From a virus (lineage: Duplodnaviria > Caudoviricetes), in the IMG/VR virus record IMGVR_UViG_3300025715_000017, positions 1 through 64,000 of that record: a DNA stretch of 64,000 nucleotides; one strand, 5' to 3'. Both the position numbers and the translations under genes were made by a program. The first letter of the stretch is position 1, and each line of letters begins with the position of its first letter. This document shows positions 1 through 64,000 of this stretch, piece after piece. The notes beneath the pieces are model-generated. The model saw only the letters and a list, made by a program, of their open reading frames with translations. It was not told the origin of the DNA and made no database searches.

Positions 1-126
1 AAAAAAGAATAAGAGAAAAGGAAGACCAAATAGCACCGAAAGATGCTACCCGCACTTCCCGCATTTCTCACACCAGAAAACGTATACTATTCACACTATT
101 CCATATAAGTTACAAAATGTCGCGCA

Positions 127-276
127 ATTCAAAAAGTGAACAAAGACCGAAGGTTGCGTAAGATACCACCACCGTTCTTACTTCTCACAGGATATTCTCA
201 CACTACTCGCAGTATTCCAGACACAAGTTGCATCATTCACAACATTCAAAAAGTGAACAACAGACACAAGTTGCAT
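127..276. repeat. Two pairs of perfect direct repeats upstream of the terminase genes
   Basis: ATTCAAAAAGTGAACAA (17 bp) at 127-143 and 244-260; CAGACACAAGTTGCAT (16 bp) at 218-233 and 261-276. The region is non-coding on the + strand. Confidence 0.85.
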
Positions 277-383
277 AATTACCCCAACCAAAAAAAGGGG
301 TTTCACGAGTATTAGCACTTTCAGTGGTGTAACCAATTTTTTACGCAACTTAGGGTGTCGCAAAGTTGCATATTTCACGTGTA

Positions 384-938
384 ATGGGTGAAGGAAGAAA
401 TATAAGATCAAAATGTAGCAACTTTGAGGCACTTCACGTGCAAAACAACACTGATTACAAAAACTTACCCCAAAGGGCAACCGGAGATCAAAAAAGGTGC
501 AAATGCGCCGGTTGCGACTTCAGAGCGGTAGCTGAATCAGATTTCTGCGCCATGCATAAGCCTGAGAAGTTATACGACTTCACGAGGGTGAAAATAGCCA
601 ATCGTTTGGATGCCATTAGGAAGCATCCTGATTCCCGTAATTTGGAAATTGAATTGGCTCTGATCCGACATCTCCTTGAGAAAATTGTCAACACATGCCA
701 AGAAGATACCGATTATTTGCGTTTCAGTGGTCAAATTATGCAAATGGTAGACAAAATTTCCCAGCTACTCAAAACCAATATCCAAGTTGGCCAGATCACA
801 CACCAATTATTAAGTATTGAAGAGGTTGTCAACATTGCCCAGCAAATTGTGGGTATAGTTGGAGATTATTTGGATATTGACACGCTACAAAAAGTATCTG
901 ATCGCGTGGAAGAGGTATTAATGGGAGCGTATGAATGA
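384..938 (+). CDS. Probable terminase small subunit
   Basis: Lies directly upstream of TerL with an ATGA overlap. Has an N-terminal Cys/His cluster (RCKCAGC...FCAMH) followed by a helical region. ATG 384 is preferred over the track's TTG 366. Confidence 0.6.
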   Translation: MGEGRNIRSKCSNFEALHVQNNTDYKNLPQRATGDQKRCKCAGCDFRAVAESDFCAMHKPEKLYDFTRVKIANRLDAIRKHPDSRNLEIELALIRHLLEKIVNTCQEDTDYLRFSGQIMQMVDKISQLLKTNIQVGQITHQLLSIEEVVNIAQQIVGIVGDYLDIDTLQKVSDRVEEVLMGAYE

Positions 939-2533
939 ATAACCTTAATAAGGCTAAGCAAGCCATGATTACAGCCATACTGGGTGGGTTAGCTTCACGC
1001 AGAGCTACCAAACCTAGTGTATGGGCTACTACCTATAGAGTCATGGGCAAACCGTTCCCTGGCCCCTTCACTTTCGATTATCATCCTTGGACAGAAGACA
1101 TGTTGGATGATGATTCGGAAGAGTGTGTAGGACAAAAAGCAGCGCAAATGGGCTTCACGGAGTCGGTCGGGATCAATCGAGCATTTTTTACGATTGATCG
1201 TCTCCAACAAGATGTCCTATATGTACTCCCCACGAAGACCCCTGACGCAACGGATTTTTCGTCGGGCCGCTTTGATCCGGCCTTGGAGCGTTCACCCTAC
1301 CTGACTCAACTATTCACGAACGTCAATAACGTGTCGTTGAAGCGAGCGGGAGCGAACAGTCTGTACGTCAGGGGTTCCAGAGCAAGGAATGCATTGAAAT
1401 CCCTACCTGTAGGGTTAATTATATTAGACGAGGAGGACGAGTTTGACCAAGAGGCCATTATTCTCGTCCGTGAGCGTATTTCGGGGCAAGTGGAAGGGGC
1501 ACGACAGATTTGGCATATCTCCACTCCTAGCATTCCTGGACATGGCGTCAACGTCACTTTCGAGCGCAGCAGCAAAGCCAATTTCTTCTTCCCTTGCCCT
1601 CATTGCACTAGACATATTCGTCTGGTATATCCCGATTCCTTTACCGAGGCGGGTTATATTTGTACGGATTGCAAGCAAGTCATTACTGACGAAGAGAAAA
1701 TGCCTGCAATTCGGCAGGGTGAATGGGTACATGCCAATCCTTCCAAGATTCATGGTTATCAAGTGAATCAGATGTATTCGCCAGTGATCTCCCACACCAA
1801 ATTCGCCGAATCTGTGGCCCTGAGTCAGACAAATGCCGCGGAAGAACAGGAATTTCACAATTCCAAGTTAGGCGAAGCACACATTGTGTCTGGTTATAAT
1901 GTGACGCCCAATCATATCGAAGCTTGCATGAAACCCTATAAGATGCGTGAGAATATTGGCGGACTCATGACTATGGGAATTGACGTGGGCGGTCAATTGC
2001 ATGTGGAAGTTGACCAGTGGCATGAATACAAACAAGACTCCATAGATATTAACGACAACATGTATCCGAAACTGCTTTTCGCAGGAACGGCGAAGACTTT
2101 CGAGGATATTGATAATTTCATTTACCTTTTCAGGCCCGCGATGGTAATTATTGATGAGCAGCCGGATACGAGAGCTGCCTTGACTCTGGCACAAAGGTAC
2201 CCTGGGAGGGTTAAATTATGTCATTATGGCGGCCAGTTGAATATAACCACCTACGAAGATCGGGTTTCCGTGAATCGCACGGCTTGGCTAGACCGATCTT
2301 TGGGTAGGATCATTAATCAAGTCATGGATCTGCCGATGGATACACCGGAAGAGTGGAAACAACATACGCAGCATCTCGTGCGTAGGCCAATGAAAGATGC
2401 AAACGGCAATATTTTCCACCAGTATGTGAAAACTGGGGATGACCATTACGCCCATGCAAGGAATTATGCGGAAATTGCCTTGGCTTGCCTAGAAATAGGT
2501 GGAAATCAGCCAATTACGGAGCGAAAAACATGA
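935..2533 (+). CDS. terL: Terminase large subunit, lambda GpA-like
   Basis: GpA-type Walker A (GQKAAQMGFTE), Walker B (LIILDEED), ISTP motif III, CPHC...CTDC zinc ribbon and nuclease motif GIDVG. Confidence 0.9.
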   Translation: MNNLNKAKQAMITAILGGLASRRATKPSVWATTYRVMGKPFPGPFTFDYHPWTEDMLDDDSEECVGQKAAQMGFTESVGINRAFFTIDRLQQDVLYVLPTKTPDATDFSSGRFDPALERSPYLTQLFTNVNNVSLKRAGANSLYVRGSRARNALKSLPVGLIILDEEDEFDQEAIILVRERISGQVEGARQIWHISTPSIPGHGVNVTFERSSKANFFFPCPHCTRHIRLVYPDSFTEAGYICTDCKQVITDEEKMPAIRQGEWVHANPSKIHGYQVNQMYSPVISHTKFAESVALSQTNAAEEQEFHNSKLGEAHIVSGYNVTPNHIEACMKPYKMRENIGGLMTMGIDVGGQLHVEVDQWHEYKQDSIDINDNMYPKLLFAGTAKTFEDIDNFIYLFRPAMVIIDEQPDTRAALTLAQRYPGRVKLCHYGGQLNITTYEDRVSVNRTAWLDRSLGRIINQVMDLPMDTPEEWKQHTQHLVRRPMKDANGNIFHQYVKTGDDHYAHARNYAEIALACLEIGGNQPITERKT

Positions 2534-4152
2534 CGATTTGCCATCCCACATATGATTCCACCGCGCTGACGAAATATCGGCTCACATATTCTGATCCAAC
2601 GCAATTCATGTCCACATATCTTTACCAGCGGTATAACGAAGAAGATGCGGCATGGATGGATAGGCAACGTTTGAAACACAACCCGGCCTTCGCAAGGGAA
2701 GCTGTAGATGAATTCGCGCGTGCATTGGTACAAAGAAGCAGTGAAATCAAGCGGATCGGCGGGCACCCACTGTACCAACGTCTCGTGGAAGGGCTAGAAG
2801 GCGGGGTAGACCGTCAAGGTAATTCCATGAATGCCTTCCTTTCCAAATATATCGTTGGCGAACTCATGGCTATGGGGTCAGTAGGGATATATGTGGATAA
2901 TGACCCATATACGCCGAGTACGCTAGTGCAAGAGTCAAAGCCTTATATTTATTCATATATTGCCGAGGATATTTTGAACTGGCATTACCAAGATGGTGAA
3001 CTCATGGCAATCCTGTTACGAGATCATGTGGAAAAAATAGAAAATGGCTTACCGACAGGATATGAGTGGAACTATCGTAAGATTTTGAAAACGGAAGATG
3101 GCATATTTGTGCAAATCCTAGACGAAAGTGAGGTAGTCAAATCGGAATATTACTTGGCGCTTCCACATATACCATTCGTGCGGTTGCATATCCCCTATAG
3201 TCTATTGCGAGATACAGCGGATTATCAAATCACGTTACTGAACATCAGATCTGCTTCCATTTACCTAACTTGGTCAGGAAACTTCCCATTATATACCGAG
3301 CAATATGATCCACATGCGGAATTCGCTAGACGCACTGATCCAGAAGATACGAAAACCAAGATAGGTACACTTACCGGTGTCCGTTATCCGAAAAATACGG
3401 AACGGCCAGAATGGATACATCCCAGCTCTGAACCATTGAAAGTTACAATGGAGCAGGAAGAGAAGCTGAAACAAGAGATCAGGCAACTCACGGCTTTGGC
3501 TATAACAAATCTGTCTTCTCGATTAGTAAGCGCGGAATCGAAAGCAAAAGATCGCGAAGGTTTGGAGTCTGGCCTAAGCGTTATTGGCATGGCTCTACAA
3601 TCAGCGGAAAGCTTGGTGTCAATGTATTGGCATAATTACAAGAAAGCGAAACCCGCACAGATTCAATATCCGCGTAAATATGAGCTTCTTGGTGAAGAAG
3701 AGCGTAGAGCAAATGCCAAGGAACTTAATGATCTTCAGCACGCGGTTCCCAGTGTGACATTCCAAAAGGAAACAGCGAAAATTATAGCAAGCACACTGCA
3801 CGGGCATCGCGTGCCCTACGATACTCTGGTGAAAATGCATGAAGAAATTGATGCATCACCAGTTCCCACGGCGGATCCTGAGATTCTGAAATCAGATCAC
3901 GAGGCAGGTTTCGTTTCCGATGAGACGGCTTCAATTGGCCGTGGCTATAAAAAGGGTGAGGCCGCGAAAGCACGAAAAGACCATGCCGAACGCATCGCGC
4001 GTATACAAGCAGCACAATCTTCAGAGGGCGCTCGTGGTTTGAAAGATCTGGATACTAATCCTGGACAGTCCAGTGTGAATGAGAAAACTTTGGCACAAGA
4101 TCCAACGAAAACAGACGACGGATCAAAACCGGTACGAAAGGAGAACAAATGA
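2530..4152 (+). CDS. Portal protein
   Basis: Follows TerL with an ATGA overlap at 2530; 540 aa and mostly helical. Contains the portal-like segments 'SAESKAKDREGLESGLSVIG' and 'IQYPRKYEL'. Confidence 0.75.
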   Translation: MTICHPTYDSTALTKYRLTYSDPTQFMSTYLYQRYNEEDAAWMDRQRLKHNPAFAREAVDEFARALVQRSSEIKRIGGHPLYQRLVEGLEGGVDRQGNSMNAFLSKYIVGELMAMGSVGIYVDNDPYTPSTLVQESKPYIYSYIAEDILNWHYQDGELMAILLRDHVEKIENGLPTGYEWNYRKILKTEDGIFVQILDESEVVKSEYYLALPHIPFVRLHIPYSLLRDTADYQITLLNIRSASIYLTWSGNFPLYTEQYDPHAEFARRTDPEDTKTKIGTLTGVRYPKNTERPEWIHPSSEPLKVTMEQEEKLKQEIRQLTALAITNLSSRLVSAESKAKDREGLESGLSVIGMALQSAESLVSMYWHNYKKAKPAQIQYPRKYELLGEEERRANAKELNDLQHAVPSVTFQKETAKIIASTLHGHRVPYDTLVKMHEEIDASPVPTADPEILKSDHEAGFVSDETASIGRGYKKGEAAKARKDHAERIARIQAAQSSEGARGLKDLDTNPGQSSVNEKTLAQDPTKTDDGSKPVRKENK

Positions 4153-4295
4153 TACCTCCGCAGACAGAAACAAGTCCGCATTTGTATGTGGAAGCACCAC
4201 CGAAGGTGGAACCACCGAAGGAACCACCGAAGGTGGTGGAACCACCGAAGGTGGTGGAAGAAGATTGGGCAAATTTAATTGAGAAGGAAGAGTAA
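4149..4295 (+). CDS. 48-aa Pro-rich protein with EPPKV(V) tandem repeats (not in the ORF track)
   Basis: MIPPQTETSPHLYVEAPPKVEPPKEPPKVVEPPKVVEEDWANLIEKEE*. ATG overlaps the portal TGA, and the stop lies 2 nt before the next ATG. Confidence 0.55.
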   Translation: MIPPQTETSPHLYVEAPPKVEPPKEPPKVVEPPKVVEEDWANLIEKEE

Positions 4296-4297
4296 CT

Positions 4298-4885
4298 ATG
4301 GGATTAACCTCAAGTGGTACAGTAACTGGCCTTTCACGAATCTATGTAGATTCGCGCGCTGGTGGCGCAAATGCTGACGGTTCCGCAGATAAGCCTTTCG
4401 ATACTTTCGCGGAAGCTTTGGCAATTGTGCCCGATGTCTCTGATGAGGCATCTTTTAGTGCCATGCTATTGCGTATGCGTACAATTGTAATAGCTGGCAA
4501 TGTTGGAGACATTGAAGTTGATGTTCCGGTGATGATCGACAATACGTCTGGTATTATTGGCACCTTGACCTGCACTGCTCCGGTATTGCTTGTCGATGGT
4601 GGGTATATTACCACTTTGGGTGCGACAGATGCAGAACATTTGCGTGTCCAGAATGCCGAGATCACTACGGTAACACTGGAAGATTGTGCCGCAGCGTTTA
4701 TTGGTTGTAGCATCACCACGCTTACGCCTTCTGGTGCGGGTGAGTTGCAGCTTATTAATTCAGTGGTTATAGGTGAGATCACTATACCAGCGGAATACAC
4801 GGCCACGGCGATGAGTTCGGTGTTACTTGGTGGCGTTGATGGAAGTATTACGGATTACAACAGTGGAGTACACATGGGCACATGA
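4298..4885 (+). CDS. Putative head-associated protein (DUF1565-like motif plus short beta-helix-like region)
   Basis: IYVDSRAGGANADGSADKPFDTFAEAL matches the YVD..G.D...GS...PF.TI..AL motif. The rest is rich in I/T/L beta-strand repeats, and the gene sits in the head cluster. Confidence 0.5.
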   Translation: MGLTSSGTVTGLSRIYVDSRAGGANADGSADKPFDTFAEALAIVPDVSDEASFSAMLLRMRTIVIAGNVGDIEVDVPVMIDNTSGIIGTLTCTAPVLLVDGGYITTLGATDAEHLRVQNAEITTVTLEDCAAAFIGCSITTLTPSGAGELQLINSVVIGEITIPAEYTATAMSSVLLGGVDGSITDYNSGVHMGT

Positions 4886-5268
4886 TGATAGAAATGGAAG
4901 AATATGTGGCTTGGCATCTTAAAAAGCGTGTGTGGGATCGCTGCACCGATCAAGAAGTATGCCTAGCCACAGCCCAACGTGTATTGAACAGATTACCATT
5001 GAAAGCAGAATTACCTGATCCTTTAACACAAGATTTCAAAGAAGCAATATTCGAGATGGCATTAGCATTTGCAGATGGTGTAGATACTGATAAAGAGTAT
5101 AGATTATTGTCACGAACAACTCAGGGGTATGGCCCACTGAGGCAACAAAAAAACACTGCTATGGTTGAAGAATATCTGGCTTTGGGTATCCCGTGTTATG
5201 AAGCATGGCGTATCCTTTCACCTTATATGCAGACCCATAGGCAAGTGGACTTGGAGAGAGTATCATGA
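4882..5268 (+). CDS. Putative head-tail connector/adaptor
   Basis: 128-aa helical protein with the 'W...D...L.TA...L.RL...K.A..E.ALA' pattern of phage connectors. ATGA overlaps on both sides. Confidence 0.5.
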   Translation: MMIEMEEYVAWHLKKRVWDRCTDQEVCLATAQRVLNRLPLKAELPDPLTQDFKEAIFEMALAFADGVDTDKEYRLLSRTTQGYGPLRQQKNTAMVEEYLALGIPCYEAWRILSPYMQTHRQVDLERVS

Positions 5269-6104
5269 AATTAGGCCGGAAAATGTACAAGATGTACAAG
5301 ATGTATCCTATCATTGGGGATAAGAACAATGAGTCAGCGAGTGAGAAAAAAGAAGTTACCACATCCGTGGCCATTAAAAAAGATGAAAAAACCGGACACA
5401 CTTATTATGAGCTTGATGGTGGTGTTCGCTTATTCACGCAAGAACATTTGAATAAGGAAATCGGGCAAGCTCGTGTGAAAGCGTCCGAGGCTAATAAGAC
5501 TCTGATCCAGCAGTTGGAAGAGTTGCAGCAGAAAGCTACAACTACCGAAGCGGTGAAAGAGGAATTGGAACAGCAAATTCAGTCTCTGAAAAGTAAAACC
5601 ATGACTCAAGAAGAGCAAATGGCACAGAAAATCAAGGATCTTGAAAACAATCTGAAGATGACGCAAGAGAATTTAACGAAAGAACGGGATATTGCCCAAT
5701 CGCGGTGGCAAGAAGAGCGTATTACTAATGCGCTTCAGCTTGCTGCATTGGATCATCCTGTATTTTCTTTCGAGCAAATTTTCAGCATCATCCGCCCCAA
5801 AACTCGGCTGAAAGAGGTTGTTGATGAAGACGGTAAACCTACTGGAGAGCATGAGGTTATGGTAACCTTGGACGTACCTGACGACAAGGGTGTTGTTACT
5901 GTCAAAGAATTAGCCCCTACACAGGCTTTGGAAACTATGAAAGGTATGAAGAATAGATATGCAAACCTTTTCATTAACCAAGAAGTACCTGGTGTTGGTG
6001 GGACTAATAATCCTCGCAAACAAGGTGCATCTGACGTCCCTGGTCCAGAAGATCTGGTGTCTCAAGAGGCGTATAATGCATGGAAAAAACGACAAGGAAA
6101 GTAA
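5265..6104 (+). CDS. Capsid scaffolding protein
   Basis: Long E/Q/K coiled coil immediately upstream of the MCP, ending in the typical scaffold tail (..SQEAYNAWKKRQGK). Confidence 0.7.
   Translation: MKLGRKMYKMYKMYPIIGDKNNESASEKKEVTTSVAIKKDEKTGHTYYELDGGVRLFTQEHLNKEIGQARVKASEANKTLIQQLEELQQKATTTEAVKEELEQQIQSLKSKTMTQEEQMAQKIKDLENNLKMTQENLTKERDIAQSRWQEERITNALQLAALDHPVFSFEQIFSIIRPKTRLKEVVDEDGKPTGEHEVMVTLDVPDDKGVVTVKELAPTQALETMKGMKNRYANLFINQEVPGVGGTNNPRKQGASDVPGPEDLVSQEAYNAWKKRQGK
5283..5306 (+). repeat. ATGTACAAG tandem repeat (MYK-MYK-MY) in the scaffold leader
   Basis: ATGTACAAG ATGTACAAG ATGTAT, read directly. It creates three extra in-frame ATGs. Confidence 0.9.
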
Positions 6105-6107
6105 TTT

Positions 6108-7481
6108 ATGAAAGTATATCCTTTGATTGGAGACATTGACGCGCTTGTACCGGAATGGTGGGCACGTGAAGCTCTTGCGTACATGGAAGCAAAAAAGGTT
6201 CTGCTTGGCCGAGTTAATCGCGATTATGACAAGTATTTTGCAGTCGCGGGTGAAACGGTGAATGTACATCATGAGCTTGGTTTTACGGCGAAACGTAAAT
6301 TTCAGGGCCAGTCTGTTGTGAAGCAGCAGCCCCAAGCAACTGGCGACACTGTTGTGCTGAATCAGCACTTGCATGTTACCATTGAGATTGATGATCGCGA
6401 TCAGCAACGGGCGCAGCAAGACCTTATTGCCAAGTATGCGCCGCGTGGTGCGGAAGCGATGGTTAGTGCAATGGAGCAGGTCATTACTGGTGAAGTTTAC
6501 AATTTCGTGGCGCAGTCTGCTGGTGCTGTTGGTATTACGGCAGCGAATGTTGATGCTGGTGTCATGAATCTTCGTGAATTTTTTCAGCGTGAAAATACCG
6601 GTTCTTCGCGGTTGATCTCAGTTGGCGCGGCCACTGACAAATTGCTGCAGAACGTGGATCGGTATATTTCTGCATCGGAAATTCAGGATTCCATAGCTCA
6701 AGGCTCTATTCGTAATGGCCTTTTGGGGCGCCTGCGTGGCTTCGATGTGTACGAAAGTTCCTTCACACCGGAAATCCCCGCAACACAAACGACTGTTGAT
6801 GGTGCTGTGAATAATGGCGCAGGGTACATTGCTGGACAGACGACGTTGACGGTGGATGGTTTTGCTGGCGCATTGACCAACGGCTCTTGGTGTCTTATTG
6901 AGGGCGAAATGCTACCTCACAGGATCAGCACTGCAACTGGTACGCCTTGTACGCAAATTGTCATTACTCCGGCGCTACGTGCTCCCGTTGCTGATGACGC
7001 AGTTATCACGGTCATGGAAGCTGGTACGGTGGATCATCCTGATGGTGTTGGCGAATCGTATGCTGCACAGTATGGCGATGTCATTCAGGTTACTGGTTTC
7101 ACGGATATGCCTATTAGTGGCCAGGGTATCACGTTTGGTAATTCCAATACGGGATACATGGTTACGGATGTCGATGAGGGTGATAGCACAATCCTGTTGA
7201 ACCGCCCGTTGGATGAAGCCGTGGCTCATGGCGCAACTATTGCATTGATGCCTTATGGTAACTACAATTTGGCAATAGTCCCCGAAGCTATTACGTTTGT
7301 AAACCGTCCTATGGCAACCCCGCAGTTTAGTGTTCGTTCAGGTTTCGCAGCTGCTGATGGCTTGTCACTGCGTGTGACCTTTGCGTATGACGCAAATTAC
7401 ATGGTGACCACGGTGACGTTTGATACGTTGTGTGCGGTGAAGACTCTTGACACTCGCTATGGTGGTGTGTTTGTATCATAA
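6108..7481 (+). CDS. Major capsid protein, P22 coat-like HK97 fold, with an internal tandem beta-domain insertion
   Basis: 'VPEWWAREAL..M...VL...VNRDY....AGETVNV', 'IRNGLLGRLRGFDVYES' and C-terminal 'LAI.PEAITFVNRPM...FDTLCAVKTL'. Follows the scaffold gene. Confidence 0.85.
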   Translation: MKVYPLIGDIDALVPEWWAREALAYMEAKKVLLGRVNRDYDKYFAVAGETVNVHHELGFTAKRKFQGQSVVKQQPQATGDTVVLNQHLHVTIEIDDRDQQRAQQDLIAKYAPRGAEAMVSAMEQVITGEVYNFVAQSAGAVGITAANVDAGVMNLREFFQRENTGSSRLISVGAATDKLLQNVDRYISASEIQDSIAQGSIRNGLLGRLRGFDVYESSFTPEIPATQTTVDGAVNNGAGYIAGQTTLTVDGFAGALTNGSWCLIEGEMLPHRISTATGTPCTQIVITPALRAPVADDAVITVMEAGTVDHPDGVGESYAAQYGDVIQVTGFTDMPISGQGITFGNSNTGYMVTDVDEGDSTILLNRPLDEAVAHGATIALMPYGNYNLAIVPEAITFVNRPMATPQFSVRSGFAAADGLSLRVTFAYDANYMVTTVTFDTLCAVKTLDTRYGGVFVS

Positions 7482-7493
7482 GGAAACAAGTGT

Positions 7494-7859
7494 ATGATTA
7501 CAATGAATGCAAAAACTGGCGTCCCTCTTGCGCCGTTAGACTGGACTCCGCTTAATATTGCGGAGGGTCTGACGATCATAAACGAGGGTGCTAGTGTGCG
7601 CACTGCGGGGAAAGTCGCAGTGATCTTTGCCAATACCGATGACTATGGTGGCATAGATCTCACGATTACCGTGGCAGTGACTGCACAGCTTTCGGAAAGC
7701 GGTGAATCTCTTGACGCTATTCCTGTAACGGCTACTGTGGCGCCTGAAGAAATGGTGATTTTAGGCCCATTTGGCCGTGAACATGAAGGCTCCGAGAACA
7801 TACTAACTTTCACTTTTACCGGAGAGGAGGGCAGTTACTATGCGTTCTATACCCGTTAA
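7494..7859 (+). CDS. Putative capsid decoration protein, paralog 1
   Basis: 121-aa beta-rich protein after the MCP. Shares GK..V.F.NTD...DL..T..VTA...GPF...E...F.FTG with the next gene. Confidence 0.5.
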   Translation: MITMNAKTGVPLAPLDWTPLNIAEGLTIINEGASVRTAGKVAVIFANTDDYGGIDLTITVAVTAQLSESGESLDAIPVTATVAPEEMVILGPFGREHEGSENILTFTFTGEEGSYYAFYTR

Positions 7860-8220
7860 AAAGTACCCAGTTATTGGTGATCGAACGGAAATACCACAGC
7901 CAGATGCAATTAGCCCCTTGGAAGGGTTAAATGTCAATATGGAGACTGATGTTGATCTCGTGAATGGCATGACTATGACCAATTCGCGCGGTAAACAGAT
8001 TGTGCTATTCCAGAATACTGACGAATCTGTCGATTTGGTGGTGACACCTAATGTTACTGCCACAGTTTATACTTATGCTGTTGAAAGTGTGCCTATCACA
8101 ATCGGCCCCGGTAAAGTTTGGGCAATTGGGCCATTTTCTGCGAATTTCGAGGAAAGTGGTGAAGTTACTTTTGACTTCACTGGAGTATCAGGAATATGCC
8201 AAGCGATACGATTACCCTAA
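7840..8220 (+). CDS. Putative capsid decoration protein, paralog 2
   Basis: GGAGG ribosome-binding site at 7826-7830, 9 nt before the ATG. Paralogous to 7494-7859. Confidence 0.5.
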   Translation: MRSIPVKKYPVIGDRTEIPQPDAISPLEGLNVNMETDVDLVNGMTMTNSRGKQIVLFQNTDESVDLVVTPNVTATVYTYAVESVPITIGPGKVWAIGPFSANFEESGEVTFDFTGVSGICQAIRLP

Positions 8221-8429
8221 TTAGTATCATCCAGGACTATGGCCCTGCTATTGCTGCAATTGCATTCTTTTTATGGCGGGACTGGCGACGTGAAGAACGA
8301 ACAAGTATTCAGAACGATAGTTTGAACATTTTCATCCGTGAGCGCCTTACGGAAACGCTGGAAGAGAATACCCGTGTAATTACGGAAATGATTAATAATT
8401 GCAGAAAAAAAGGGAATAAGGATGAGTGA
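8196..8429 (+). CDS. Small single-pass membrane protein, holin-like (BhlA/UviB type)
   Basis: N-terminal hydrophobic helix (YGPAIAAIAFFLW) followed by a coiled coil ending 'ENTRVITEM'. Confidence 0.45.
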   Translation: MPSDTITLISIIQDYGPAIAAIAFFLWRDWRREERTSIQNDSLNIFIRERLTETLEENTRVITEMINNCRKKGNKDE

Positions 8430-8778
8430 TTTTATTTACTGGCTATTACGTGAGTATGGTGCATACGGGACAATAACCCATATAAATTCGACAACGCTTG
8501 ATCTTGAAACTGGCATGGAAACGCTGGATCAAGAAGAGCATGAAGAAAAGATGGCTCTATTGCCTGTATCCTTTATTTCAACGTATAGCAAGCAAGTAAG
8601 ATCCAGTGCTGATTATGGTAATCTGTATGCGCAAGGCAACAGCATAGTAGTTTTGCAGACGCCTAGTTTTGAGATACATGTAGATGATGTGGTGACTGTC
8701 GGTACATTGACTTTCAAAGTCAAGGAGTTGACACCTTACCCATTAGAAGATGCTTATGAATTGGTGGTACGGGCATGA
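8422..8778 (+). CDS. Putative head-closure protein
   Basis: 118 aa in the neck position, with the beta-barrel-like pattern 'DDVVTVG..TFKVKELTPY....YELVVR'. Confidence 0.5.
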   Translation: MSDFIYWLLREYGAYGTITHINSTTLDLETGMETLDQEEHEEKMALLPVSFISTYSKQVRSSADYGNLYAQGNSIVVLQTPSFEIHVDDVVTVGTLTFKVKELTPYPLEDAYELVVRA

Positions 8779-9164
8779 AAGATTTATTACAAGCGGTTTA
8801 TAATCACTATACGTTGGATGGCATGCAGACTTATTATGAAGGTCAAGCGAAACCAACTGATGTGACGACTCATCGCTGCGAAATTCATCTATTCGGCCCG
8901 TTCACCAATTACATAGGCCGCTCAGGCTATATGACTTGGAAGGTGTATTTGTACTTGACTTTGAAACTTGGATCAGGGGTGTATAACTGGTCTGACATTG
9001 TTGATAGGTACATTGCACAAGCACACAAGACTCTTGTATTTCGAGATGATGATGGCAACCCCGTTGATTGTTCCGCACTCGATAGGATCAAAGTCGTATA
9101 TCATGGTGCTACCGAGTTTTTAGAGTATTGTCAAATTGCAATTGAGTATCAAAAGGAGATTTAA
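8775..9164 (+). CDS. Putative tail terminator/completion protein
   Basis: 129 aa directly before the tail tube gene; ATGA overlap with the upstream gene. Confidence 0.45.
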   Translation: MKDLLQAVYNHYTLDGMQTYYEGQAKPTDVTTHRCEIHLFGPFTNYIGRSGYMTWKVYLYLTLKLGSGVYNWSDIVDRYIAQAHKTLVFRDDDGNPVDCSALDRIKVVYHGATEFLEYCQIAIEYQKEI

Positions 9165-9166
9165 GT

Positions 9167-9850
9167 ATGAAAAGATATCCTTTGATCGGTGCTAGCGGTT
9201 TGCAAGTCGGTAAATCTGTCGATCTTGCAAATGTCGCGCTATTTCTGATGACCAAAGCAACAGAAGTAGCCACTGAATATGATTGGGTATTGATGAAGTT
9301 TGGTGAAGGCAATCTGACGTGGACGCTTTCACAAGAACCCGTGTATGAGTTGAACCGTAAAGAATTGGATGACGTGTCGAAGGGTAATGCCAGTCCTTTG
9401 GAAGTTACGTTTGAAGGTAAGGCTACTTTCGTGGCTTCTAGTGGGACGGAACCACATACGGTTCATGAAATTCTTACAGGTTACAATTTCGCGACGGGTG
9501 CAAAGCAGTTTTACGGCACGTCCGAAACGTGGTTATCTGAATATGGTTGTCCCCCTTATTGCTGTCAGCTGGAATTTCATAGCATCCCGCAGTTGGAGTG
9601 CCCTCTTAGCTCAGCATTGGGTGAAGCAACGTTGTTCAGGTATTTCCGTGCAAGTAGCATTGGCTGGGACACCTCATCCAAGCGCGTGAGTGTACGTGGC
9701 ATGTCGCATGTGAAAATCCCGTTTGTACAACGCTTCGATTTTGCAGCGGCTTATGCCGCTGAACTTGGAGATGAAGTACTTACAGAAGGTGAACTTGTAC
9801 CTTTGGAAGATCTTGGTGGTACTTGGCCGGATGATCCAAGAGCTAGCTAA
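9167..9850 (+). CDS. Major tail (tube) protein
   Basis: Precedes the chaperone and tape measure genes. Contains 'GEGNLTWT...E..YELNR..LD.V..G...PLEVTFEG'. Confidence 0.65.
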   Translation: MKRYPLIGASGLQVGKSVDLANVALFLMTKATEVATEYDWVLMKFGEGNLTWTLSQEPVYELNRKELDDVSKGNASPLEVTFEGKATFVASSGTEPHTVHEILTGYNFATGAKQFYGTSETWLSEYGCPPYCCQLEFHSIPQLECPLSSALGEATLFRYFRASSIGWDTSSKRVSVRGMSHVKIPFVQRFDFAAAYAAELGDEVLTEGELVPLEDLGGTWPDDPRAS

Positions 9851-9874
9851 ACAACCTATAGGAGATTGGGGAGT

Positions 9875-10369
9875 ATGAAACTTAATGGTATTGTCCCGAA
9901 AATTCAACGCGAAGTGATAATTCCGATATTATCAGACACAGTGAAATTCTTTTTCATTGCTTTGCCTATTTCAAGCTATGATGAGTTTGATCTTCTGTGC
10001 CCTATGCCGAAACCTCGAATGGGTGGTGAGCCGGGCAAAGAAAAACCTTTAACTGACACTTCTGATTACAAGGAAGCGATGGCACATCATTCCATGCTAT
10101 TTACGGAATGGATTTACGTGAAATCGCTGGCCGAAGCAGCAGATGAAGAAGGTAATAGGGAACCAGTGGAATGGCAAACTGTTGATCGTGATGACATTGA
10201 GACTTATCCGAATTGGCGTAAAGAGTTGAAGGAAAATAACGGATTAAGCGAAGGCGATATTCGCCGGATAGAATTGGAAGTCCTGAAATGCAACTCGATG
10301 GACGACGCGCTCATTGAGAAAGCGAAGGACGATTTTTTAGCTATAGCCAAAAAGGCGGGGACGTCGTAA
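9875..10369 (+). CDS. Tail assembly chaperone (gpG analogue)
   Basis: Lies between the tail tube and tape measure genes and has a slippery site near its 3' end. ATG 9875 with a GGGGAG RBS is preferred over TTG 9866. Confidence 0.7.
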   Translation: MKLNGIVPKIQREVIIPILSDTVKFFFIALPISSYDEFDLLCPMPKPRMGGEPGKEKPLTDTSDYKEAMAHHSMLFTEWIYVKSLAEAADEEGNREPVEWQTVDRDDIETYPNWRKELKENNGLSEGDIRRIELEVLKCNSMDDALIEKAKDDFLAIAKKAGTS

Positions 10370-10536
10370 TCCCCGATGGTCGGACTTTCCTTTATGCTGT
10401 TTGGAAGGCTTGCCTACGCTGTGGGATCAAACCCCCCGGAGTAGGCAATACATGGGATGAATGTAGCCCAGTAGTACAGGCTCAGATGATAGCCTTTTCG
10501 GAGATTGCAGACTATGAAACACAGCGGCTCTTTTGA
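10333..10536 (+). other. Programmed -1 frameshift site (T TTT TTA, 10333-10339) and gpT-like extension
   Basis: GAT TTT TTA gives an X XXY YYZ heptamer. The -1 frame is open for 65 codons (SYSQKGGDVVIPDGRTFLYAVWKACLRCGIKPPGVGNTWDECSPVVQAQMIAFSEIADYETQRLF*) and has no upstream start of its own near the site. Confidence 0.8.
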
Positions 10537-11164
10537 AATTCCTGGCCTTGGTGTCGGGATCGAAGGGGCCGCTGTCCTTATTTCTAACAGATTAAATTAT
10601 GCATATTTGCGAGCATTACAAGATTATATGACTGATGTTGCGAAGCGAATACCGGTGTTGACAGGTGCAACACGGACGGCAGCTTTGCAAGTGTTAGATG
10701 ACATTGAAGATAAGCTGCAAGAGAGTGGCTTACCTTTTGAGCCTTCCGATGTGGATCTAGAACCGACTACAAGACAAGTTCCTGGATCACCATCATATCC
10801 TGCCACACCTGATACAACACCACCTTATAGGGGGAAATTTTCCCCTCAGCATTATTTTGATTTAGAATCGCGTCAAGAGTGGCGATATGAAGCAGAGACG
10901 TACACGGATGCAAGAAGCATAAGATCATTTTCTATGGCCTCTGCACATAATGGTCAGATGAATTTCGATTTCGTTATTATAACAGAAGATCAAGGTTTCA
11001 ATTATTGGGCTGATGGTGAACCCGCGAAATATAAACCTGAAGATGCTGCTGTTTATGAATATGAAAATAAGATTGGTGGGTATATACAACAGTATGTAAC
11101 CCCCACTTTGAATATATTTATGCCCAAAGCAGGGCAAAGTACTTTTGATTTTGGAGATGCATAA
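10514..11164 (+). CDS. Putative tail completion protein (HK97 gp10-like motif)
   Basis: 'RIPVLTGATRTA' resembles the PVDTG.LR.S motif. ATG 10514 is preferred. Confidence 0.4.
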   Translation: MKHSGSFEIPGLGVGIEGAAVLISNRLNYAYLRALQDYMTDVAKRIPVLTGATRTAALQVLDDIEDKLQESGLPFEPSDVDLEPTTRQVPGSPSYPATPDTTPPYRGKFSPQHYFDLESRQEWRYEAETYTDARSIRSFSMASAHNGQMNFDFVIITEDQGFNYWADGEPAKYKPEDAAVYEYENKIGGYIQQYVTPTLNIFMPKAGQSTFDFGDA

Positions 11165-14100
11165 TGGCTGATATAACATCAACTGTTGGTTTAGATGCAA
11201 GTACATATATACAAGCTGTTGAGACTATAATAAAAAAACTGCAAGAGTATCAAGAGGCTGCCGATGCCGCTAAAAAGGCTGGTGAACAGTTTGCAAATAC
11301 TCCCCTGCCTAAAATCCCTGTGGGCAATGTTTCTGCTGATCTTCAAAAAGTGGCAGCAGAGCAGAAGAAACTAATTGATGAGATCAAAAACCAATACACT
11401 GCCTTAACTACGCACATGAAGTCTATTAGTGAGACTTTGCAACAGCAATTTCAGAAAACACAACAAGTAACCACGGCAAGCAAAACACAAGTAGATGTGG
11501 CAAAGCAACAAGTTACACAAGCACAGGCAGTAAATAAAGAACTTGAAAAGCGCAAGGGCATAATACGTGCTGCTTTGATACAGGAAGAAAATGCTCAGAA
11601 GGCAGCATTCAAACCTAAACTAAGTGCAACTGATACAAGTACAGCAACACCTGAAGCACGAAGGAAAATTCAAGAAATTCAAACTGTTGCTTATGGTGAA
11701 CATGCAGCAAAATTACGAAGAACTTTAGATGCCGTAGCGAAATCTTATGATGATCCAAATAAGCCAGCGGAGAAAGTAGCAGAAGAGACTCATCGTGCCA
11801 TGAATATAATGAGTGGCGTGGGCAATGAACGTGAACGCGCACAACTATTACAAGAGAATATCGAGGCGCATGAAGCTATTACTTCTCTTAAAAGAAAAGA
11901 AGAAACACTAGAACGAAGAGTAACGAATGAGATTCAAAGGCAACTAAGAACAAAAAAGCAAGTAAGAGAAGAAACAGAAAAGCAAGCGAAAAAGACTAGA
12001 GGCCCAGCTAAAGAAACAGATGCCATTAATGACATTTATGCAAGTCTTTCAGGCAAGTTGAAATTAGGGGCGCACCCTTTCTTAGAACGGTATAGTGATA
12101 AACGAGTTGCTACTATTCAACCCGGTACGACATTAGAAGATACGAAAGTTATACAGGATGTAAGAAAAAAGGCTGAAGCACAAGCAGAATTGCATTTCAG
12201 AGGTATGCGGAGAGATGTTTTTGCGCGCTACGCATCTGATGCAGAAAAAACGAAATTGACAGTTGCCAATGCGTATGCTAAAGATCCTGAAGGCAAAGAA
12301 AAAGCAGCACATGCTATTGATGTAATGATGCGAGCGCCATCAACTGATCCTCAAAAGCGCTTAGCAGAGCAAAGAGAAGAGGATGCGCTGCTCAAAGAAA
12401 ACTTGACCGCATACACTGCGCTTGTACGTCTCAAAAACACTGTTTTAACGCTTGAGAATAAAATAACAGCAGAAGTTAATAAACAATCTAAACTGGCAAG
12501 AGAAACGGTTTCAAAAGCCGAAAAAGATCAGGTAGCATTTAGTCAAGAAAAATTACGTGCTTCTCTTTTACAAGGAAGGCAGTTGGAATGGCTGCAAACG
12601 ACTTTTCAGAAAACACATGGGCGTGAGATCACGGGCTTTGGTAAAGTTGATGTCACTCGCGCTGGTCACCAGTTACTTGATGTTTATTCTAAGACACCTA
12701 TTGATCTTAAAGGAAAATATAAAGATTTAGCAACCGGCAGCGATGTTGGAAATTTTCAAAAAATCATTGCCGAGATGCAAAAAGGTAATACGGAATTAAT
12801 TGGACAGTATCCTGAGTTGGCAAGAGCAGCTTCAGGTTATAATAAAGCGATTAAATATGGCGAGGTTGAGTCTGCACGTTTTGTAGCACATTGGGATAAT
12901 TTCTTTAGGCTTGTGCTTGCGCGTGGCATAACTCTTGTTTTCTATAGCATATCAAATGCTATTAAGCAAGCTACTACTGATGCAATTGAACTTTGGAAAA
13001 GCATTGCAGAAATACAGACAATTAGTGGTACAACGAAAATGTCTGTAGATCAATGGGCACTTTCTGTTAAAAACCTTTCCAATGTATATCATATAGCACA
13101 ACAAGATGTGGTGGAAGCACTATATCAGATTCAATCTAATCAGGTAGCAGTAGGTCAAGGCGCAATTGTATTTGCTGGTACTGCTGCTGGATTAGCGAAA
13201 GCCACGAAATCTAGCCTCACTGAAGCAGTAAATGCACTTTCCTCAATCGTGAATTCATATAATATTAGCGTATCCAATGCCGAGATCATTTCCGCACAGC
13301 TTTTCAAGACCGTTGAATTAGGCCGTGTACGCTTAGGTGACATGGCTAATACAATCGGTCGTATAACTTCCATGTCTTCATTATTGGGAGTTAGTCTTGA
13401 ATCTGTGGAAGCAATGATCCAGTTCATCACGGTTGGTGGTGTGAAATTCGAGCGCAGTGGTACTTATATCGTCAATATCATGAATTCGCTATTGAAGCCT
13501 TCAGATAAGATGAAAGCTTTCTTTAGCAGTATAAAAGTAGATTCTGGTGAGGCTGCAATTGCCCTGTATGGTTTTGGTGGTGTCCTTCAGCGCTTAATGG
13601 ATTATACACATGGTTCAGCCGGTGAACTTTCTGAAGTAGTGAAAAATCTGCGAGCAATAACAGGTTATGCCTCTGTAACTAGAGATATTGGTAAGTATGA
13701 AGAGCTAGTTGGCAAGACGAAAACCGCAATGGAGTCATATTTAGAGGCTCAAAAGTATATTTATACTGGGCCTGGTGAGCGCTTTCTTGAAATTGTTACG
13801 AAGGGTAAAAATGTATTCATAGATGCGGCGCAGTCTATTTTGCACGCGCTCTTGCGCGTTGATGATTGGCTTAAAAAAGAACATGCTGATATTTTGCATC
13901 TTGGTTTAACGAAGGGTGCAGGGATACATGGATTAGCTGATGCACCTGCTTATATTCCTGCATTGGGTACTCTTGTAGGCGTATCTTTATTAGGTAGAAC
14001 AATGGCTGCTCTGCCTAATGATCCAGTAATATCAAAAGCTTTTAAATCTGCTGGTAATAGATGGGGTGCAATACTAGCTGCAGGTGTTTTCTTAAATACA

Positions 14101-16752
14101 CGCATGAATCTGTATGCAGAAAAAATGCTAAATGACCTTAAAGATAACTATAGTGATTTCATAGATGACACTAAAATAGCAATGGAGAAGCGATATCATG
14201 AAGAGCAAAATCTAATTGAAGAGACTTTGAAAAAGCATACGCAAGCTTTCATGAAACAGAAGACTGCACTTAAAACAGCACTTGCTGAGCAGGCACAAGA
14301 ATGGAAAAACTATTATGCTACTATCACACGGCCATTAGAGATTACTTTACAATCTGCAAAAGATCTTCAGAATATTTACGAAGGCTTAATTAGTCGTCGC
14401 GAAGATTTGTTTGTTGGTTTTGCGGCTAATCCCCTTGATGCTTATGTAAGGAAAGTTGCTGTTTCACGAGACATTCTTAGTCGGCTGGATGCCTATGGCT
14501 CTGAAAATACTCTGCAAATTGCTCAGAGATTCATTGAGCGTAGTGAAAGTACTCTTGGCGAATTAGATAAAAAGATACAAGAGATCATTACGAGTAAGGG
14601 TAAAGCAGAAGATTCTATGTTTTTAGAACCTATTCTAATGCTTCGTGATGATCTGACAAGCATGATGGATTATGTCCTAGGACGCTATGCAGAAGAAATT
14701 GGTGCACCTAAGAATGTTAAAGATCTATATGAAGGTCTTTTTGGTGCTAAAACACTAGAGCAAAAGTGGGATGACTACTTCAAAGAATTTAAAGATCTCG
14801 CTGAAAAAGTTGGCAGAGCTCTTGAAGATGAGTCAATGTCTTCGCAAGCTATTAAAGATTTGCTATACTTACAGCTTACAGAACAACAAAAAAGAATATA
14901 TACGCGAGATATTGAATCAGAACCAAAGTTTCAAGCATATCTTGAGCGTGCGACCGCACTTAACTTGGCACTGGAAAAAGAATTTGAAGAACGCACGAAA
15001 ATTGAGAAGCAGCGTGAACAGATCGGAGCTGGTAAATCTTCTGAATATATGCAGGGTGATGTATTTAACAATTTATATGCTGCTGCTCAAGTATTAGCTA
15101 AATATGATCCTGAACAATTCAATGCAGTTGCAAAGTTAGGTGGACAAGTTCAAAAGACTTATGCAGGGCATAGAGGCATTATCCCTAGAGATCAGCAAGA
15201 GCAATTTGATGCTTCTTTGAAAGAGTTTATTGACAATTTTGGATCTGGTAATGAAGCTTTGCGCCGAAGAATCGAAGAAATTGCAAATTCTTGGGGGATT
15301 ACTCCTGGTAGGCTTGCGGAAAAGAAAGCAGCACAGCTTATACTTGCCACATATGAAGATACATTAAGTGAGAGTTTAGCTCCACGTACTTTGAAAGCTG
15401 GTGGCGGAGTTATTGGTGGGCCTCAAGGCACAGATACTGTCCCTGCATGGTTGACTCCTGGGGAATTTGTTGTTAGGCGCGAAATGGCTCAGAAACATGC
15501 ACATCTATTAGAAAAACTCAATGCTGGTTATTATGCCGACGGCGGGTCTGTACAAGAAGCATTGCGCATGTTCTGGTTGCAACAACAACAACAACAACCA
15601 CGCAGATATATGTTCCAACAAGCAGGAATGATGCCGCATGCATTACCTATGACTTGGCAACAACAGTATATGCAACAACAGTATATGCAACAACAGTATA
15701 TGCAACAACGATCTGGCCCTTCTCGTGGTGAACAAGCAATTGCTAGAAGAAAAGCAATACAAGAAAAATATGAGAAATTGGGTTACGATGTGATCTTTCA
15801 TGGCTTGAATTATAATATTATCCCAAAACGAGAAGCAGTACCTATTGAACCTCTGCAAAAAGGTGGTTCTTTTAGCAATTTGGGGCAAGATTTACATAGA
15901 GCAATGGCTGTGAAAATTCTTGGCAAGTCCATGCAAGGGGCGATTATCACTGAAGAAGAAAAACAGTACATGGCAAATCGTATGCAAGCAGGTGATGTCG
16001 AAAAAATGCGAAGAAGCATGGAAGATGCAAGTAAAATACACGGCAGCAGTATGAATTTAGGTGAGCGCGGTTTTAATAGGCACGCTACGGAACGACATAA
16101 ATTGATTCTTGAGCGCCAAAAAATGGTAGGTGGGCATAAAAATCTATTTGATAAATTTTATGGTACAGGTACGTGGAAAGATTATTTTGCTGGTGGCGTT
16201 ACAGGAGCTTTAGCAGCTTTAATAGCGATGACTGGATGGAGCTTATCGCCTTCTTTAGGTGGCGCCAGTATATTAGCAGGTGGTAAGACTGCTGGCACTG
16301 CCGCTTTAGGACTTGGTAAAGGTTTATTGGGTGCACTTGGTTTAGGATCAGTAAAGCAAGCAGCTGTAACAACAGGTTTAGTAGGTATGCAAGAATTATT
16401 TGCGGCTCTAACTGATTCTGAGTATAAGGGCCGCGATATCTTGAAGCGTTTGCCGATGGAGATCTTTCTTGCTAGGATGCTGGGTAGTGGTGCACCTAAA
16501 TCTAACACTTTGAATTATCAGACACAAGAGCAGTTGCTGGCAGCTATGGCTAGCGGTGGCTGGGTCGGGCAACCTAGGGGGCGCTTCCAGTCTGGTGGCT
16601 CTGTATCAGGGCAGACTATTAATAATTATTCAACTACGGCTAATGTAACCATGCAATCATCTGGCAACGAGGGTTACGATGCACGTAGGCTTATTGATAA
16701 TGTGAATAGAGAATTGCATCGCGGAACAAGGAGATTGGTAAATGTTTCTTAA
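11164..16752 (+). CDS. Tape measure protein (1862 aa)
   Basis: Long helical A/K/E/Q protein with a TP901-type core ('LAKATKSSLTEAVNALSSIVNSY...LFKTVELGRVRLGDMANTIG') and the C-terminal 'GGGVIGGPQGTDTVPAWLTPGEFVV' motif. Confidence 0.9.
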   Translation: MADITSTVGLDASTYIQAVETIIKKLQEYQEAADAAKKAGEQFANTPLPKIPVGNVSADLQKVAAEQKKLIDEIKNQYTALTTHMKSISETLQQQFQKTQQVTTASKTQVDVAKQQVTQAQAVNKELEKRKGIIRAALIQEENAQKAAFKPKLSATDTSTATPEARRKIQEIQTVAYGEHAAKLRRTLDAVAKSYDDPNKPAEKVAEETHRAMNIMSGVGNERERAQLLQENIEAHEAITSLKRKEETLERRVTNEIQRQLRTKKQVREETEKQAKKTRGPAKETDAINDIYASLSGKLKLGAHPFLERYSDKRVATIQPGTTLEDTKVIQDVRKKAEAQAELHFRGMRRDVFARYASDAEKTKLTVANAYAKDPEGKEKAAHAIDVMMRAPSTDPQKRLAEQREEDALLKENLTAYTALVRLKNTVLTLENKITAEVNKQSKLARETVSKAEKDQVAFSQEKLRASLLQGRQLEWLQTTFQKTHGREITGFGKVDVTRAGHQLLDVYSKTPIDLKGKYKDLATGSDVGNFQKIIAEMQKGNTELIGQYPELARAASGYNKAIKYGEVESARFVAHWDNFFRLVLARGITLVFYSISNAIKQATTDAIELWKSIAEIQTISGTTKMSVDQWALSVKNLSNVYHIAQQDVVEALYQIQSNQVAVGQGAIVFAGTAAGLAKATKSSLTEAVNALSSIVNSYNISVSNAEIISAQLFKTVELGRVRLGDMANTIGRITSMSSLLGVSLESVEAMIQFITVGGVKFERSGTYIVNIMNSLLKPSDKMKAFFSSIKVDSGEAAIALYGFGGVLQRLMDYTHGSAGELSEVVKNLRAITGYASVTRDIGKYEELVGKTKTAMESYLEAQKYIYTGPGERFLEIVTKGKNVFIDAAQSILHALLRVDDWLKKEHADILHLGLTKGAGIHGLADAPAYIPALGTLVGVSLLGRTMAALPNDPVISKAFKSAGNRWGAILAAGVFLNTRMNLYAEKMLNDLKDNYSDFIDDTKIAMEKRYHEEQNLIEETLKKHTQAFMKQKTALKTALAEQAQEWKNYYATITRPLEITLQSAKDLQNIYEGLISRREDLFVGFAANPLDAYVRKVAVSRDILSRLDAYGSENTLQIAQRFIERSESTLGELDKKIQEIITSKGKAEDSMFLEPILMLRDDLTSMMDYVLGRYAEEIGAPKNVKDLYEGLFGAKTLEQKWDDYFKEFKDLAEKVGRALEDESMSSQAIKDLLYLQLTEQQKRIYTRDIESEPKFQAYLERATALNLALEKEFEERTKIEKQREQIGAGKSSEYMQGDVFNNLYAAAQVLAKYDPEQFNAVAKLGGQVQKTYAGHRGIIPRDQQEQFDASLKEFIDNFGSGNEALRRRIEEIANSWGITPGRLAEKKAAQLILATYEDTLSESLAPRTLKAGGGVIGGPQGTDTVPAWLTPGEFVVRREMAQKHAHLLEKLNAGYYADGGSVQEALRMFWLQQQQQQPRRYMFQQAGMMPHALPMTWQQQYMQQQYMQQQYMQQRSGPSRGEQAIARRKAIQEKYEKLGYDVIFHGLNYNIIPKREAVPIEPLQKGGSFSNLGQDLHRAMAVKILGKSMQGAIITEEEKQYMANRMQAGDVEKMRRSMEDASKIHGSSMNLGERGFNRHATERHKLILERQKMVGGHKNLFDKFYGTGTWKDYFAGGVTGALAALIAMTGWSLSPSLGGASILAGGKTAGTAALGLGKGLLGALGLGSVKQAAVTTGLVGMQELFAALTDSEYKGRDILKRLPMEIFLARMLGSGAPKSNTLNYQTQEQLLAAMASGGWVGQPRGRFQSGGSVSGQTINNYSTTANVTMQSSGNEGYDARRLIDNVNRELHRGTRRLVNVS
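15580..15709 (+). repeat. (CAA)6 tract and three copies of CAACAACAGTATATG in the tape measure gene
   Basis: (CAA)6 at 15580-15597. The 15-bp unit occurs at 15658, 15673 and 15688 and encodes QQQYM x3. Confidence 0.9.
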
Positions 16753-19700
16753 ATACAGAAACTATGCTGAAGATACTTTAGATGGTGTATTGAATGAAAC
16801 AAGCACCACTCTTACTTTATTTACCGGTGGCACCATGCCCGATGTGCCTTTTCTTATATATCTCACAGCAGGTTTGACGCTCAGTGATCTAAAAACGGCG
16901 GAGCGCGTACTTTGTTATGAGGCATTAAGTAGCACTACATACACCGTTGCGCGTGATTGGGATAATGTCATCCCTGTTGAGGATGGTGAAGAGACTACAA
17001 TCACTGGATCAGAGGGTGATGTAGACTTCGTTGATCTTTTCACAGAAGACGATATTTATTTTCGCATAGGCGATGATGCATATCTTCACCGTTATTCTGA
17101 AGGTATAATAGAGCCGCCACTATATAGGGATGTTAATGGTGAAACGGCAAGACAAATAGGAACGCGTAATCCTTGGAGTCGTGCAACTACTTGGGAAGAT
17201 GGCACTACAGTATTAATGCTTCTTGGTGATGTTAATATTGAAGAATTACAAGATGCTAACCGCCCTTACGAGTTGCCTGATAACTTGGAAGCTGTGACTT
17301 TAACACTTTCTAGCCATATACAAATTGGTGATACTGTAAGTGAAGATGCTGGAATCATTAAGTATGCTGATGATGATTTTTGGGGGTATAATGGCGCTGA
17401 ATGGTTAAGTCTCACGCAACAAGGCGGTGAGGGTGGTGGTGATTGGACGCCACCTGAAGGGACAATAGGAGATATACTATATTACACTGGATCAGAAGTT
17501 GTTGAGCCAACTTCTCGTATTTCTGTTGGTGAAACTATCACCATTGAGGGTATTGAAATTGATGGCGACACTATTGTATTGAATAATACTGTTTTAGCTG
17601 AGACGTACATGACTGCATCGGCTTTTGAAATGGATGTTGATGATCTACGGGTTACAGCAGATATTTCTTTCAGTGTCGAATCGCCAATAATTGACTTGGG
17701 TGGTTTGGTTCTTGAAAATGCTTCCGTTATTTTACGTGATCCAGTTGTTTTTCAAGATTATTCTTTATGGTCTGTAACACCTGAGCCTGATAGCCCTGAA
17801 AATGGCATAATGTACTATGATGAAAGCATTGGTTTTCGTGCATATCAAGCAGGTGCTTGGCATCCCATGCTTGTCACTGAGATTGAGAATCCTTTTCCCA
17901 TACCTGCCGATGAGCATGCAACAGTCTCGTATACTGCTGCTGAGGGTTGGCAACCTACTTCAGAATTATTACTTGACCCTGATGGTGCACAATTTGCTGG
18001 CCCCATCATAATTGGTGAGAAGCCTGAAGAGGCTCCGCTTGTTGCTGGTATGATCGAGTATGTTAATAATGATATACAAGGTATCTTGCGACATGGAGAC
18101 AGCTATGTACGTGTATCGTTGACCAATATTCTTCCTAGCCAGATACTCCCTGATCCAGATTTAAATCCAAATGTCATACCCTATGCACTTAACAATGAAT
18201 GGGTTTCTAGTGAAAGTTTCACTTATCTTGCTGGTGTATTATCAGCTCCGATAGTGCATCTTGGTTCAGATGAACTTGGTGGGCAAATAACCTATTCTAT
18301 TAGTGCAGATGCTCTGCGTTGGTGTGATGCTGAAGGAACTTGGCATAATCTCACGGGGACTGGTGGCACAGTAGTGGTTCCTGGTGAAATTGGGTCTATG
18401 CTTGTTAGTGATGGGGTAGAATGGTCTACTGCTGAAGGTTTATCATACATTAGCAATGTATTAAGCGCCGATGGTTTACAAGGGCATGGCTTAGAGATCA
18501 TAAATATTGCTGAAGAAGCAGTTGCCAGCATAAATAGCAGTGGGCATATTATAGGGACACGCTTAGAGATTGGAGATATCATTATTTCTTCTCTAGGTAT
18601 TTCCGGCGTAAATAGCATACAAGTAGAAGATTTATCTGTGACAACTTTGCGTGTGGATAATCTAGTTGTTTCAGATTTGCCTGATACTTGGGCTGTTGAG
18701 ACTTTGAATATTGGATCATTTAATTTCTCAGTTAATGAAGATGACGATCTACTGTTGAAATATAACGCCTTGGCGATTGCAACTGTCGCAGATACTGGTG
18801 AAGTTACTTTTAACCATGACGTTACGATGCCTTCATTAACCATAGATGGGGAGGTTACTTTCGAGTATGCAATAACTGTAGGAGATGAACAATATCCCGG
18901 CATTCAAGATACTCCTGGGATGATACGATATAATGGGGATTTTCAAGGTAATCTTGGTAATGGTCGTTGGGCATCTTTCACATTGTCACTTGCTGACGGA
19001 TCTTCAGGCATAGGTGAAGATTTACTTGCACCTTTTGGTTCTGGTTTATACTGGAATGGTGAACAATGGTTCAGGAACGATATTTTCCGTATCGGTGAAG
19101 ATGGTGCGATATGTATCGGGGATACTGATACTGCTTATCCCGGTGTTATTCGATTCAATGAGTCCACAGAGAACTTCGAAGGATGTATTCAAGCAGGTGT
19201 ATGGGTGCCTCTTACGGGTATTGACGTGGAACTTCCTTCATTACCCACAGGCTCTACTGATGATTCTACTCTGCGATGGACAGGTGCTTATTGGGTGGAG
19301 AATCCAAGTTTACTTTCTGATGGAGTCATGACTTGGTTGAATCTACTTGAAATTGCACCCTATGAGAACTTCTACGACAATGGGTCTGTTAGTAATTTTG
19401 CTGATGTTGGAGAATCAACGGTATACATTCAAGGTTTTTCTACTGCTCCTACTGGTGTCATTCAATTCTCTAATCATGCCACGGAATACCAGATTCTTAC
19501 TTCTACTTCTGAAGTAATGACTATCGGACAGGTTGGTGATCTCGAACACGGTCTTACGAATGCCGTTTCCGAAGGCATAACAATTAGTATTGACGGTGTG
19601 CTACCAAGACCAGAAGCAGCTGGTGGACAGATTCGGTATAATCAAAATGACTTTGAAGGGTTCGTTGAAAATATTGGTTGGGTATCCTTTACGGGTCATC

Positions 19701-21553
19701 TTAGCGTATTACCTACACGGAGTGGTGATACACAGTTGGCTACTGGGCATGGCCTGTATTTCGATGGTGAGATGTGGCGTGCTTATCATGACATACGTAT
19801 GCTTGATAGCAGTGTTGAATTTGACACTGATATTTTAGTTACTGGTGATCTTGATGTATTTGGTGCAGGTGTATTCGACAGTGTGCGCTTAGTTGCAAAT
19901 GATGATGTTATTGCGGCCACAGGAACAATTCGATTCAATAGTAGTGTAAACAGATTCGAGGGCTGCGATGTTGCACAAAATTGGTGTGCTTTGAGCTCAC
20001 CTATTCTTGAGACTGCACCTCTGACAGACGGCGACATGTTGGTGTATTACGAGGGTGATTGGATCAATACATCCGCATTGGCTGTAAGAGGAAGCGGTGA
20101 ATCTGCATACATTTCAATTGAGCCTGTTGATATCCATTTCAACGATAAATGGTTATGGCGTAGTAGGATTATAGAAGTACCTGTTGGCGAAGGCTTAGAT
20201 AGCATTCAGAATGTATTATCACTTGTCGATAATTTTGAAGAGGAAGCATACTACATTAATATATTTGGAGATGCTACTGGTGATGAAAAACCAGATCCTT
20301 ATATTGGTGTGACTTTGCCAATTTCTTCTACGGAAGGTTTGAATCTTGGGTATGAAGATGGTTATCTTTCGGAATATCTGCTTGATGTTAATGGCACCTC
20401 TATTCTTAGAGGAAATACTTCAATAGTTGGAAATATCACGGCTTTGGGTGGTACTATTAATGGTACATTAACAGTAGGAAATGATCTTCTCGTTGACGAT
20501 GGTGATTTGGTATTGTTAAATGGCATGGTGGAAGCGCAGAGTCTATATATTTATGAGGAAGGTTTCTTTGGCACTACTGTTCGTGTAGGGTATAAACAAG
20601 GACCAGCAGAGATTGGTGCTATTCGTTATTCTACGCCGGATAATGTGGGGCGTGGTGATTGGGAAGGCTGGGATGGCGAGCAATGGGTATCGTTTACGGC
20701 GGGCTTTCATGGACAAGCTATTTGGGGCGAGCCTCTTGAAGGCGACGTTGTGGCCTTTGATGGTGAAAGATGGCGTCCATCGCAGGGTATGTCTATCATT
20801 GATGACACTATCTATCTTGGGCGGACTTTGCTCAATGGCAATGATGGGATTAATGGTGAAATTCGGTTTACTGGCACACATGCCGAGGTATTAATAAATG
20901 GATCATGGATTACACTTAATAATGGTTTACCTGAATTACCTTCTGGATCTTCCAACGGTGAAATTGCTTACTGGTATATTGATACTTGGCTTCCTACTGA
21001 TGCTTTGCTTGTCACACCTGAAAAGATACAAGTAAATAGCGTATTGGAGCTATCTAATTATATAGAAACAGCCCCAGCAGCAGGTGGACAAGTTCGGTAT
21101 AATCAGAATGACTATGAAGCATATATAGAAGATATTGGGTGGGTTTCTTTGACTGGGCATGTGCCTTTTCAGAAGCCATGGGAATATCCTAATCAATTAC
21201 TTTGGAGTGATGGTAATAATTGGGTAGCTTATGAAGGTATTGATATTGATCCCTTAAATGGCATTACATCTTTGGTGGGATCATTAGAAATTGCTGAGAG
21301 TATAATAGCAGGATCAGAAATAATTGCTGGTGACAGGATCACATCTGGTGCAGGTGTAGTATTAGCCATTGACAATGATCCCACGGATCATACACTATAT
21401 GCAGATGAACAAAATCGCCTCAGATATGATGGTAGTATAATAGGATATGGTGAAAATAACTGCGATGACAGTATTCCTCGCGGGGCAGTGTATTGGGAAG
21501 CTCGACAATTTCGTAACAGCTCATCTGTACGAATGATGACTAGGAGTATATAG
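16742..21553 (+). CDS. Large tail fibre/minor tail protein (1603 aa) with about 11 G.IR[YF]N...FEG...W repeats
   Basis: Follows the TMP and is acidic. I counted 11 copies of the motif (e.g. PGVIRFNESTENFEGCIQAGVW, GGQIRYNQNDFEGFVENIGW), typical of phage fibre shafts. Confidence 0.7.
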   Translation: MFLKYRNYAEDTLDGVLNETSTTLTLFTGGTMPDVPFLIYLTAGLTLSDLKTAERVLCYEALSSTTYTVARDWDNVIPVEDGEETTITGSEGDVDFVDLFTEDDIYFRIGDDAYLHRYSEGIIEPPLYRDVNGETARQIGTRNPWSRATTWEDGTTVLMLLGDVNIEELQDANRPYELPDNLEAVTLTLSSHIQIGDTVSEDAGIIKYADDDFWGYNGAEWLSLTQQGGEGGGDWTPPEGTIGDILYYTGSEVVEPTSRISVGETITIEGIEIDGDTIVLNNTVLAETYMTASAFEMDVDDLRVTADISFSVESPIIDLGGLVLENASVILRDPVVFQDYSLWSVTPEPDSPENGIMYYDESIGFRAYQAGAWHPMLVTEIENPFPIPADEHATVSYTAAEGWQPTSELLLDPDGAQFAGPIIIGEKPEEAPLVAGMIEYVNNDIQGILRHGDSYVRVSLTNILPSQILPDPDLNPNVIPYALNNEWVSSESFTYLAGVLSAPIVHLGSDELGGQITYSISADALRWCDAEGTWHNLTGTGGTVVVPGEIGSMLVSDGVEWSTAEGLSYISNVLSADGLQGHGLEIINIAEEAVASINSSGHIIGTRLEIGDIIISSLGISGVNSIQVEDLSVTTLRVDNLVVSDLPDTWAVETLNIGSFNFSVNEDDDLLLKYNALAIATVADTGEVTFNHDVTMPSLTIDGEVTFEYAITVGDEQYPGIQDTPGMIRYNGDFQGNLGNGRWASFTLSLADGSSGIGEDLLAPFGSGLYWNGEQWFRNDIFRIGEDGAICIGDTDTAYPGVIRFNESTENFEGCIQAGVWVPLTGIDVELPSLPTGSTDDSTLRWTGAYWVENPSLLSDGVMTWLNLLEIAPYENFYDNGSVSNFADVGESTVYIQGFSTAPTGVIQFSNHATEYQILTSTSEVMTIGQVGDLEHGLTNAVSEGITISIDGVLPRPEAAGGQIRYNQNDFEGFVENIGWVSFTGHLSVLPTRSGDTQLATGHGLYFDGEMWRAYHDIRMLDSSVEFDTDILVTGDLDVFGAGVFDSVRLVANDDVIAATGTIRFNSSVNRFEGCDVAQNWCALSSPILETAPLTDGDMLVYYEGDWINTSALAVRGSGESAYISIEPVDIHFNDKWLWRSRIIEVPVGEGLDSIQNVLSLVDNFEEEAYYINIFGDATGDEKPDPYIGVTLPISSTEGLNLGYEDGYLSEYLLDVNGTSILRGNTSIVGNITALGGTINGTLTVGNDLLVDDGDLVLLNGMVEAQSLYIYEEGFFGTTVRVGYKQGPAEIGAIRYSTPDNVGRGDWEGWDGEQWVSFTAGFHGQAIWGEPLEGDVVAFDGERWRPSQGMSIIDDTIYLGRTLLNGNDGINGEIRFTGTHAEVLINGSWITLNNGLPELPSGSSNGEIAYWYIDTWLPTDALLVTPEKIQVNSVLELSNYIETAPAAGGQVRYNQNDYEAYIEDIGWVSLTGHVPFQKPWEYPNQLLWSDGNNWVAYEGIDIDPLNGITSLVGSLEIAESIIAGSEIIAGDRITSGAGVVLAIDNDPTDHTLYADEQNRLRYDGSIIGYGENNCDDSIPRGAVYWEARQFRNSSSVRMMTRSI

Positions 21554-21555
21554 GC

Positions 21556-24500
21556 ATGGAAACTGCTAGATTTGAAACATACTATAAGGATGGTATACAA
21601 GTTGGTTATCTGACTAATCAAGTAAATCCTGGCAAGCAGATACAAGAATGCGAGATAACTTGGGAGGATGATTTTTATCAGCGTGTACAAGTTTATGCAT
21701 ATACTGTGCCTAGCTTGAATACTCAATATACCTTTTCACAATGGGAAAGATATATCTCCGGGTCGTGGACTCATTTTACTTACAATCCGCGTATAGATGA
21801 TTTTCATTTATTTGGATATGATTATCGTGCAGTATATTCGGCCATAGCTGGTCCGGCTACTTGCTTAGTGTCTTTTGAGGCAGGACTAAATGGCACACTC
21901 AGAGTAAATGGTGTGCCAGTGAGTAGTAAACAGTATACCACAGCTCGTGATACTGTTTATTTAAGCGATACTATTAGTGTAGTGCCAGATGCTGGCTATG
22001 TCTTTTCACATTGGACAGCCAATATTGGAGGAAGTGATCTAAATACAAATTTATCCTCAAGTATTAGTGGTCTTATTGGGCTAAAAGCATATTATGATAC
22101 AGTGTATACTGCACATTTCGTACCAGCAACATATACTATTAAGTATAGTCCTGATACGTATTCGCAGATTATTGGTGAGGCAGTTCAGATTAAATCTATG
22201 GGCAAATATACATCTGAAGTTACAGCGGTTATAAAAACGGATCATCTTAAGACTAAGATATTCAGTCAATGGTCAGATGGAGAGTTAAATGCAACACGCT
22301 CAGATCTTGTTGAAAGGGATCGTACTTACCATGTATGGACTACGAATAGGTTGTATGATTGCCATTTTGAAACTGATGGTCTTGAGTCAAATATTGGCTA
22401 TATAGTAATTGATGGATCAGGACAGCAGCAGTCTATAGATCAATCTGTAGCATATAATACAAGTATTACAGCAACAGCTTCACTCTATTCAGCATATACT
22501 GCTTCTCATAAATTTCTAGGATGGTATAAAAATGATGTGCTTGTAACCTCAAATACTATACTGACCCTCACTATAACTGAGGAGGGAACTTGGCAAGCAC
22601 GATTTGCACGTAAATCTTATACAGTGAATTTCGTGCCAGGAACTAATGGCATTATTACAGGTAGTCTTGTTCAAACCGTTTCACATGGCTCTAATTGTAC
22701 AGCAGTTACGGCTATTCCCAACGAGAATTACACATTTAAAATGTGGTCTACCTCTGCTACAAGTAATCCATATACTTATTCAAATGTCACAAGTAATCGT
22801 ACAATATATGCATATTTTGAACCGATTGTGTCCCCTCCTGAAACATATACAGTGACATATACTGTTGAAAATGCTGAGGGGCTTGCTGAAGCTTGTGGCA
22901 ATATTTACAGTAGTATTGGACTATCATTATCACGGTCATTTACTGATATTGCAGAAGGTTCTGATATACCTGAGCCGATAATAGCAATACCTCTTACTGC
23001 GTATGAATTTTGGAAATGGGCAGATAATGACTCTACTGATCCTGTGCGCCAGGATACAAATATAACTGCTGACTTGGAAATAGTAGCTTTATTTACTAAA
23101 AAGCGATATACATTAACATATTCTACTAGTATTGGTGGATCTCTTCAAGGTGTAACCTCACAAATAGTAATGCACGGTAATAATAGTACTCCAGTACTGG
23201 CTGTACCTGCTGTAGGGTATGACTTTACAAGATGGCTATCTGATAATGTTACTAGCAATCCAAGACAAGATCTCAATGTTATTGCAGATAAAACTGTTAC
23301 AGCTCTATTTACTGTTGAAAATTATGCTGTATCTTTTGAGGTAAATGATTCAGATCTTGGTGAGATCAGTGATGATACTATACAATATGTAGATTATAAT
23401 GAACTTTGCATAGGAGTTACAGCTAATGTAAAAGAATCAGCTGTAGGATATGAATTTAAATATTGGGCTAAAAGATATAATGATGGCACAGAAGAGCAAG
23501 TTACAACACTTTCAACATTACCACCAACGCGAATTACAGAGGCGGTAACTTTTATTGCTTATTTTGGTCTAATTGAACACACACTTACTTACAGTACAGA
23601 AGCACAGGGAATTTTACTTGGCGCAACTGCACAGACTGTAGAGCATGGTGGTGATGGTTCCACTGTGACTGCTGTACCAATGGATCATTGGCACTTTGTA
23701 CAATGGTCAGATGATAATACAGATAATCCCCGTACTGATGAAAATATCACACAGGATATATCTGTTACAGCAGAATATGCAATAGATACTTTCACTCTTG
23801 AATATGCCGCTGGTGCTAATGGGTCTATTTCTGGCTATACACCACAAACAGTAAATTATGGTGCTTCTGGCACAGCAATACTTGCTGTGCCAGATACAGG
23901 TTATCACTTCGTTGAATGGTCTGATAGCAATACCAGTATTTTGCGTACTGATGTTTTCGTGACTGAAAATATTTCTGTAACAGCATTATTTGCAATTAAT
24001 GAATACACAATACAGTATATAGTTGAGGGGGCATCTGCTGGGCATATTGAAGATGAGCTAAATTTAGTACAAACGGTGGAACATGGCTCTAATGCCATTA
24101 CTATGACTGCTGTTTTAGACTTGCCGACAAGTCATTATTTTCAAGGATGGTATTTAAATGGCTCAACTTTTATCAATAATGACCTTACACATCAATTAAC
24201 GAGCGTCACAGCTGACACGATTATCACTGCACGTTTTACTATTAATACTTATGTAATAACATATCTAGCAAATAATGAGGCATATGGCCATATTACGCCT
24301 GATTTAACTTATGCTACACATGGTGGTGTCAGCAATCCCGTAGTAGCAGAAGCATATACAGGATATGAGTTTGCTCAATGGTCAGATGGAGAACTTGCTA
24401 CTTCCAGGTTTGAAACTGGTGTAACAGAAAACTTAGAGATCACAGCAGTATTTCAAATTGCAGAATATTCATTAGACTATACCGCAGGATCTAATGGATC

Positions 24501-27500
24501 AATAGTTGGGGATACATCACAAACTGTTCAGCATGGCTCTGATGGCACAGCAGTTACAGCAGTTGCAGACGCACATTATGAGTTTTGGAAATGGTCTGAT
24601 GAAGTTCTTGATAATCCACGCGCTGATACAGAAGTCACTGATGATATTGCTGTAACTGCCATATTTCGTTTAGAGCGTTTCACACTCACTTATACCGCAG
24701 GGGTAAATGGTAGTATTGGCAGTGGAGCAATACAGGAGGTTGAGTATGGCGCAAATGCTGCTCCTGTCTATCCAGTACCAGCGCAAAATTACAGCTTTAG
24801 TACTTGGTCTGATCTTAGTACAGATAACCCGCGTATAGATACTAATGTCACGGGTGACATTACTGTAGAGGCATCTTTTGTATATGATCCTACATTATAT
24901 ACAATAGAAGGCGAGACAGAAGTTGCAAATACGCAGATTATCGCTGGATTGCAAGGCGCACAAGCTGATGTTGATGGTAATTTCTCATTACAAGCTGCCT
25001 CAGGTCCAAATACAATTATTGCCGAGATCAATAGCCATACCTTTAATCCAATATCCCATTCTGTAAATGTCACTGAAAATTTGCGTCGTTGGCAACATAC
25101 GTTTGATGGTGAGGTTTGGTGTTTACAGAAACTATCAGATGGCTCCGTTGTTGTTGGTGGTGCTTTTACCACAATTAATGGCATATCAAGAAAACATTTA
25201 GCACATTTTACTTCAGAAGGCGATTTGCTAGATGACTTGGATTTTGATATTTCTATATATAGTGGCGGTTGTTATGTTGCTTGCATGTATTACGATGAAT
25301 CCAACGAGATGTTATATATTGGTGGGCGTTTTGGTGTACCTGATATTTATTTAGTGATGCATAATTATATTGCCTGTGTTGACTTAACTTATAATTATGT
25401 TGATCCTACTTTCACGGTGGCAAGTATTAATGGTACAGTGAGGTCTATAACTCAAGGGCATAATGGTTCAGCTACTGAGCTTGTTGTAGGCGGCTGGTTT
25501 ACTTTACCAAAATTATATTTGATGGCAGTGGATCACACTACTGGGGCTGTTAATGCTACTTTTCAAGAAGTTGATGCAGTTGTTTACATTGTCAAGAATA
25601 ATGGCACGGATTTATATGTTGGTGGTGCTTTTACCACAAACAATTCCAATTTAGCTAAGCAAGATCTTTCAACAGGCACGTGGACTTGGTATCCAATTAA
25701 TCAAGGTGTGACTGGCACACATACGATACGGGCTATTACAGATATTGCTGGTACTGTTTTAAATGGCACATTAATAGGTGGACAGTTTGAAGAGGTCAAT
25801 ATTGGTGGTACAAAATATCCGCGAAACAACCTCGCATTAATGGATTTGAGTGCCGGTACACTTAGCACCACTACACTAAACGTTACAGGTACTGGTGCAA
25901 TTGTACACTGTATCACAGATCAGTATAGGTTAGGTGGTATATTCACATCTGTAAATGGTGAGACAAGAAACAATGCTGCACGAATTAACCCTAATAATGA
26001 CACTCCTATACATGGTCAATATCTATATGCGTATAATCCCGATGTCACAGGTACAGTCTACGCGATTGCTGAGATGGTAGAGGGTGGCAGTGTACCACGT
26101 GATGCGCGTGTACTGGTAGGTGGCAACTTTACTGAAGTTGGTACATATACTCGTAACAACATTGCCATGACACATACAGGTAATCTCGTCTATAATGGTT
26201 TACGCTTCGAGCCAACTATTAATAGATATACCATAGAGTATACTAACACTGATAGTCATGCTAATTTTGTGGGTAATACTTTACAAACAGTAGATCATGG
26301 CGAAGATGGTGAAGTCATTACAGCCACACCAGATACAGGCTATCAATTATCTACATGGTCAGATTACGAGTATGTTGATCCTATTGAAACTACTCGACAA
26401 GATCTTAATGTTACTGGAGATATATCTGTAGACCTTATTACAATGGTTCGGCAAATCGTACTTTGGTATGCACCAGGGTTAAATGCTTCTATTACAGGTG
26501 ATAAGGTACAACTTGTCAATTATGGTGGTAATGGTACTGCTATAACAGTAGTGCCCGCGCCACATTGTAATTTTGTGCGTTGGTCTGATAGCAATACGGA
26601 TAATCCTAGACAAGATCTTGCTGTAACGAGTAATGTACTTGTATCTGCTGTGTGTGAATTGGATACATTCACTCTGACATATGCTGCGGATGCTAATGGA
26701 GAGATTGATGGCAATACACCACAAATAGTATCTTATGGTAGCGATGGTACATATGTACAAGCTATTTCAATTTCTACGCTTTGGGTTTTTGATAGCTGGT
26801 CTGATGGTAACACAGATAATCCACGTATAGATGTATCTGTCACGGATGACATTACTGTTACTGCGAATTTTGTAGCAGCAAAATATGCAATATCTGGCAC
26901 TGTTGGAGTAGAAAATGTTAAAATTGATCTAAGTGATGGGCAATTCACGTATTCTGATAGCTCTGGTTACTTTTTATTCGATGCAGTTGAAGTTGGTGAA
27001 ATTACAATTACACCAACTAAACTTGGTTTTAATTTTACACCAACTAGTAAAACCATTAATCTTGTACAGGATTATACGGGTTTCGAGTTCCTTACGGACA
27101 CATCCGTTGCTAAAGTATTGGTACGGCCAATAAATAGTAAGATGCTAATTGGTGGAGATTTCACTGAAGTTAATGGCTACCCCCAAAGTCAGTTAGCAAG
27201 ATTTATACCTACAGATCTATTTGAGTTTTCTTTTAGCCCAATATTGCCTAGCAGCTGCAAAGATTTTCTGATCCAGTCAGACGGTAAAATTATGGTACTT
27301 TGTGAGGACTCTGTGCTACGGCTTAATACTGATGGTACTGCCGATGGTACTTTCACTACAGCTACTTTGAACGGATTAGGTGAGTGTCTTGGTATACAGA
27401 CTGATGGCAAGATCATTATTGGTGGTGCATTTACCACAGTGAATGGTGTTACACGTAACCATGTTGCACGGTTAAATACAGATGGTACTCTTGATATTGC

Positions 27501-30500
27501 ATTCAATCCTGATATCAATGGGGACTGTTATGCACTTGTAGTACGTCCAAATGATCGGATTATTATTGGTGGTGCTTTCACCACAGTAAGTGGATCCATT
27601 AGAAATTATATTGCTAGACTTGATTCTAATGGTGTTTTAGATGGCACATTTAATCAAAGTCTAAATGGTGCCTGTAGAATCATTACTCTACAGAATACCA
27701 TAGACCATGCAAACTGGATGGTAATTGCTGGTGACTTCACTGAAATTGCTGGCGAGGCTAGACAGTATGTTGCTAGATTAGACGCAGATGGCGAACTTGA
27801 TGCTAGCTTTGCCCCCGTACTTGATGCTCCTGTATTATCTATTTGTGTCAAGGTTGATGATACTATATTAATTGGTGGCGAATTTACAACTGTTGATACT
27901 GAACTGCATGGTCATATTGCACAATTTCTTGCTGTTGGCACACTTGATGACTCTTTTGTTACTTATTGTAATGATAATGTTACAAGCATTGCTGTACGTG
28001 AAAGTGATGACAAGATCATTATTTGCGGTGATTTTGATTATGTCAATAGTAAAAGCACAAATAATAATGTTCGTCTTAACAGTGATGGTACACTGGATCA
28101 AGGCGTTTACTTCGAGCCTGAATATATAACATTCACCTGTACATACACTGCTGAAGATGGTGGAATGATTGTTGGCGTGACACCACAAACAGTAGAAATT
28201 TATAATGATTGTTCTACCGTTGAAGCATTACCCTATAACAATGCTACTTTTGATGGCTGGAGTGATGGAGTATTAACGGCACAGCGTACTGATGAAAATA
28301 TAACTGAAAATATAACTGTTACTGCGCAGTTTACACTCTATTATACCATACAATATGCTACCTCTATAGGCGGTACCATTGATGGAACAACTTTACAGCT
28401 CATTGCAAGTGGTAATTCTGGTACAGAAGTTATAGCATTGGCTGATCCATTATATGTATTTAGTCACTGGTCTGATGGTAATACTTCAATTACACGTACT
28501 GATGGCAACGTACTTGCTGATGCTACATATACGGCTAATTTCGTATTGCTTGCAGATCAGTACACCATACAGGGTAATGTTGAAGTTACAGATGCTAGTA
28601 TCACTGTAACAGGGGATGACACACTCACATCTATTACTGATGGTAATTTTCAAGCAGCAGTAAGCTCAGGTACGAAAGTATTTACACCCACGCATACACA
28701 GTATGATTTTACACCAGTAAACGCCTCGCGTAATATACAAAATTCGTTATATGCTTGGAGGCATCAGTTTGCTGGCATAACTAATTACTATGCAATTTTT
28801 GCAGTTGGGCACATCGCTGATGTTACAGTTATTGGTGGTAACTTTCGATTTGTTAATGGTAATCTCAGAACAAGTTTAGCATTTTTCGATTCTACGGGTA
28901 TGCTACTTGATATTCCCTTGGTCCTAACTTATGAAGATTCACCTGAAAAAGATGTTGTTATTACCTCATTATATTATTCACCAGCTATTAATAGTCTATT
29001 TATTGGCGGTGAATTTACGCATGTTCAAGATGGCACTGCAAAATATGCTCGACGTAATCTAGTGCAAATTGATTTAGATTATAAGGTCACATCTTTCGAT
29101 GCGGGTATTACCATAGTACCACGATGTATACATGAATCTGGTCTAGCAGTTTTTCCGCTTGGTGATCTCACTGATGGTTTGCAGTATTATAACAAGATTA
29201 CTGGTGCTTTGATGGGTTCAGTACCTGCTTGTAATGGTACAGTGTATACAATTACACGATCTACAATAAGTGGCAAGCATAATTTATTTTTTGGCGGCGA
29301 TTTTACTGTGATAAATGGTCAAACACAGAATAAAATTTGTCGTGCTTATTTAGATAATACAACCTTGACTATAGCCACTAATTTTGCCCCAACAGCAGTT
29401 GATGGCACAGTACGCGCATTATGCCTCGATGCTAATGGCTATCTTTGGGTCGGTCGGCAAACCTCTAATTATTTACGTGTACTTAATATTAGTACAGGGG
29501 GAAATGCACCATATACCTTAGAACAACCAACACATGCTGTTTTTAATTTGCATCTCAAGGATGATACTATCTTTGCGGGACAAACACCTTATACTTTAAC
29601 AGGTGGTATTAAAGATGATCCTTTATCTTTCAGCTCGGCAGCTATAATCTATGCAAGTGATGATCCTGATATTACTGGGTTAGGGTATGCAACAGATATT
29701 CTTGGAGGTAAATTTACCTCAACGAATGGGCATACACGATATGGTGTTTGTCGTTTAGGCGCAACTTACAATACGCTATATGAGGGCTTGAAGTTTCTTG
29801 CAGCACCGAAACAATTTACTCTAACTTATACTGTTGATGCTAATGGCACACTTGATACTGGAGTGCTTGAAGTAGAACAGCAAGTTGATTATGGCTCTAC
29901 TGGTGTTGCTGTTACGCCTACTGGTAATACTGGTTATTCTTTTGCTTGCTGGAGTGATAATGCTTCTGTACTTGGAGAAGTTGCGATACTGGCAGCAGAA
30001 GGTGCTACTACTGTAGAGTTTACTGGCTCAGTTGAAAGTGGATTGGTTCGTTTTGGGATTAGTGAAGTCATCTATCTCATTGTGTCTGCTGATCCAATTA
30101 GCCATACCATTGAACTGTGTCAATACTATGACAGAGAAGCAGGTTTAGTTGAAGAGATTGCTGCTGGTATAGAAATTCATCAAGTCAACTCACAAAATCC
30201 ACGCATAGACGAGAATGTTACTGATGACTTAGCAGTTACAGCCTTCTTTGGGCTTATAGAATATATAATGAAATATACCGCAGGTGCTAATGGTACTTTA
30301 ACCTGTGCGGGCGAAACTGGCTTAACCGAAGTTCAACAAAATGTGCTACATGATAGCACTGCTGATATGGTCACAGCAGTTCCTGATTTTGGATATGATT
30401 TTGTTGGTTGGGATGATGGTGTATTCACGAATGCTCGTACTGATCTATCCGCCAATATTAATGTTACAGCATATTTTGCTACTGGTCAATGGCTAGTAAG

Positions 30501-33500
30501 TTATCTTGCTTCTGAAGGTGGCACTATTGAAGGTGATACTTCTCAGATAATTACGCATGGCTCTGATGGCTCAAAAGTCACAGCGGTTGCTAATACTGGA
30601 TGGCATTTTGTAAACTGGAGTGATGCTTCCGAAGTTGCAGAACGTCAAGAAATAAACGTCACAGAGAGCATGGCATTTACTGCAACTTTTGAAAGAGACT
30701 CATATACTTTAACTTACGCCACTGACAATTATGGCACACTTATTGGCGAAACCACACAGACAGTATTGTATGATGACAGTGGTACAGCAGTAACAGCAGT
30801 ACCAATAGATCATTATACTTTTTTGGAGTGGTCAGATGAACGTACTGATAATCCACGCATAGATGCCAATGTCACTGAAGATGTAGAAGTCACTGCAAGA
30901 TATACCGAAGCTAAGTACACCATTACTTATCGTGTAAGTGATTCTGATGCTGGCTTACTCTATTTGTATGAAGATGCTACTTGGGTTGCTTATCCTGATG
31001 GGATTACATTAACTGATATAGAATATGGCAGTAGCACTGAAATTTCAAAAGTTAAGGTGGAAGTACTTAATCCTGATTATACTTTTGTACAATGGGATGA
31101 TGGCGTACTTACATCCGAGAGATATGAGTCTGATGTTGATGCTGATAAAGAGATCATTGCAGTTCTACAATACAAGATTTGTTCCATAAGTTACCTCACT
31201 GATGAAAATTGTACAGTGTCAGTGGATCAATCTACTTGGTTAGATTCCATTCAAGATACTTTGAATAGTGGTGAAGATGGTCCTGTAATCTATGTGCAGG
31301 CTAAACCTGGATTAAATTTCATAGGTTGGAGTGATGGCAATGCTAATAATCCTCGGCAAGATCTAAATATCCACTTAGACCTATTAGTTACTGCCCTTGC
31401 TTCTGAATCTGGTTATCTCAAGATTCGTTGTGTTACTAATGATGATGCAGCAAATGAACAAGAAGTTGGCGTGGATGTAGAACCCCGCAAGTCAGGTCGC
31501 TGGAGAATTGCTGGCGAGACATCTTATTGGCGAGAATATGGCATTTTTTATGCCGTGCCTATAGGCGAAGTAACTGTCGAGTGTGATAATGTTAATGGGT
31601 TTATTACACCAGCTATAGAACATATAGATATTGTCACTACGGGTACTTATCAAACTTGTGATATTGAATACACTAGGTCAGTCTATACAATTAGTGGGAA
31701 TATCCATGATTCTGAAGATATTGGACAAGCAAATGTAGATATACTAGATGCTGATGATATTTTAATTGCAAGTACCGATGTTAATGGTGATTATACTGTA
31801 TCTATAGATGCAGGCACAACTATAATCTTACGCCCTACTTATGGTGGTTGGAGTTTCCATCCCGAAACACGTAGATTTGATGCTCTTGCTGAAAATATGA
31901 CTGGACAAGATTATATCTGCGAAGAGAGTGGCGTTAGCATAACTTATACTGTGTCTTTGCAATCTGGTGGTGGTGGCTCTGTAGTTGGTGCAGGTACATA
32001 TGCAGCAGGTACAGAAGTTGTTATTAATGCCCTACCTGATACTGGATATGACTTTGTGGAATGGCGATATGTTAGTACGGGTGTACAATATGGAACTGAT
32101 GCTGAAAATACTTTTGCATTGAACTACAATATTTCTTTACAAGCCATATTCACTACCGCAGTATACACTGTTACGGCCAGTGCAGGATCAGGCGGGACAC
32201 TTACTTGTGCAACTTCACAAGATATATCTTATAATACCATGTGCATAGTTTCATGCACATCAAATACTGGATATACATTTACAGGATGGTACGATGAGAA
32301 TGAAGTTCGTAAATCTCTGCAAACCACTTATAGTTTTGCAGTTATGCAAGATGTGACACTAGAAGCACGGTTTGTACTTACAGAAAGCATACCCCCTGAA
32401 GATACACATGGCGATATAGTTGGACTTATGACTGATGAGATGGGCATAGATGGTCTACTCACTATTGGTAATAATGTTGATGAGCCTACTGGTATAGCTT
32501 TAGGTATTTGGCGAGCCAATGATACAGATAGTTATCCATTAGATGAGTGGTATCTTGCTATTACTGATGAGCATATCGCTACTCAACGTGGTTTATTCAA
32601 CGCGCCATCAGATCAGACTATTCATATTGCTTTTGGTGAAACCACAGAAATTCCCACATTACAGGGCACTACTTTAGAGTATACTTCGGCAGAAATTGGG
32701 ACACTTAATGCAGCAACACTAAATGCAAATATAGCTGAAGTTACTAATCTCACTGTGTCTGGTATCGCTTCTTTCTTACATGGTTCGGATATGTATACAG
32801 ACTCATTATTTTCCACAGGCTATATTCATGTCGGACAAGATAATACTTATGATAAGCGTATTGGTGCAATTCGATATACAGGAGCATTACAAGCGGAAGT
32901 AATTGAAGTTAATGGCACAAGTATCACGTTTGATCAGAATTTTGGTAATATTATTGGTGCGCCTTTAATTTATCGTGGTGCTGCAACTGAATTTACTATT
33001 CAAAGTGGATCAGATGATACTTTCATACTCAATTCTGCCGGACAACTTGGTGAGTGTATTATACTTATTGCTGGTGATTGGGAAGGTTGGAATGGCACTG
33101 AATGGGTTTCATTTACATCTTCTGGTGGAGAGGATGGTTCTGGTTTACCCCCAGTTTCTGGTGATAATAAATTTCTTGTATCTGGAAATGATGATTGGAC
33201 CATCAAAACACTTGAAGATGTACAAGCACTTATTGGCGAGGGTTTACCCATACCAGAGGCAGCAGGTAATTTACTTTTATCCACTGAGGACGCATGGGAT
33301 CAAGTAGACGCTGAAAGTATACTTCCAGATATCATGGAAGATAATAGCTTTATGGTTTCTGATACAGGTAGTTGGGCCGCCAAAACTATTAGTGAAACTA
33401 GAATAATTCTAGGCATAACTTATACACATACATTGATAACCATCGCAGATGTTCAAAAAATTGGAAACGATCTTGACTTTCCACTTGACGGTGACTATGT

Positions 33501-35418
33501 ACTTGGTGGAGATATTACAGCAAGTGAAACTCTAACATGGAATGGGGGGTTAGGTTTTGATCCAATAGGTGATAATGCAACGCCATTTACAGGCACATTT
33601 GATGGTGCTGGATATACCATTTCTGGTTTGTTTATTAATAGACCCTTAGAAGATTATGTTGGGCTATTTGGTGCATCATCAGGAAGGATTTCTAATGTTA
33701 ATATGTCTGGAGCAGTTATTACTGGTAGAGATCATTGTGGTCTTCTCGCAGGCTTCAATAATGGCACTATTATAAATTGTTCTGTAGCTGGTATAATGAC
33801 AGCTACTACTAATGTGGGTGGTCTAACTGGACGAAATGCAGTATTAGGTGGAATCATTTCAGACTGTTATACTAATGTGCTAGTTACAGGTGATACGAGA
33901 TCTGGTGGTTTAATTGGACAAAATGGTGGTACAGTTACAAAATGTCATGCTATTGGCAAGGTTATTGGATCAGTATCGACTGCTGGTGGATTAATTGGTT
34001 TAGTTACTCAAGGGTCAATAACAAATTGTATTGCTGAAGGTGCAGTATCTTGCCCTGATTGGGCTGGTGGACTTATTGGTCGCAATCATACTGGAATAAC
34101 AGAAAATTGTTATTCTATTGGCCTAGTTACATCAGTTGGAATAGCAGGTGGTCTAATTGGCGAGAGTACTGGTATAACCACTTCATCTTATTATAATACA
34201 GAAACTAGTGGGCAGATTGATAATAGTGGTAAGGGTGTGCCCAAAACAACTGCGCAAATGTATAAAACTGCAACTTATATTGATTGGGATTTCTTAACTA
34301 TTTGGAGTATTACTGAAGGTGTTTCATACCCTTCTTTGACTCCTACAAATCCAATTATTTATATTTCCAGTATAGAAGAGTTGCAAAAGATAGGTACTGA
34401 TCCTGAGTATCCTTTGAACTCGCATTACGAGTTATTAAATGACATTGATGCAAGTGCTACTCATGAATGGGTAAATAATTTTACCCCTATAGGGTATCCA
34501 GAAAATATATTCAGTGGTAGCTTGAATGGCAATGGGCATGTTATTAGTAATCTCAAAGTTGGTCATATGCTGTCTAGTTATTTCGGAGATTATTTAATCT
34601 ATTATAATACTGGGACTGTTAAGAATCTAAAATTGATAAGCACCATTGGTGGACTAGTTAATGAAAATCATGGATTGATCCAATCATGCTCTATTCAATG
34701 CACATTTGAGTCGAGTATTCCCGCTTTGGGTGGTCTAGTTAGATATAACACAGGAACTATCTGGAATTGTTGTGCAAATATTCAAGTTGAAATGGACCTT
34801 CAAGACGTAGATATTGGCGGTCTTATTGGCATAAATTATGGCTCAATTGTAGATTCTTATGCTATTGGTAACATTGAAAGTAATCTTCCAGCAACAAGCA
34901 TGGGTGGTTTAATTGGTCAGAATACTGGTAGTATTATAAATTGTTATAGTCTAGTCCACGTTAATAATTATGGTGGACTTGCCGAGGCGAGTGGTCTAGT
35001 TGGAGTAAATCAGGAAAATGGTGCTATTACGAATTGTTATGCTGCGGGGCTTGTTGAAGGCAATTTCAAATATGGCATCACACAGGGTAGTGGAACTGTA
35101 ACAGACTGTTTTTATGATGGTGATACTACGACTTGTACAGATGGTGATCCACAAACTACTGATGAGATGTACACTGAAGCCACGTTTCTTAACTGGGATT
35201 TTGCAGATACATGGAAAATTCTGGGAGGTATTGGTTATCCCAAGTTGACGTGGCAAGATGATGATATTGAATTGGATCTTAATGGCGCGGTCATATTTGG
35301 TGACCGTGATACAGATGGTTCTTGGTGTATTAAACGGGATCAAGGTGATCTTGTTTTTGCAAAACGCATTGGTGGTGTTTGGGTGGTTAGTGAAACCATA
35401 TTAGCGCCAGGTGCATAA
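21556..35418 (+). CDS. Giant 4620-aa modular virion fibre/adhesin-like protein
   Basis: RBS AGGAG at 21542-21546 and no signal peptide. About 27 divergent InlB-B-like repeats (Y.F..WSD...NPR.D.NVT), three delta-60-like beta-propellers (IIIGGAFTTVNG..RN..ARLN.DGTLD), four carboxypeptidase-regulatory-like domains, a fibre-shaft segment, two GLUG-motif beta-helix domains and a C-terminal FGDRDTDGSWCI motif. Confidence 0.8.
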   Translation: METARFETYYKDGIQVGYLTNQVNPGKQIQECEITWEDDFYQRVQVYAYTVPSLNTQYTFSQWERYISGSWTHFTYNPRIDDFHLFGYDYRAVYSAIAGPATCLVSFEAGLNGTLRVNGVPVSSKQYTTARDTVYLSDTISVVPDAGYVFSHWTANIGGSDLNTNLSSSISGLIGLKAYYDTVYTAHFVPATYTIKYSPDTYSQIIGEAVQIKSMGKYTSEVTAVIKTDHLKTKIFSQWSDGELNATRSDLVERDRTYHVWTTNRLYDCHFETDGLESNIGYIVIDGSGQQQSIDQSVAYNTSITATASLYSAYTASHKFLGWYKNDVLVTSNTILTLTITEEGTWQARFARKSYTVNFVPGTNGIITGSLVQTVSHGSNCTAVTAIPNENYTFKMWSTSATSNPYTYSNVTSNRTIYAYFEPIVSPPETYTVTYTVENAEGLAEACGNIYSSIGLSLSRSFTDIAEGSDIPEPIIAIPLTAYEFWKWADNDSTDPVRQDTNITADLEIVALFTKKRYTLTYSTSIGGSLQGVTSQIVMHGNNSTPVLAVPAVGYDFTRWLSDNVTSNPRQDLNVIADKTVTALFTVENYAVSFEVNDSDLGEISDDTIQYVDYNELCIGVTANVKESAVGYEFKYWAKRYNDGTEEQVTTLSTLPPTRITEAVTFIAYFGLIEHTLTYSTEAQGILLGATAQTVEHGGDGSTVTAVPMDHWHFVQWSDDNTDNPRTDENITQDISVTAEYAIDTFTLEYAAGANGSISGYTPQTVNYGASGTAILAVPDTGYHFVEWSDSNTSILRTDVFVTENISVTALFAINEYTIQYIVEGASAGHIEDELNLVQTVEHGSNAITMTAVLDLPTSHYFQGWYLNGSTFINNDLTHQLTSVTADTIITARFTINTYVITYLANNEAYGHITPDLTYATHGGVSNPVVAEAYTGYEFAQWSDGELATSRFETGVTENLEITAVFQIAEYSLDYTAGSNGSIVGDTSQTVQHGSDGTAVTAVADAHYEFWKWSDEVLDNPRADTEVTDDIAVTAIFRLERFTLTYTAGVNGSIGSGAIQEVEYGANAAPVYPVPAQNYSFSTWSDLSTDNPRIDTNVTGDITVEASFVYDPTLYTIEGETEVANTQIIAGLQGAQADVDGNFSLQAASGPNTIIAEINSHTFNPISHSVNVTENLRRWQHTFDGEVWCLQKLSDGSVVVGGAFTTINGISRKHLAHFTSEGDLLDDLDFDISIYSGGCYVACMYYDESNEMLYIGGRFGVPDIYLVMHNYIACVDLTYNYVDPTFTVASINGTVRSITQGHNGSATELVVGGWFTLPKLYLMAVDHTTGAVNATFQEVDAVVYIVKNNGTDLYVGGAFTTNNSNLAKQDLSTGTWTWYPINQGVTGTHTIRAITDIAGTVLNGTLIGGQFEEVNIGGTKYPRNNLALMDLSAGTLSTTTLNVTGTGAIVHCITDQYRLGGIFTSVNGETRNNAARINPNNDTPIHGQYLYAYNPDVTGTVYAIAEMVEGGSVPRDARVLVGGNFTEVGTYTRNNIAMTHTGNLVYNGLRFEPTINRYTIEYTNTDSHANFVGNTLQTVDHGEDGEVITATPDTGYQLSTWSDYEYVDPIETTRQDLNVTGDISVDLITMVRQIVLWYAPGLNASITGDKVQLVNYGGNGTAITVVPAPHCNFVRWSDSNTDNPRQDLAVTSNVLVSAVCELDTFTLTYAADANGEIDGNTPQIVSYGSDGTYVQAISISTLWVFDSWSDGNTDNPRIDVSVTDDITVTANFVAAKYAISGTVGVENVKIDLSDGQFTYSDSSGYFLFDAVEVGEITITPTKLGFNFTPTSKTINLVQDYTGFEFLTDTSVAKVLVRPINSKMLIGGDFTEVNGYPQSQLARFIPTDLFEFSFSPILPSSCKDFLIQSDGKIMVLCEDSVLRLNTDGTADGTFTTATLNGLGECLGIQTDGKIIIGGAFTTVNGVTRNHVARLNTDGTLDIAFNPDINGDCYALVVRPNDRIIIGGAFTTVSGSIRNYIARLDSNGVLDGTFNQSLNGACRIITLQNTIDHANWMVIAGDFTEIAGEARQYVARLDADGELDASFAPVLDAPVLSICVKVDDTILIGGEFTTVDTELHGHIAQFLAVGTLDDSFVTYCNDNVTSIAVRESDDKIIICGDFDYVNSKSTNNNVRLNSDGTLDQGVYFEPEYITFTCTYTAEDGGMIVGVTPQTVEIYNDCSTVEALPYNNATFDGWSDGVLTAQRTDENITENITVTAQFTLYYTIQYATSIGGTIDGTTLQLIASGNSGTEVIALADPLYVFSHWSDGNTSITRTDGNVLADATYTANFVLLADQYTIQGNVEVTDASITVTGDDTLTSITDGNFQAAVSSGTKVFTPTHTQYDFTPVNASRNIQNSLYAWRHQFAGITNYYAIFAVGHIADVTVIGGNFRFVNGNLRTSLAFFDSTGMLLDIPLVLTYEDSPEKDVVITSLYYSPAINSLFIGGEFTHVQDGTAKYARRNLVQIDLDYKVTSFDAGITIVPRCIHESGLAVFPLGDLTDGLQYYNKITGALMGSVPACNGTVYTITRSTISGKHNLFFGGDFTVINGQTQNKICRAYLDNTTLTIATNFAPTAVDGTVRALCLDANGYLWVGRQTSNYLRVLNISTGGNAPYTLEQPTHAVFNLHLKDDTIFAGQTPYTLTGGIKDDPLSFSSAAIIYASDDPDITGLGYATDILGGKFTSTNGHTRYGVCRLGATYNTLYEGLKFLAAPKQFTLTYTVDANGTLDTGVLEVEQQVDYGSTGVAVTPTGNTGYSFACWSDNASVLGEVAILAAEGATTVEFTGSVESGLVRFGISEVIYLIVSADPISHTIELCQYYDREAGLVEEIAAGIEIHQVNSQNPRIDENVTDDLAVTAFFGLIEYIMKYTAGANGTLTCAGETGLTEVQQNVLHDSTADMVTAVPDFGYDFVGWDDGVFTNARTDLSANINVTAYFATGQWLVSYLASEGGTIEGDTSQIITHGSDGSKVTAVANTGWHFVNWSDASEVAERQEINVTESMAFTATFERDSYTLTYATDNYGTLIGETTQTVLYDDSGTAVTAVPIDHYTFLEWSDERTDNPRIDANVTEDVEVTARYTEAKYTITYRVSDSDAGLLYLYEDATWVAYPDGITLTDIEYGSSTEISKVKVEVLNPDYTFVQWDDGVLTSERYESDVDADKEIIAVLQYKICSISYLTDENCTVSVDQSTWLDSIQDTLNSGEDGPVIYVQAKPGLNFIGWSDGNANNPRQDLNIHLDLLVTALASESGYLKIRCVTNDDAANEQEVGVDVEPRKSGRWRIAGETSYWREYGIFYAVPIGEVTVECDNVNGFITPAIEHIDIVTTGTYQTCDIEYTRSVYTISGNIHDSEDIGQANVDILDADDILIASTDVNGDYTVSIDAGTTIILRPTYGGWSFHPETRRFDALAENMTGQDYICEESGVSITYTVSLQSGGGGSVVGAGTYAAGTEVVINALPDTGYDFVEWRYVSTGVQYGTDAENTFALNYNISLQAIFTTAVYTVTASAGSGGTLTCATSQDISYNTMCIVSCTSNTGYTFTGWYDENEVRKSLQTTYSFAVMQDVTLEARFVLTESIPPEDTHGDIVGLMTDEMGIDGLLTIGNNVDEPTGIALGIWRANDTDSYPLDEWYLAITDEHIATQRGLFNAPSDQTIHIAFGETTEIPTLQGTTLEYTSAEIGTLNAATLNANIAEVTNLTVSGIASFLHGSDMYTDSLFSTGYIHVGQDNTYDKRIGAIRYTGALQAEVIEVNGTSITFDQNFGNIIGAPLIYRGAATEFTIQSGSDDTFILNSAGQLGECIILIAGDWEGWNGTEWVSFTSSGGEDGSGLPPVSGDNKFLVSGNDDWTIKTLEDVQALIGEGLPIPEAAGNLLLSTEDAWDQVDAESILPDIMEDNSFMVSDTGSWAAKTISETRIILGITYTHTLITIADVQKIGNDLDFPLDGDYVLGGDITASETLTWNGGLGFDPIGDNATPFTGTFDGAGYTISGLFINRPLEDYVGLFGASSGRISNVNMSGAVITGRDHCGLLAGFNNGTIINCSVAGIMTATTNVGGLTGRNAVLGGIISDCYTNVLVTGDTRSGGLIGQNGGTVTKCHAIGKVIGSVSTAGGLIGLVTQGSITNCIAEGAVSCPDWAGGLIGRNHTGITENCYSIGLVTSVGIAGGLIGESTGITTSSYYNTETSGQIDNSGKGVPKTTAQMYKTATYIDWDFLTIWSITEGVSYPSLTPTNPIIYISSIEELQKIGTDPEYPLNSHYELLNDIDASATHEWVNNFTPIGYPENIFSGSLNGNGHVISNLKVGHMLSSYFGDYLIYYNTGTVKNLKLISTIGGLVNENHGLIQSCSIQCTFESSIPALGGLVRYNTGTIWNCCANIQVEMDLQDVDIGGLIGINYGSIVDSYAIGNIESNLPATSMGGLIGQNTGSIINCYSLVHVNNYGGLAEASGLVGVNQENGAITNCYAAGLVEGNFKYGITQGSGTVTDCFYDGDTTTCTDGDPQTTDEMYTEATFLNWDFADTWKILGGIGYPKLTWQDDDIELDLNGAVIFGDRDTDGSWCIKRDQGDLVFAKRIGGVWVVSETILAPGA

Positions 35419-35429
35419 GGAGATGAAAG

Positions 35430-35702
35430 ATGAATTGGATTGAAACTTTCGTAAGCACATTTACAGACGCAGAACGCCTCGAAGATCTCACTGAAATCAG
35501 TGATCTTCTACGTGCCTTGCGTAGACAGGTGGTTAAAGACACGAATACTATGAAAAGGGTTAATGCTAGTACCATTACTGATATTGCTGATAGCGCTTCA
35601 GCATTGCGTACTAGCATGAATGAAGGTACTTCAGGGCAGACAGATGCAATAAGAACACTTGCAACTGCGTTGTATGAGCACTTCGTACCTTCAGGAGCAT
35701 AA
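35430..35702 (+). CDS. Hypothetical helical protein (90 aa)
   Basis: AGGAG RBS, tight packing with neighbours and an amphipathic helical sequence. Confidence 0.6.
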   Translation: MNWIETFVSTFTDAERLEDLTEISDLLRALRRQVVKDTNTMKRVNASTITDIADSASALRTSMNEGTSGQTDAIRTLATALYEHFVPSGA

Positions 35703-35704
35703 GC

Positions 35705-36574
35705 ATGTATCCAAGATGGTATCCAGAATTTTATGATCTCAAGGTTGAACCGTATATACTATTCAGCCAAGAGTACAATCTGTACTATCTCGGATATGGG
35801 CCAAATAATACAATGGCTCGACGGTCATACCCTGCAACAACTGGAATAGATCCTTTACATGTCTATGATTTTGCTCAGCTCAAATTCACATTTGGAGACG
35901 CACTAGGCCAGGAGCCTGATGGTGTTTTTTCAGTTTGGGATTTAGCTGGAGATCATTATAGAGTTGAAGTCAAGGATGACATTTTAGTTGTAGCAGAAAC
36001 ACAAGAACCTTTGCAAGAACAAGGTTTAGTTGCTGAAGACTTTCTTGCTGGGACACAGGACGATATGGGGATACCCGATGGCAAAGTTAAAATAGGCGCG
36101 GTTATGTATACTTTCTATAATGGCGCTCCACTTACGCCGCTGGAAGTGGATGTGCCGAAGGACACACCATACAAAGTATATGCCAAAGCCTATTGCTATC
36201 AGTATGTCAATATTGATGATGCCTCCATTTCCTTTCCCGGCTCCGCGTGGTCGCTGCGCCCTTTATCCTATCATTCCCTTATACCGCTGGGCGCAGCGGC
36301 CTATGCTGATAGTCATTGGAATCCTTGGCTCTTCCCATTACCATTTCCGCAGCATACGCATAGCAATGATGAACGTGTTATTAAGGATAATGGTTGGGTA
36401 TCTTTAATGATGGTGCCAAGTATGCAATATGATCGTGACAAGCATTATTGGGAAAATACTTTTCCAATGGCTCACGACATCAATACACCATTGCATAGGG
36501 GCTTCATCCGAAATGATCCTTTGGTTGTGAAATTGCGTAAGTCTTATCGAGTGCATTGTGAGAATCACGTATGA
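35705..36574 (+). CDS. Hypothetical tail-region protein (289 aa)
   Basis: Tightly coupled ORF, aromatic- and Pro-rich; no family recognised. Confidence 0.6.
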   Translation: MYPRWYPEFYDLKVEPYILFSQEYNLYYLGYGPNNTMARRSYPATTGIDPLHVYDFAQLKFTFGDALGQEPDGVFSVWDLAGDHYRVEVKDDILVVAETQEPLQEQGLVAEDFLAGTQDDMGIPDGKVKIGAVMYTFYNGAPLTPLEVDVPKDTPYKVYAKAYCYQYVNIDDASISFPGSAWSLRPLSYHSLIPLGAAAYADSHWNPWLFPLPFPQHTHSNDERVIKDNGWVSLMMVPSMQYDRDKHYWENTFPMAHDINTPLHRGFIRNDPLVVKLRKSYRVHCENHV

Positions 36575-39500
36575 ATATACTGCATTACGATACCGTTGAA
36601 AATGTAGAATATGATGCCCCTGCTATTGTGTTTGCAGGTAATTCTTATTATTTGCGTTTCAATGATCCCAAAGAATTTTTAGATGTACCTTATTATCCTG
36701 GTGCTTGGCAGAATCTCGATAATCTGGAGCGCGATAGGCGTATTCATATTGTACATACGCCAGCGGTGAATGGTTTTAATTTGGATTATGCCACTGATTG
36801 GTTTCCCGAAGAAAGCGAATTCAAAGCACTAGCCAAGACTGATGATGAGGGTAATAGCCTCATGGAATTCTATTTTGGTAAATCTGGAATAGCGGTAGTT
36901 ATTGATCGCTATTCCTTAATATATGAAACTTTTCTAGGTGGTTATATTACGGGTATTGCATATCAATCAGTCAATGCACAAGACGATGCTTCTGAAGTAG
37001 AGGCACACCCATTACCGGATTACGAGTTTTATAAATGGTCGGATCTATGTACAATTAATCCACGGCAAGATAAATTTGTCATAATGGATGTTGATGTCTC
37101 TGCTGTTTTTGACGATGCCACTAAATTTTTTATTTATTTGCCTACACGTTATTGGGCGGGATCAGACTATGCTTATAGTACATTCAATGGTGAGCAGTTT
37201 CAAACAAAAGGTACGGCTATTGCAGCAGTTGTACCAGATAATCATAGATTTTTGGGATGGTCTGATGAATTACCCTTAAATCCACGGACAGACACAGATT
37301 CTGTAACTGTTTATCCTTTATTTGAATTGGATCTTTATACACTAACCTATTGGGGAGTAGGCTCACAGGTTGTTGAACACGGCATGGATGGATCAGCTGC
37401 TGCTATTATTGCACCAGAAGGTGAAACATTCATGGGTTGGTTATGCGACGGTTCGCTTGTAAGTACTGATAATCCACATACAACTTTGAACGTTACTGAA
37501 TACAAAGAATATTTTCCATTATTTGAAACTTCAGTATACACTGTTAATTACACCGCTGGGCCAGGAATCACATTAACTGGCGCATTATCTCAAGAATTAG
37601 AGCATGGCGAAACTGGGGAACCGGTATGCGCTGATGACATTGTAACTTGGTCTGATGGATTGCTTGCCGATTCACATTATGTAGTTAGAGCTACGGAAAA
37701 TAAGGATATTGTTGCATATAATGCATACACACATGGTGTGGTAATTTATCATGGTACAAATGGCACTTTTTCCGGTGACACTGTGCAAATTGTAACATAT
37801 AATACTAGCGGTGATGTGATTACTGCTGTACCAGATGAAGGGTATGAATTTGTAGTATGGTCAGATGGCATTGAAACTACTTCACGCCGAGATCATAATA
37901 TAATAGGCGCCACTTACATTGAAGCCATTTTTCAACGTAAATCCTACACACTTGACTACTTATCAGCGGAGAATGGCAGTATATCTGGTCAGGCTAATCA
38001 GGTTATTGAGCATAATTTCAGTGGCACGTCTGTTAAAGCCATACCAGATGAGGGTTACATATTTAACGAGTGGTCTGACGGGTATAAACGAGACATTAGA
38101 AAAGATGTGAAAGTTACTGAGAATTTACAATTCACGGCATCTTTCAAGGTTCGAGAATACAATGTCCAATATATTGGGACATTGGAGGGTATTGCTGAGC
38201 AAGTTGTTGCACATGGAGAAAATTCCACGGAAGTTACAGTAGTGGTACCTGCTGGGCATGAGTTTGTGAAATGGTCGGATGGCGAAACAACTAATCCAAG
38301 AAGAGATGTCAATGTAACTTCAGATATTTATGTTATCGCTGAAATTCGTAAACAGCGTTTCATTTTGAATTATTTAAATACGGAAGTGCAATTGGTTGAG
38401 TATAATCAAAGTGGATCAGAAGTGGAATGTACATCTGAAACATTTTATGGTTGGTCAGATGGTGTGCTAACCGCTAAGCGTACAGATGATAAGATCACTG
38501 ACAATTTGTTTGTATTACCACGTATTCACCCTACGCAAGAAGAGATAGACGATGAGGCTGCGGATATACAAAGGCGTATAGCCACATTACAACAAGCCTT
38601 GCAAACTTACGATGTTGTAGAAATACAAGAAGAACTTGGTATAGAATTCACACCTGAAATACAAGCTCTCTTGGAAGAACGTTTGCAGGCATTACTTGAT
38701 TCGGAGGCTATGCCAGCCTTTCATTTAGCCACTTACGAGGTTAATGGCAATGGCTATATTCTTGGTGAACGTATACAAGAAATACGGGAAGGTGGTAATT
38801 CAAGATTCGTAAGAGCCTTGCCAAATCCAGGATGGCGATTTGTTAGTTGGTCAGATGGTAGTACTGAAGACACGCGCTTCGAGAGTGGCATGACAAGTGA
38901 TGTTACACTTACCGCGAATTTCGAGGAAGCAGAGTATACAATAACATATGAAGTTATTGGCACAGGCACTTTGGAAGGTGAACTTGTGCAAACATTGAAA
39001 TATGGCGAGGATAGTACCCCCGTTATTGCCGATGCACCTGTAACTTGGTCAGATGGCACGGAAGGACTGGTACATCAGATAACTGATGTAACAAGAGATC
39101 ATGTCATTCATTGTAGTTTTAATGAAGATACTTTCATTGTATATATTGCCGGAGATCATGGCTCATTTGAAGATGGGGCTAAGCAAATTGTTTTAATAGA
39201 CAGTGAACCAATTACTGCCATACCTGATTCAGGTTTCATATTCTCAGAATGGTCAGACGGATCTAAAGCACCTACTAGAGAAGATGTCTCTGGAGAGTAT
39301 ACTGCATATTTCATTCCGCGTTATGCAATTGTTGATACGAAAATTGATTTAGTTCCCGGTGATCTCATATTGCGTGACGAACGTTTTTCAGGTACATTAT
39401 CTGGTCATGCTGGTGACTTCATTCTCAATGTCGATGGGCTAGAAGAAGAGATTTCCGATAAGCGTATAACAACAGAAGTACCTGAAGTAGTTGATACCGG

Positions 39501-40458
39501 CATAGTGTTGGAAGTTGCTGCTACACATATTGTCACTGATTTGTTTGAAGCAAGTAACTATGTATCCATTGGTGGTAGATTCTATACTGTTTTTTCTTAT
39601 AGTCGTGGGAACTTATATCTTGTCGGGGATATTTCGGAAATTGAAGTTGGGGAAACTATCGAGACTTTCGAGACTCAAGAACATTTGCCATTAAGCGATA
39701 ACGATTGGTCTGCATGGGCTAGTGGTTCCGAATTACGTGTAGGCGATGAAACGCATTGGGTATTGGATCATTACCCTAACGCTCGTTCAGAAGTTACAGG
39801 ATTAAATGACCAGCCGATGTTTGATCTTACTGATTGGTCTTATCAAGATATGGATCAACATCCTGAGCCTATAGTTAGCCGTTTTCTGCCTGAAGTTTGG
39901 CAGCGTATAAACAAAGCCACTAGGAAAATTAGATTACAGACACCTTTGGAACAGGATTATGTTAATGCCCCATTTACTATAGTTAATAAGCAATGGTATG
40001 TTGCTTCTGTTGAATGCCTTAAAACATTGCCAAAAGGTCACGAGCCTAAATGTTTCCAGATCCTCCGAATAGGTGGTCAGGATTTACCTTATAGGTTACG
40101 CAGATTTGTGTTTCCGAATTGGGATTCTGATCGCCTAGAGGGTGATATCATATATGCTTATGGCCCACAATTCAACCCGCCGTATATCGATTCACGTTGG
40201 GAAGAGGATGAAGAGGGACACGATATATGCCAATATCCCAATTGGTACCAAGAGATGGAATATGGTGCTACATTTACTAGGGTATTAACTGTCAAACAAT
40301 GGCAAGATTATGAAAGCATGGGTGATTTCGGAGACATGTTTGTTTGTGAATTAAACAAAAGCCCTTATAGTTTATTGATGCCAAGTATAGACGAATCTGG
40401 TTTGACTTGGACGAAATGGGACAAAAAACTTTATCAGGCAGGTATGCACTATGTATGA
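36571..40458 (+). CDS. 1295-aa virion protein with about 11 InlB-B-like repeats
   Basis: Carries the same F..WSD repeat as the 4620-aa protein, plus a helical insert near 38530-38720. Confidence 0.7.
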   Translation: MNILHYDTVENVEYDAPAIVFAGNSYYLRFNDPKEFLDVPYYPGAWQNLDNLERDRRIHIVHTPAVNGFNLDYATDWFPEESEFKALAKTDDEGNSLMEFYFGKSGIAVVIDRYSLIYETFLGGYITGIAYQSVNAQDDASEVEAHPLPDYEFYKWSDLCTINPRQDKFVIMDVDVSAVFDDATKFFIYLPTRYWAGSDYAYSTFNGEQFQTKGTAIAAVVPDNHRFLGWSDELPLNPRTDTDSVTVYPLFELDLYTLTYWGVGSQVVEHGMDGSAAAIIAPEGETFMGWLCDGSLVSTDNPHTTLNVTEYKEYFPLFETSVYTVNYTAGPGITLTGALSQELEHGETGEPVCADDIVTWSDGLLADSHYVVRATENKDIVAYNAYTHGVVIYHGTNGTFSGDTVQIVTYNTSGDVITAVPDEGYEFVVWSDGIETTSRRDHNIIGATYIEAIFQRKSYTLDYLSAENGSISGQANQVIEHNFSGTSVKAIPDEGYIFNEWSDGYKRDIRKDVKVTENLQFTASFKVREYNVQYIGTLEGIAEQVVAHGENSTEVTVVVPAGHEFVKWSDGETTNPRRDVNVTSDIYVIAEIRKQRFILNYLNTEVQLVEYNQSGSEVECTSETFYGWSDGVLTAKRTDDKITDNLFVLPRIHPTQEEIDDEAADIQRRIATLQQALQTYDVVEIQEELGIEFTPEIQALLEERLQALLDSEAMPAFHLATYEVNGNGYILGERIQEIREGGNSRFVRALPNPGWRFVSWSDGSTEDTRFESGMTSDVTLTANFEEAEYTITYEVIGTGTLEGELVQTLKYGEDSTPVIADAPVTWSDGTEGLVHQITDVTRDHVIHCSFNEDTFIVYIAGDHGSFEDGAKQIVLIDSEPITAIPDSGFIFSEWSDGSKAPTREDVSGEYTAYFIPRYAIVDTKIDLVPGDLILRDERFSGTLSGHAGDFILNVDGLEEEISDKRITTEVPEVVDTGIVLEVAATHIVTDLFEASNYVSIGGRFYTVFSYSRGNLYLVGDISEIEVGETIETFETQEHLPLSDNDWSAWASGSELRVGDETHWVLDHYPNARSEVTGLNDQPMFDLTDWSYQDMDQHPEPIVSRFLPEVWQRINKATRKIRLQTPLEQDYVNAPFTIVNKQWYVASVECLKTLPKGHEPKCFQILRIGGQDLPYRLRRFVFPNWDSDRLEGDIIYAYGPQFNPPYIDSRWEEDEEGHDICQYPNWYQEMEYGATFTRVLTVKQWQDYESMGDFGDMFVCELNKSPYSLLMPSIDESGLTWTKWDKKLYQAGMHYV

Positions 40459-42457
40459 ATATGCCACAAAAGATGATCTACCTAATATAAGACCACCCGC
40501 AATGGCTTATGTACGCGATGAAGCTGCGTATTATTGGCTATTTAATGAAGGCTGGCGTAGAACTGAGAATAGTTTCCTTGTGGCCGAGAGTACAACTATA
40601 CCCGATGCTTGTCGTACAGCTTTACTCGCATCTAAAGAAGCAACAATCCTTGAGTATGCTGATGGTACAATTACATTGGATAAAGACTATTTGGAGATAA
40701 TTAATTGCAAATTTTGGATCAATAGTCTTGAAGTCACTATAGTTAGTGGGCAAGGTGCTACTTATCAAGTCAATCGAGATTTAACAGATATTACTTTGCC
40801 TATTGACATAACTATTAAGCGCAATACTGATTTATCTTTTGAAAAAATAGTTGACTACCATTATGGTTGGCGAAACATGCCAATTATTGAAACGACGATG
40901 GAAGCAGGGAAGGTTATCTTAGCCAACTCACAAATTTATTGTGTACAAGATCAAATTGAACCTGATGTAGAATTATTTGGCCACGCCGTTGAGAAGATAG
41001 CAGTACCTGCTATGGTACAGGGTGAAACTGGTATACATATACAAGATCGACAGTATCGTAAAGATTTTTTCACATGGCATGATGAACCAATAGGCTTCGT
41101 AGTAGTCAAGAAAGATGCACATAAAGGTGATACATCTTTGAAAGTCTATACGACGCCGGAAAGTGTTGGCACGAAAGTTAATCAAAACTGCAAACAAGTC
41201 ACTTATACTGAGCCAAGTGCTACTTTCAGTGCTTGTGTGAATGGGCCAGAGCGATCTAATAAGCCTTGGAAATATACTAATGAAATGTGGCTTACTGGCC
41301 CTTGGCCCTATGTCGATATTGAATTACACACTGCTGAAAAAACAGGATCAGGTGATTGGCCTGAAGGTCTAAATCATACATTGACTTTCGTTGACCCTAT
41401 ACCTATGCCATTGACACACGGTACTTGTGCTTATTACCGCACGAATGAATGGTGGCTACCACCAGTAGTGCCAAGTTTTGGATGGGTTGTTCTTGGTGAC
41501 TATGCTGGTACAATTGGTAAGAAATCTATAGATGTACGCATATACACTCAAGCAGGTGCTGAACATACCATGTTTACGCATGAACGTGGTGCAACGAAAA
41601 TTGATCTTTTCAAACCGTGGACTATGTTACCTTCATCGCAGCGTCGTCATTCCAATCTCAGGGGCATTGCACCGGGGGATCAAGTAATCTTTGAAAATGA
41701 CAGTTTCAGGGCTAGTTCTTTACCCTATGGCAATGTACCCATTGAAGATTGGGATTTACGCCCATTCAGTAAACAAATATATACAGTGACGGAAGTTTCT
41801 GAAACGGAGACACAAAATCCCAATTGGATCAAAATCAGCCCAGGTTTGCAACGTGCGTTATATGATGCAATGACAGATTTACAAAATCCAATGGCTTTAG
41901 GTAATTTATGCTACTGGATACCTGCGGCGTCTACTTGGCGTAATTACCAAACTGAAAGTTGGAAACTACGATGCTTTGGCTGGACTGATGGGCATGGTAA
42001 GACTGGTGTACCTATTTATGTGAAAAATGTAGTTGGTAAAACATTAAATCTATTAGCACCATTACCGGGTGATATTCCTGCTGGGACGAAAATGTATATG
42101 TGGTCAGCAGTAGATAATGAGACAATGACTTATGCTTATCATGATCCATTTTCTTATGCTTACAATATTTTTCTTGATAAGCGCATAGATGATTTACAAG
42201 CAGATGCAGCAGAGTATAATAGCCAATTAGATCGTGAATATAATCATTACACGAATCTTCTGGGAAAGGCTATGGAAGCTGGTAAACGTTTATGGTTTAC
42301 TCCACCTTTTTATGAGAATATGAATCTCAATGACTATGCTGGCATTGATTTTCAAAAAACTTTCGAGGATATCGCAGCACGGCGTATTAATATAGAACGC
42401 CCAAGAAGCAGTGACATAGAGTATATATCGCTCTTAAACTACAGGAATGTATTATAA
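40451..42457 (+). CDS. Hypothetical tail-region protein (668 aa) with small beta-barrel modules
   Basis: Segments such as 'IAPGDQVIFEND...IYTVTEV...IKISPGLQRA' and 'IYVKNVVGKTLNLLAPLPGDIPAGTKMY'. Confidence 0.55.
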   Translation: MYEYATKDDLPNIRPPAMAYVRDEAAYYWLFNEGWRRTENSFLVAESTTIPDACRTALLASKEATILEYADGTITLDKDYLEIINCKFWINSLEVTIVSGQGATYQVNRDLTDITLPIDITIKRNTDLSFEKIVDYHYGWRNMPIIETTMEAGKVILANSQIYCVQDQIEPDVELFGHAVEKIAVPAMVQGETGIHIQDRQYRKDFFTWHDEPIGFVVVKKDAHKGDTSLKVYTTPESVGTKVNQNCKQVTYTEPSATFSACVNGPERSNKPWKYTNEMWLTGPWPYVDIELHTAEKTGSGDWPEGLNHTLTFVDPIPMPLTHGTCAYYRTNEWWLPPVVPSFGWVVLGDYAGTIGKKSIDVRIYTQAGAEHTMFTHERGATKIDLFKPWTMLPSSQRRHSNLRGIAPGDQVIFENDSFRASSLPYGNVPIEDWDLRPFSKQIYTVTEVSETETQNPNWIKISPGLQRALYDAMTDLQNPMALGNLCYWIPAASTWRNYQTESWKLRCFGWTDGHGKTGVPIYVKNVVGKTLNLLAPLPGDIPAGTKMYMWSAVDNETMTYAYHDPFSYAYNIFLDKRIDDLQADAAEYNSQLDREYNHYTNLLGKAMEAGKRLWFTPPFYENMNLNDYAGIDFQKTFEDIAARRINIERPRSSDIEYISLLNYRNVL

Positions 42458-42900
42458 TGGAACCTTGGAATTGGGAAACACCGAATTGCCATTTCGAGTT
42501 AAGTGCCAATAATGGCAATGTGACAAGGATCTTGCAAATAACACGTGTAAGATATGATGCTAATACATCTAAGGCTTCCAATCGTCTAATAACTAACGGA
42601 AGTGCTTTTCACTTACCGCATAGGCACTCACAAACTTTCATGTTCGTTGAACGGATATTAGGAACCCCTAATTATTTGAAATTTCGTGATTATATGCATG
42701 ACATGCGCTCGAAAGTTGTGCAATTGAATATGTTAAGAGAGACTTGGAAGCACAAAGATGGTAACATTGTAAAAAAATATAAGCAAGTTGGTGGAATTGC
42801 AAAAGTCACATACAGTGAAGCACATGATTATAGATGGGATGCAAGTGTTACTTATCAAATAACTAAGGATGCACGGGAAAAGGATGTGGCATCTACATAA
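42457..42900 (+). CDS. Putative distal-tail (Dit)-like protein
   Basis: 147 aa with a beta-sandwich pattern like siphophage Dit N-domains; precedes the hub-like gene. Confidence 0.35.
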   Translation: MEPWNWETPNCHFELSANNGNVTRILQITRVRYDANTSKASNRLITNGSAFHLPHRHSQTFMFVERILGTPNYLKFRDYMHDMRSKVVQLNMLRETWKHKDGNIVKKYKQVGGIAKVTYSEAHDYRWDASVTYQITKDAREKDVAST

Positions 42901-42909
42901 GGATATGGT

Positions 42910-45672
42910 ATGCTGAAATTTTGGTTAGTTGATGATATCGCAACATGGGAAGAGCCTGAAAATACCGATAGGTATGATTGGAATGAAGAATGCCTTCTCA
43001 TGAAAATGCCGGATTATATCGGGCAAATAGTACCTTTGCGCGAAGCGCAGGTAAAAGAGTCAATAAACGGGTCACCATATATTTTTTGTAATGTGCAATC
43101 CATCTATACTGATTATTCTTTGGAATTTCTGCTGAATGAGAAAGAAAGATTGGCTCTTGATAAATTCATTTATGCGGTTGGTGAGCATACGAAAACACAT
43201 GGCGGTGTAACTTACCCATTTCCTTATTTCTATTATTCTGGTTTGGAGAATACTTTCGATTATGATCCCAGTCAATACACTAAAGATATAAGATCAGGGC
43301 CAGATAGCAATTTCTATATGACTATACTGTCACAAGATATTGAAGCGGTAGAATATGATTCTAATGTTGATGATTTTCAAACGGATGAAATAATCTCACA
43401 TAAGTACCGTGTCAACCTTTTAGTACGGGTTATGCAGCGTCTAAAAAAGGGAACCAAAGATGATATTTACATAGTCAAACTTATTTGGGAAAATTATTCC
43501 ATTCTATTGGGGTATGACACCTTAACCAATGTAAACATATATGGGTGGCTTTCAAATCTCACTGGTTTTTCTTCTACAAGTGCCGTGAATGGTTTTGGCT
43601 CGGTTGCTAATCTCACTGTTACCTTGGCAGCTTATCAGCAATATAATGAATTACCTGCTGAGCATCCCATGAAAAAGATACATCAGCATATCGACAATTT
43701 ACGAGATGCTACTGTAGAGATCATTTGGAATGGCACTGTCGTTTTCAAAGGCAGACCCTATACACCATTTACATGGGATAGTGCAACTTATGAATTAAGT
43801 TTCGATTGCATGATGAATGTGAAAAATAAGCAAATGGGTTTTCAACCTGATTTTGATTCCAATGAGCCGTTGTTAAAATCAGATCAAAATTGGCCTCATA
43901 CCTTTGGTAATGTGCTATTTCCAGTAGAGCCACTGTGTGCTACACCAGAGACTGCACTTACGCGGACACTGTATATTACACAAAGTTTCGCGGATCATGA
44001 TAATAATATTTATAAGAGTGGAGAGACATTTCAATTATCTATTGATCCCACTCGCAGATTACCTGAAGGTACACACACATTCTTATTGCAAATGGGTAAT
44101 ACAGATTATTTGAGATTTCAAGGTATGGCTGGGGAAATGTCTTTAGTTATTACAAATTTCAATGTCCCGTGGGCAGTTGACATTCCTCTTGTACCCTTAG
44201 AACAGTATGGTACTGGGTATATTGATGATGAGGAATATCAACCTAATACTTTCATAATCAATTCGGAGAATCCACCATATCTTGTTGGTAAACATATAAT
44301 TGGCGAGGCAGAGCGCTTGAATTGGGAAATAGGGGATCAAGGTGCTTTTTCTGAGCGGCTTAGTAAAATTGAATTTTGGGCTACAGTTGTTGGGCAAGAT
44401 GGGCCAGTGTTATATGTTAATAATATTCGTGAAGCAGAATACTCAAGAGAAATAAGGCTATCGGGTTGGAAAGCCAAGAGTATTTTATATGTCATGGAGA
44501 ATCGTATATTCCAACCTAATTCTTGGGAAATAGTGCCGCTGCCTGCTGTTCGCCAAGCAAAAGAGGATAATGATGCCACGGACAGTCGTTTGACTTCGCT
44601 AGAGCGTGCAGTATATGGCATTAATACGGAAATGCTGCAATGGTCATATGTCAATCAAGATACATTGGCTTGGACTTTAGCTGAACAGTCAAGAGTTATT
44701 TGCGTATCTTGGATATATGACAAAATATATCCAATCAGTTTGGATCTTGTTACTGTGGTTAATAATGCCTATCAGCGTATTGGTAATCGTATATATGCAT
44801 TACCTGTTGATTCCATCTATGGGTTTGATGGTACTAATTTCATTCTTTTGGAACATTCTTTTGGGACTTATGATGCGCCTACATGGTCGGTGACTTTTGA
44901 TCTTGAAGATATCCGCCCATATCTTCCTGAAGAATGTACTTTCATGCTGTTATACGATCACCTTGAGGGTGTAATGGCTGATACATCTAATACTCTGAAT
45001 AATGATTGGGAAGTATTCAATTTCCTAGTTAAAAAATACACTGACATAGAAGTACGTGATTATGCCTATGCTGATGTGCATACATTGATGGCCTCGAATT
45101 TTTATACACGAGAAGTCACAAACGTAAAAACATGGTTAAGTGAAGTCATGCAAGAACGTGGTTATAAGATCATAGTCAATACCAATCGTACTGCGGAAAT
45201 TGTGCCACTATTCAGTGACGCTTGGGCTGCTTTAGATTTGGCCCCTATTTACACTTTCAATGAAAATAATATTGAGGCTAATAGTATCTCTTTCAAAAGT
45301 ACGGGGTTAGAAGATGTCATCAATGAATTCACCATAGAGATACCTTGGTGGCAGGCCAAATTCATAATCAAGGGAGATCAAACTTATAATGAGCAAAGTG
45401 ATAGCCATACCATGAAAACTTGGTGGCAATATGAAGTGTGGAAGTACTGGATTGATTGGCACTCTAAAGTATGGCGGGAAGTTACTTTCAGGACATTTCT
45501 AACTAAAGATTTATTAAAAGCGAGATCGAAAAAGCGTGAAGGTTTACCTTCGCCTTTGGAAACTATCGAAATAGACACATCTATTTTTGCTGGTAAAGGT
45601 ATCATCAAATCCATTAATGTGGATGGGTTTATTGCTACCATAACAATAATTTCAGAAACGGAGGTAATATGA
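42910..45672 (+). CDS. Putative tail hub/central tail protein (920 aa)
   Basis: Dit-like N-terminus ('KESINGSPYIF...YSLEF.LN.KE..AL.KFI'), 'VFKGRPYTPFTWD..TYELSFD', 'WPHTFG.V' and a C-terminal 'YTFNENNIEANSISFKSTGLEDVINEF'. Confidence 0.5.
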   Translation: MLKFWLVDDIATWEEPENTDRYDWNEECLLMKMPDYIGQIVPLREAQVKESINGSPYIFCNVQSIYTDYSLEFLLNEKERLALDKFIYAVGEHTKTHGGVTYPFPYFYYSGLENTFDYDPSQYTKDIRSGPDSNFYMTILSQDIEAVEYDSNVDDFQTDEIISHKYRVNLLVRVMQRLKKGTKDDIYIVKLIWENYSILLGYDTLTNVNIYGWLSNLTGFSSTSAVNGFGSVANLTVTLAAYQQYNELPAEHPMKKIHQHIDNLRDATVEIIWNGTVVFKGRPYTPFTWDSATYELSFDCMMNVKNKQMGFQPDFDSNEPLLKSDQNWPHTFGNVLFPVEPLCATPETALTRTLYITQSFADHDNNIYKSGETFQLSIDPTRRLPEGTHTFLLQMGNTDYLRFQGMAGEMSLVITNFNVPWAVDIPLVPLEQYGTGYIDDEEYQPNTFIINSENPPYLVGKHIIGEAERLNWEIGDQGAFSERLSKIEFWATVVGQDGPVLYVNNIREAEYSREIRLSGWKAKSILYVMENRIFQPNSWEIVPLPAVRQAKEDNDATDSRLTSLERAVYGINTEMLQWSYVNQDTLAWTLAEQSRVICVSWIYDKIYPISLDLVTVVNNAYQRIGNRIYALPVDSIYGFDGTNFILLEHSFGTYDAPTWSVTFDLEDIRPYLPEECTFMLLYDHLEGVMADTSNTLNNDWEVFNFLVKKYTDIEVRDYAYADVHTLMASNFYTREVTNVKTWLSEVMQERGYKIIVNTNRTAEIVPLFSDAWAALDLAPIYTFNENNIEANSISFKSTGLEDVINEFTIEIPWWQAKFIIKGDQTYNEQSDSHTMKTWWQYEVWKYWIDWHSKVWREVTFRTFLTKDLLKARSKKREGLPSPLETIEIDTSIFAGKGIIKSINVDGFIATITIISETEVI

Positions 45673-45995
45673 GTGATCTGATTTTCGTGGTACTACTCGG
45701 CGTGATTGCTGGGGTCGCACAAATGGATTGGTTAAAGAAATGGAAGTACGCTTGGGCATTAGATATTGTGCGTCTGGCCGTGGCATGGACTTACAATGAG
45801 GTTGTAAGACCGCAAAAGCAAGAAAATGGCGGTAAACTATCTAATGAGCAAGCAAAGAAAGCTCGTGAAGAAGCAATAACGAAAACCCTAGCCATTGCAA
45901 AAGAAAACGGCCTTGATATCAATAAGATTCTTGGTGCAGATCTTCTTGAGCTCTATGTTGAAATGGCCGTGTCTAAGGCAAAGAAAGGTCAGTGA
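45669..45995 (+). CDS. Membrane protein, holin-like
   Basis: N-terminal TM helix (LIFVVLLGVIAGVA) followed by 'GKLSNEQAKKAREEAI', resembling LL-H-type holins. Confidence 0.4.
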   Translation: MSDLIFVVLLGVIAGVAQMDWLKKWKYAWALDIVRLAVAWTYNEVVRPQKQENGGKLSNEQAKKAREEAITKTLAIAKENGLDINKILGADLLELYVEMAVSKAKKGQ

Positions 45996-46699
45996 TGAGA
46001 ATTAGCATATTGATATGTACACCTGATAGCACAAGTATGCGTTTTAGGCGGTGCTATAACTCTTTATTGACGACAACGAAAGGCCATTCTTATGATCTAC
46101 GGATATTTGATAACCGTGGGGATAAAGATTTTTCGCATATTGCAGAGATCAATAAAGCATTAGACATCGCTGATGGGCCAATGGTTACTATTGATGATGA
46201 TGTAGTGCTTGAAGGTAATTGGTTAGATGCTTTGCTTAATCAGGTTACACCTACTGTTGGTATCGTTTCCTGTACATCCACAAATGAACGCGGACAGATA
46301 AGATCAAAGGGTGCTACATTCACGAAACATGGAGTTGCAAAACTGCTTAGACGTGAAATTAATGAGCCTATTTTTGTGCCTTGCACGGGATCATGTTGCT
46401 CATTGATTAATACCCCTGCTTTGGGTGGATTACGCTACAGCCATGAGTATAAGAAATATTGTTTTGACCCTGATTTGTCTTTCAGATTATGGGAAAGAAG
46501 TATTTCAACTATAGTTGTCCCTGAAAAAGTATGGCACGATTCTGGCGGCACGATGCGTGATCTTGGTATAGATCGTCGTCCTTTTGCACAGGCAGATGAG
46601 GCAACTTTCAAAAAGAAATGGATAGACACAGGCCGTTTGCAAGAACTTTATGATAGGCATAGTCTCTTGTGGCCTGAAGAATTACGGAGTATTCTATGA
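45995..46699 (+). CDS. GT-A (family 2-like) glycosyltransferase, paralog 1
   Basis: 'RISILICT', DDD motif (IDDDVV), 'VGIVS', 'TGSCCSLI', 'FDPDLSFRLW' and 'VWHDSGGT'. Confidence 0.8.
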   Translation: MRISILICTPDSTSMRFRRCYNSLLTTTKGHSYDLRIFDNRGDKDFSHIAEINKALDIADGPMVTIDDDVVLEGNWLDALLNQVTPTVGIVSCTSTNERGQIRSKGATFTKHGVAKLLRREINEPIFVPCTGSCCSLINTPALGGLRYSHEYKKYCFDPDLSFRLWERSISTIVVPEKVWHDSGGTMRDLGIDRRPFAQADEATFKKKWIDTGRLQELYDRHSLLWPEELRSIL

Positions 46700-47346
46700 G
46701 AGCTAGCGTATTAATTTGTACACCAGATAGCAGCACCGAGAGATTTAAGCGATGTTATGATGCAGTTATTGCTACAACCAAAGGCATTTCTTTTGATCTT
46801 CGTATTGTAGATAATAGGTACACGAAAACTTTCAGTCAACAAGACGAGATCAACAAAATGAAAAAGATTGCCGATGGCCCCGTCATAAATATGGACGATG
46901 ATGTAATAGTTCAAGGCAATTGGTTTAATGGCTTATTGGATCGTGTTACACCTGAAGTGGGTTTGATTTGTTGTAACATGACTAATAAATCTGATATACC
47001 AGTACCAGTAACAGCACCTGCCACCGGACTTTGTTGCACCTTACTTAATATACCTGTATGGCCAAATCAAATTGTCGTGGATACGGGTTACAAGAAATAT
47101 TTCTTTGACCCAGATTTATGCTTACAATTATGGGCTGCGGGCTTGCAAGTCAAGGTAATTCCCGAAAAAATACACCATGAAAATGGTGGTGCTATGAAAG
47201 AATTAGGCTTAGACCGTGAAGGGCCACATGAGCATGACCGCTTGCGATTTAAGAAACGTTGGATTGATAGTGGAAAATACGCGGAACTTAGTGAAAGGTA
47301 TAAGGGTATATGGGACTTTGAGTTACGAAAGGCTATATACAGTTAG
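46696..47346 (+). CDS. GT-A (family 2-like) glycosyltransferase, paralog 2
   Basis: Same motifs (MDDDVI, FDPDLCLQLW, IHHENGGA); a clear tandem duplicate of the previous gene. Confidence 0.8.
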   Translation: MRASVLICTPDSSTERFKRCYDAVIATTKGISFDLRIVDNRYTKTFSQQDEINKMKKIADGPVINMDDDVIVQGNWFNGLLDRVTPEVGLICCNMTNKSDIPVPVTAPATGLCCTLLNIPVWPNQIVVDTGYKKYFFDPDLCLQLWAAGLQVKVIPEKIHHENGGAMKELGLDREGPHEHDRLRFKKRWIDSGKYAELSERYKGIWDFELRKAIYS

Positions 47347-47355
47347 GAAGTAACT

Positions 47356-48930
47356 ATGGATAGAATGATTGTTATAGCAGCAACTGATGAAGTTAAGGAG
47401 ATTCTTGATCTTACTTTACCAAAAATTCAGGCGTTTGCGGATAATTGTGGTGCTTATTTGAAAATGCTTACAGGTTTACCTGCTAAGTATCAACATGGCA
47501 AGTATCGCATATTTGAAGTCGGAGAATTAGAAGCCAAACGTATACTTATCATGGATCTAGATCTGCTGCCAAGAGACGGTGCGCCAAATATCTTCGAGGT
47601 ATACCCTACTGGTAATTGGATGTTCAATGAAGGACGTTATCGTGGGCATGGTTTTGTGAGCCACCGTAAAGAGATGGACAAGTATGTGCGAACTGCTGGT
47701 TTACCACAATGTGTCTGGCCTTCGCGGGATTGGTGGAACCCTGGAATCTCATTATTAGATCGAGAAGCAGCAAAAGCAATTTTTCAAATGCCACCTTGGG
47801 ATGTCACAACTAAATTACATAATGTATCTAATGGCATGGCAGTTAAGAACATGCCTTGGGTAAATTATCGCATAGCTCTTACAGGAACAAAAATCAATAG
47901 CATAGATGCACGCTGGAATACTTTCCCTTCCATGCCTTTAGATGCTCAAAAGAAAGCATATATTTGGCATTGCTTTTGCAATGAAATTCAAGTAGACAGA
48001 ACAAAAAGTAAAATTAGAGTTATCAAGCAGATGTGCAAGCGACATGGAGAATCTTTAATCCCTAAACCCAAAGTGAATATAAGCACAAGAAAATATAAAT
48101 ACCGTTTACACTGCGTTAGTGGCAAGCAAACAAGGAAATGGATACTTGGGCGTATGCAAGATGAGATCATTAAATATGCCCCAAGTGATGTTGAAGTTAC
48201 TCAAAGTGGCAACCCTGTTGATGAACCAAGAACAATAAACTGGTACAACCCTTATCGTATTTATGGAAGCAAGAGTCAATACGCTTTGGATGTGGTTTTT
48301 TGCACACATCCCGAAGTATTACCAACTTGGAATAAAGCAATTGCAGAAGCAGATCACATCATTTGCATGTGCAAACAATATACACCCGATAAATCAAATG
48401 TCTCTTTAATTTACCCAGGAATAGATCCAGAGTATTATAATACGAAATTACGTATTTTCAACCCGGTTATGATGAGCCATTCACGAAAAGGCTTAGCTGA
48501 CTGGCAACTTCTTAGCAAATTAGACTGGTTGGATTGTCATTGTAGTAATGGACAATTAACCAAAGAACAATTGCTTGCTTATTATCTTGCAGCAGATGTA
48601 GTATTATCAACTGCCACAATGGAAGGTGGGCCAATGTTAATACTTGAAGCGGCGGCTCTTGGCAAATTATGCTATGCAAGAAAGGGAGTAGGCTTTGTTG
48701 ATGATTTCGTATTTCCTAATCTTCATACTTATTCAAATGTCATTGATCTCATAAACATTTTGCAACAGATATACTATAATAAAGAAAAAGTTGGAAATTG
48801 GGAATACACATGGAAGCAATGGGCAGAAAAACATTGGCAAATTTTCAATAATCTTGAAAAACAAATGAAGGACTTTCCGAATTTTAAAGAGAAAACCCGG
48901 ATCATTCCGGTGAAAAGAAGGAAACGATGA
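47356..48930 (+). CDS. Bifunctional glycosyltransferase: GT8-like N-domain fused to GT-B (GT4-like) C-domain
   Basis: N-half has 'ILIMDLDLL', 'WNPGISLL' and 'IDARWN..IWHC'. C-half has 'LIYPGID', 'RKG' and 'YLAADVVLSTATMEGGPMLILEAAALG'. Confidence 0.75.
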   Translation: MDRMIVIAATDEVKEILDLTLPKIQAFADNCGAYLKMLTGLPAKYQHGKYRIFEVGELEAKRILIMDLDLLPRDGAPNIFEVYPTGNWMFNEGRYRGHGFVSHRKEMDKYVRTAGLPQCVWPSRDWWNPGISLLDREAAKAIFQMPPWDVTTKLHNVSNGMAVKNMPWVNYRIALTGTKINSIDARWNTFPSMPLDAQKKAYIWHCFCNEIQVDRTKSKIRVIKQMCKRHGESLIPKPKVNISTRKYKYRLHCVSGKQTRKWILGRMQDEIIKYAPSDVEVTQSGNPVDEPRTINWYNPYRIYGSKSQYALDVVFCTHPEVLPTWNKAIAEADHIICMCKQYTPDKSNVSLIYPGIDPEYYNTKLRIFNPVMMSHSRKGLADWQLLSKLDWLDCHCSNGQLTKEQLLAYYLAADVVLSTATMEGGPMLILEAAALGKLCYARKGVGFVDDFVFPNLHTYSNVIDLINILQQIYYNKEKVGNWEYTWKQWAEKHWQIFNNLEKQMKDFPNFKEKTRIIPVKRRKR

Positions 48931-49235
48931 ATATGCGTTACATGATCTCACTGGTAGTTGTTGCATCATTGTTATCTGGATGTGCGCCGCTTCTCAATGG
49001 GCAAACAATGACTGGCAAATCAAAACTTGAAGTTGCCATTGAGAATGCTAAAACGGTGCTGGAAGCCTGTAGTTTGGCTCTTGAGCTTTATCAAGATTTA
49101 GGCAAACCAGAAGACGCTGAAAAGATTATATCTCTTCAGCGTCGGATTCTGATTGTTCAAAACTATCTTGATAGACTGCTGGACGAGGGTATTTCAGCGG
49201 CAGATCCACCCCCGTGGGAAGATGAAGACTGGTGA
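48927..49235 (+). CDS. Lipoprotein (spanin-like or exclusion lipoprotein)
   Basis: Signal peptide with lipobox LSGC (Cys19), followed by a two-helix body. Confidence 0.65.
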   Translation: MNMRYMISLVVVASLLSGCAPLLNGQTMTGKSKLEVAIENAKTVLEACSLALELYQDLGKPEDAEKIISLQRRILIVQNYLDRLLDEGISAADPPPWEDEDW

Positions 49236-49800
49236 TTTTCTCATAGACTTCAGCAATATAGTAAGCTTTATCAAGGAGTGTCCTGCTTCTAGGAGCAGGC
49301 ACTCCTAATTTAGTGCCTATGTGTCTAAGACTTACAGATGAAAATGGCCAATATTCATTATTTAACTCCGCTAAATCGTTCCAGTAAAGTCCAACGGGCA
49401 TGAGATCTCTATACCAATAGGAGAAGTAGTCATCATATAAGGGCACATGATCTGCGTAGCCCAGCCATTTGGCAACAAAGGGTCGATGAATTGCCCACTC
49501 ATAAGATATTGGCATGATTCTTTTATTAAAGGCCAATCCAAGTTTTCTGAACCAGTTGTCAAACAATTGGTATGACGCGGACATTCCAAACCCGTATTTT
49601 CGACAGTTGTCATATTGTTCAATGGTTAAATTACCTTTATTGATTGTACTAAATCTTATATTGAAAGGTAAAATTGAATTATCTACCACAAGATTAGTGA
49701 TTGGCACAATAGCGATTTCAGCAATTTCATGAAACTCCAAATCAGGGCCATTTGTCCGTGTAAGCACTACACATGGCTTATGACGATTGAAATGTTTCAT
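49126..49800 (-). CDS. Degenerate DEDDh exonuclease-fold protein (catalytic acidic residues absent)
   Basis: Aligns by eye with 62341-62910 (AIVP, PF, WF..L, W..YRDL, SL..I...LGV, AE.Y), but has LTRT for DFET, AIH for AFD and K for the ExoIII D. ATG 49800 is preferred. Confidence 0.6.
   Translation of the reverse strand: MKHFNRHKPCVVLTRTNGPDLEFHEIAEIAIVPITNLVVDNSILPFNIRFSTINKGNLTIEQYDNCRKYGFGMSASYQLFDNWFRKLGLAFNKRIMPISYEWAIHRPFVAKWLGYADHVPLYDDYFSYWYRDLMPVGLYWNDLAELNNEYWPFSSVSLRHIGTKLGVPAPRSRTLLDKAYYIAEVYEKITSLHLPTGVDLPLKYPRPAVYQDSFEQSESDAEEI
49274..49306 (+). terminator. Strong hairpin just past the end of the late block; possible terminator
   Basis: AGGAGTG-T-CCTGCT-[TCTAGG]-AGCAGG-CACTCCT is a 13-bp stem with one bulge, 38 nt after the lipoprotein stop. 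The U-tract is weak. Confidence 0.4.
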
Positions 49801-50050
49801 TTGCTTCCAACCAGTCAATAATTATTTGGCCGTGGCAAGGCCGTGGAGCGCAAAAACATCCCAATGTCTTACCACGCAGCTTCAAAACTTCTTCACGAAA
49901 AAGGGGATCAATTTTCACACGCATCAAAAAATACTTTTCATATCGTGCTATAAGATCGGTTCGTTTTCCTTTAGTGAAAGGATTACCGAATATACTAGGG
50001 CGACCAATATAAACATCATATATTTCTTTCCTGCAATCCACGATTTTCAT
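49778..50050 (-). CDS. DUF4326-family protein
   Basis: 'VYIGRPSIFGNPF' and 'LRGKTLGCFCAPRPCHGQII'. ATG 50050 overlaps the amidase stop. Confidence 0.8.
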   Translation of the reverse strand: MKIVDCRKEIYDVYIGRPSIFGNPFTKGKRTDLIARYEKYFLMRVKIDPLFREEVLKLRGKTLGCFCAPRPCHGQIIIDWLEANETFQSS

Positions 50051-50694
50051 ATTCTCGGATCTCCTTTCAAGTAATAGCCACAAAGATCATAAAATGCTCT
50101 GCTTGTTTCCATACCTGCCCACCCATCAATCTTACCCTCATAGTAACCCAAATCTTTTAAAAGTTTCTGTACTTTGGTTGCTAGGATAACTTCTTCAGTA
50201 GTTGGACGTGTATCCTTGAAACGCAAAATAGTAGTTATGCCTAAATATGATCTAATGTTAGACATATTTACGAATACACCAGGGCAGGATTTATTAACTG
50301 GAGATACCTCTGTCAACTTATCTCGGAGAATGATATCATTTACCTCGTTATGTCCAATTACATTCTCTGGTGGTATGTTATATTTTGACATGTCGTCTTG
50401 TGTGAGGCGTAAACCGGAATCTAGTTGACGTGGCGTGAGTGGCATGAAATCACCATGTCCTGAAAAACAATAGCCAATAGCCCTACTATTTAACCCTTGA
50501 ACATGGGCACCCGCTTCATCATATGATCTTCCATTCTCAATGGTGCCATCGAAACGGATGACACGTTGATACCCTATACCTTTCCACCCTCTTGCTTTAT
50601 GCCACTGATCTATCTCAGCAGCGCTAGTGTCAAGAGCAACACCTTCTTTTGTTGCGTGTGCAGCAGTATGCCACACAATGTACTGGAATTTCAT
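50047..50694 (-). CDS. Endolysin: N-acetylmuramoyl-L-alanine amidase (Amidase_2) with a C-terminal peptidoglycan-binding domain
   Basis: Zn ligand motifs 'IVWHTAA', 'GWKGIGY', 'GAHVQGLN', 'VIGHNEV' and 'KSCPG'. C-terminal 'VQKLLKDLGYYEGKIDGWAGMET'. Confidence 0.9.
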   Translation of the reverse strand: MKFQYIVWHTAAHATKEGVALDTSAAEIDQWHKARGWKGIGYQRVIRFDGTIENGRSYDEAGAHVQGLNSRAIGYCFSGHGDFMPLTPRQLDSGLRLTQDDMSKYNIPPENVIGHNEVNDIILRDKLTEVSPVNKSCPGVFVNMSNIRSYLGITTILRFKDTRPTTEEVILATKVQKLLKDLGYYEGKIDGWAGMETSRAFYDLCGYYLKGDPRI

Positions 50695-50761
50695 TTGACC
50701 TCACTTTCTCGTGACAGTAGCCACTCTTCAATTATTCTAGACACTGCACTATCAAATTCAG

Positions 50762-51016
50762 TTATACTCCGTTTGCCATCAATAACGTCATGGAAAAAGA
50801 TACACTTCGATGTATATTCACGGTTATATCGACATCGCGCATAATATCAAATTCCTGACGCATATAACAATGATCCATACGCATGGTATTCATTTCTCCA
50901 CGTAATTTTTCAATATCTTGTTTTTGTCTTGTGATTTCTCCTGCAAGACAGACAAAAGTTATTGAAACAACAACTATGAGAAGCATGAATAAAGCTATTG
51001 CAAATTCGACGCGCAT
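50762..51016 (-). CDS. Membrane-anchored coiled-coil protein (i-spanin-like topology)
   Basis: N-terminal TM helix followed by a heptad segment; adjacent to the endolysin gene. Confidence 0.45.
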   Translation of the reverse strand: MRVEFAIALFMLLIVVVSITFVCLAGEITRQKQDIEKLRGEMNTMRMDHCYMRQEFDIMRDVDITVNIHRSVSFSMTLLMANGV

Positions 51017-51252
51017 TGATTTTCCTCTGCGTATTCTAATAGACTGTTAAGATGGGTTTGAAACTCAAAATGAAATGTATTTAATTCTGCATATTTTTGT
51101 TGAAGATTTTTGTAAATTTCAAGTGGATCACCCTGATGAAATCGCAATTGATTATTGAGCAAGACAATATCTTTTTCAACTTGCTCATAAGCATCGGCTT
51201 TTTCAGCGATCACTTTCGCCAAGATACTAAGTATTGTTATATCATTATTCAT
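50995..51252 (-). CDS. Hypothetical helical protein (85 aa)
   Basis: ATG start, tight packing and an amphipathic helical sequence. Confidence 0.55.
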   Translation of the reverse strand: MNNDITILSILAKVIAEKADAYEQVEKDIVLLNNQLRFHQGDPLEIYKNLQQKYAELNTFHFEFQTHLNSLLEYAEENQCASNLQ

Positions 51253-51289
51253 GTTATCAATCTGGAATTATTTACCCATTCGTCTTCTC

Positions 51290-51427
51290 TTAAAAAGCCT
51301 CTATTGTAGTATATTTAATAGGCTGTTCTAACTCCTCCTCAGCCTTTTTTATAGCCTCATTTGCCAATACATATACGGTTCTTGCCGGTACCAATGTATA
51401 AGGCACAGTGATCTTGAATAGTGTCAT
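51290..51427 (-). CDS. Small protein (45 aa), possibly truncated by a 1-nt frameshift
   Basis: AAGGAG RBS. MTLFKITVPYTLVPARTVYVLANEAIKKAEEELEQPIKYTTIEAF*; the -1 frame continues to a TGA overlapping the next ATG. Confidence 0.5.
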   Translation of the reverse strand: MTLFKITVPYTLVPARTVYVLANEAIKKAEEELEQPIKYTTIEAF

Positions 51428-51430
51428 ATT

Positions 51431-51574
51431 TTATCTCCTTATAGTACAAGTAGGTCCTGGCCATATGATTTCACCTTGCACCTTTTTAAGAGCCGAAGTA
51501 GGATCTTTTGCAACTACATAAAAATAAGATTTAACTGATCCTCAAACTTGATAAAGATTTAATTTTTTATCCAT
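51431..51574 (-). pseudogene. Small ORF interrupted by an in-frame TGA
   Basis: MDKKLNLYQV*GSVKSYFYVVAKDPTSALKKVQGEIIWPGPTCTIRR*, with TGA at 51544-51542 and a GGAGG upstream. Resembles the neighbouring small ORF (L[FY].[IV]...YV[VL]A...A.KK). Confidence 0.5.
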
Positions 51575-52332
51575 AATACCTCCGCGGCTTGTCCACCTTT
51601 GATCCCGCCTGGTCTTTCCCATTCATATCTTGCATCCCAAGGTGAATTTTCGTATAGCGGGGTGGGATAGCCAGATAATGCTACAAAACCTTTCATTTTG
51701 AAAATGATTTCGAGCATGTGCTTATGATCCACTGTATGTTTATAGTGATTATTATCTTGATCTAAGTAGGGTGGATCCAAATAAAATACTGTATCTGGAG
51801 AATCATAATCAAACATGACTGCATACCAGTCGAGATTCTCTACTTGCACATTTTTGAAACGTTCATGTATTGTTGGAAATAATAGAATCTTGCCACGATA
51901 TTGCGCAGCAACTTCATTACGCTTTTTAATAGAGCGCATCCAGCAACGATCAATCCCAGCATAGGATGTCTGCACTAAATAATACCAACGTGCAGCTCGT
52001 TCTACTAGACCTTCCGTAGTACCTGGGTCAGGTTCATTCCAATGCTCTTTGCAATACTCCCATTCCTCACGACTATGCAAAACTAACTCAAGGCGCTCCA
52101 CAAGAGCATCGCAATGATCCCGTATACAACGATAGAAATCAACAAGACCTGTGAAACGATCATTATAAACTTCCAAACCATGAGGACGTCTCCCTAATAA
52201 TACTGCACCTGAGCCACCGAAAACATCAACGAAAGTACTGCGATATGGTAAATGATCCAATATGTGCACTAACGAGGAATATTTATTGCCAGGATACCGC
52301 ATTGGTGGTTTCATGGCTTTTCTGAAATTCAT
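51559..52332 (-). CDS. DNA adenine methyltransferase (Dam/D12-like class)
   Basis: 'RYPGNKY', motif I 'FVDVFGGSGAV', 'EVYND' and catalytic 'FYLDPPY'. Confidence 0.9.
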   Translation of the reverse strand: MNFRKAMKPPMRYPGNKYSSLVHILDHLPYRSTFVDVFGGSGAVLLGRRPHGLEVYNDRFTGLVDFYRCIRDHCDALVERLELVLHSREEWEYCKEHWNEPDPGTTEGLVERAARWYYLVQTSYAGIDRCWMRSIKKRNEVAAQYRGKILLFPTIHERFKNVQVENLDWYAVMFDYDSPDTVFYLDPPYLDQDNNHYKHTVDHKHMLEIIFKMKGFVALSGYPTPLYENSPWDARYEWERPGGIKGGQAAEVLWIKN

Positions 52333-53051
52333 TTTTCAGCCTCCAATCTGTTGAAAAAACGTGTGGCGAGTCTATTCACTGTTGTATCTTTAAATGGTCT
52401 ACTTGAGTATTTAGACATTTCTTCTAATTGCCACCATAAATCAGGATATTCTTTGTAAAGTGTATATAATTCCGATAAGGGCTGTAGGGGACAACAATAA
52501 CAACTTACACGCTTAAATTTTGTGTATAGGCCATTCCAAGTGAAACCCTTATCATAACAATATTCCAATGCTTCTTCTTCGGTTACACCCCATTCAACTA
52601 ATGGGTATCTTAAATGTGCATGTTCATTTATTCGCTTATACTCATCAGAAGCAATACCTACATATTGTGTTACATAAGAAGGCAATGTGAAACGGCTTTG
52701 CTGATGTGGATCATATCTACTTGTCATAATCATAGATTGAATCGCTCTGATTTTGATTTTCGTACACCATCTGCTATTAACACCGGGAAAACCATAACCA
52801 GTTGTGATTGGTCTTTTTGTTTTTGTTTTACGTCTTCGCCTAAACCAATAATCATAATCCATTGTTGCCGTTTTAATTTTAAGTGGCTTTATATATTCTT
52901 TTACCTCTTCAATATGCTTATACATATCGGGAAATTCTTTTGTGGTATCCACGAAAATGATCTGATGAATGGGCATTTTCTTCTCAATCATCATTAATAG
53001 CATACAAGTGCTATCTTTTCCACCACTGAAACTTACAACATGAATAGTCAA
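52329..53051 (-). CDS. PAPS reductase-family (PP-loop, Fe-S) protein
   Basis: PP-loop 'VVSFSGGKDST', 'FVDTTKEFP', 'RWCTKIKI', 'YPLVEWG' and 'RVSCYCCP'. Confidence 0.85.
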   Translation of the reverse strand: MTIHVVSFSGGKDSTCMLLMMIEKKMPIHQIIFVDTTKEFPDMYKHIEEVKEYIKPLKIKTATMDYDYWFRRRRKTKTKRPITTGYGFPGVNSRWCTKIKIRAIQSMIMTSRYDPHQQSRFTLPSYVTQYVGIASDEYKRINEHAHLRYPLVEWGVTEEEALEYCYDKGFTWNGLYTKFKRVSCYCCPLQPLSELYTLYKEYPDLWWQLEEMSKYSSRPFKDTTVNRLATRFFNRLEAEK

Positions 53052-53191
53052 ATGTAGTCACCTTCTTTGAAATCTTTTAATAACATACGTTCTTTATTAC
53101 AGTATAGTAAAAGATGATAACTCTCAAGAGTCTTGATGTTTGTGACATCTTTACCTTCAAGCATTTTCTTAATAGCCTCTTTCTTATTCAT
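53048..53191 (-). CDS. Small hypothetical protein (47 aa)
   Basis: MNKKEAIKKMLEGKDV...; its stop overlaps the next start. ATG 53191 is preferred. Confidence 0.45.
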   Translation of the reverse strand: MNKKEAIKKMLEGKDVTNIKTLESYHLLLYCNKERMLLKDFKEGDYI

Positions 53192-53302
53192 GACTTTTGA
53201 CAATGGGCTGCCAATCTTGAGATGACAAGGTAGATAGTAAAAGGGCATCATTACTTATTTTCTGCTTGTGTGACAATGATTATGCCCAATATGACTTTAT
53301 TA

Positions 53303-53647
53303 CTATTTTTCAATGCTTCCATGGGTGTCACAATCTACCCTTTTCAAATTATGCAGTAGCCATTCCAAACAATTCACAGCCATCGCATTACCTAAAACCT
53401 TTTGTCTTAGCGTGTGTGGAAATTTATTATTAAACATAACTGCTGTATATTCATCAGGAAAACCTTGTAAACGCTCAAGCTCTACTATTGTTTGATGACG
53501 TATATTTATTTTGTGTCTAGGTGCTTTATCTGTAACTATTAGATCTGAATATCTTCCATGTGAATTATCCACTATCGTAGAGGCGCGATTACTTAGAACA
53601 TATTCATCAAAAGATATTTTTCTATAGTATTTTAAGTTTTTCAACAT
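53303..53647 (-). CDS. C5 cytosine methyltransferase, C-terminal part (motifs IX-X)
   Basis: 'RHQTIVELERLQGFPDEYT' (IX) and 'RQKVLGNAMAVNCLEWL' (X). Has its own ATG with AGAGAGG upstream. Confidence 0.8.
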   Translation of the reverse strand: MLKNLKYYRKISFDEYVLSNRASTIVDNSHGRYSDLIVTDKAPRHKINIRHQTIVELERLQGFPDEYTAVMFNNKFPHTLRQKVLGNAMAVNCLEWLLHNLKRVDCDTHGSIEK

Positions 53648-53652
53648 ACTTC

Positions 53653-54282
53653 TTACCCTGCCTCTCTGTTAGGAAATAAGATGGAAGCACATGCCCAGTT
53701 TCTAATATTTGATGAATATCTATTTGCGCATAACCATACTCTGCGCCTTCCCTGTGCCAATCCAAAATATCGTGCATCAAGAATGCGCCAAGCAATTTGT
53801 CTTTTTGATCCAGACACAAAACCCGCGTTTGCCCATCTTGTTCCAATGGGATTAAGCGCATTCTGCGATCCAGACAAGTACCCAATGAATTGTCCAAAAG
53901 CGTTATCCTTAGTACTTAAACATCCGGGAACATTTTCCCAAATAATATATTTAGGATCTATTGCATCCACGTATTTTATAAATTCCAAAGTTAATTCACC
54001 ACGAGGATCATTTAATGATCGACGTGAACCAGCAACACTGAAAGATTGACAAGGTGTACCACTAACAACAAGATCAAGTTCACATTCAGGCCAATTTCGC
54101 CACCCTAAAAAATTGCCATAATTAGGCGTTTTAGGATAGTGATATCGTAAAATTGCCGAAGCAAAAGGATCAATTTCTGCCATATACATATGCTCAAAGT
54201 CACCGACCCTTTTTGCAGCTAATTCTGCTGCTCCAATACCAGAACAAACTGTGGCAAATTTAATATTTTTCAAATTTTCCAT
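53653..54282 (-). CDS. C5 cytosine methyltransferase, N-terminal part (motifs I-VIII)
   Basis: 'TVCSGIG' (I), 'AEID' (II), 'SGTPCQSFSVAG' (IV, catalytic PC), 'WENVPG' (VI) and 'QGRRRVW' (VIII). Stops 5 nt before the next ATG. Confidence 0.85.
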   Translation of the reverse strand: MENLKNIKFATVCSGIGAAELAAKRVGDFEHMYMAEIDPFASAILRYHYPKTPNYGNFLGWRNWPECELDLVVSGTPCQSFSVAGSRRSLNDPRGELTLEFIKYVDAIDPKYIIWENVPGCLSTKDNAFGQFIGYLSGSQNALNPIGTRWANAGFVSGSKRQIAWRILDARYFGLAQGRRRVWLCANRYSSNIRNWACASILFPNREAG

Positions 54283-54493
54283 CTGAACCAATCTGACGGC
54301 AATTCACGATACGCGGCCGTGTTCCATGATAAATATAAGGTACAATATCAGAAACTTCTACGAAATGGCCTATAGGATCCTTATGATCTTCATCCATCCA
54401 AGCAGTTAGATTGACTTTATAAGCAGTGCCCTTGTCGTCAAAGCACAAATAAGTATTGTCAGTCTTATTATAGCTCGTTACTCGAAGAATCAT
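54260..54493 (-). CDS. Hypothetical protein (77 aa)
   Basis: ATG 54493 overlaps the primase 3' end; tight packing. Confidence 0.5.
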   Translation of the reverse strand: MILRVTSYNKTDNTYLCFDDKGTAYKVNLTAWMDEDHKDPIGHFVEVSDIVPYIYHGTRPRIVNCRQIGSDGKFEKY

Positions 54494-57143
54494 TGCAAAC
54501 CTCCATGAGAATCCCACCAGATGTAAGAGTCAGCGCTGGTGATTTCGATTCCTTTTTGACAAAAGACATGTTACCATACACCATAATACTTGTATTTTGC
54601 ATACGTCCGCGGGGATACTTTGTTGGCATTTGACGACTCACTTGAATCTTCGACCAATAAGTACGGTCGAGAGGATCAAGATATTCCTGAAAGGCTGCAA
54701 AAAAGTCTTTCACAGTCACATACTCCCCAGGAACGAAATGGACATTGTTCTCTAGGAAGCGATCAAGTAGATTCACATTACTTTCCATAATGATTGTCTT
54801 CTGCTCCGAAGTTATGACCGGCAAATTCAACCGATCTGGTGAAGTAGGTATATCTAATGATAACACCTCTGCTAAAAAATCAGGAGCCTCTCTCCTGAGA
54901 TTCTGAAGTAATACTTCTTTTGGTATGACTGTTGATAAACCTGGTACTTCCGAAACGATTATGCGTGTATCTCCTGGAAATACTGGACAAGCTTGACGAT
55001 CATTTGCACATTGTACCCAATGCGTGACGTTTGGTATCTGATAAGGTGTTTGAAATTTCGTATGCACCATGAGTTGTAAGCTTGTGACCCAATCTTTGAT
55101 CCTGTTGTATGCTGTTTTATTGCTTCGCAGATCAGTTTCTTCAATAACACACAATACCGCATTCACTAACTCACCAGTGAAACCACCTACGCTAACAATG
55201 GCATTATCTGCTCTAACATATCCTGGGTGAAATAATAGAGAAAGAGCCTCATGAAATATGGATTTACCGGAATTCTGAGGCCCATAGAAAAATAAATATG
55301 GCAATGGCTTTTCGGGATATTGAAACATGCTTGCGATCCAGCATTTCAAATAATCAGAGCCGTGATGTATTCCATACTTTCTACACCAATCATCTTTCAT
55401 TATTGCAACATCTAAGCTCTGTCCACAATGTTTCAGGATTTTCATCCAATGTGGATATGATCTTTCTTCATCAATAGAAGGTTCCATAGTAAATTGTGGA
55501 CTATTGCGATTCCATTCCCTATTTCCTGGGTATTCTGGTTGAAATGGCTTGTTTACTTCCGTCCAGCATTCCGTGACACTTGTACCAATGAAATTATCTA
55601 TTTCTTTAGGCCCATAACCTTGGCTTTTCAGCGCCGCCTTGACATGAATAAGAGGTTCTTCATGCCAACTTCCACCTGCTGATATTACCCAACCTGCATC
55701 ATGTCCTGCTTGGTCTACGACATGCCTAATTGTGTCGTTGACCATAGAGGCTCTTGGTATGGTGTCTACAGGTGTCTTATATATCAAAGAGAATATGCGC
55801 GTCCACATTTTATCTTTTGCTAATTCCCAACCTGTTAATGGTAAATCGCGATCATCTCTTTGTATTTTGACTATAAGTCGCCCATCTTTATGCTCTTGAA
55901 CGATAGTCTGGCGTGTTAAAAGTGCTTCAGGAAGATCAAAAGTAACACCTAAAGGTTCCAGAACCATAATGGCTGTTTTGGCATCATCAAAAATGAAACC
56001 CCCTTTTTCTCGCTCTACGCCGTGATACTTTTTCGCTAGTATTCTGAGAGTGGGTTCACGATTCAAATATGTATAACATACGCCTCTGGAATCGCGGAAC
56101 CATGTTTCATGTTCTTCAACATTTTGGAACCTATAAACAACAAATGCCCCATTTGATAATGGGACACAAAAACAATTATGATCGACACCGGGTTCTGTTT
56201 CTGAAACGGTGTTGAAAATACCTTTCAATCCTAATTCTTCATGAATCTGCTTCAACGTCGCAGTATGTGTAACTAATAAATTACGATCAGCATCCCACCA
56301 AGACATTGTATTGTCTAGGGCTTTGATAATTTTCTTGTGTGTTTCATCTAGTGGGATATGCCTACGCTCGGAAAGAAAATAATCATCTTCATTATTTAAA
56401 ATGACACGTGTTGTTTTCTTTTGGATCACAGGCACTTGTTTTTGCCAATTGGCGGGAATCTCAGATAATTTCTCCCCTTGTTTTATGATCGTGAGGCCAT
56501 CTGTGCCTTCCATCTTTCTAGCCCAAGACCACATAACCCCACCACATACATCTACTTTGGCGGAAAAATTGAAACCTGCTTCTGAAGACATTTTGTTGAG
56601 AATTGCTCTTGCTAAAGCAGCATGTTCAGTATGATTGACAACAGGTTCATGGAAATCCAAAAATACATACAGATGTATGCCAGAACCACTTGTGCTCTTT
56701 CTTACTGTCACCCAAGGGATCATTGAAGCACGTTCTTTTATTTCTTCTAACTCATTTAAAGATAATCCTTGAGAATGCCCAACAATTGAATCAAAATCGA
56801 AGGCAACGAATATGCTTCGTTTTTCTGCCCAATTCCATCCGGTCATGCCAATAGCCTCGGCATGTGCCGCAAGATCATAATTCATTGGCGTATCGGAATA
56901 TTCTGGGAAGGTCGCGGCATTTTTGGGTATACGAAATGAATACCAAGTCTCTTTGTCGTTTGTATACATCAGCCCTGATGGCCCTTTGTACTCTTTCGAT
57001 AGTATATATCCATCATCTTGAGAAACAAGAATCATGCATTCCATATCCACGTTGTAAAGATCATAAAGATCAGAAGCATTACTTTTTTGCAACATTTTCT
57101 TGATTGCTGCGCTTTTTGATCCATCTTTCGTGAAAGCGTCCAT
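54468..57143 (-). CDS. Primase-helicase (AEP primase-polymerase domain plus SF3/D5-like helicase)
   Basis: AEP motifs 'FVAFDFD' and 'RKSTSGSGIHLY'; Walker A 'FFYGPQNSGKS', Walker B 'LCVIEE' and motif C 'VQCAN'. Confidence 0.85.
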   Translation of the reverse strand: MDAFTKDGSKSAAIKKMLQKSNASDLYDLYNVDMECMILVSQDDGYILSKEYKGPSGLMYTNDKETWYSFRIPKNAATFPEYSDTPMNYDLAAHAEAIGMTGWNWAEKRSIFVAFDFDSIVGHSQGLSLNELEEIKERASMIPWVTVRKSTSGSGIHLYVFLDFHEPVVNHTEHAALARAILNKMSSEAGFNFSAKVDVCGGVMWSWARKMEGTDGLTIIKQGEKLSEIPANWQKQVPVIQKKTTRVILNNEDDYFLSERRHIPLDETHKKIIKALDNTMSWWDADRNLLVTHTATLKQIHEELGLKGIFNTVSETEPGVDHNCFCVPLSNGAFVVYRFQNVEEHETWFRDSRGVCYTYLNREPTLRILAKKYHGVEREKGGFIFDDAKTAIMVLEPLGVTFDLPEALLTRQTIVQEHKDGRLIVKIQRDDRDLPLTGWELAKDKMWTRIFSLIYKTPVDTIPRASMVNDTIRHVVDQAGHDAGWVISAGGSWHEEPLIHVKAALKSQGYGPKEIDNFIGTSVTECWTEVNKPFQPEYPGNREWNRNSPQFTMEPSIDEERSYPHWMKILKHCGQSLDVAIMKDDWCRKYGIHHGSDYLKCWIASMFQYPEKPLPYLFFYGPQNSGKSIFHEALSLLFHPGYVRADNAIVSVGGFTGELVNAVLCVIEETDLRSNKTAYNRIKDWVTSLQLMVHTKFQTPYQIPNVTHWVQCANDRQACPVFPGDTRIIVSEVPGLSTVIPKEVLLQNLRREAPDFLAEVLSLDIPTSPDRLNLPVITSEQKTIIMESNVNLLDRFLENNVHFVPGEYVTVKDFFAAFQEYLDPLDRTYWSKIQVSRQMPTKYPRGRMQNTSIMVYGNMSFVKKESKSPALTLTSGGILMEVCNDSSSNEL

Positions 57144-57290
57144 CAATACTCCAATTTCACATTATTAGCATTTCTGCAAAGTAGCACTATTCACACTTTG
57201 CCCCATTTCCATTACATCTATTAAACGTATATGTGATGAATAAAAACACCCAAAGTTATGTAAGCAAAATCCATGCCTTCTGGGAAGGTA

Positions 57291-57553
57291 GAACACGTGT
57301 CTTAGAATGACGCTGAATGCCCCTAGAATGCCCTGTAAGGCGTTTTCAAGTCTTACCCTTTATAATATGACTTTTGAAAATGAAAACGCCTTACAAGGCA
57401 TTCTAGGAACACAGGTCTTAGAACACAGGTCTTAGAAACACAGGTCTTAGAATGACGCTGAATGCCCCTAGAATGCCCTGTAAGGCGTTTTCAAGTCCTA
57501 CCCTTTATAATATGACTCTTGGGAATGAAAATGCCTTACAGGGCATTTTAGAA
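57291..57553. repeat. Two ~110-bp direct repeats, each a 26-bp hairpin, separated by tandem 14-15-bp repeats
   Basis: Units start at 57299 and 57444. Hairpin arms are 57323-57348/57381-57406 (25/26) and 57468-57493/57526-57551 (24/26). GAACACAGGTCTTA tandem copies start at 57407, 57421 and 57435, with a variant at 57291. Confidence 0.9.
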
Positions 57554-57561
57554 AACCCATA

Positions 57562-58072
57562 CTAAAAATGAAGTGAGTCATAACTTTCGGTCATATATTT
57601 TTATGAATAATATGAATAGAATATAAAAACACTTATTTTTCATAACTTTCAGCGGAATATTAATGCTAAAAAAATCAATAGGGCCGAAAGTTGCGTAATT
57701 TAAAATCAACAAAATCAATAACTTACAAGAGAATTTCGCAACATTCGGTCTTACTTTTACAAAGTTATGGCAAAATACTCTCTCTTTATTATTTTTCATT
57801 TCATTTCATTTTATATATTAAAGGTTTTTTACTACAACTTATGTGTAAGTAAGACCGAATGTTGCGAAATTGCGAGTTAAGTTATTGAAAATGCCATATT
57901 TAAGTTACGCAACTTTCGACGTGATTGATTTTTTTAGCATTAATATATGACCGAATCCTATGAATTTCATTGATATTAATAGTATACATACCGTTTTTAC
58001 TACAACTTTCGGTCCTATAGGTAATTAACGCATAAATATATGACCGAATCTTATGACTCACTTCATTTTTAG
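57562..58072. repeat. Nested imperfect palindrome around an AT-rich core; putative replication origin
   Basis: Arms 57732-57756/57847-57871 (25 bp perfect), 57715-57725/57878-57888 and 57659-57704/57899-57944 (46 bp, about 5 mismatches) are all centred on 57801.5. An outer arm pair lies at 57562-57605/58031-58072. Confidence 0.8.
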
Positions 58073-58082
58073 CATTTTCAAA

Positions 58083-58111
58083 TTTACGCAACTTCAGGTG
58101 TCTTTTATAGT
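58083..58111 (+). promoter_or_regulatory. Putative sigma70-type promoter for the rightward replication block
   Basis: TTTACG-N17-TATAGT. The -35 element overlaps a copy of the TTACGCAACTT motif. Confidence 0.45.
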
Positions 58112-58176
58112 GTGTTTTTTCGTTTATTATATGGAAGTCGAAAATGCGGTTAAAACGAATCTTACAAGGTGTTGAT

Positions 58177-58395
58177 ATGAGCATAATGCTAAAAGTGCTA
58201 AATCTACGAATTGACAGAGAGCCTGAGAATGATCTTGCTTTCTTACAGCAGAGCATTCAAGAGCATGGTCTTCTCTTTCCGATTCTAGTAGATCATACTG
58301 ACACTGTTGTTGATGGCGTTCGCCGTGTTGAAGCTTGTAAGCGGCTAGGGATTGAAGATATCCCTGCCATACGTGTAAATGGAATGATCCAATGA
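58177..58395 (+). CDS. Stand-alone ParB N-terminal (ParB/Srx) domain protein (72 aa)
   Basis: 'LQQSIQEHGLLFPILV...VVDGVRRVEACKRLG...IPA'; no HTH. ATG 58177 is preferred. Confidence 0.75.
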   Translation: MSIMLKVLNLRIDREPENDLAFLQQSIQEHGLLFPILVDHTDTVVDGVRRVEACKRLGIEDIPAIRVNGMIQ

Positions 58396-58457
58396 CAGTC
58401 CTACTGTACGGTGGGTGGCATTCAAAGGATCGCAAACACAGGAGAGTTAAGCAATGA
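58392..58457 (+). CDS. 21-aa micro-ORF coupled on both sides
   Basis: MTVLLYGGWHSKDRKHRRVKQ*, with ATGA overlaps at 58392-58395 and 58454-58457. Confidence 0.45.
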   Translation: MTVLLYGGWHSKDRKHRRVKQ

Positions 58458-59392
58458 GTCAAAATCGAGTAATGATCCCGCTCAACAAAATTGAAACGAG
58501 CAAGGTGGCATTACGCAAAGCGCAAACCGAGTCTGATGAGTTTAAGAATCTTCAGGCGTCAATCGAAGAATACGGTATTCTTCACAATCTCGTGGTTCGG
58601 GAAAGCACCACTGCGGAAGGTATGTATACGTTGATCGATGGTCTTCAGCGCTTCACCATCGCCAATCTGACCGGTCTTGAAGAGGTGCCGTGTGTTGTGT
58701 TGGATGCGGATGAACAGGGTGCCTTGCTGTTGCAGGTACAGGGCAATATCCAGAATGTGGCTACGAAACCTGCTGAATATGCGAAGCAGCTTGTTCGTAT
58801 TCTTGAGCTGGATACCACTGGCAAAATGACGCAGAATGATCTTGCAGAGCTGGTTTGCCAGTCTCCTGATTGGGTATCTGCGCGTTTGGCGCTGTTGCGC
58901 TTGCATCCTGAAATTCAGAAGATGGTTGATGAGGGTGTTATCTGCTTGCAGAATGCCCGTATGCTGTCGCAGTTGGATCAGGAAGAGCAGAAGCAGTGGG
59001 TGAAACGTGCCGCGAGTGTGCCTTCGGAGCAGTTTGTTCCTCAGTGTAAGGCCCGGATCATGGAACTCAAGAAGGCGGCTCGCGAAGGCAAGGACACTAC
59101 GCCGGAAGTATTCACGCCTGTGGCGAAGCGGCGTTCAAACAATGATCTCTTGACCGAGATCGAAAAGCCTGTTGCCCGCAATGCCCTTCTTACGCAGGAT
59201 ACCACTCCCGTTCAGGCGTGGAAGCTTGCTTTGGAATGGTCGATGAGTCTTGATCCTAAGACGATTGCAGAAGCAAAAGCAAAATGGGAATCTGATAAGG
59301 CTGCGCGTGAAGCACGAAAAGCTGAAAAAGCTGCCGCAAAGAAAGCTGCTGAAGAAGCAAAAGCCGCAGAGCTCGAAGAAGCAGTATTATAG
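58454..59392 (+). CDS. ParB/RepB/Spo0J-family protein with a K/A-rich tail
   Basis: 'LQASIEEYGILHNLVV', 'LIDGLQRF', HTH 'MTQNDLAELVCQSPDWVSARLALL' and tail 'ARKAEKAAAKKAAEEAKAA'. Confidence 0.85.
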   Translation: MSQNRVMIPLNKIETSKVALRKAQTESDEFKNLQASIEEYGILHNLVVRESTTAEGMYTLIDGLQRFTIANLTGLEEVPCVVLDADEQGALLLQVQGNIQNVATKPAEYAKQLVRILELDTTGKMTQNDLAELVCQSPDWVSARLALLRLHPEIQKMVDEGVICLQNARMLSQLDQEEQKQWVKRAASVPSEQFVPQCKARIMELKKAAREGKDTTPEVFTPVAKRRSNNDLLTEIEKPVARNALLTQDTTPVQAWKLALEWSMSLDPKTIAEAKAKWESDKAAREARKAEKAAAKKAAEEAKAAELEEAVL

Positions 59393-59396
59393 GGCA

Positions 59397-59487
59397 ACAG
59401 TAGCCGCGTGACTTAGCCCATCACTTGAATGGCTACTGTGTTGTGGTGCAGCACTTAATACTGCAAGTAACTGCACATTACTTGCAG
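59397..59487 (+). other. Two intergenic hairpins (possible RNA structure)
   Basis: ACAGTAGCC(59397-59405)/GGCTACTGT(59431-59439), and CTGCAAGTAA(59461-59470)/TTACTTGCAG(59478-59487), a perfect 10-bp stem. Confidence 0.6.
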
Positions 59488-59506
59488 AACTACAAGGAAT
59501 AAGCAT

Positions 59507-60148
59507 ATGACAAAAGAAACAAATTTGGCGATTTTCGATAATCTACCTCCAGTTACAGCACCACAGATCAAAGATGAAGTACAGACTTCGTTGTTGCCTT
59601 ATATTACGTTGGTGCAGGGTTTGAGCCAGTTAGCTGGCCCTCCGCATCAGATTCAAGCTGGCAAGTTTGTATTGCATACTGGAAAGAGCGAGTTTGAAGA
59701 GCTTGGCAAGGAATTTGATGCTTTCTTGCTGGATATGCGATACAAAGCTACGAGATGGCAAGATGAAAAGATGACTGTGATTACTGATCCTGATTCTCCG
59801 CTTTTCAGGGAGTTTCAATCTCTCGCAGAAGCCAATACAGATGGTTTCCGTTGGGGATATGAATTCTTGTTATACATTGGATCAATCGGTTCTTACGCCA
59901 CTTTCTATTGCAACAATATCTCCATGCGTATTGCGGCTACGCAACATCTTGCACCACGTATGCGGACAGTTTGCACAGTTAAGCAAGATTTCATCGAAGG
60001 CAAAACCCATAAATGGTGGAGCGTCAAAGCATCTGATTGTAATGAGCCTCTTGCTATCCCGCCGAATCAAGAAGAAGCAATTGAAAAGATCAAAAGCTTT
60101 CAAGTACACACAGCACCTACAGCAATAGAAGAGGACGAATTGCGATGA
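59507..60148 (+). CDS. Putative single-stranded DNA-binding protein
   Basis: Lies in the replication block, has an OB-like beta pattern ('LPYITLVQGLS', 'WGYEFLLY') and an acidic C-terminus (IEEDELR). Confidence 0.4.
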   Translation: MTKETNLAIFDNLPPVTAPQIKDEVQTSLLPYITLVQGLSQLAGPPHQIQAGKFVLHTGKSEFEELGKEFDAFLLDMRYKATRWQDEKMTVITDPDSPLFREFQSLAEANTDGFRWGYEFLLYIGSIGSYATFYCNNISMRIAATQHLAPRMRTVCTVKQDFIEGKTHKWWSVKASDCNEPLAIPPNQEEAIEKIKSFQVHTAPTAIEEDELR

Positions 60149-60483
60149 TTCCATTTTGTGTGAGTGCCCTGAATACTTCTTGGTGGAAACAGTGGGCGCG
60201 TGAATCAAATAAAAATGTGCCGGTATCCCATAAAGGTTTTTTGGGGAGTTTGAAAACGCTCGAACCTTATGTGGGTAAGAGACATTCAGCGGCACTCACA
60301 CAAATGGGTTTTATTTTTGATGAACATTACGAAATTCCCGGTGTAGGGCTGGTATTATTAGACCAGAACCCCGCTCAGACACTATATTTTGGTCAGGCAT
60401 CGGCCCTACACTGGCTTTCTTTAGATGATCCTAAAATCAATAATAGTTTAAGGAGTTTAGGTGTGTTGCAATGGTGGACTTAA
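60145..60483 (+). CDS. Hypothetical protein (112 aa)
   Basis: ATGA overlap with the upstream gene; no family recognised. Confidence 0.55.
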   Translation: MIPFCVSALNTSWWKQWARESNKNVPVSHKGFLGSLKTLEPYVGKRHSAALTQMGFIFDEHYEIPGVGLVLLDQNPAQTLYFGQASALHWLSLDDPKINNSLRSLGVLQWWT

Positions 60484-62360
60484 TAAGCCTTTTCAATGTC
60501 AAGGTAACTACGAATGAAAAAGAATATATATTTGAATTTCCATATAGGCGTGGCGAGGCATGGGAAACCTTAAAAAATGAGATCAAAGGGATGGAAGGCG
60601 CAAAGTTTCAGCCTTCGCCAAGGCCACATTGGCGAGCTAAGCGTACATTGCGTAATGAATGGGTATTAGAGTATCTGAAAGGCAATGATCCTTATGCGCC
60701 TTTTCGACAAGAATACCCTCAAGTAGAGCCTAATCGTGATGTTTTATTTCCACATCAAAAAGAGGCTTTGAGCTTTGTTTTAGCTAGACGGCAATGCATC
60801 TTAGCTGCTGAAATGGGGACGGGCAAAACTCTAGTAATTATCGAAGCGCTTGAGAAGATCAAGCCCACTTGTACGTGGTATGTGGCACCAAAGTTTTCTA
60901 TAGGGCAGATTCGTTTACTCTTCAAACAGTGGAATGCTAAAGTTATACCTACTTTTCTTTCGTATGGCGATGTCAAAAAGATTGTGCGAGAGTGGCCTAC
61001 AGGACATAAAGCGCCTCAAGCACTGATCTTTGATGAATCTGCATATTTGAAGACACCATCGTCTCAAAGAAGTGAGTTTGCTTTACATCTCGCTAACGGT
61101 GTACGATTAGATCATGGGGATGATGCACTTATAATATTAGCATCAGGCGCACCCGCACCTAAAAGCCCAAAGGACTGGTGGCATCAGTGTGAAGTTGCTT
61201 GTCCAGGGTATATCAAAGAGCGTAATATTTATGATTTCGAGCGCCGATTAGCCTTAATTCAAAAAGAGACATCTTTTGCTGGTGGTTCTTATCCGAAGAT
61301 CATAACTTGGTGGGATGATGAAAATAAATGCAAGGTTTGTGGCCAATATAAAAATCATTCAAATCACACCCGCACACTTGACGAGAAAATTGCAGAAGTT
61401 AAAAGTGGCCTTGATTCATTATTAGAGATCAATACATCTTTAACGGAAATGCCACACGCTTTCGAGCCAAGTATTAACGAAGTTGATCGCTTGTCGAAAA
61501 GGCTATCTGGCTTAGTTTTAGTGCAGTTTAAAAAGGATTGCTTGCAACTTCCCGAAAAAGTTTATAGAATCATTAAACTTGAACCGAGTGCTAAGATCAA
61601 AAGAGCCGCTTCCATGATTAGTAAGACATCAACAACTACCATCGAAGCACTTACACGCTTACGGGAGTTAAGTGATGGCTTTCAATATGCCCATGAACCT
61701 TCAGGAGAATTTGAAACTTGTCCACGCTGTCATGGCACTTGCAAGATTTTTGAGGGAGAAGAATTAGTTTGCCCTTCTTGCAAAGACGGCAAGGTGGAAA
61801 AGATGCGTCGTATCGCTAATCGTGTTTCATGCCCAAAAGATGCAGCTTTGCTGGAATTAATGGAAGAATGTGATGATCGCATAGTCATTTTCGGGGGATT
61901 CACCGAAACAATTGATCGTGTTTGCGAATTATGCCGTAGAGCAGGGTGGGATTTCATTAGGGCAGATGGCACAACTGGACATTTACCACATGGCATGTAT
62001 TGCACTATGCAATGTGGTGATAAATACCCATTAGAGATTTTCCAAGACAAGAAAGCATGTGACAAAGTTGCTTTCATAGCACATCCCGCTACAGCAAAGA
62101 CATCCTTGACATTAACGGCTTCTAATATGATTGTCTATTTCAGTAATACTTTTAATGCCGATGATCGTATTCAATCTGAAGATCGTATTCATCGTATTGG
62201 CATGGACGTTAATCGCGGAGCGGTTATTGTTGATCTTGTGCATTTGGAATCAGATATGTATGTACGCGATAATCTGAAAAAGAAACGAGTTTTACAAAGC
62301 ATCACATTAGGTGAGCTACAACAATATATGGAGGAAACTCATGAAAACGTGTGCAGTTGA
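60471..62360 (+). CDS. SNF2-family helicase/ATPase with Zn-ribbon insertions
   Basis: 'LFPHQ', Walker A 'AAEMGTGKTL', Walker B 'IFDESA', 'LASGAP' and motif VI 'QSEDRIHRIG'. Confidence 0.9.
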   Translation: MVDLISLFNVKVTTNEKEYIFEFPYRRGEAWETLKNEIKGMEGAKFQPSPRPHWRAKRTLRNEWVLEYLKGNDPYAPFRQEYPQVEPNRDVLFPHQKEALSFVLARRQCILAAEMGTGKTLVIIEALEKIKPTCTWYVAPKFSIGQIRLLFKQWNAKVIPTFLSYGDVKKIVREWPTGHKAPQALIFDESAYLKTPSSQRSEFALHLANGVRLDHGDDALIILASGAPAPKSPKDWWHQCEVACPGYIKERNIYDFERRLALIQKETSFAGGSYPKIITWWDDENKCKVCGQYKNHSNHTRTLDEKIAEVKSGLDSLLEINTSLTEMPHAFEPSINEVDRLSKRLSGLVLVQFKKDCLQLPEKVYRIIKLEPSAKIKRAASMISKTSTTTIEALTRLRELSDGFQYAHEPSGEFETCPRCHGTCKIFEGEELVCPSCKDGKVEKMRRIANRVSCPKDAALLELMEECDDRIVIFGGFTETIDRVCELCRRAGWDFIRADGTTGHLPHGMYCTMQCGDKYPLEIFQDKKACDKVAFIAHPATAKTSLTLTASNMIVYFSNTFNADDRIQSEDRIHRIGMDVNRGAVIVDLVHLESDMYVRDNLKKKRVLQSITLGELQQYMEETHENVCS

Positions 62361-62910
62361 TTTTGAAACTGGTGGCTTAACAGCGGGATTTCATCCAGCA
62401 CTTAGTGTGGCTATCGTGCCGCTACGTGATGATTTCATGCCCGATGACACTATTGAGCCATTCATTAGTGACATTGGCGTGGATAATTTGGATCGAATTG
62501 ATCCAGGTGCTTTGAAAGTCAATGGTAAAGTTATTGAAGACATCAAAGCAGCGGGCGACCGTAAAGATAGTGTTCGTGCTTTCTTTGAATGGTCAAGAGA
62601 AATGGGGAAATTTGCACCATTGGCTCAAAATTGGGCTTTTGATCGCGAGTTTTTTCAATATTGGATTGATCCTGAATTCAAAGCCCCGGCTATTCTTAAC
62701 AAGTATCTTGATTACCGCGCTCGTGATCTTGCGCGTGTTGTTTGCTATGCTATTGATCGATCCAAAGCAAAGAATGTTCCTTGCCAATTCAAAGGCATGA
62801 GCCTTGGCAAAATCTGTGAAGCCCTTGGAGTTGTGAATCGTGCACCACATACTGCCTACGGAGATGCATGTGCAACAGCCGAGTGTTACTCAAAACTGGT
62901 CAACATGTGA
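62341..62910 (+). CDS. DEDDh 3'-5' exonuclease (DnaQ-like)
   Basis: ExoI 'AVDFETGG', ExoII 'AQNWAFD' and ExoIII 'HTAYGDA'. GGAGG RBS before ATG 62341. Confidence 0.9.
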   Translation: MKTCAVDFETGGLTAGFHPALSVAIVPLRDDFMPDDTIEPFISDIGVDNLDRIDPGALKVNGKVIEDIKAAGDRKDSVRAFFEWSREMGKFAPLAQNWAFDREFFQYWIDPEFKAPAILNKYLDYRARDLARVVCYAIDRSKAKNVPCQFKGMSLGKICEALGVVNRAPHTAYGDACATAECYSKLVNM

Positions 62911-62920
62911 AACGGGTAAG

Positions 62921-63061
62921 ATGATGTTAGAAAGAGATGAAGAAATAACCATGTGCGAATGCTGTGAAGATGAACTTGCAACATCTGAATGCCCTGAATG
63001 TGGCATGATGTTATGTGATCTTTGCATGGAGGAGCACGAGTGTGATGCAGAAGATTGGTGA
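62921..63061 (+). CDS. 46-aa acidic Cys-rich zinc-finger miniprotein
   Basis: C-x2-C-x8-C-x2-C-x4-C-x2-C-x3-H spacing (CECCEDELATSECPECGMMLCDLCMEEH). Confidence 0.6.
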   Translation: MMLERDEEITMCECCEDELATSECPECGMMLCDLCMEEHECDAEDW

Positions 63062-63065
63062 TTAA

Positions 63066-63785
63066 ATGAAAGTTGCAGTATCTGACATATATGTTGATTG
63101 GAAATCTAATACTCGTGGAGCAGTTTCAGAAGAGGCTGCTGAGGATTTGGCTAGAAGTATAGCCAATTTGGGATTAATAAACCCAGTCACTTTAGCACCT
63201 TCTGATCCCAATATAACTTCCAAGCCATATACACTTATTGCAGGGTATACTAGATTTCTTGCTTGCCGTAAGTATCTTAATTGGGATGAGATTGAAGCTA
63301 CGCTTAATAATGCCGATGCTTTTCTAATCAGCATTGAGGAAAATCTCAAGCGTACTAATCTCACCATGTATCAAGAAGCAGTTTACTTGAAGCGCTGGAT
63401 TGAAGAGATGGGTGTACCTATGAGAGACGTGGCAAATAAGATCAATAGACCTGCCACTTGGATCAATGCCAGATTACAGTTATTGCAACTTGATGAAGAA
63501 ACTCAGCGCCTAGCAGATAGCCCCAATAAAGTAATTACACAAAAAGAAATTGGTGAGAAGTTTCGAGAACAAAAACCCGTTAAGAAACAGGAACCAAGAA
63601 AACCTTATTTGACAGGCAAGAAAAAGGATCCGCGTCCGCGATTAAACAATGAAATACAGGATGTGGTTCGTCAACTTGTGGATAAAGGACAAGCAGGTTC
63701 ACCTGTAGTAATTGCATTGAATTGGGCTTCTGGTTTAATTGCCAATCAAGAAATGATTGATCTCTTGGGAGTGGATGTTGAATGA
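63066..63785 (+). CDS. Second full-length ParB-family protein
   Basis: 'LARSIANLGLINPVTL', 'LIAGYTRF', 'SIEENLKRTNLTMYQEA' and HTH 'MRDVANKINRPATWINARLQLL'. Confidence 0.85.
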   Translation: MKVAVSDIYVDWKSNTRGAVSEEAAEDLARSIANLGLINPVTLAPSDPNITSKPYTLIAGYTRFLACRKYLNWDEIEATLNNADAFLISIEENLKRTNLTMYQEAVYLKRWIEEMGVPMRDVANKINRPATWINARLQLLQLDEETQRLADSPNKVITQKEIGEKFREQKPVKKQEPRKPYLTGKKKDPRPRLNNEIQDVVRQLVDKGQAGSPVVIALNWASGLIANQEMIDLLGVDVE

Positions 63786-64000
63786 GTATCACGCTTGACA
63801 CAGAAACTTGTGGCTTTCATGGCCCTATTGTCTTACTTCAATGGGCAATAGACGATGAAGAAGTGCAAGTATTAGATGTTTGGCGTGTACCTGCTAAGCA
63901 AGTATTGGAAACTATAGATTTCATCGCATCTCAAGAGATTATTGGCTTTAATCTTGCGTTTGACTGGTTTCATCTTTGCCAGTTGTACACCACTCTTAAA
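63782..64000 (+). CDS. Family A-type DNA polymerase, N-terminal 3'-5' exonuclease domain (runs off the window)
   Basis: ATGA overlap with the ParB gene. MSITLDTETCG (ExoI) ... IIGFNLAFDW (ExoII); the frame is open to the window edge. Confidence 0.7.
   Translation, partial: MSITLDTETCGFHGPIVLLQWAIDDEEVQVLDVWRVPAKQVLETIDFIASQEIIGFNLAFDWFHLCQLYTTLK

What the first reader, a model, noticed from the sequence alone, without database searches (positions are those of the whole stretch)
5265..9193. Four unrelated virion-assembly proteins share an N-terminal YP[LIV]IG[DA] motif: candidate common processing or sorting leader
Scaffold (MKLGRKMYKMYKM-YPIIGD, 5304-5321), major capsid (MKV-YPLIGD, 6117-6134), decoration paralog 2 (MRSIPVKK-YPVIGD, 7864-7881) and tail tube (MKR-YPLIGA, 9176-9193) all carry the motif after a short basic leader. 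Codons differ synonymously (TAT/TAC, CCT/CCA, GGG/GGA/GGT), so conservation is at protein level. Leader length varies from 3 to 13 aa and has expanded by tandem repeat in the scaffold. Decoration paralog 1 lacks the motif, and no prohead protease gene lies in the head cluster. Established precedent: Staphylococcus phage 80alpha scaffold and capsid share an N-terminal motif cut by the host L27-processing protease Prp. This motif is not the Prp LQFF/A sequence and extends to a tail protein, suggesting an undescribed host- or phage-protease-dependent maturation signal, or a shared docking strand.
Basis: partly seen in the sequence, partly recalled or inferred. Interest (0 to 1): 0.85.

Follow-up and report, generated by a model that had tools for sequence, protein, structure and literature searches.

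The report
Shared N-terminal tag on phage virion proteins
An uncultured 90-kb tailed phage puts the same short N-terminal peptide (basic leader plus Tyr-Pro-x-Ile-Gly) on its scaffold, capsid, decoration-like and tail-tube proteins, and related phages carry their own versions of the tag, so one unidentified factor probably recognises, and perhaps cuts, all of them.

Summary
YP[LIVM]IG[DA] occurs four times in the six frames of the whole 89.7-kb contig (0.01 expected), each time 3-13 residues after a start codon with a Shine-Dalgarno site.

The carriers are the scaffold, a P22-like capsid protein, a small beta-sandwich protein and a protein with a tail-tube fold. Synonymous codons differ, so selection acts on the peptide.

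The tag is conserved in homologues: 12 of 12 capsid proteins at 54-89% identity and 10 of 10 full-length tube proteins at 53% identity or more.

It is portable. It is gained or lost on the tube, on decoration paralogues and on a small tail protein, and untagged homologues start where the tag ends.

It co-varies. More distant lineages carry different tags (YxRILD, RYF, RIxVF, LFVPAF, NLSYKLMWIG and others) that scaffold and capsid share within each phage. The true pairing is the best of 5040 permutations.

About 89% of 169 capsid representatives have such an extension, ending in F, Y or G before a conserved [AD]-N-[DST] box.

No protease is recognisable in the contig. The tag matches neither the Prp/L27 motif nor the L27 leaders of the only candidate host order.

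My best reading is a removable or recognition leader that works like the 80alpha Prp leader, with an unknown enzyme. Cleavage is unproven. This scan has noted similar shared leaders in other phages.

The parts
5265..6104 (+). Scaffolding protein gene (279 aa). Basic leader at 5265-5303 (MKLGRKMYKMYKM, with a 9-base tandem repeat); tag YPIIGD at 5304-5321, followed by an acidic low-complexity linker.
   Evidence: phrog_206 head scaffolding protein E 6e-10; weak PF06810; sequence. Tag Tyr14 is invariant in 7 scaffold homologues.
6108..7481 (+). Major capsid protein gene (457 aa, P22-coat-like HK97 fold). Leader MKV at 6108-6116; tag YPLIGD at 6117-6134; the N-arm (ALVPEWWA) follows directly.
   Evidence: phrog_283 E 3e-32, PF11651. 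Y4, P5, I7 and G8 are invariant in 12 homologues at 54-89% identity.
7494..7859 (+). Untagged paralogue of the small beta-sandwich (decoration-like) protein (121 aa). It starts MITMNA where the tagged paralogue has leader plus tag.
   Evidence: Alignment A9, 32% identity to 7840-8220; sequence.
7840..8220 (+). Tagged small beta-sandwich (decoration-like) protein (126 aa). Leader MRSIPVKK at 7840-7863; tag YPVIGD at 7864-7881.
   Evidence: Sequence. AlphaFold model: pLDDT under 50 for residues 1-9, beta-sandwich core, no clear PDB match. Tagged homologues in L005, L002, L028, L030, L043.
9167..9850 (+). Tail tube protein gene (227 aa). Leader MKR at 9167-9175; tag YPLIGA at 9176-9193.
   Evidence: AlphaFold model pTM 0.77, residues 1-14 pLDDT under 50. 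Foldseek PDB matches are tail tubes of P74-26, lambda, T5, Sf11 and monocin. 10 of 10 full-length homologues at 53% identity or more keep [KR]YPxIG; two at 41-44% start where the tag ends.
35430..35702 (+). Small helical protein after the giant fibre gene (90 aa), untagged here (starts MNWIETF). Its homologue in the L002/G001 phage starts MKTYPQIGSAKTDWVEAII, which shows that the tag is portable.

Best explanation
K-x-YPxIG is a modular N-terminal leader. It consists of Met, 2-12 mostly basic residues, and a short hydrophobic recognition core. It sits in front of the normal N-terminus of several highly expressed virion proteins: scaffold, capsid, decoration-like protein, tube, and in one relative a small tail protein. 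One trans-acting factor reads it in any protein context. I think the most likely step is endoproteolytic removal at or next to the junction between tag and body (after Ile-Gly here; after Phe or Tyr in most relatives), before or during assembly. This would work like the Prp-processed leaders of staphylococcal phage 80alpha, but with a different and unidentified protease. Shown: the tag is non-random, selected at the peptide level, conserved, portable, predicted disordered, and co-varies between proteins of the same phage. Inferred: that a single factor recognises it. Not shown: cleavage, and the identity of the factor.
For: - Four matches against 0.01 expected, all at gene starts.
- Synonymous variation within the tag.
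- Tag invariant in capsid homologues and in 10 of 10 tube homologues at 53% identity or more.
- The tag is present or absent on homologous proteins. Tagged: L005 scaffold, capsid, both decoration paralogues and tube. L002: tube untagged, a small tail protein tagged.
- Untagged homologues of capsid, tube and the small tail protein begin within 0-3 residues of the tag's end.
- Lineage-specific tags are shared within a phage. L028/L043: YxRIL[DA] on scaffold, capsid and decoration protein. L032: [LI]F[IV]PAF on scaffold, capsid and tube. L029: R[LI]xVF (tube VPVF). L045: NLSYKLMWIG. L031, L046, L004 and L035 have further versions.
- The true scaffold-capsid pairing scores best of 5040 permutations.
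- Across 169 capsid representatives, 150 carry an extension whose last residue is F (24%), Y (21%) or G (11%), just before a conserved [AD]-N-[DST] box. 19 leaderless ones start M-A-N-D. This F|A-type junction resembles the Prp site (PMC5744158, PMC9405229).
- AlphaFold gives pLDDT under 50 for the tag on the tube and the decoration-like protein.
- In scaffolds the tag is followed by an acidic, Gly-rich linker.
- Precedent: Prp leaders occur on 80alpha capsid and scaffold and on the phi13 major tail protein.
Against: - No cleavage data exist, and all tagged relatives are uncultured. The cultured relatives checked (phiCP39-O, Dinoroseobacter phage R5C) are leaderless.
- No protease family was found in the contig by Pfam or PHROGs; ORFs under about 90 aa and the 4620-aa tail protein were not scanned.
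- The proteins in the usual protease position have no conserved Ser, His or Cys.
- The tag resembles neither the Prp consensus nor the L27 leaders (..NIL[EK]CM|ASKKG) of the one candidate host order.
- No other ORF of that MAG starts with the tag.
- Tags change fast between related phages. That fits a phage-encoded or intrinsic partner better than a conserved host enzyme.
- An uncleaved add-on tag would equally sit just before the ancestral start, so the junction argument does not separate the two models.
- In 80alpha itself, cleavage is dispensable while the scaffold leader is essential.
Confidence: 0.45

Rival explanations
1. The tag is not cut. It is a docking or chaperone tag: a short hydrophobic strand on a flexible tether. 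It binds one common partner, such as a phage assembly factor, a host chaperone like DnaK (basic flank plus hydrophobic core), or a pocket on the capsid protein that the scaffold's tag mimics (as encapsulin cargo peptides do). This would coordinate folding, solubility or co-assembly of the abundant self-polymerising proteins.
For: - Co-variation within phages and rapid change between them suggests a co-evolving phage partner, or a need for the tags to be the same.
- The scaffold tag is followed by a long acidic, Gly-rich tether.
- The tag is predicted disordered when the protein is modelled alone.
- No protease was found.
- In 80alpha the scaffold leader is needed for assembly but its cleavage is not, and the authors proposed a common chaperone (PMC5744158).
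Against: - The tagged proteins end up in different places (capsid interior, capsid exterior, tail), so one structural docking site is unlikely.
- No candidate receptor stands out. The only gene loosely linked to tagged lineages is a 72-104-aa membrane protein, and it is missing in L004, L035, L031 and L032.
- Tag invariance (Y, P, I, G) is tighter than a generic chaperone motif needs.
Confidence: 0.3
2. The tag is the recognition sequence for a post-translational modification of virion proteins, for example by the glycosyltransferase-like genes at the end of the structural operon.
For: Capsid and tail tube are the glycosylated proteins in some mycobacteriophages (my own knowledge, not checked here). 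A GT1-like domain lies at 47356-48930 (E 2e-5, below Pfam's cut-off). The invariant Tyr could be an acceptor.
Against: - The scaffold, which leaves the particle, always carries the tag.
- Only one weak glycosyltransferase match was found.
- Other lineages have tags without Tyr (R[LI]xVF).
- Linkage to glycosyltransferase genes in relatives was not tested.
Confidence: 0.05
3. The conserved codons act in translation, either as an mRNA element near the start site or as a nascent-peptide effect, and were copied between genes to raise expression of abundant proteins.
For: - All carriers are high-copy proteins.
- In L045 the scaffold and capsid gene starts share 33 of 33 identical bases in the tag codons, downstream of similar ribosome-binding sites. 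This shows that start regions are copied between genes.
- In the tube mRNA the UAUCCUUU of the tag can pair with the Shine-Dalgarno region.
Against: - Synonymous sites vary while the residues stay fixed.
- The distance from the start codon varies from 3 to 15 codons.
- Upstream regions are not conserved.
- Folding energies of the four start regions are ordinary, with z-scores from -0.7 to +0.8.
- Other lineages use unrelated codons.
Confidence: 0.05
4. The tag is a classical Prp substrate leader that mimics the host's long L27.
For: Same logic and the same set of carriers (capsid, scaffold, major tail protein) as in staphylococcal phages. Many relatives end the tag in F or Y followed by A. The one host lead is a Bacilli-class MAG whose order has long L27.
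Against: YPxIG does not fit MLxx(D/N)LQ(F/L)F|A(S/H)KK. It also does not fit the ..NIL[EK]CM|ASKKG leaders of that order. PF04327 (Prp) was not found in that MAG, which is incomplete. The binning of the phage contig may be wrong.
Confidence: 0.08

Closest known systems
Prp-processed N-terminal leaders of Staphylococcus phage 80alpha capsid and scaffold proteins (and the phi13 major tail protein), which mimic ribosomal protein L27
   Same: A short N-terminal leader is shared by otherwise unrelated capsid, scaffold and tail-tube proteins in a phage with no prohead protease gene. The leader sits in front of the functional N-terminus. Many relatives have an aromatic residue followed by Ala or Asp at the junction.
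   Different: The sequence is unrelated to the LQFF|A motif. The tag differs sharply between related phage lineages and co-varies within each phage. It is also found on decoration-like and small tail proteins. There is no matching host L27 leader in the only candidate host order. Cleavage and the enzyme are unknown.
Phage T4 capsid-targeting sequence on internal proteins, removed by the prohead protease gp21
   Same: A roughly 10-residue portable N-terminal tag on unrelated proteins (my own knowledge; also cited in earlier notes of this scan).
   Different: No prohead protease gene. The carriers are the main structural proteins, including a tail tube, not packaged cargo. There is no consistent L/I-x-Glu ending.
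Encapsulin cargo-loading peptides
   Same: A short hydrophobic peptide on a flexible linker that could bind an HK97-fold shell protein (my own knowledge). The scaffold's tag plus acidic linker has this layout.
   Different: The tag is N-terminal, is also present on the shell protein itself and on tail proteins, and no binding has been shown.

Membership tests
Prp/L27-type phage leader | The same N-terminal leader on capsid and scaffold (and sometimes the major tail protein) of one phage | tested here: met
   precedent in PMC5744158.
Prp/L27-type phage leader | [quoted passage not shown] | tested here: not met
   The tag is K-x-Y-P-x-I-G-[DEAG]. Motif taken from PMC9405229.
Prp/L27-type phage leader | Host has Prp and a long L27 whose leader resembles the phage leader | tested here: inconclusive
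   Host unknown. The related phage L002 is binned in an Izemoplasmatales MAG. That MAG gave no Prp or L27 hit and is incomplete. In 7 of 10 L27 loci fetched from that order (12 sampled genomes plus G001), a regex for the mature start [HS]KK[GA].G[SN] found an upstream leader; five read ..NIL[EK]CM|ASKKG and two are variants (MVCT|, ELC|). None resembles YPQIG.
Prp/L27-type phage leader | Leader removed in mature virions | not testable with these tools
   No cultured tagged phage and no proteomic data.
T4-type capsid-targeting sequence | Phage-encoded prohead protease, and a tag ending in its cut site | tested here: not met
   No protease family in the Pfam or PHROGs scans of the contig. The residue after Gly varies (D, E, A, G, S, V, N, T).
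P22-like HK97-fold major capsid protein (6108-7481) | Profile match to coat-protein families | tested here: met
   phrog_283 E 3e-32; PF11651 E 9e-7, above its cut-off.
Siphophage tail tube protein (9167-9850) | Tail-tube fold and gene position before the chaperone and tape-measure genes | tested here: met
   Foldseek matches are almost all tail-tube or tube-like proteins, E 7e-4 to 3e-2, TM 0.3-0.5. The tape measure (PF10145) lies downstream. The match is weak but consistent.
Capsid decoration protein (7494-8220) | Structural similarity to a known decoration protein | tested here: inconclusive
   Beta-sandwich model with no PDB match at E 0.001 or better. Only the gene position supports the name.

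The most novel reading that the evidence does not exclude
The tag is an assembly address code that evolves quickly and is not a protease site. A so far unrecognised phage-encoded receptor, or a pocket on the capsid protein itself, would read the same lineage-specific peptide on scaffold, capsid, decoration and tail proteins. This would coordinate their folding or co-assembly across a capsid family of at least 946 sequence clusters. Tags would spread between genes by short-patch gene conversion.
Probability: 0.25. Interest if true: 0.85.

Novelty: new variant of a known kind. Interest (0 to 1): 0.62.

Why it matters
Why capsid, scaffold and tail proteins of some phages share an N-terminal leader is still unresolved, even for the one studied case, 80alpha. 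There the leader is essential but its cleavage is not.

This family offers many natural variants of such a leader. The variants co-vary within each phage, and the capsid family is very large and uncultured. That makes the question testable in three ways:
- tag swaps between lineages;
- pull-downs with tag peptides;
- N-terminal proteomics.

If a new protease or receptor is behind it, this would be a widespread and undescribed step of virion assembly. It would also give a ready-made portable peptide tag system.

Tried and rejected
- **Chance:** rejected. Four matches against 0.01 expected.
- **DNA or RNA element:** upstream regions are not conserved and the start-region folds are ordinary.
- **Phage protease:** none found in the ORFs scanned: most ORFs of about 90 aa or more except the 4620-aa tail protein. 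Pfam on the head and tail-tube ORFs (except 10505-11164, which had PHROGs only), the replication and lysis genes, 33 small ORFs and the large tail proteins. PHROGs gave nothing either.
  - An HExxH scan found one motif, in a helical ParB-like 333-aa protein that does not look like a protease.
  - The 195-aa beta-helix-like protein and the DnaT_2-like protein, which sit where a protease usually does, have no conserved catalytic residues. The beta-helix-like protein has no PDB sequence match.
- **Host mimicry:** in the Izemoplasmatales MAG that holds a related phage, the only other tagged ORFs lie on the phage contig. Among 300 further sampled genomes of that class, MKxYPxIG gave only 4 hits, in line with the ~7 expected by chance; the 3 inspected were not at real gene starts.
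- **IMG/VR pattern scan:** it returned only this phage's lineage plus 3 internal chance matches.
- **Literature:** searches for YPLIG, YPIIG, YPVIG and YPxIG found nothing relevant.
- **Host type:** L27, archaeal S28e and McrA searches in the MAG were all negative and therefore uninformative.
- **Search limits:** a genome-contig search with the wide capsid alignment failed for lack of a conserved stretch. The narrower alignment found only the MAG contig.


Full report
**1. Observation**

The window is the first 64 kb of an 89,717-base virus contig with 41% G+C.
- The pattern YP[LIVM]IG[DA] occurs exactly four times in the six frames of the whole contig. The positions are 5304-5321, 6117-6134, 7864-7881 and 9176-9193.
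- 300 shuffles of the contig give a mean of 0.01 matches.
- Each copy follows Lys-x and lies 13, 3, 8 and 3 residues after an ATG that has a GGAG-type ribosome-binding site upstream.
- The codons differ at synonymous positions (TAT/TAC, CCT/CCA, ATT/ATC, GGG/GGA/GGT), and the upstream DNA is not conserved. So the conserved object is a peptide.
- RNA folding of the four start regions is unremarkable, with z-scores from -0.7 to +0.8.
- The scaffold leader contains the 9-base tandem repeat ATGTACAAG. An 86%-identical relative lacks it (L030).

**2. The carriers**

- 5265-6104 matches head scaffolding protein phrog_206 (E 6e-10).
- 6108-7481 matches major head protein phrog_283 (E 3e-32) and the P22 coat family PF11651.
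- 9167-9850 has no family match. An AlphaFold model built on 17 homologues has pTM 0.77, and its PDB matches are nearly all tail-tube proteins (P74-26, lambda, T5, Sf11, monocin). They are weak (E 7e-4 to 3e-2) but consistent. The gene lies before a chaperone-like gene and the tape measure (PF10145).
- 7840-8220 and its untagged paralogue 7494-7859 fold as a small beta-sandwich with no clear structural match. 'Decoration' rests on gene position only.
- In both models the leader and tag are predicted disordered, with pLDDT under 50.

**3. Conservation in relatives**

Capsid homologues from metagenomes at 54-89% identity all keep [KR]-x-YPxIG after leaders of 3-13 residues. Y4, P5, I7 and G8 are invariant, against a mean column identity of 72%. 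All 10 full-length tube homologues at 53% identity or more keep the tag. The two at 41-44% begin (MPNGLQKG.., MANSQQKG..) where the tag ends.

Neighbouring genes were read in fetched contigs:
- L030 carries the tag on scaffold, capsid, one of two decoration paralogues and the tube.
- L005 carries it on scaffold, capsid, both paralogues and the tube.
- L002, a 72.7-kb contig binned in an Izemoplasmatales MAG, has YILIGE on the scaffold and YPQIG on capsid and decoration protein. Its tube is untagged. It also has MKTYPQIGS on a 98-aa helical protein after the giant fibre gene. The window homologue of that protein (35430-35702) starts MNWIETF without a tag.

The tag is therefore a portable module that is added to or lost from different late proteins.

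**4. Co-variation**

More distant lineages (32-45% capsid identity) have different N-terminal motifs, and the motif is shared within each phage:

| Lineage | Tag | Proteins that carry it |
|---|---|---|
| L028, L043 | Y-x-R-[IV]-[LM]-[DA] | scaffold, capsid, decoration protein |
| L004, L035 | [RQH]-R-Y-[FLM] | scaffold, capsid |
| L029 | R-[LI]-x-V-F (tube VPVF) | scaffold, capsid, tube |
| L032, L034 | [LI]-F-[IV]-P-A-F | scaffold, capsid, tube |
| L031 | DP....LNV[HY]E | scaffold, capsid |
| L046 | TF..AY | scaffold, capsid |
| L045 | NLSYKLMWIG | scaffold, capsid |

I scored the best ungapped 6-residue match between scaffold and capsid N-termini in seven lineages. The true pairing has mean score 22, against 13.1 for cross-phage pairs. 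It is the single best of all 5040 permutations.

In L045 the two gene starts share 33 of 33 identical bases in the tag codons, downstream of similar ribosome-binding sites. This shows that tags can be copied between genes by recombination. Elsewhere synonymous differences show long-term selection on the peptide.

**5. Family scale**

A profile search finds 946 capsid cluster representatives at E 1e-30 or better. Of 169 representatives examined:
- 150 carry an N-terminal extension, mostly 9-20 residues long.
- The last residue of the extension is F (24%), Y (21%) or G (11%), and it sits directly before a conserved [AD]-N-[DST] box.
- 19 start M-A-N-D without any extension.

YPxIG is thus one variant (the Gly class) of a family-wide feature. 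The cultured relatives that I checked, Clostridium phage phiCP39-O and Dinoroseobacter phage R5C, are leaderless. No experimental data bear on the tag.

**6. What reads the tag?**

No protease family appears in Pfam or PHROGs scans of most ORFs of about 90 aa or more; smaller ORFs and the 4620-aa tail protein were not scanned. Two proteins occupy the usual protease position. One is a 195-aa beta-helix-like protein, the other a DnaT_2-like protein that is probably an adaptor. Neither has a conserved Ser, His or Cys.

The endolysin is an Amidase_2 with a peptidoglycan-binding domain, so the host is a walled bacterium. Strong Shine-Dalgarno sites argue against Bacteroidota (inference).

The only host lead is the Izemoplasmatales MAG.
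- It has no other ORF starting with the tag.
- It gave no Prp or L27 hit, but it is incomplete.
- Ten of the 12 other genomes sampled from its order have L27. A leader was read upstream in seven; five read ..NIL[EK]CM|ASKKG and two are variants. All are unlike YPQIG.
- 300 further genomes of its class gave only 4 MKxYPxIG matches, as many as chance predicts; the three inspected are not at real gene starts.

The Prp consensus MLxx(D/N)LQ(F/L)F|A(S/H)KK (PMC9405229) is not met.

**7. Interpretation**

The closest known system is the Prp-processed leader of 80alpha capsid and scaffold. The same motif is also reported on the major tail protein of phi13. In 80alpha the scaffold leader is essential for assembly while cleavage itself is dispensable, and the authors suggested a common chaperone or a regulatory role (PMC5744158).

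The present case shares the logic and the set of carriers. It differs in sequence, in its sharp lineage-specific co-variation, and in having no matching host leader.

| Reading | Confidence |
|---|---|
| Removable leader cut at the tag/body junction by an unidentified enzyme | about 0.45 |
| Uncleaved docking or chaperone tag, including mimicry of the capsid tag by the scaffold | about 0.3 |
| Classical Prp substrate | about 0.08 |
| Modification sequon | about 0.05 |
| Translation-level effect | about 0.05 |

The fast divergence of tags between related phages argues for a phage-encoded or intrinsic partner rather than a conserved host enzyme. This is the main weakness of the host-protease version.

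**8. Verdict**

Earlier notes of this scan describe comparable shared leaders on capsid, scaffold and tube proteins in other phages, so the phenomenon recurs. Here it is a new variant of a known kind, in a large uncultured family, with testable natural variation.

Noticed in passing
window 8196-8429: A 77-aa single-pass membrane protein is encoded inside the head module, between the decoration-like genes and the neck genes. It is conserved in L030, L005, L002, L028 and L043, and lies before the scaffold gene in L029. It is absent from L004, L035, L031 and L032. Its function is unknown. It is only loosely linked to the tagged lineages.
   Followed up: partly
window 4298-4885: A 195-aa protein with the look of a small right-handed beta-helix (..YVDS..ADGS..PF.T..EAL) sits where prohead proteases usually lie. 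It is duplicated in L005. It has no conserved catalytic residues and no Pfam, PHROGs or PDB sequence match.
   Followed up: partly
window 5283-5303: A 9-base tandem repeat, ATGTACAAG (2.6 copies), lengthens the scaffold leader (MYKMYKMY) and creates three extra in-frame ATGs. An 86%-identical relative (L030) lacks it.
   Followed up: partly
L045:1591-1632 and L045:2395-2436: In a distant relative the scaffold and capsid genes share 33 of 33 identical bases in the tag codons (KNLSYKLMWIG), downstream of similar ribosome-binding sites. This points to recent gene conversion between the two gene starts.
   Followed up: yes
G000 contig 70127-70714 (L006:6127-6714), outside the window: The phage encodes its own sigma-70-family factor (regions 2 and 4). 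The late structural operon may therefore have phage-specific promoters.
   Followed up: no
L050-L056 (L27 genes of genomes in the order of the Izemoplasmatales MAG): L27 in this order has an N-terminal leader that mostly reads ..NIL[EK]CM|ASKKG instead of the canonical ..LQFF|ASKK Prp motif. This is a divergent putative Prp site.
   Followed up: partly
P0190 (5871-aa protein from the representative library): A giant protein matches the capsid profile in 18 separate stretches, all over profile positions 237-318. This is the capsid insertion domain, so the small insert domain is reused as a repeat in very large proteins.
   Followed up: no
G000 contig 89658-89717, outside the window: The last 60 bases of the contig contain the 24-base unit TATGCAGGTATGCCGGCCGGTAGT twice, 36 bases apart. 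The contig may end inside a repeat array, and no terminal overlap with the contig start was found.
   Followed up: no
window 50047-50694 (- strand): The endolysin is an Amidase_2 with a peptidoglycan-binding domain. This implies a walled bacterial host and fits poorly with a wall-less Izemoplasmatales host for this clade.
   Followed up: partly
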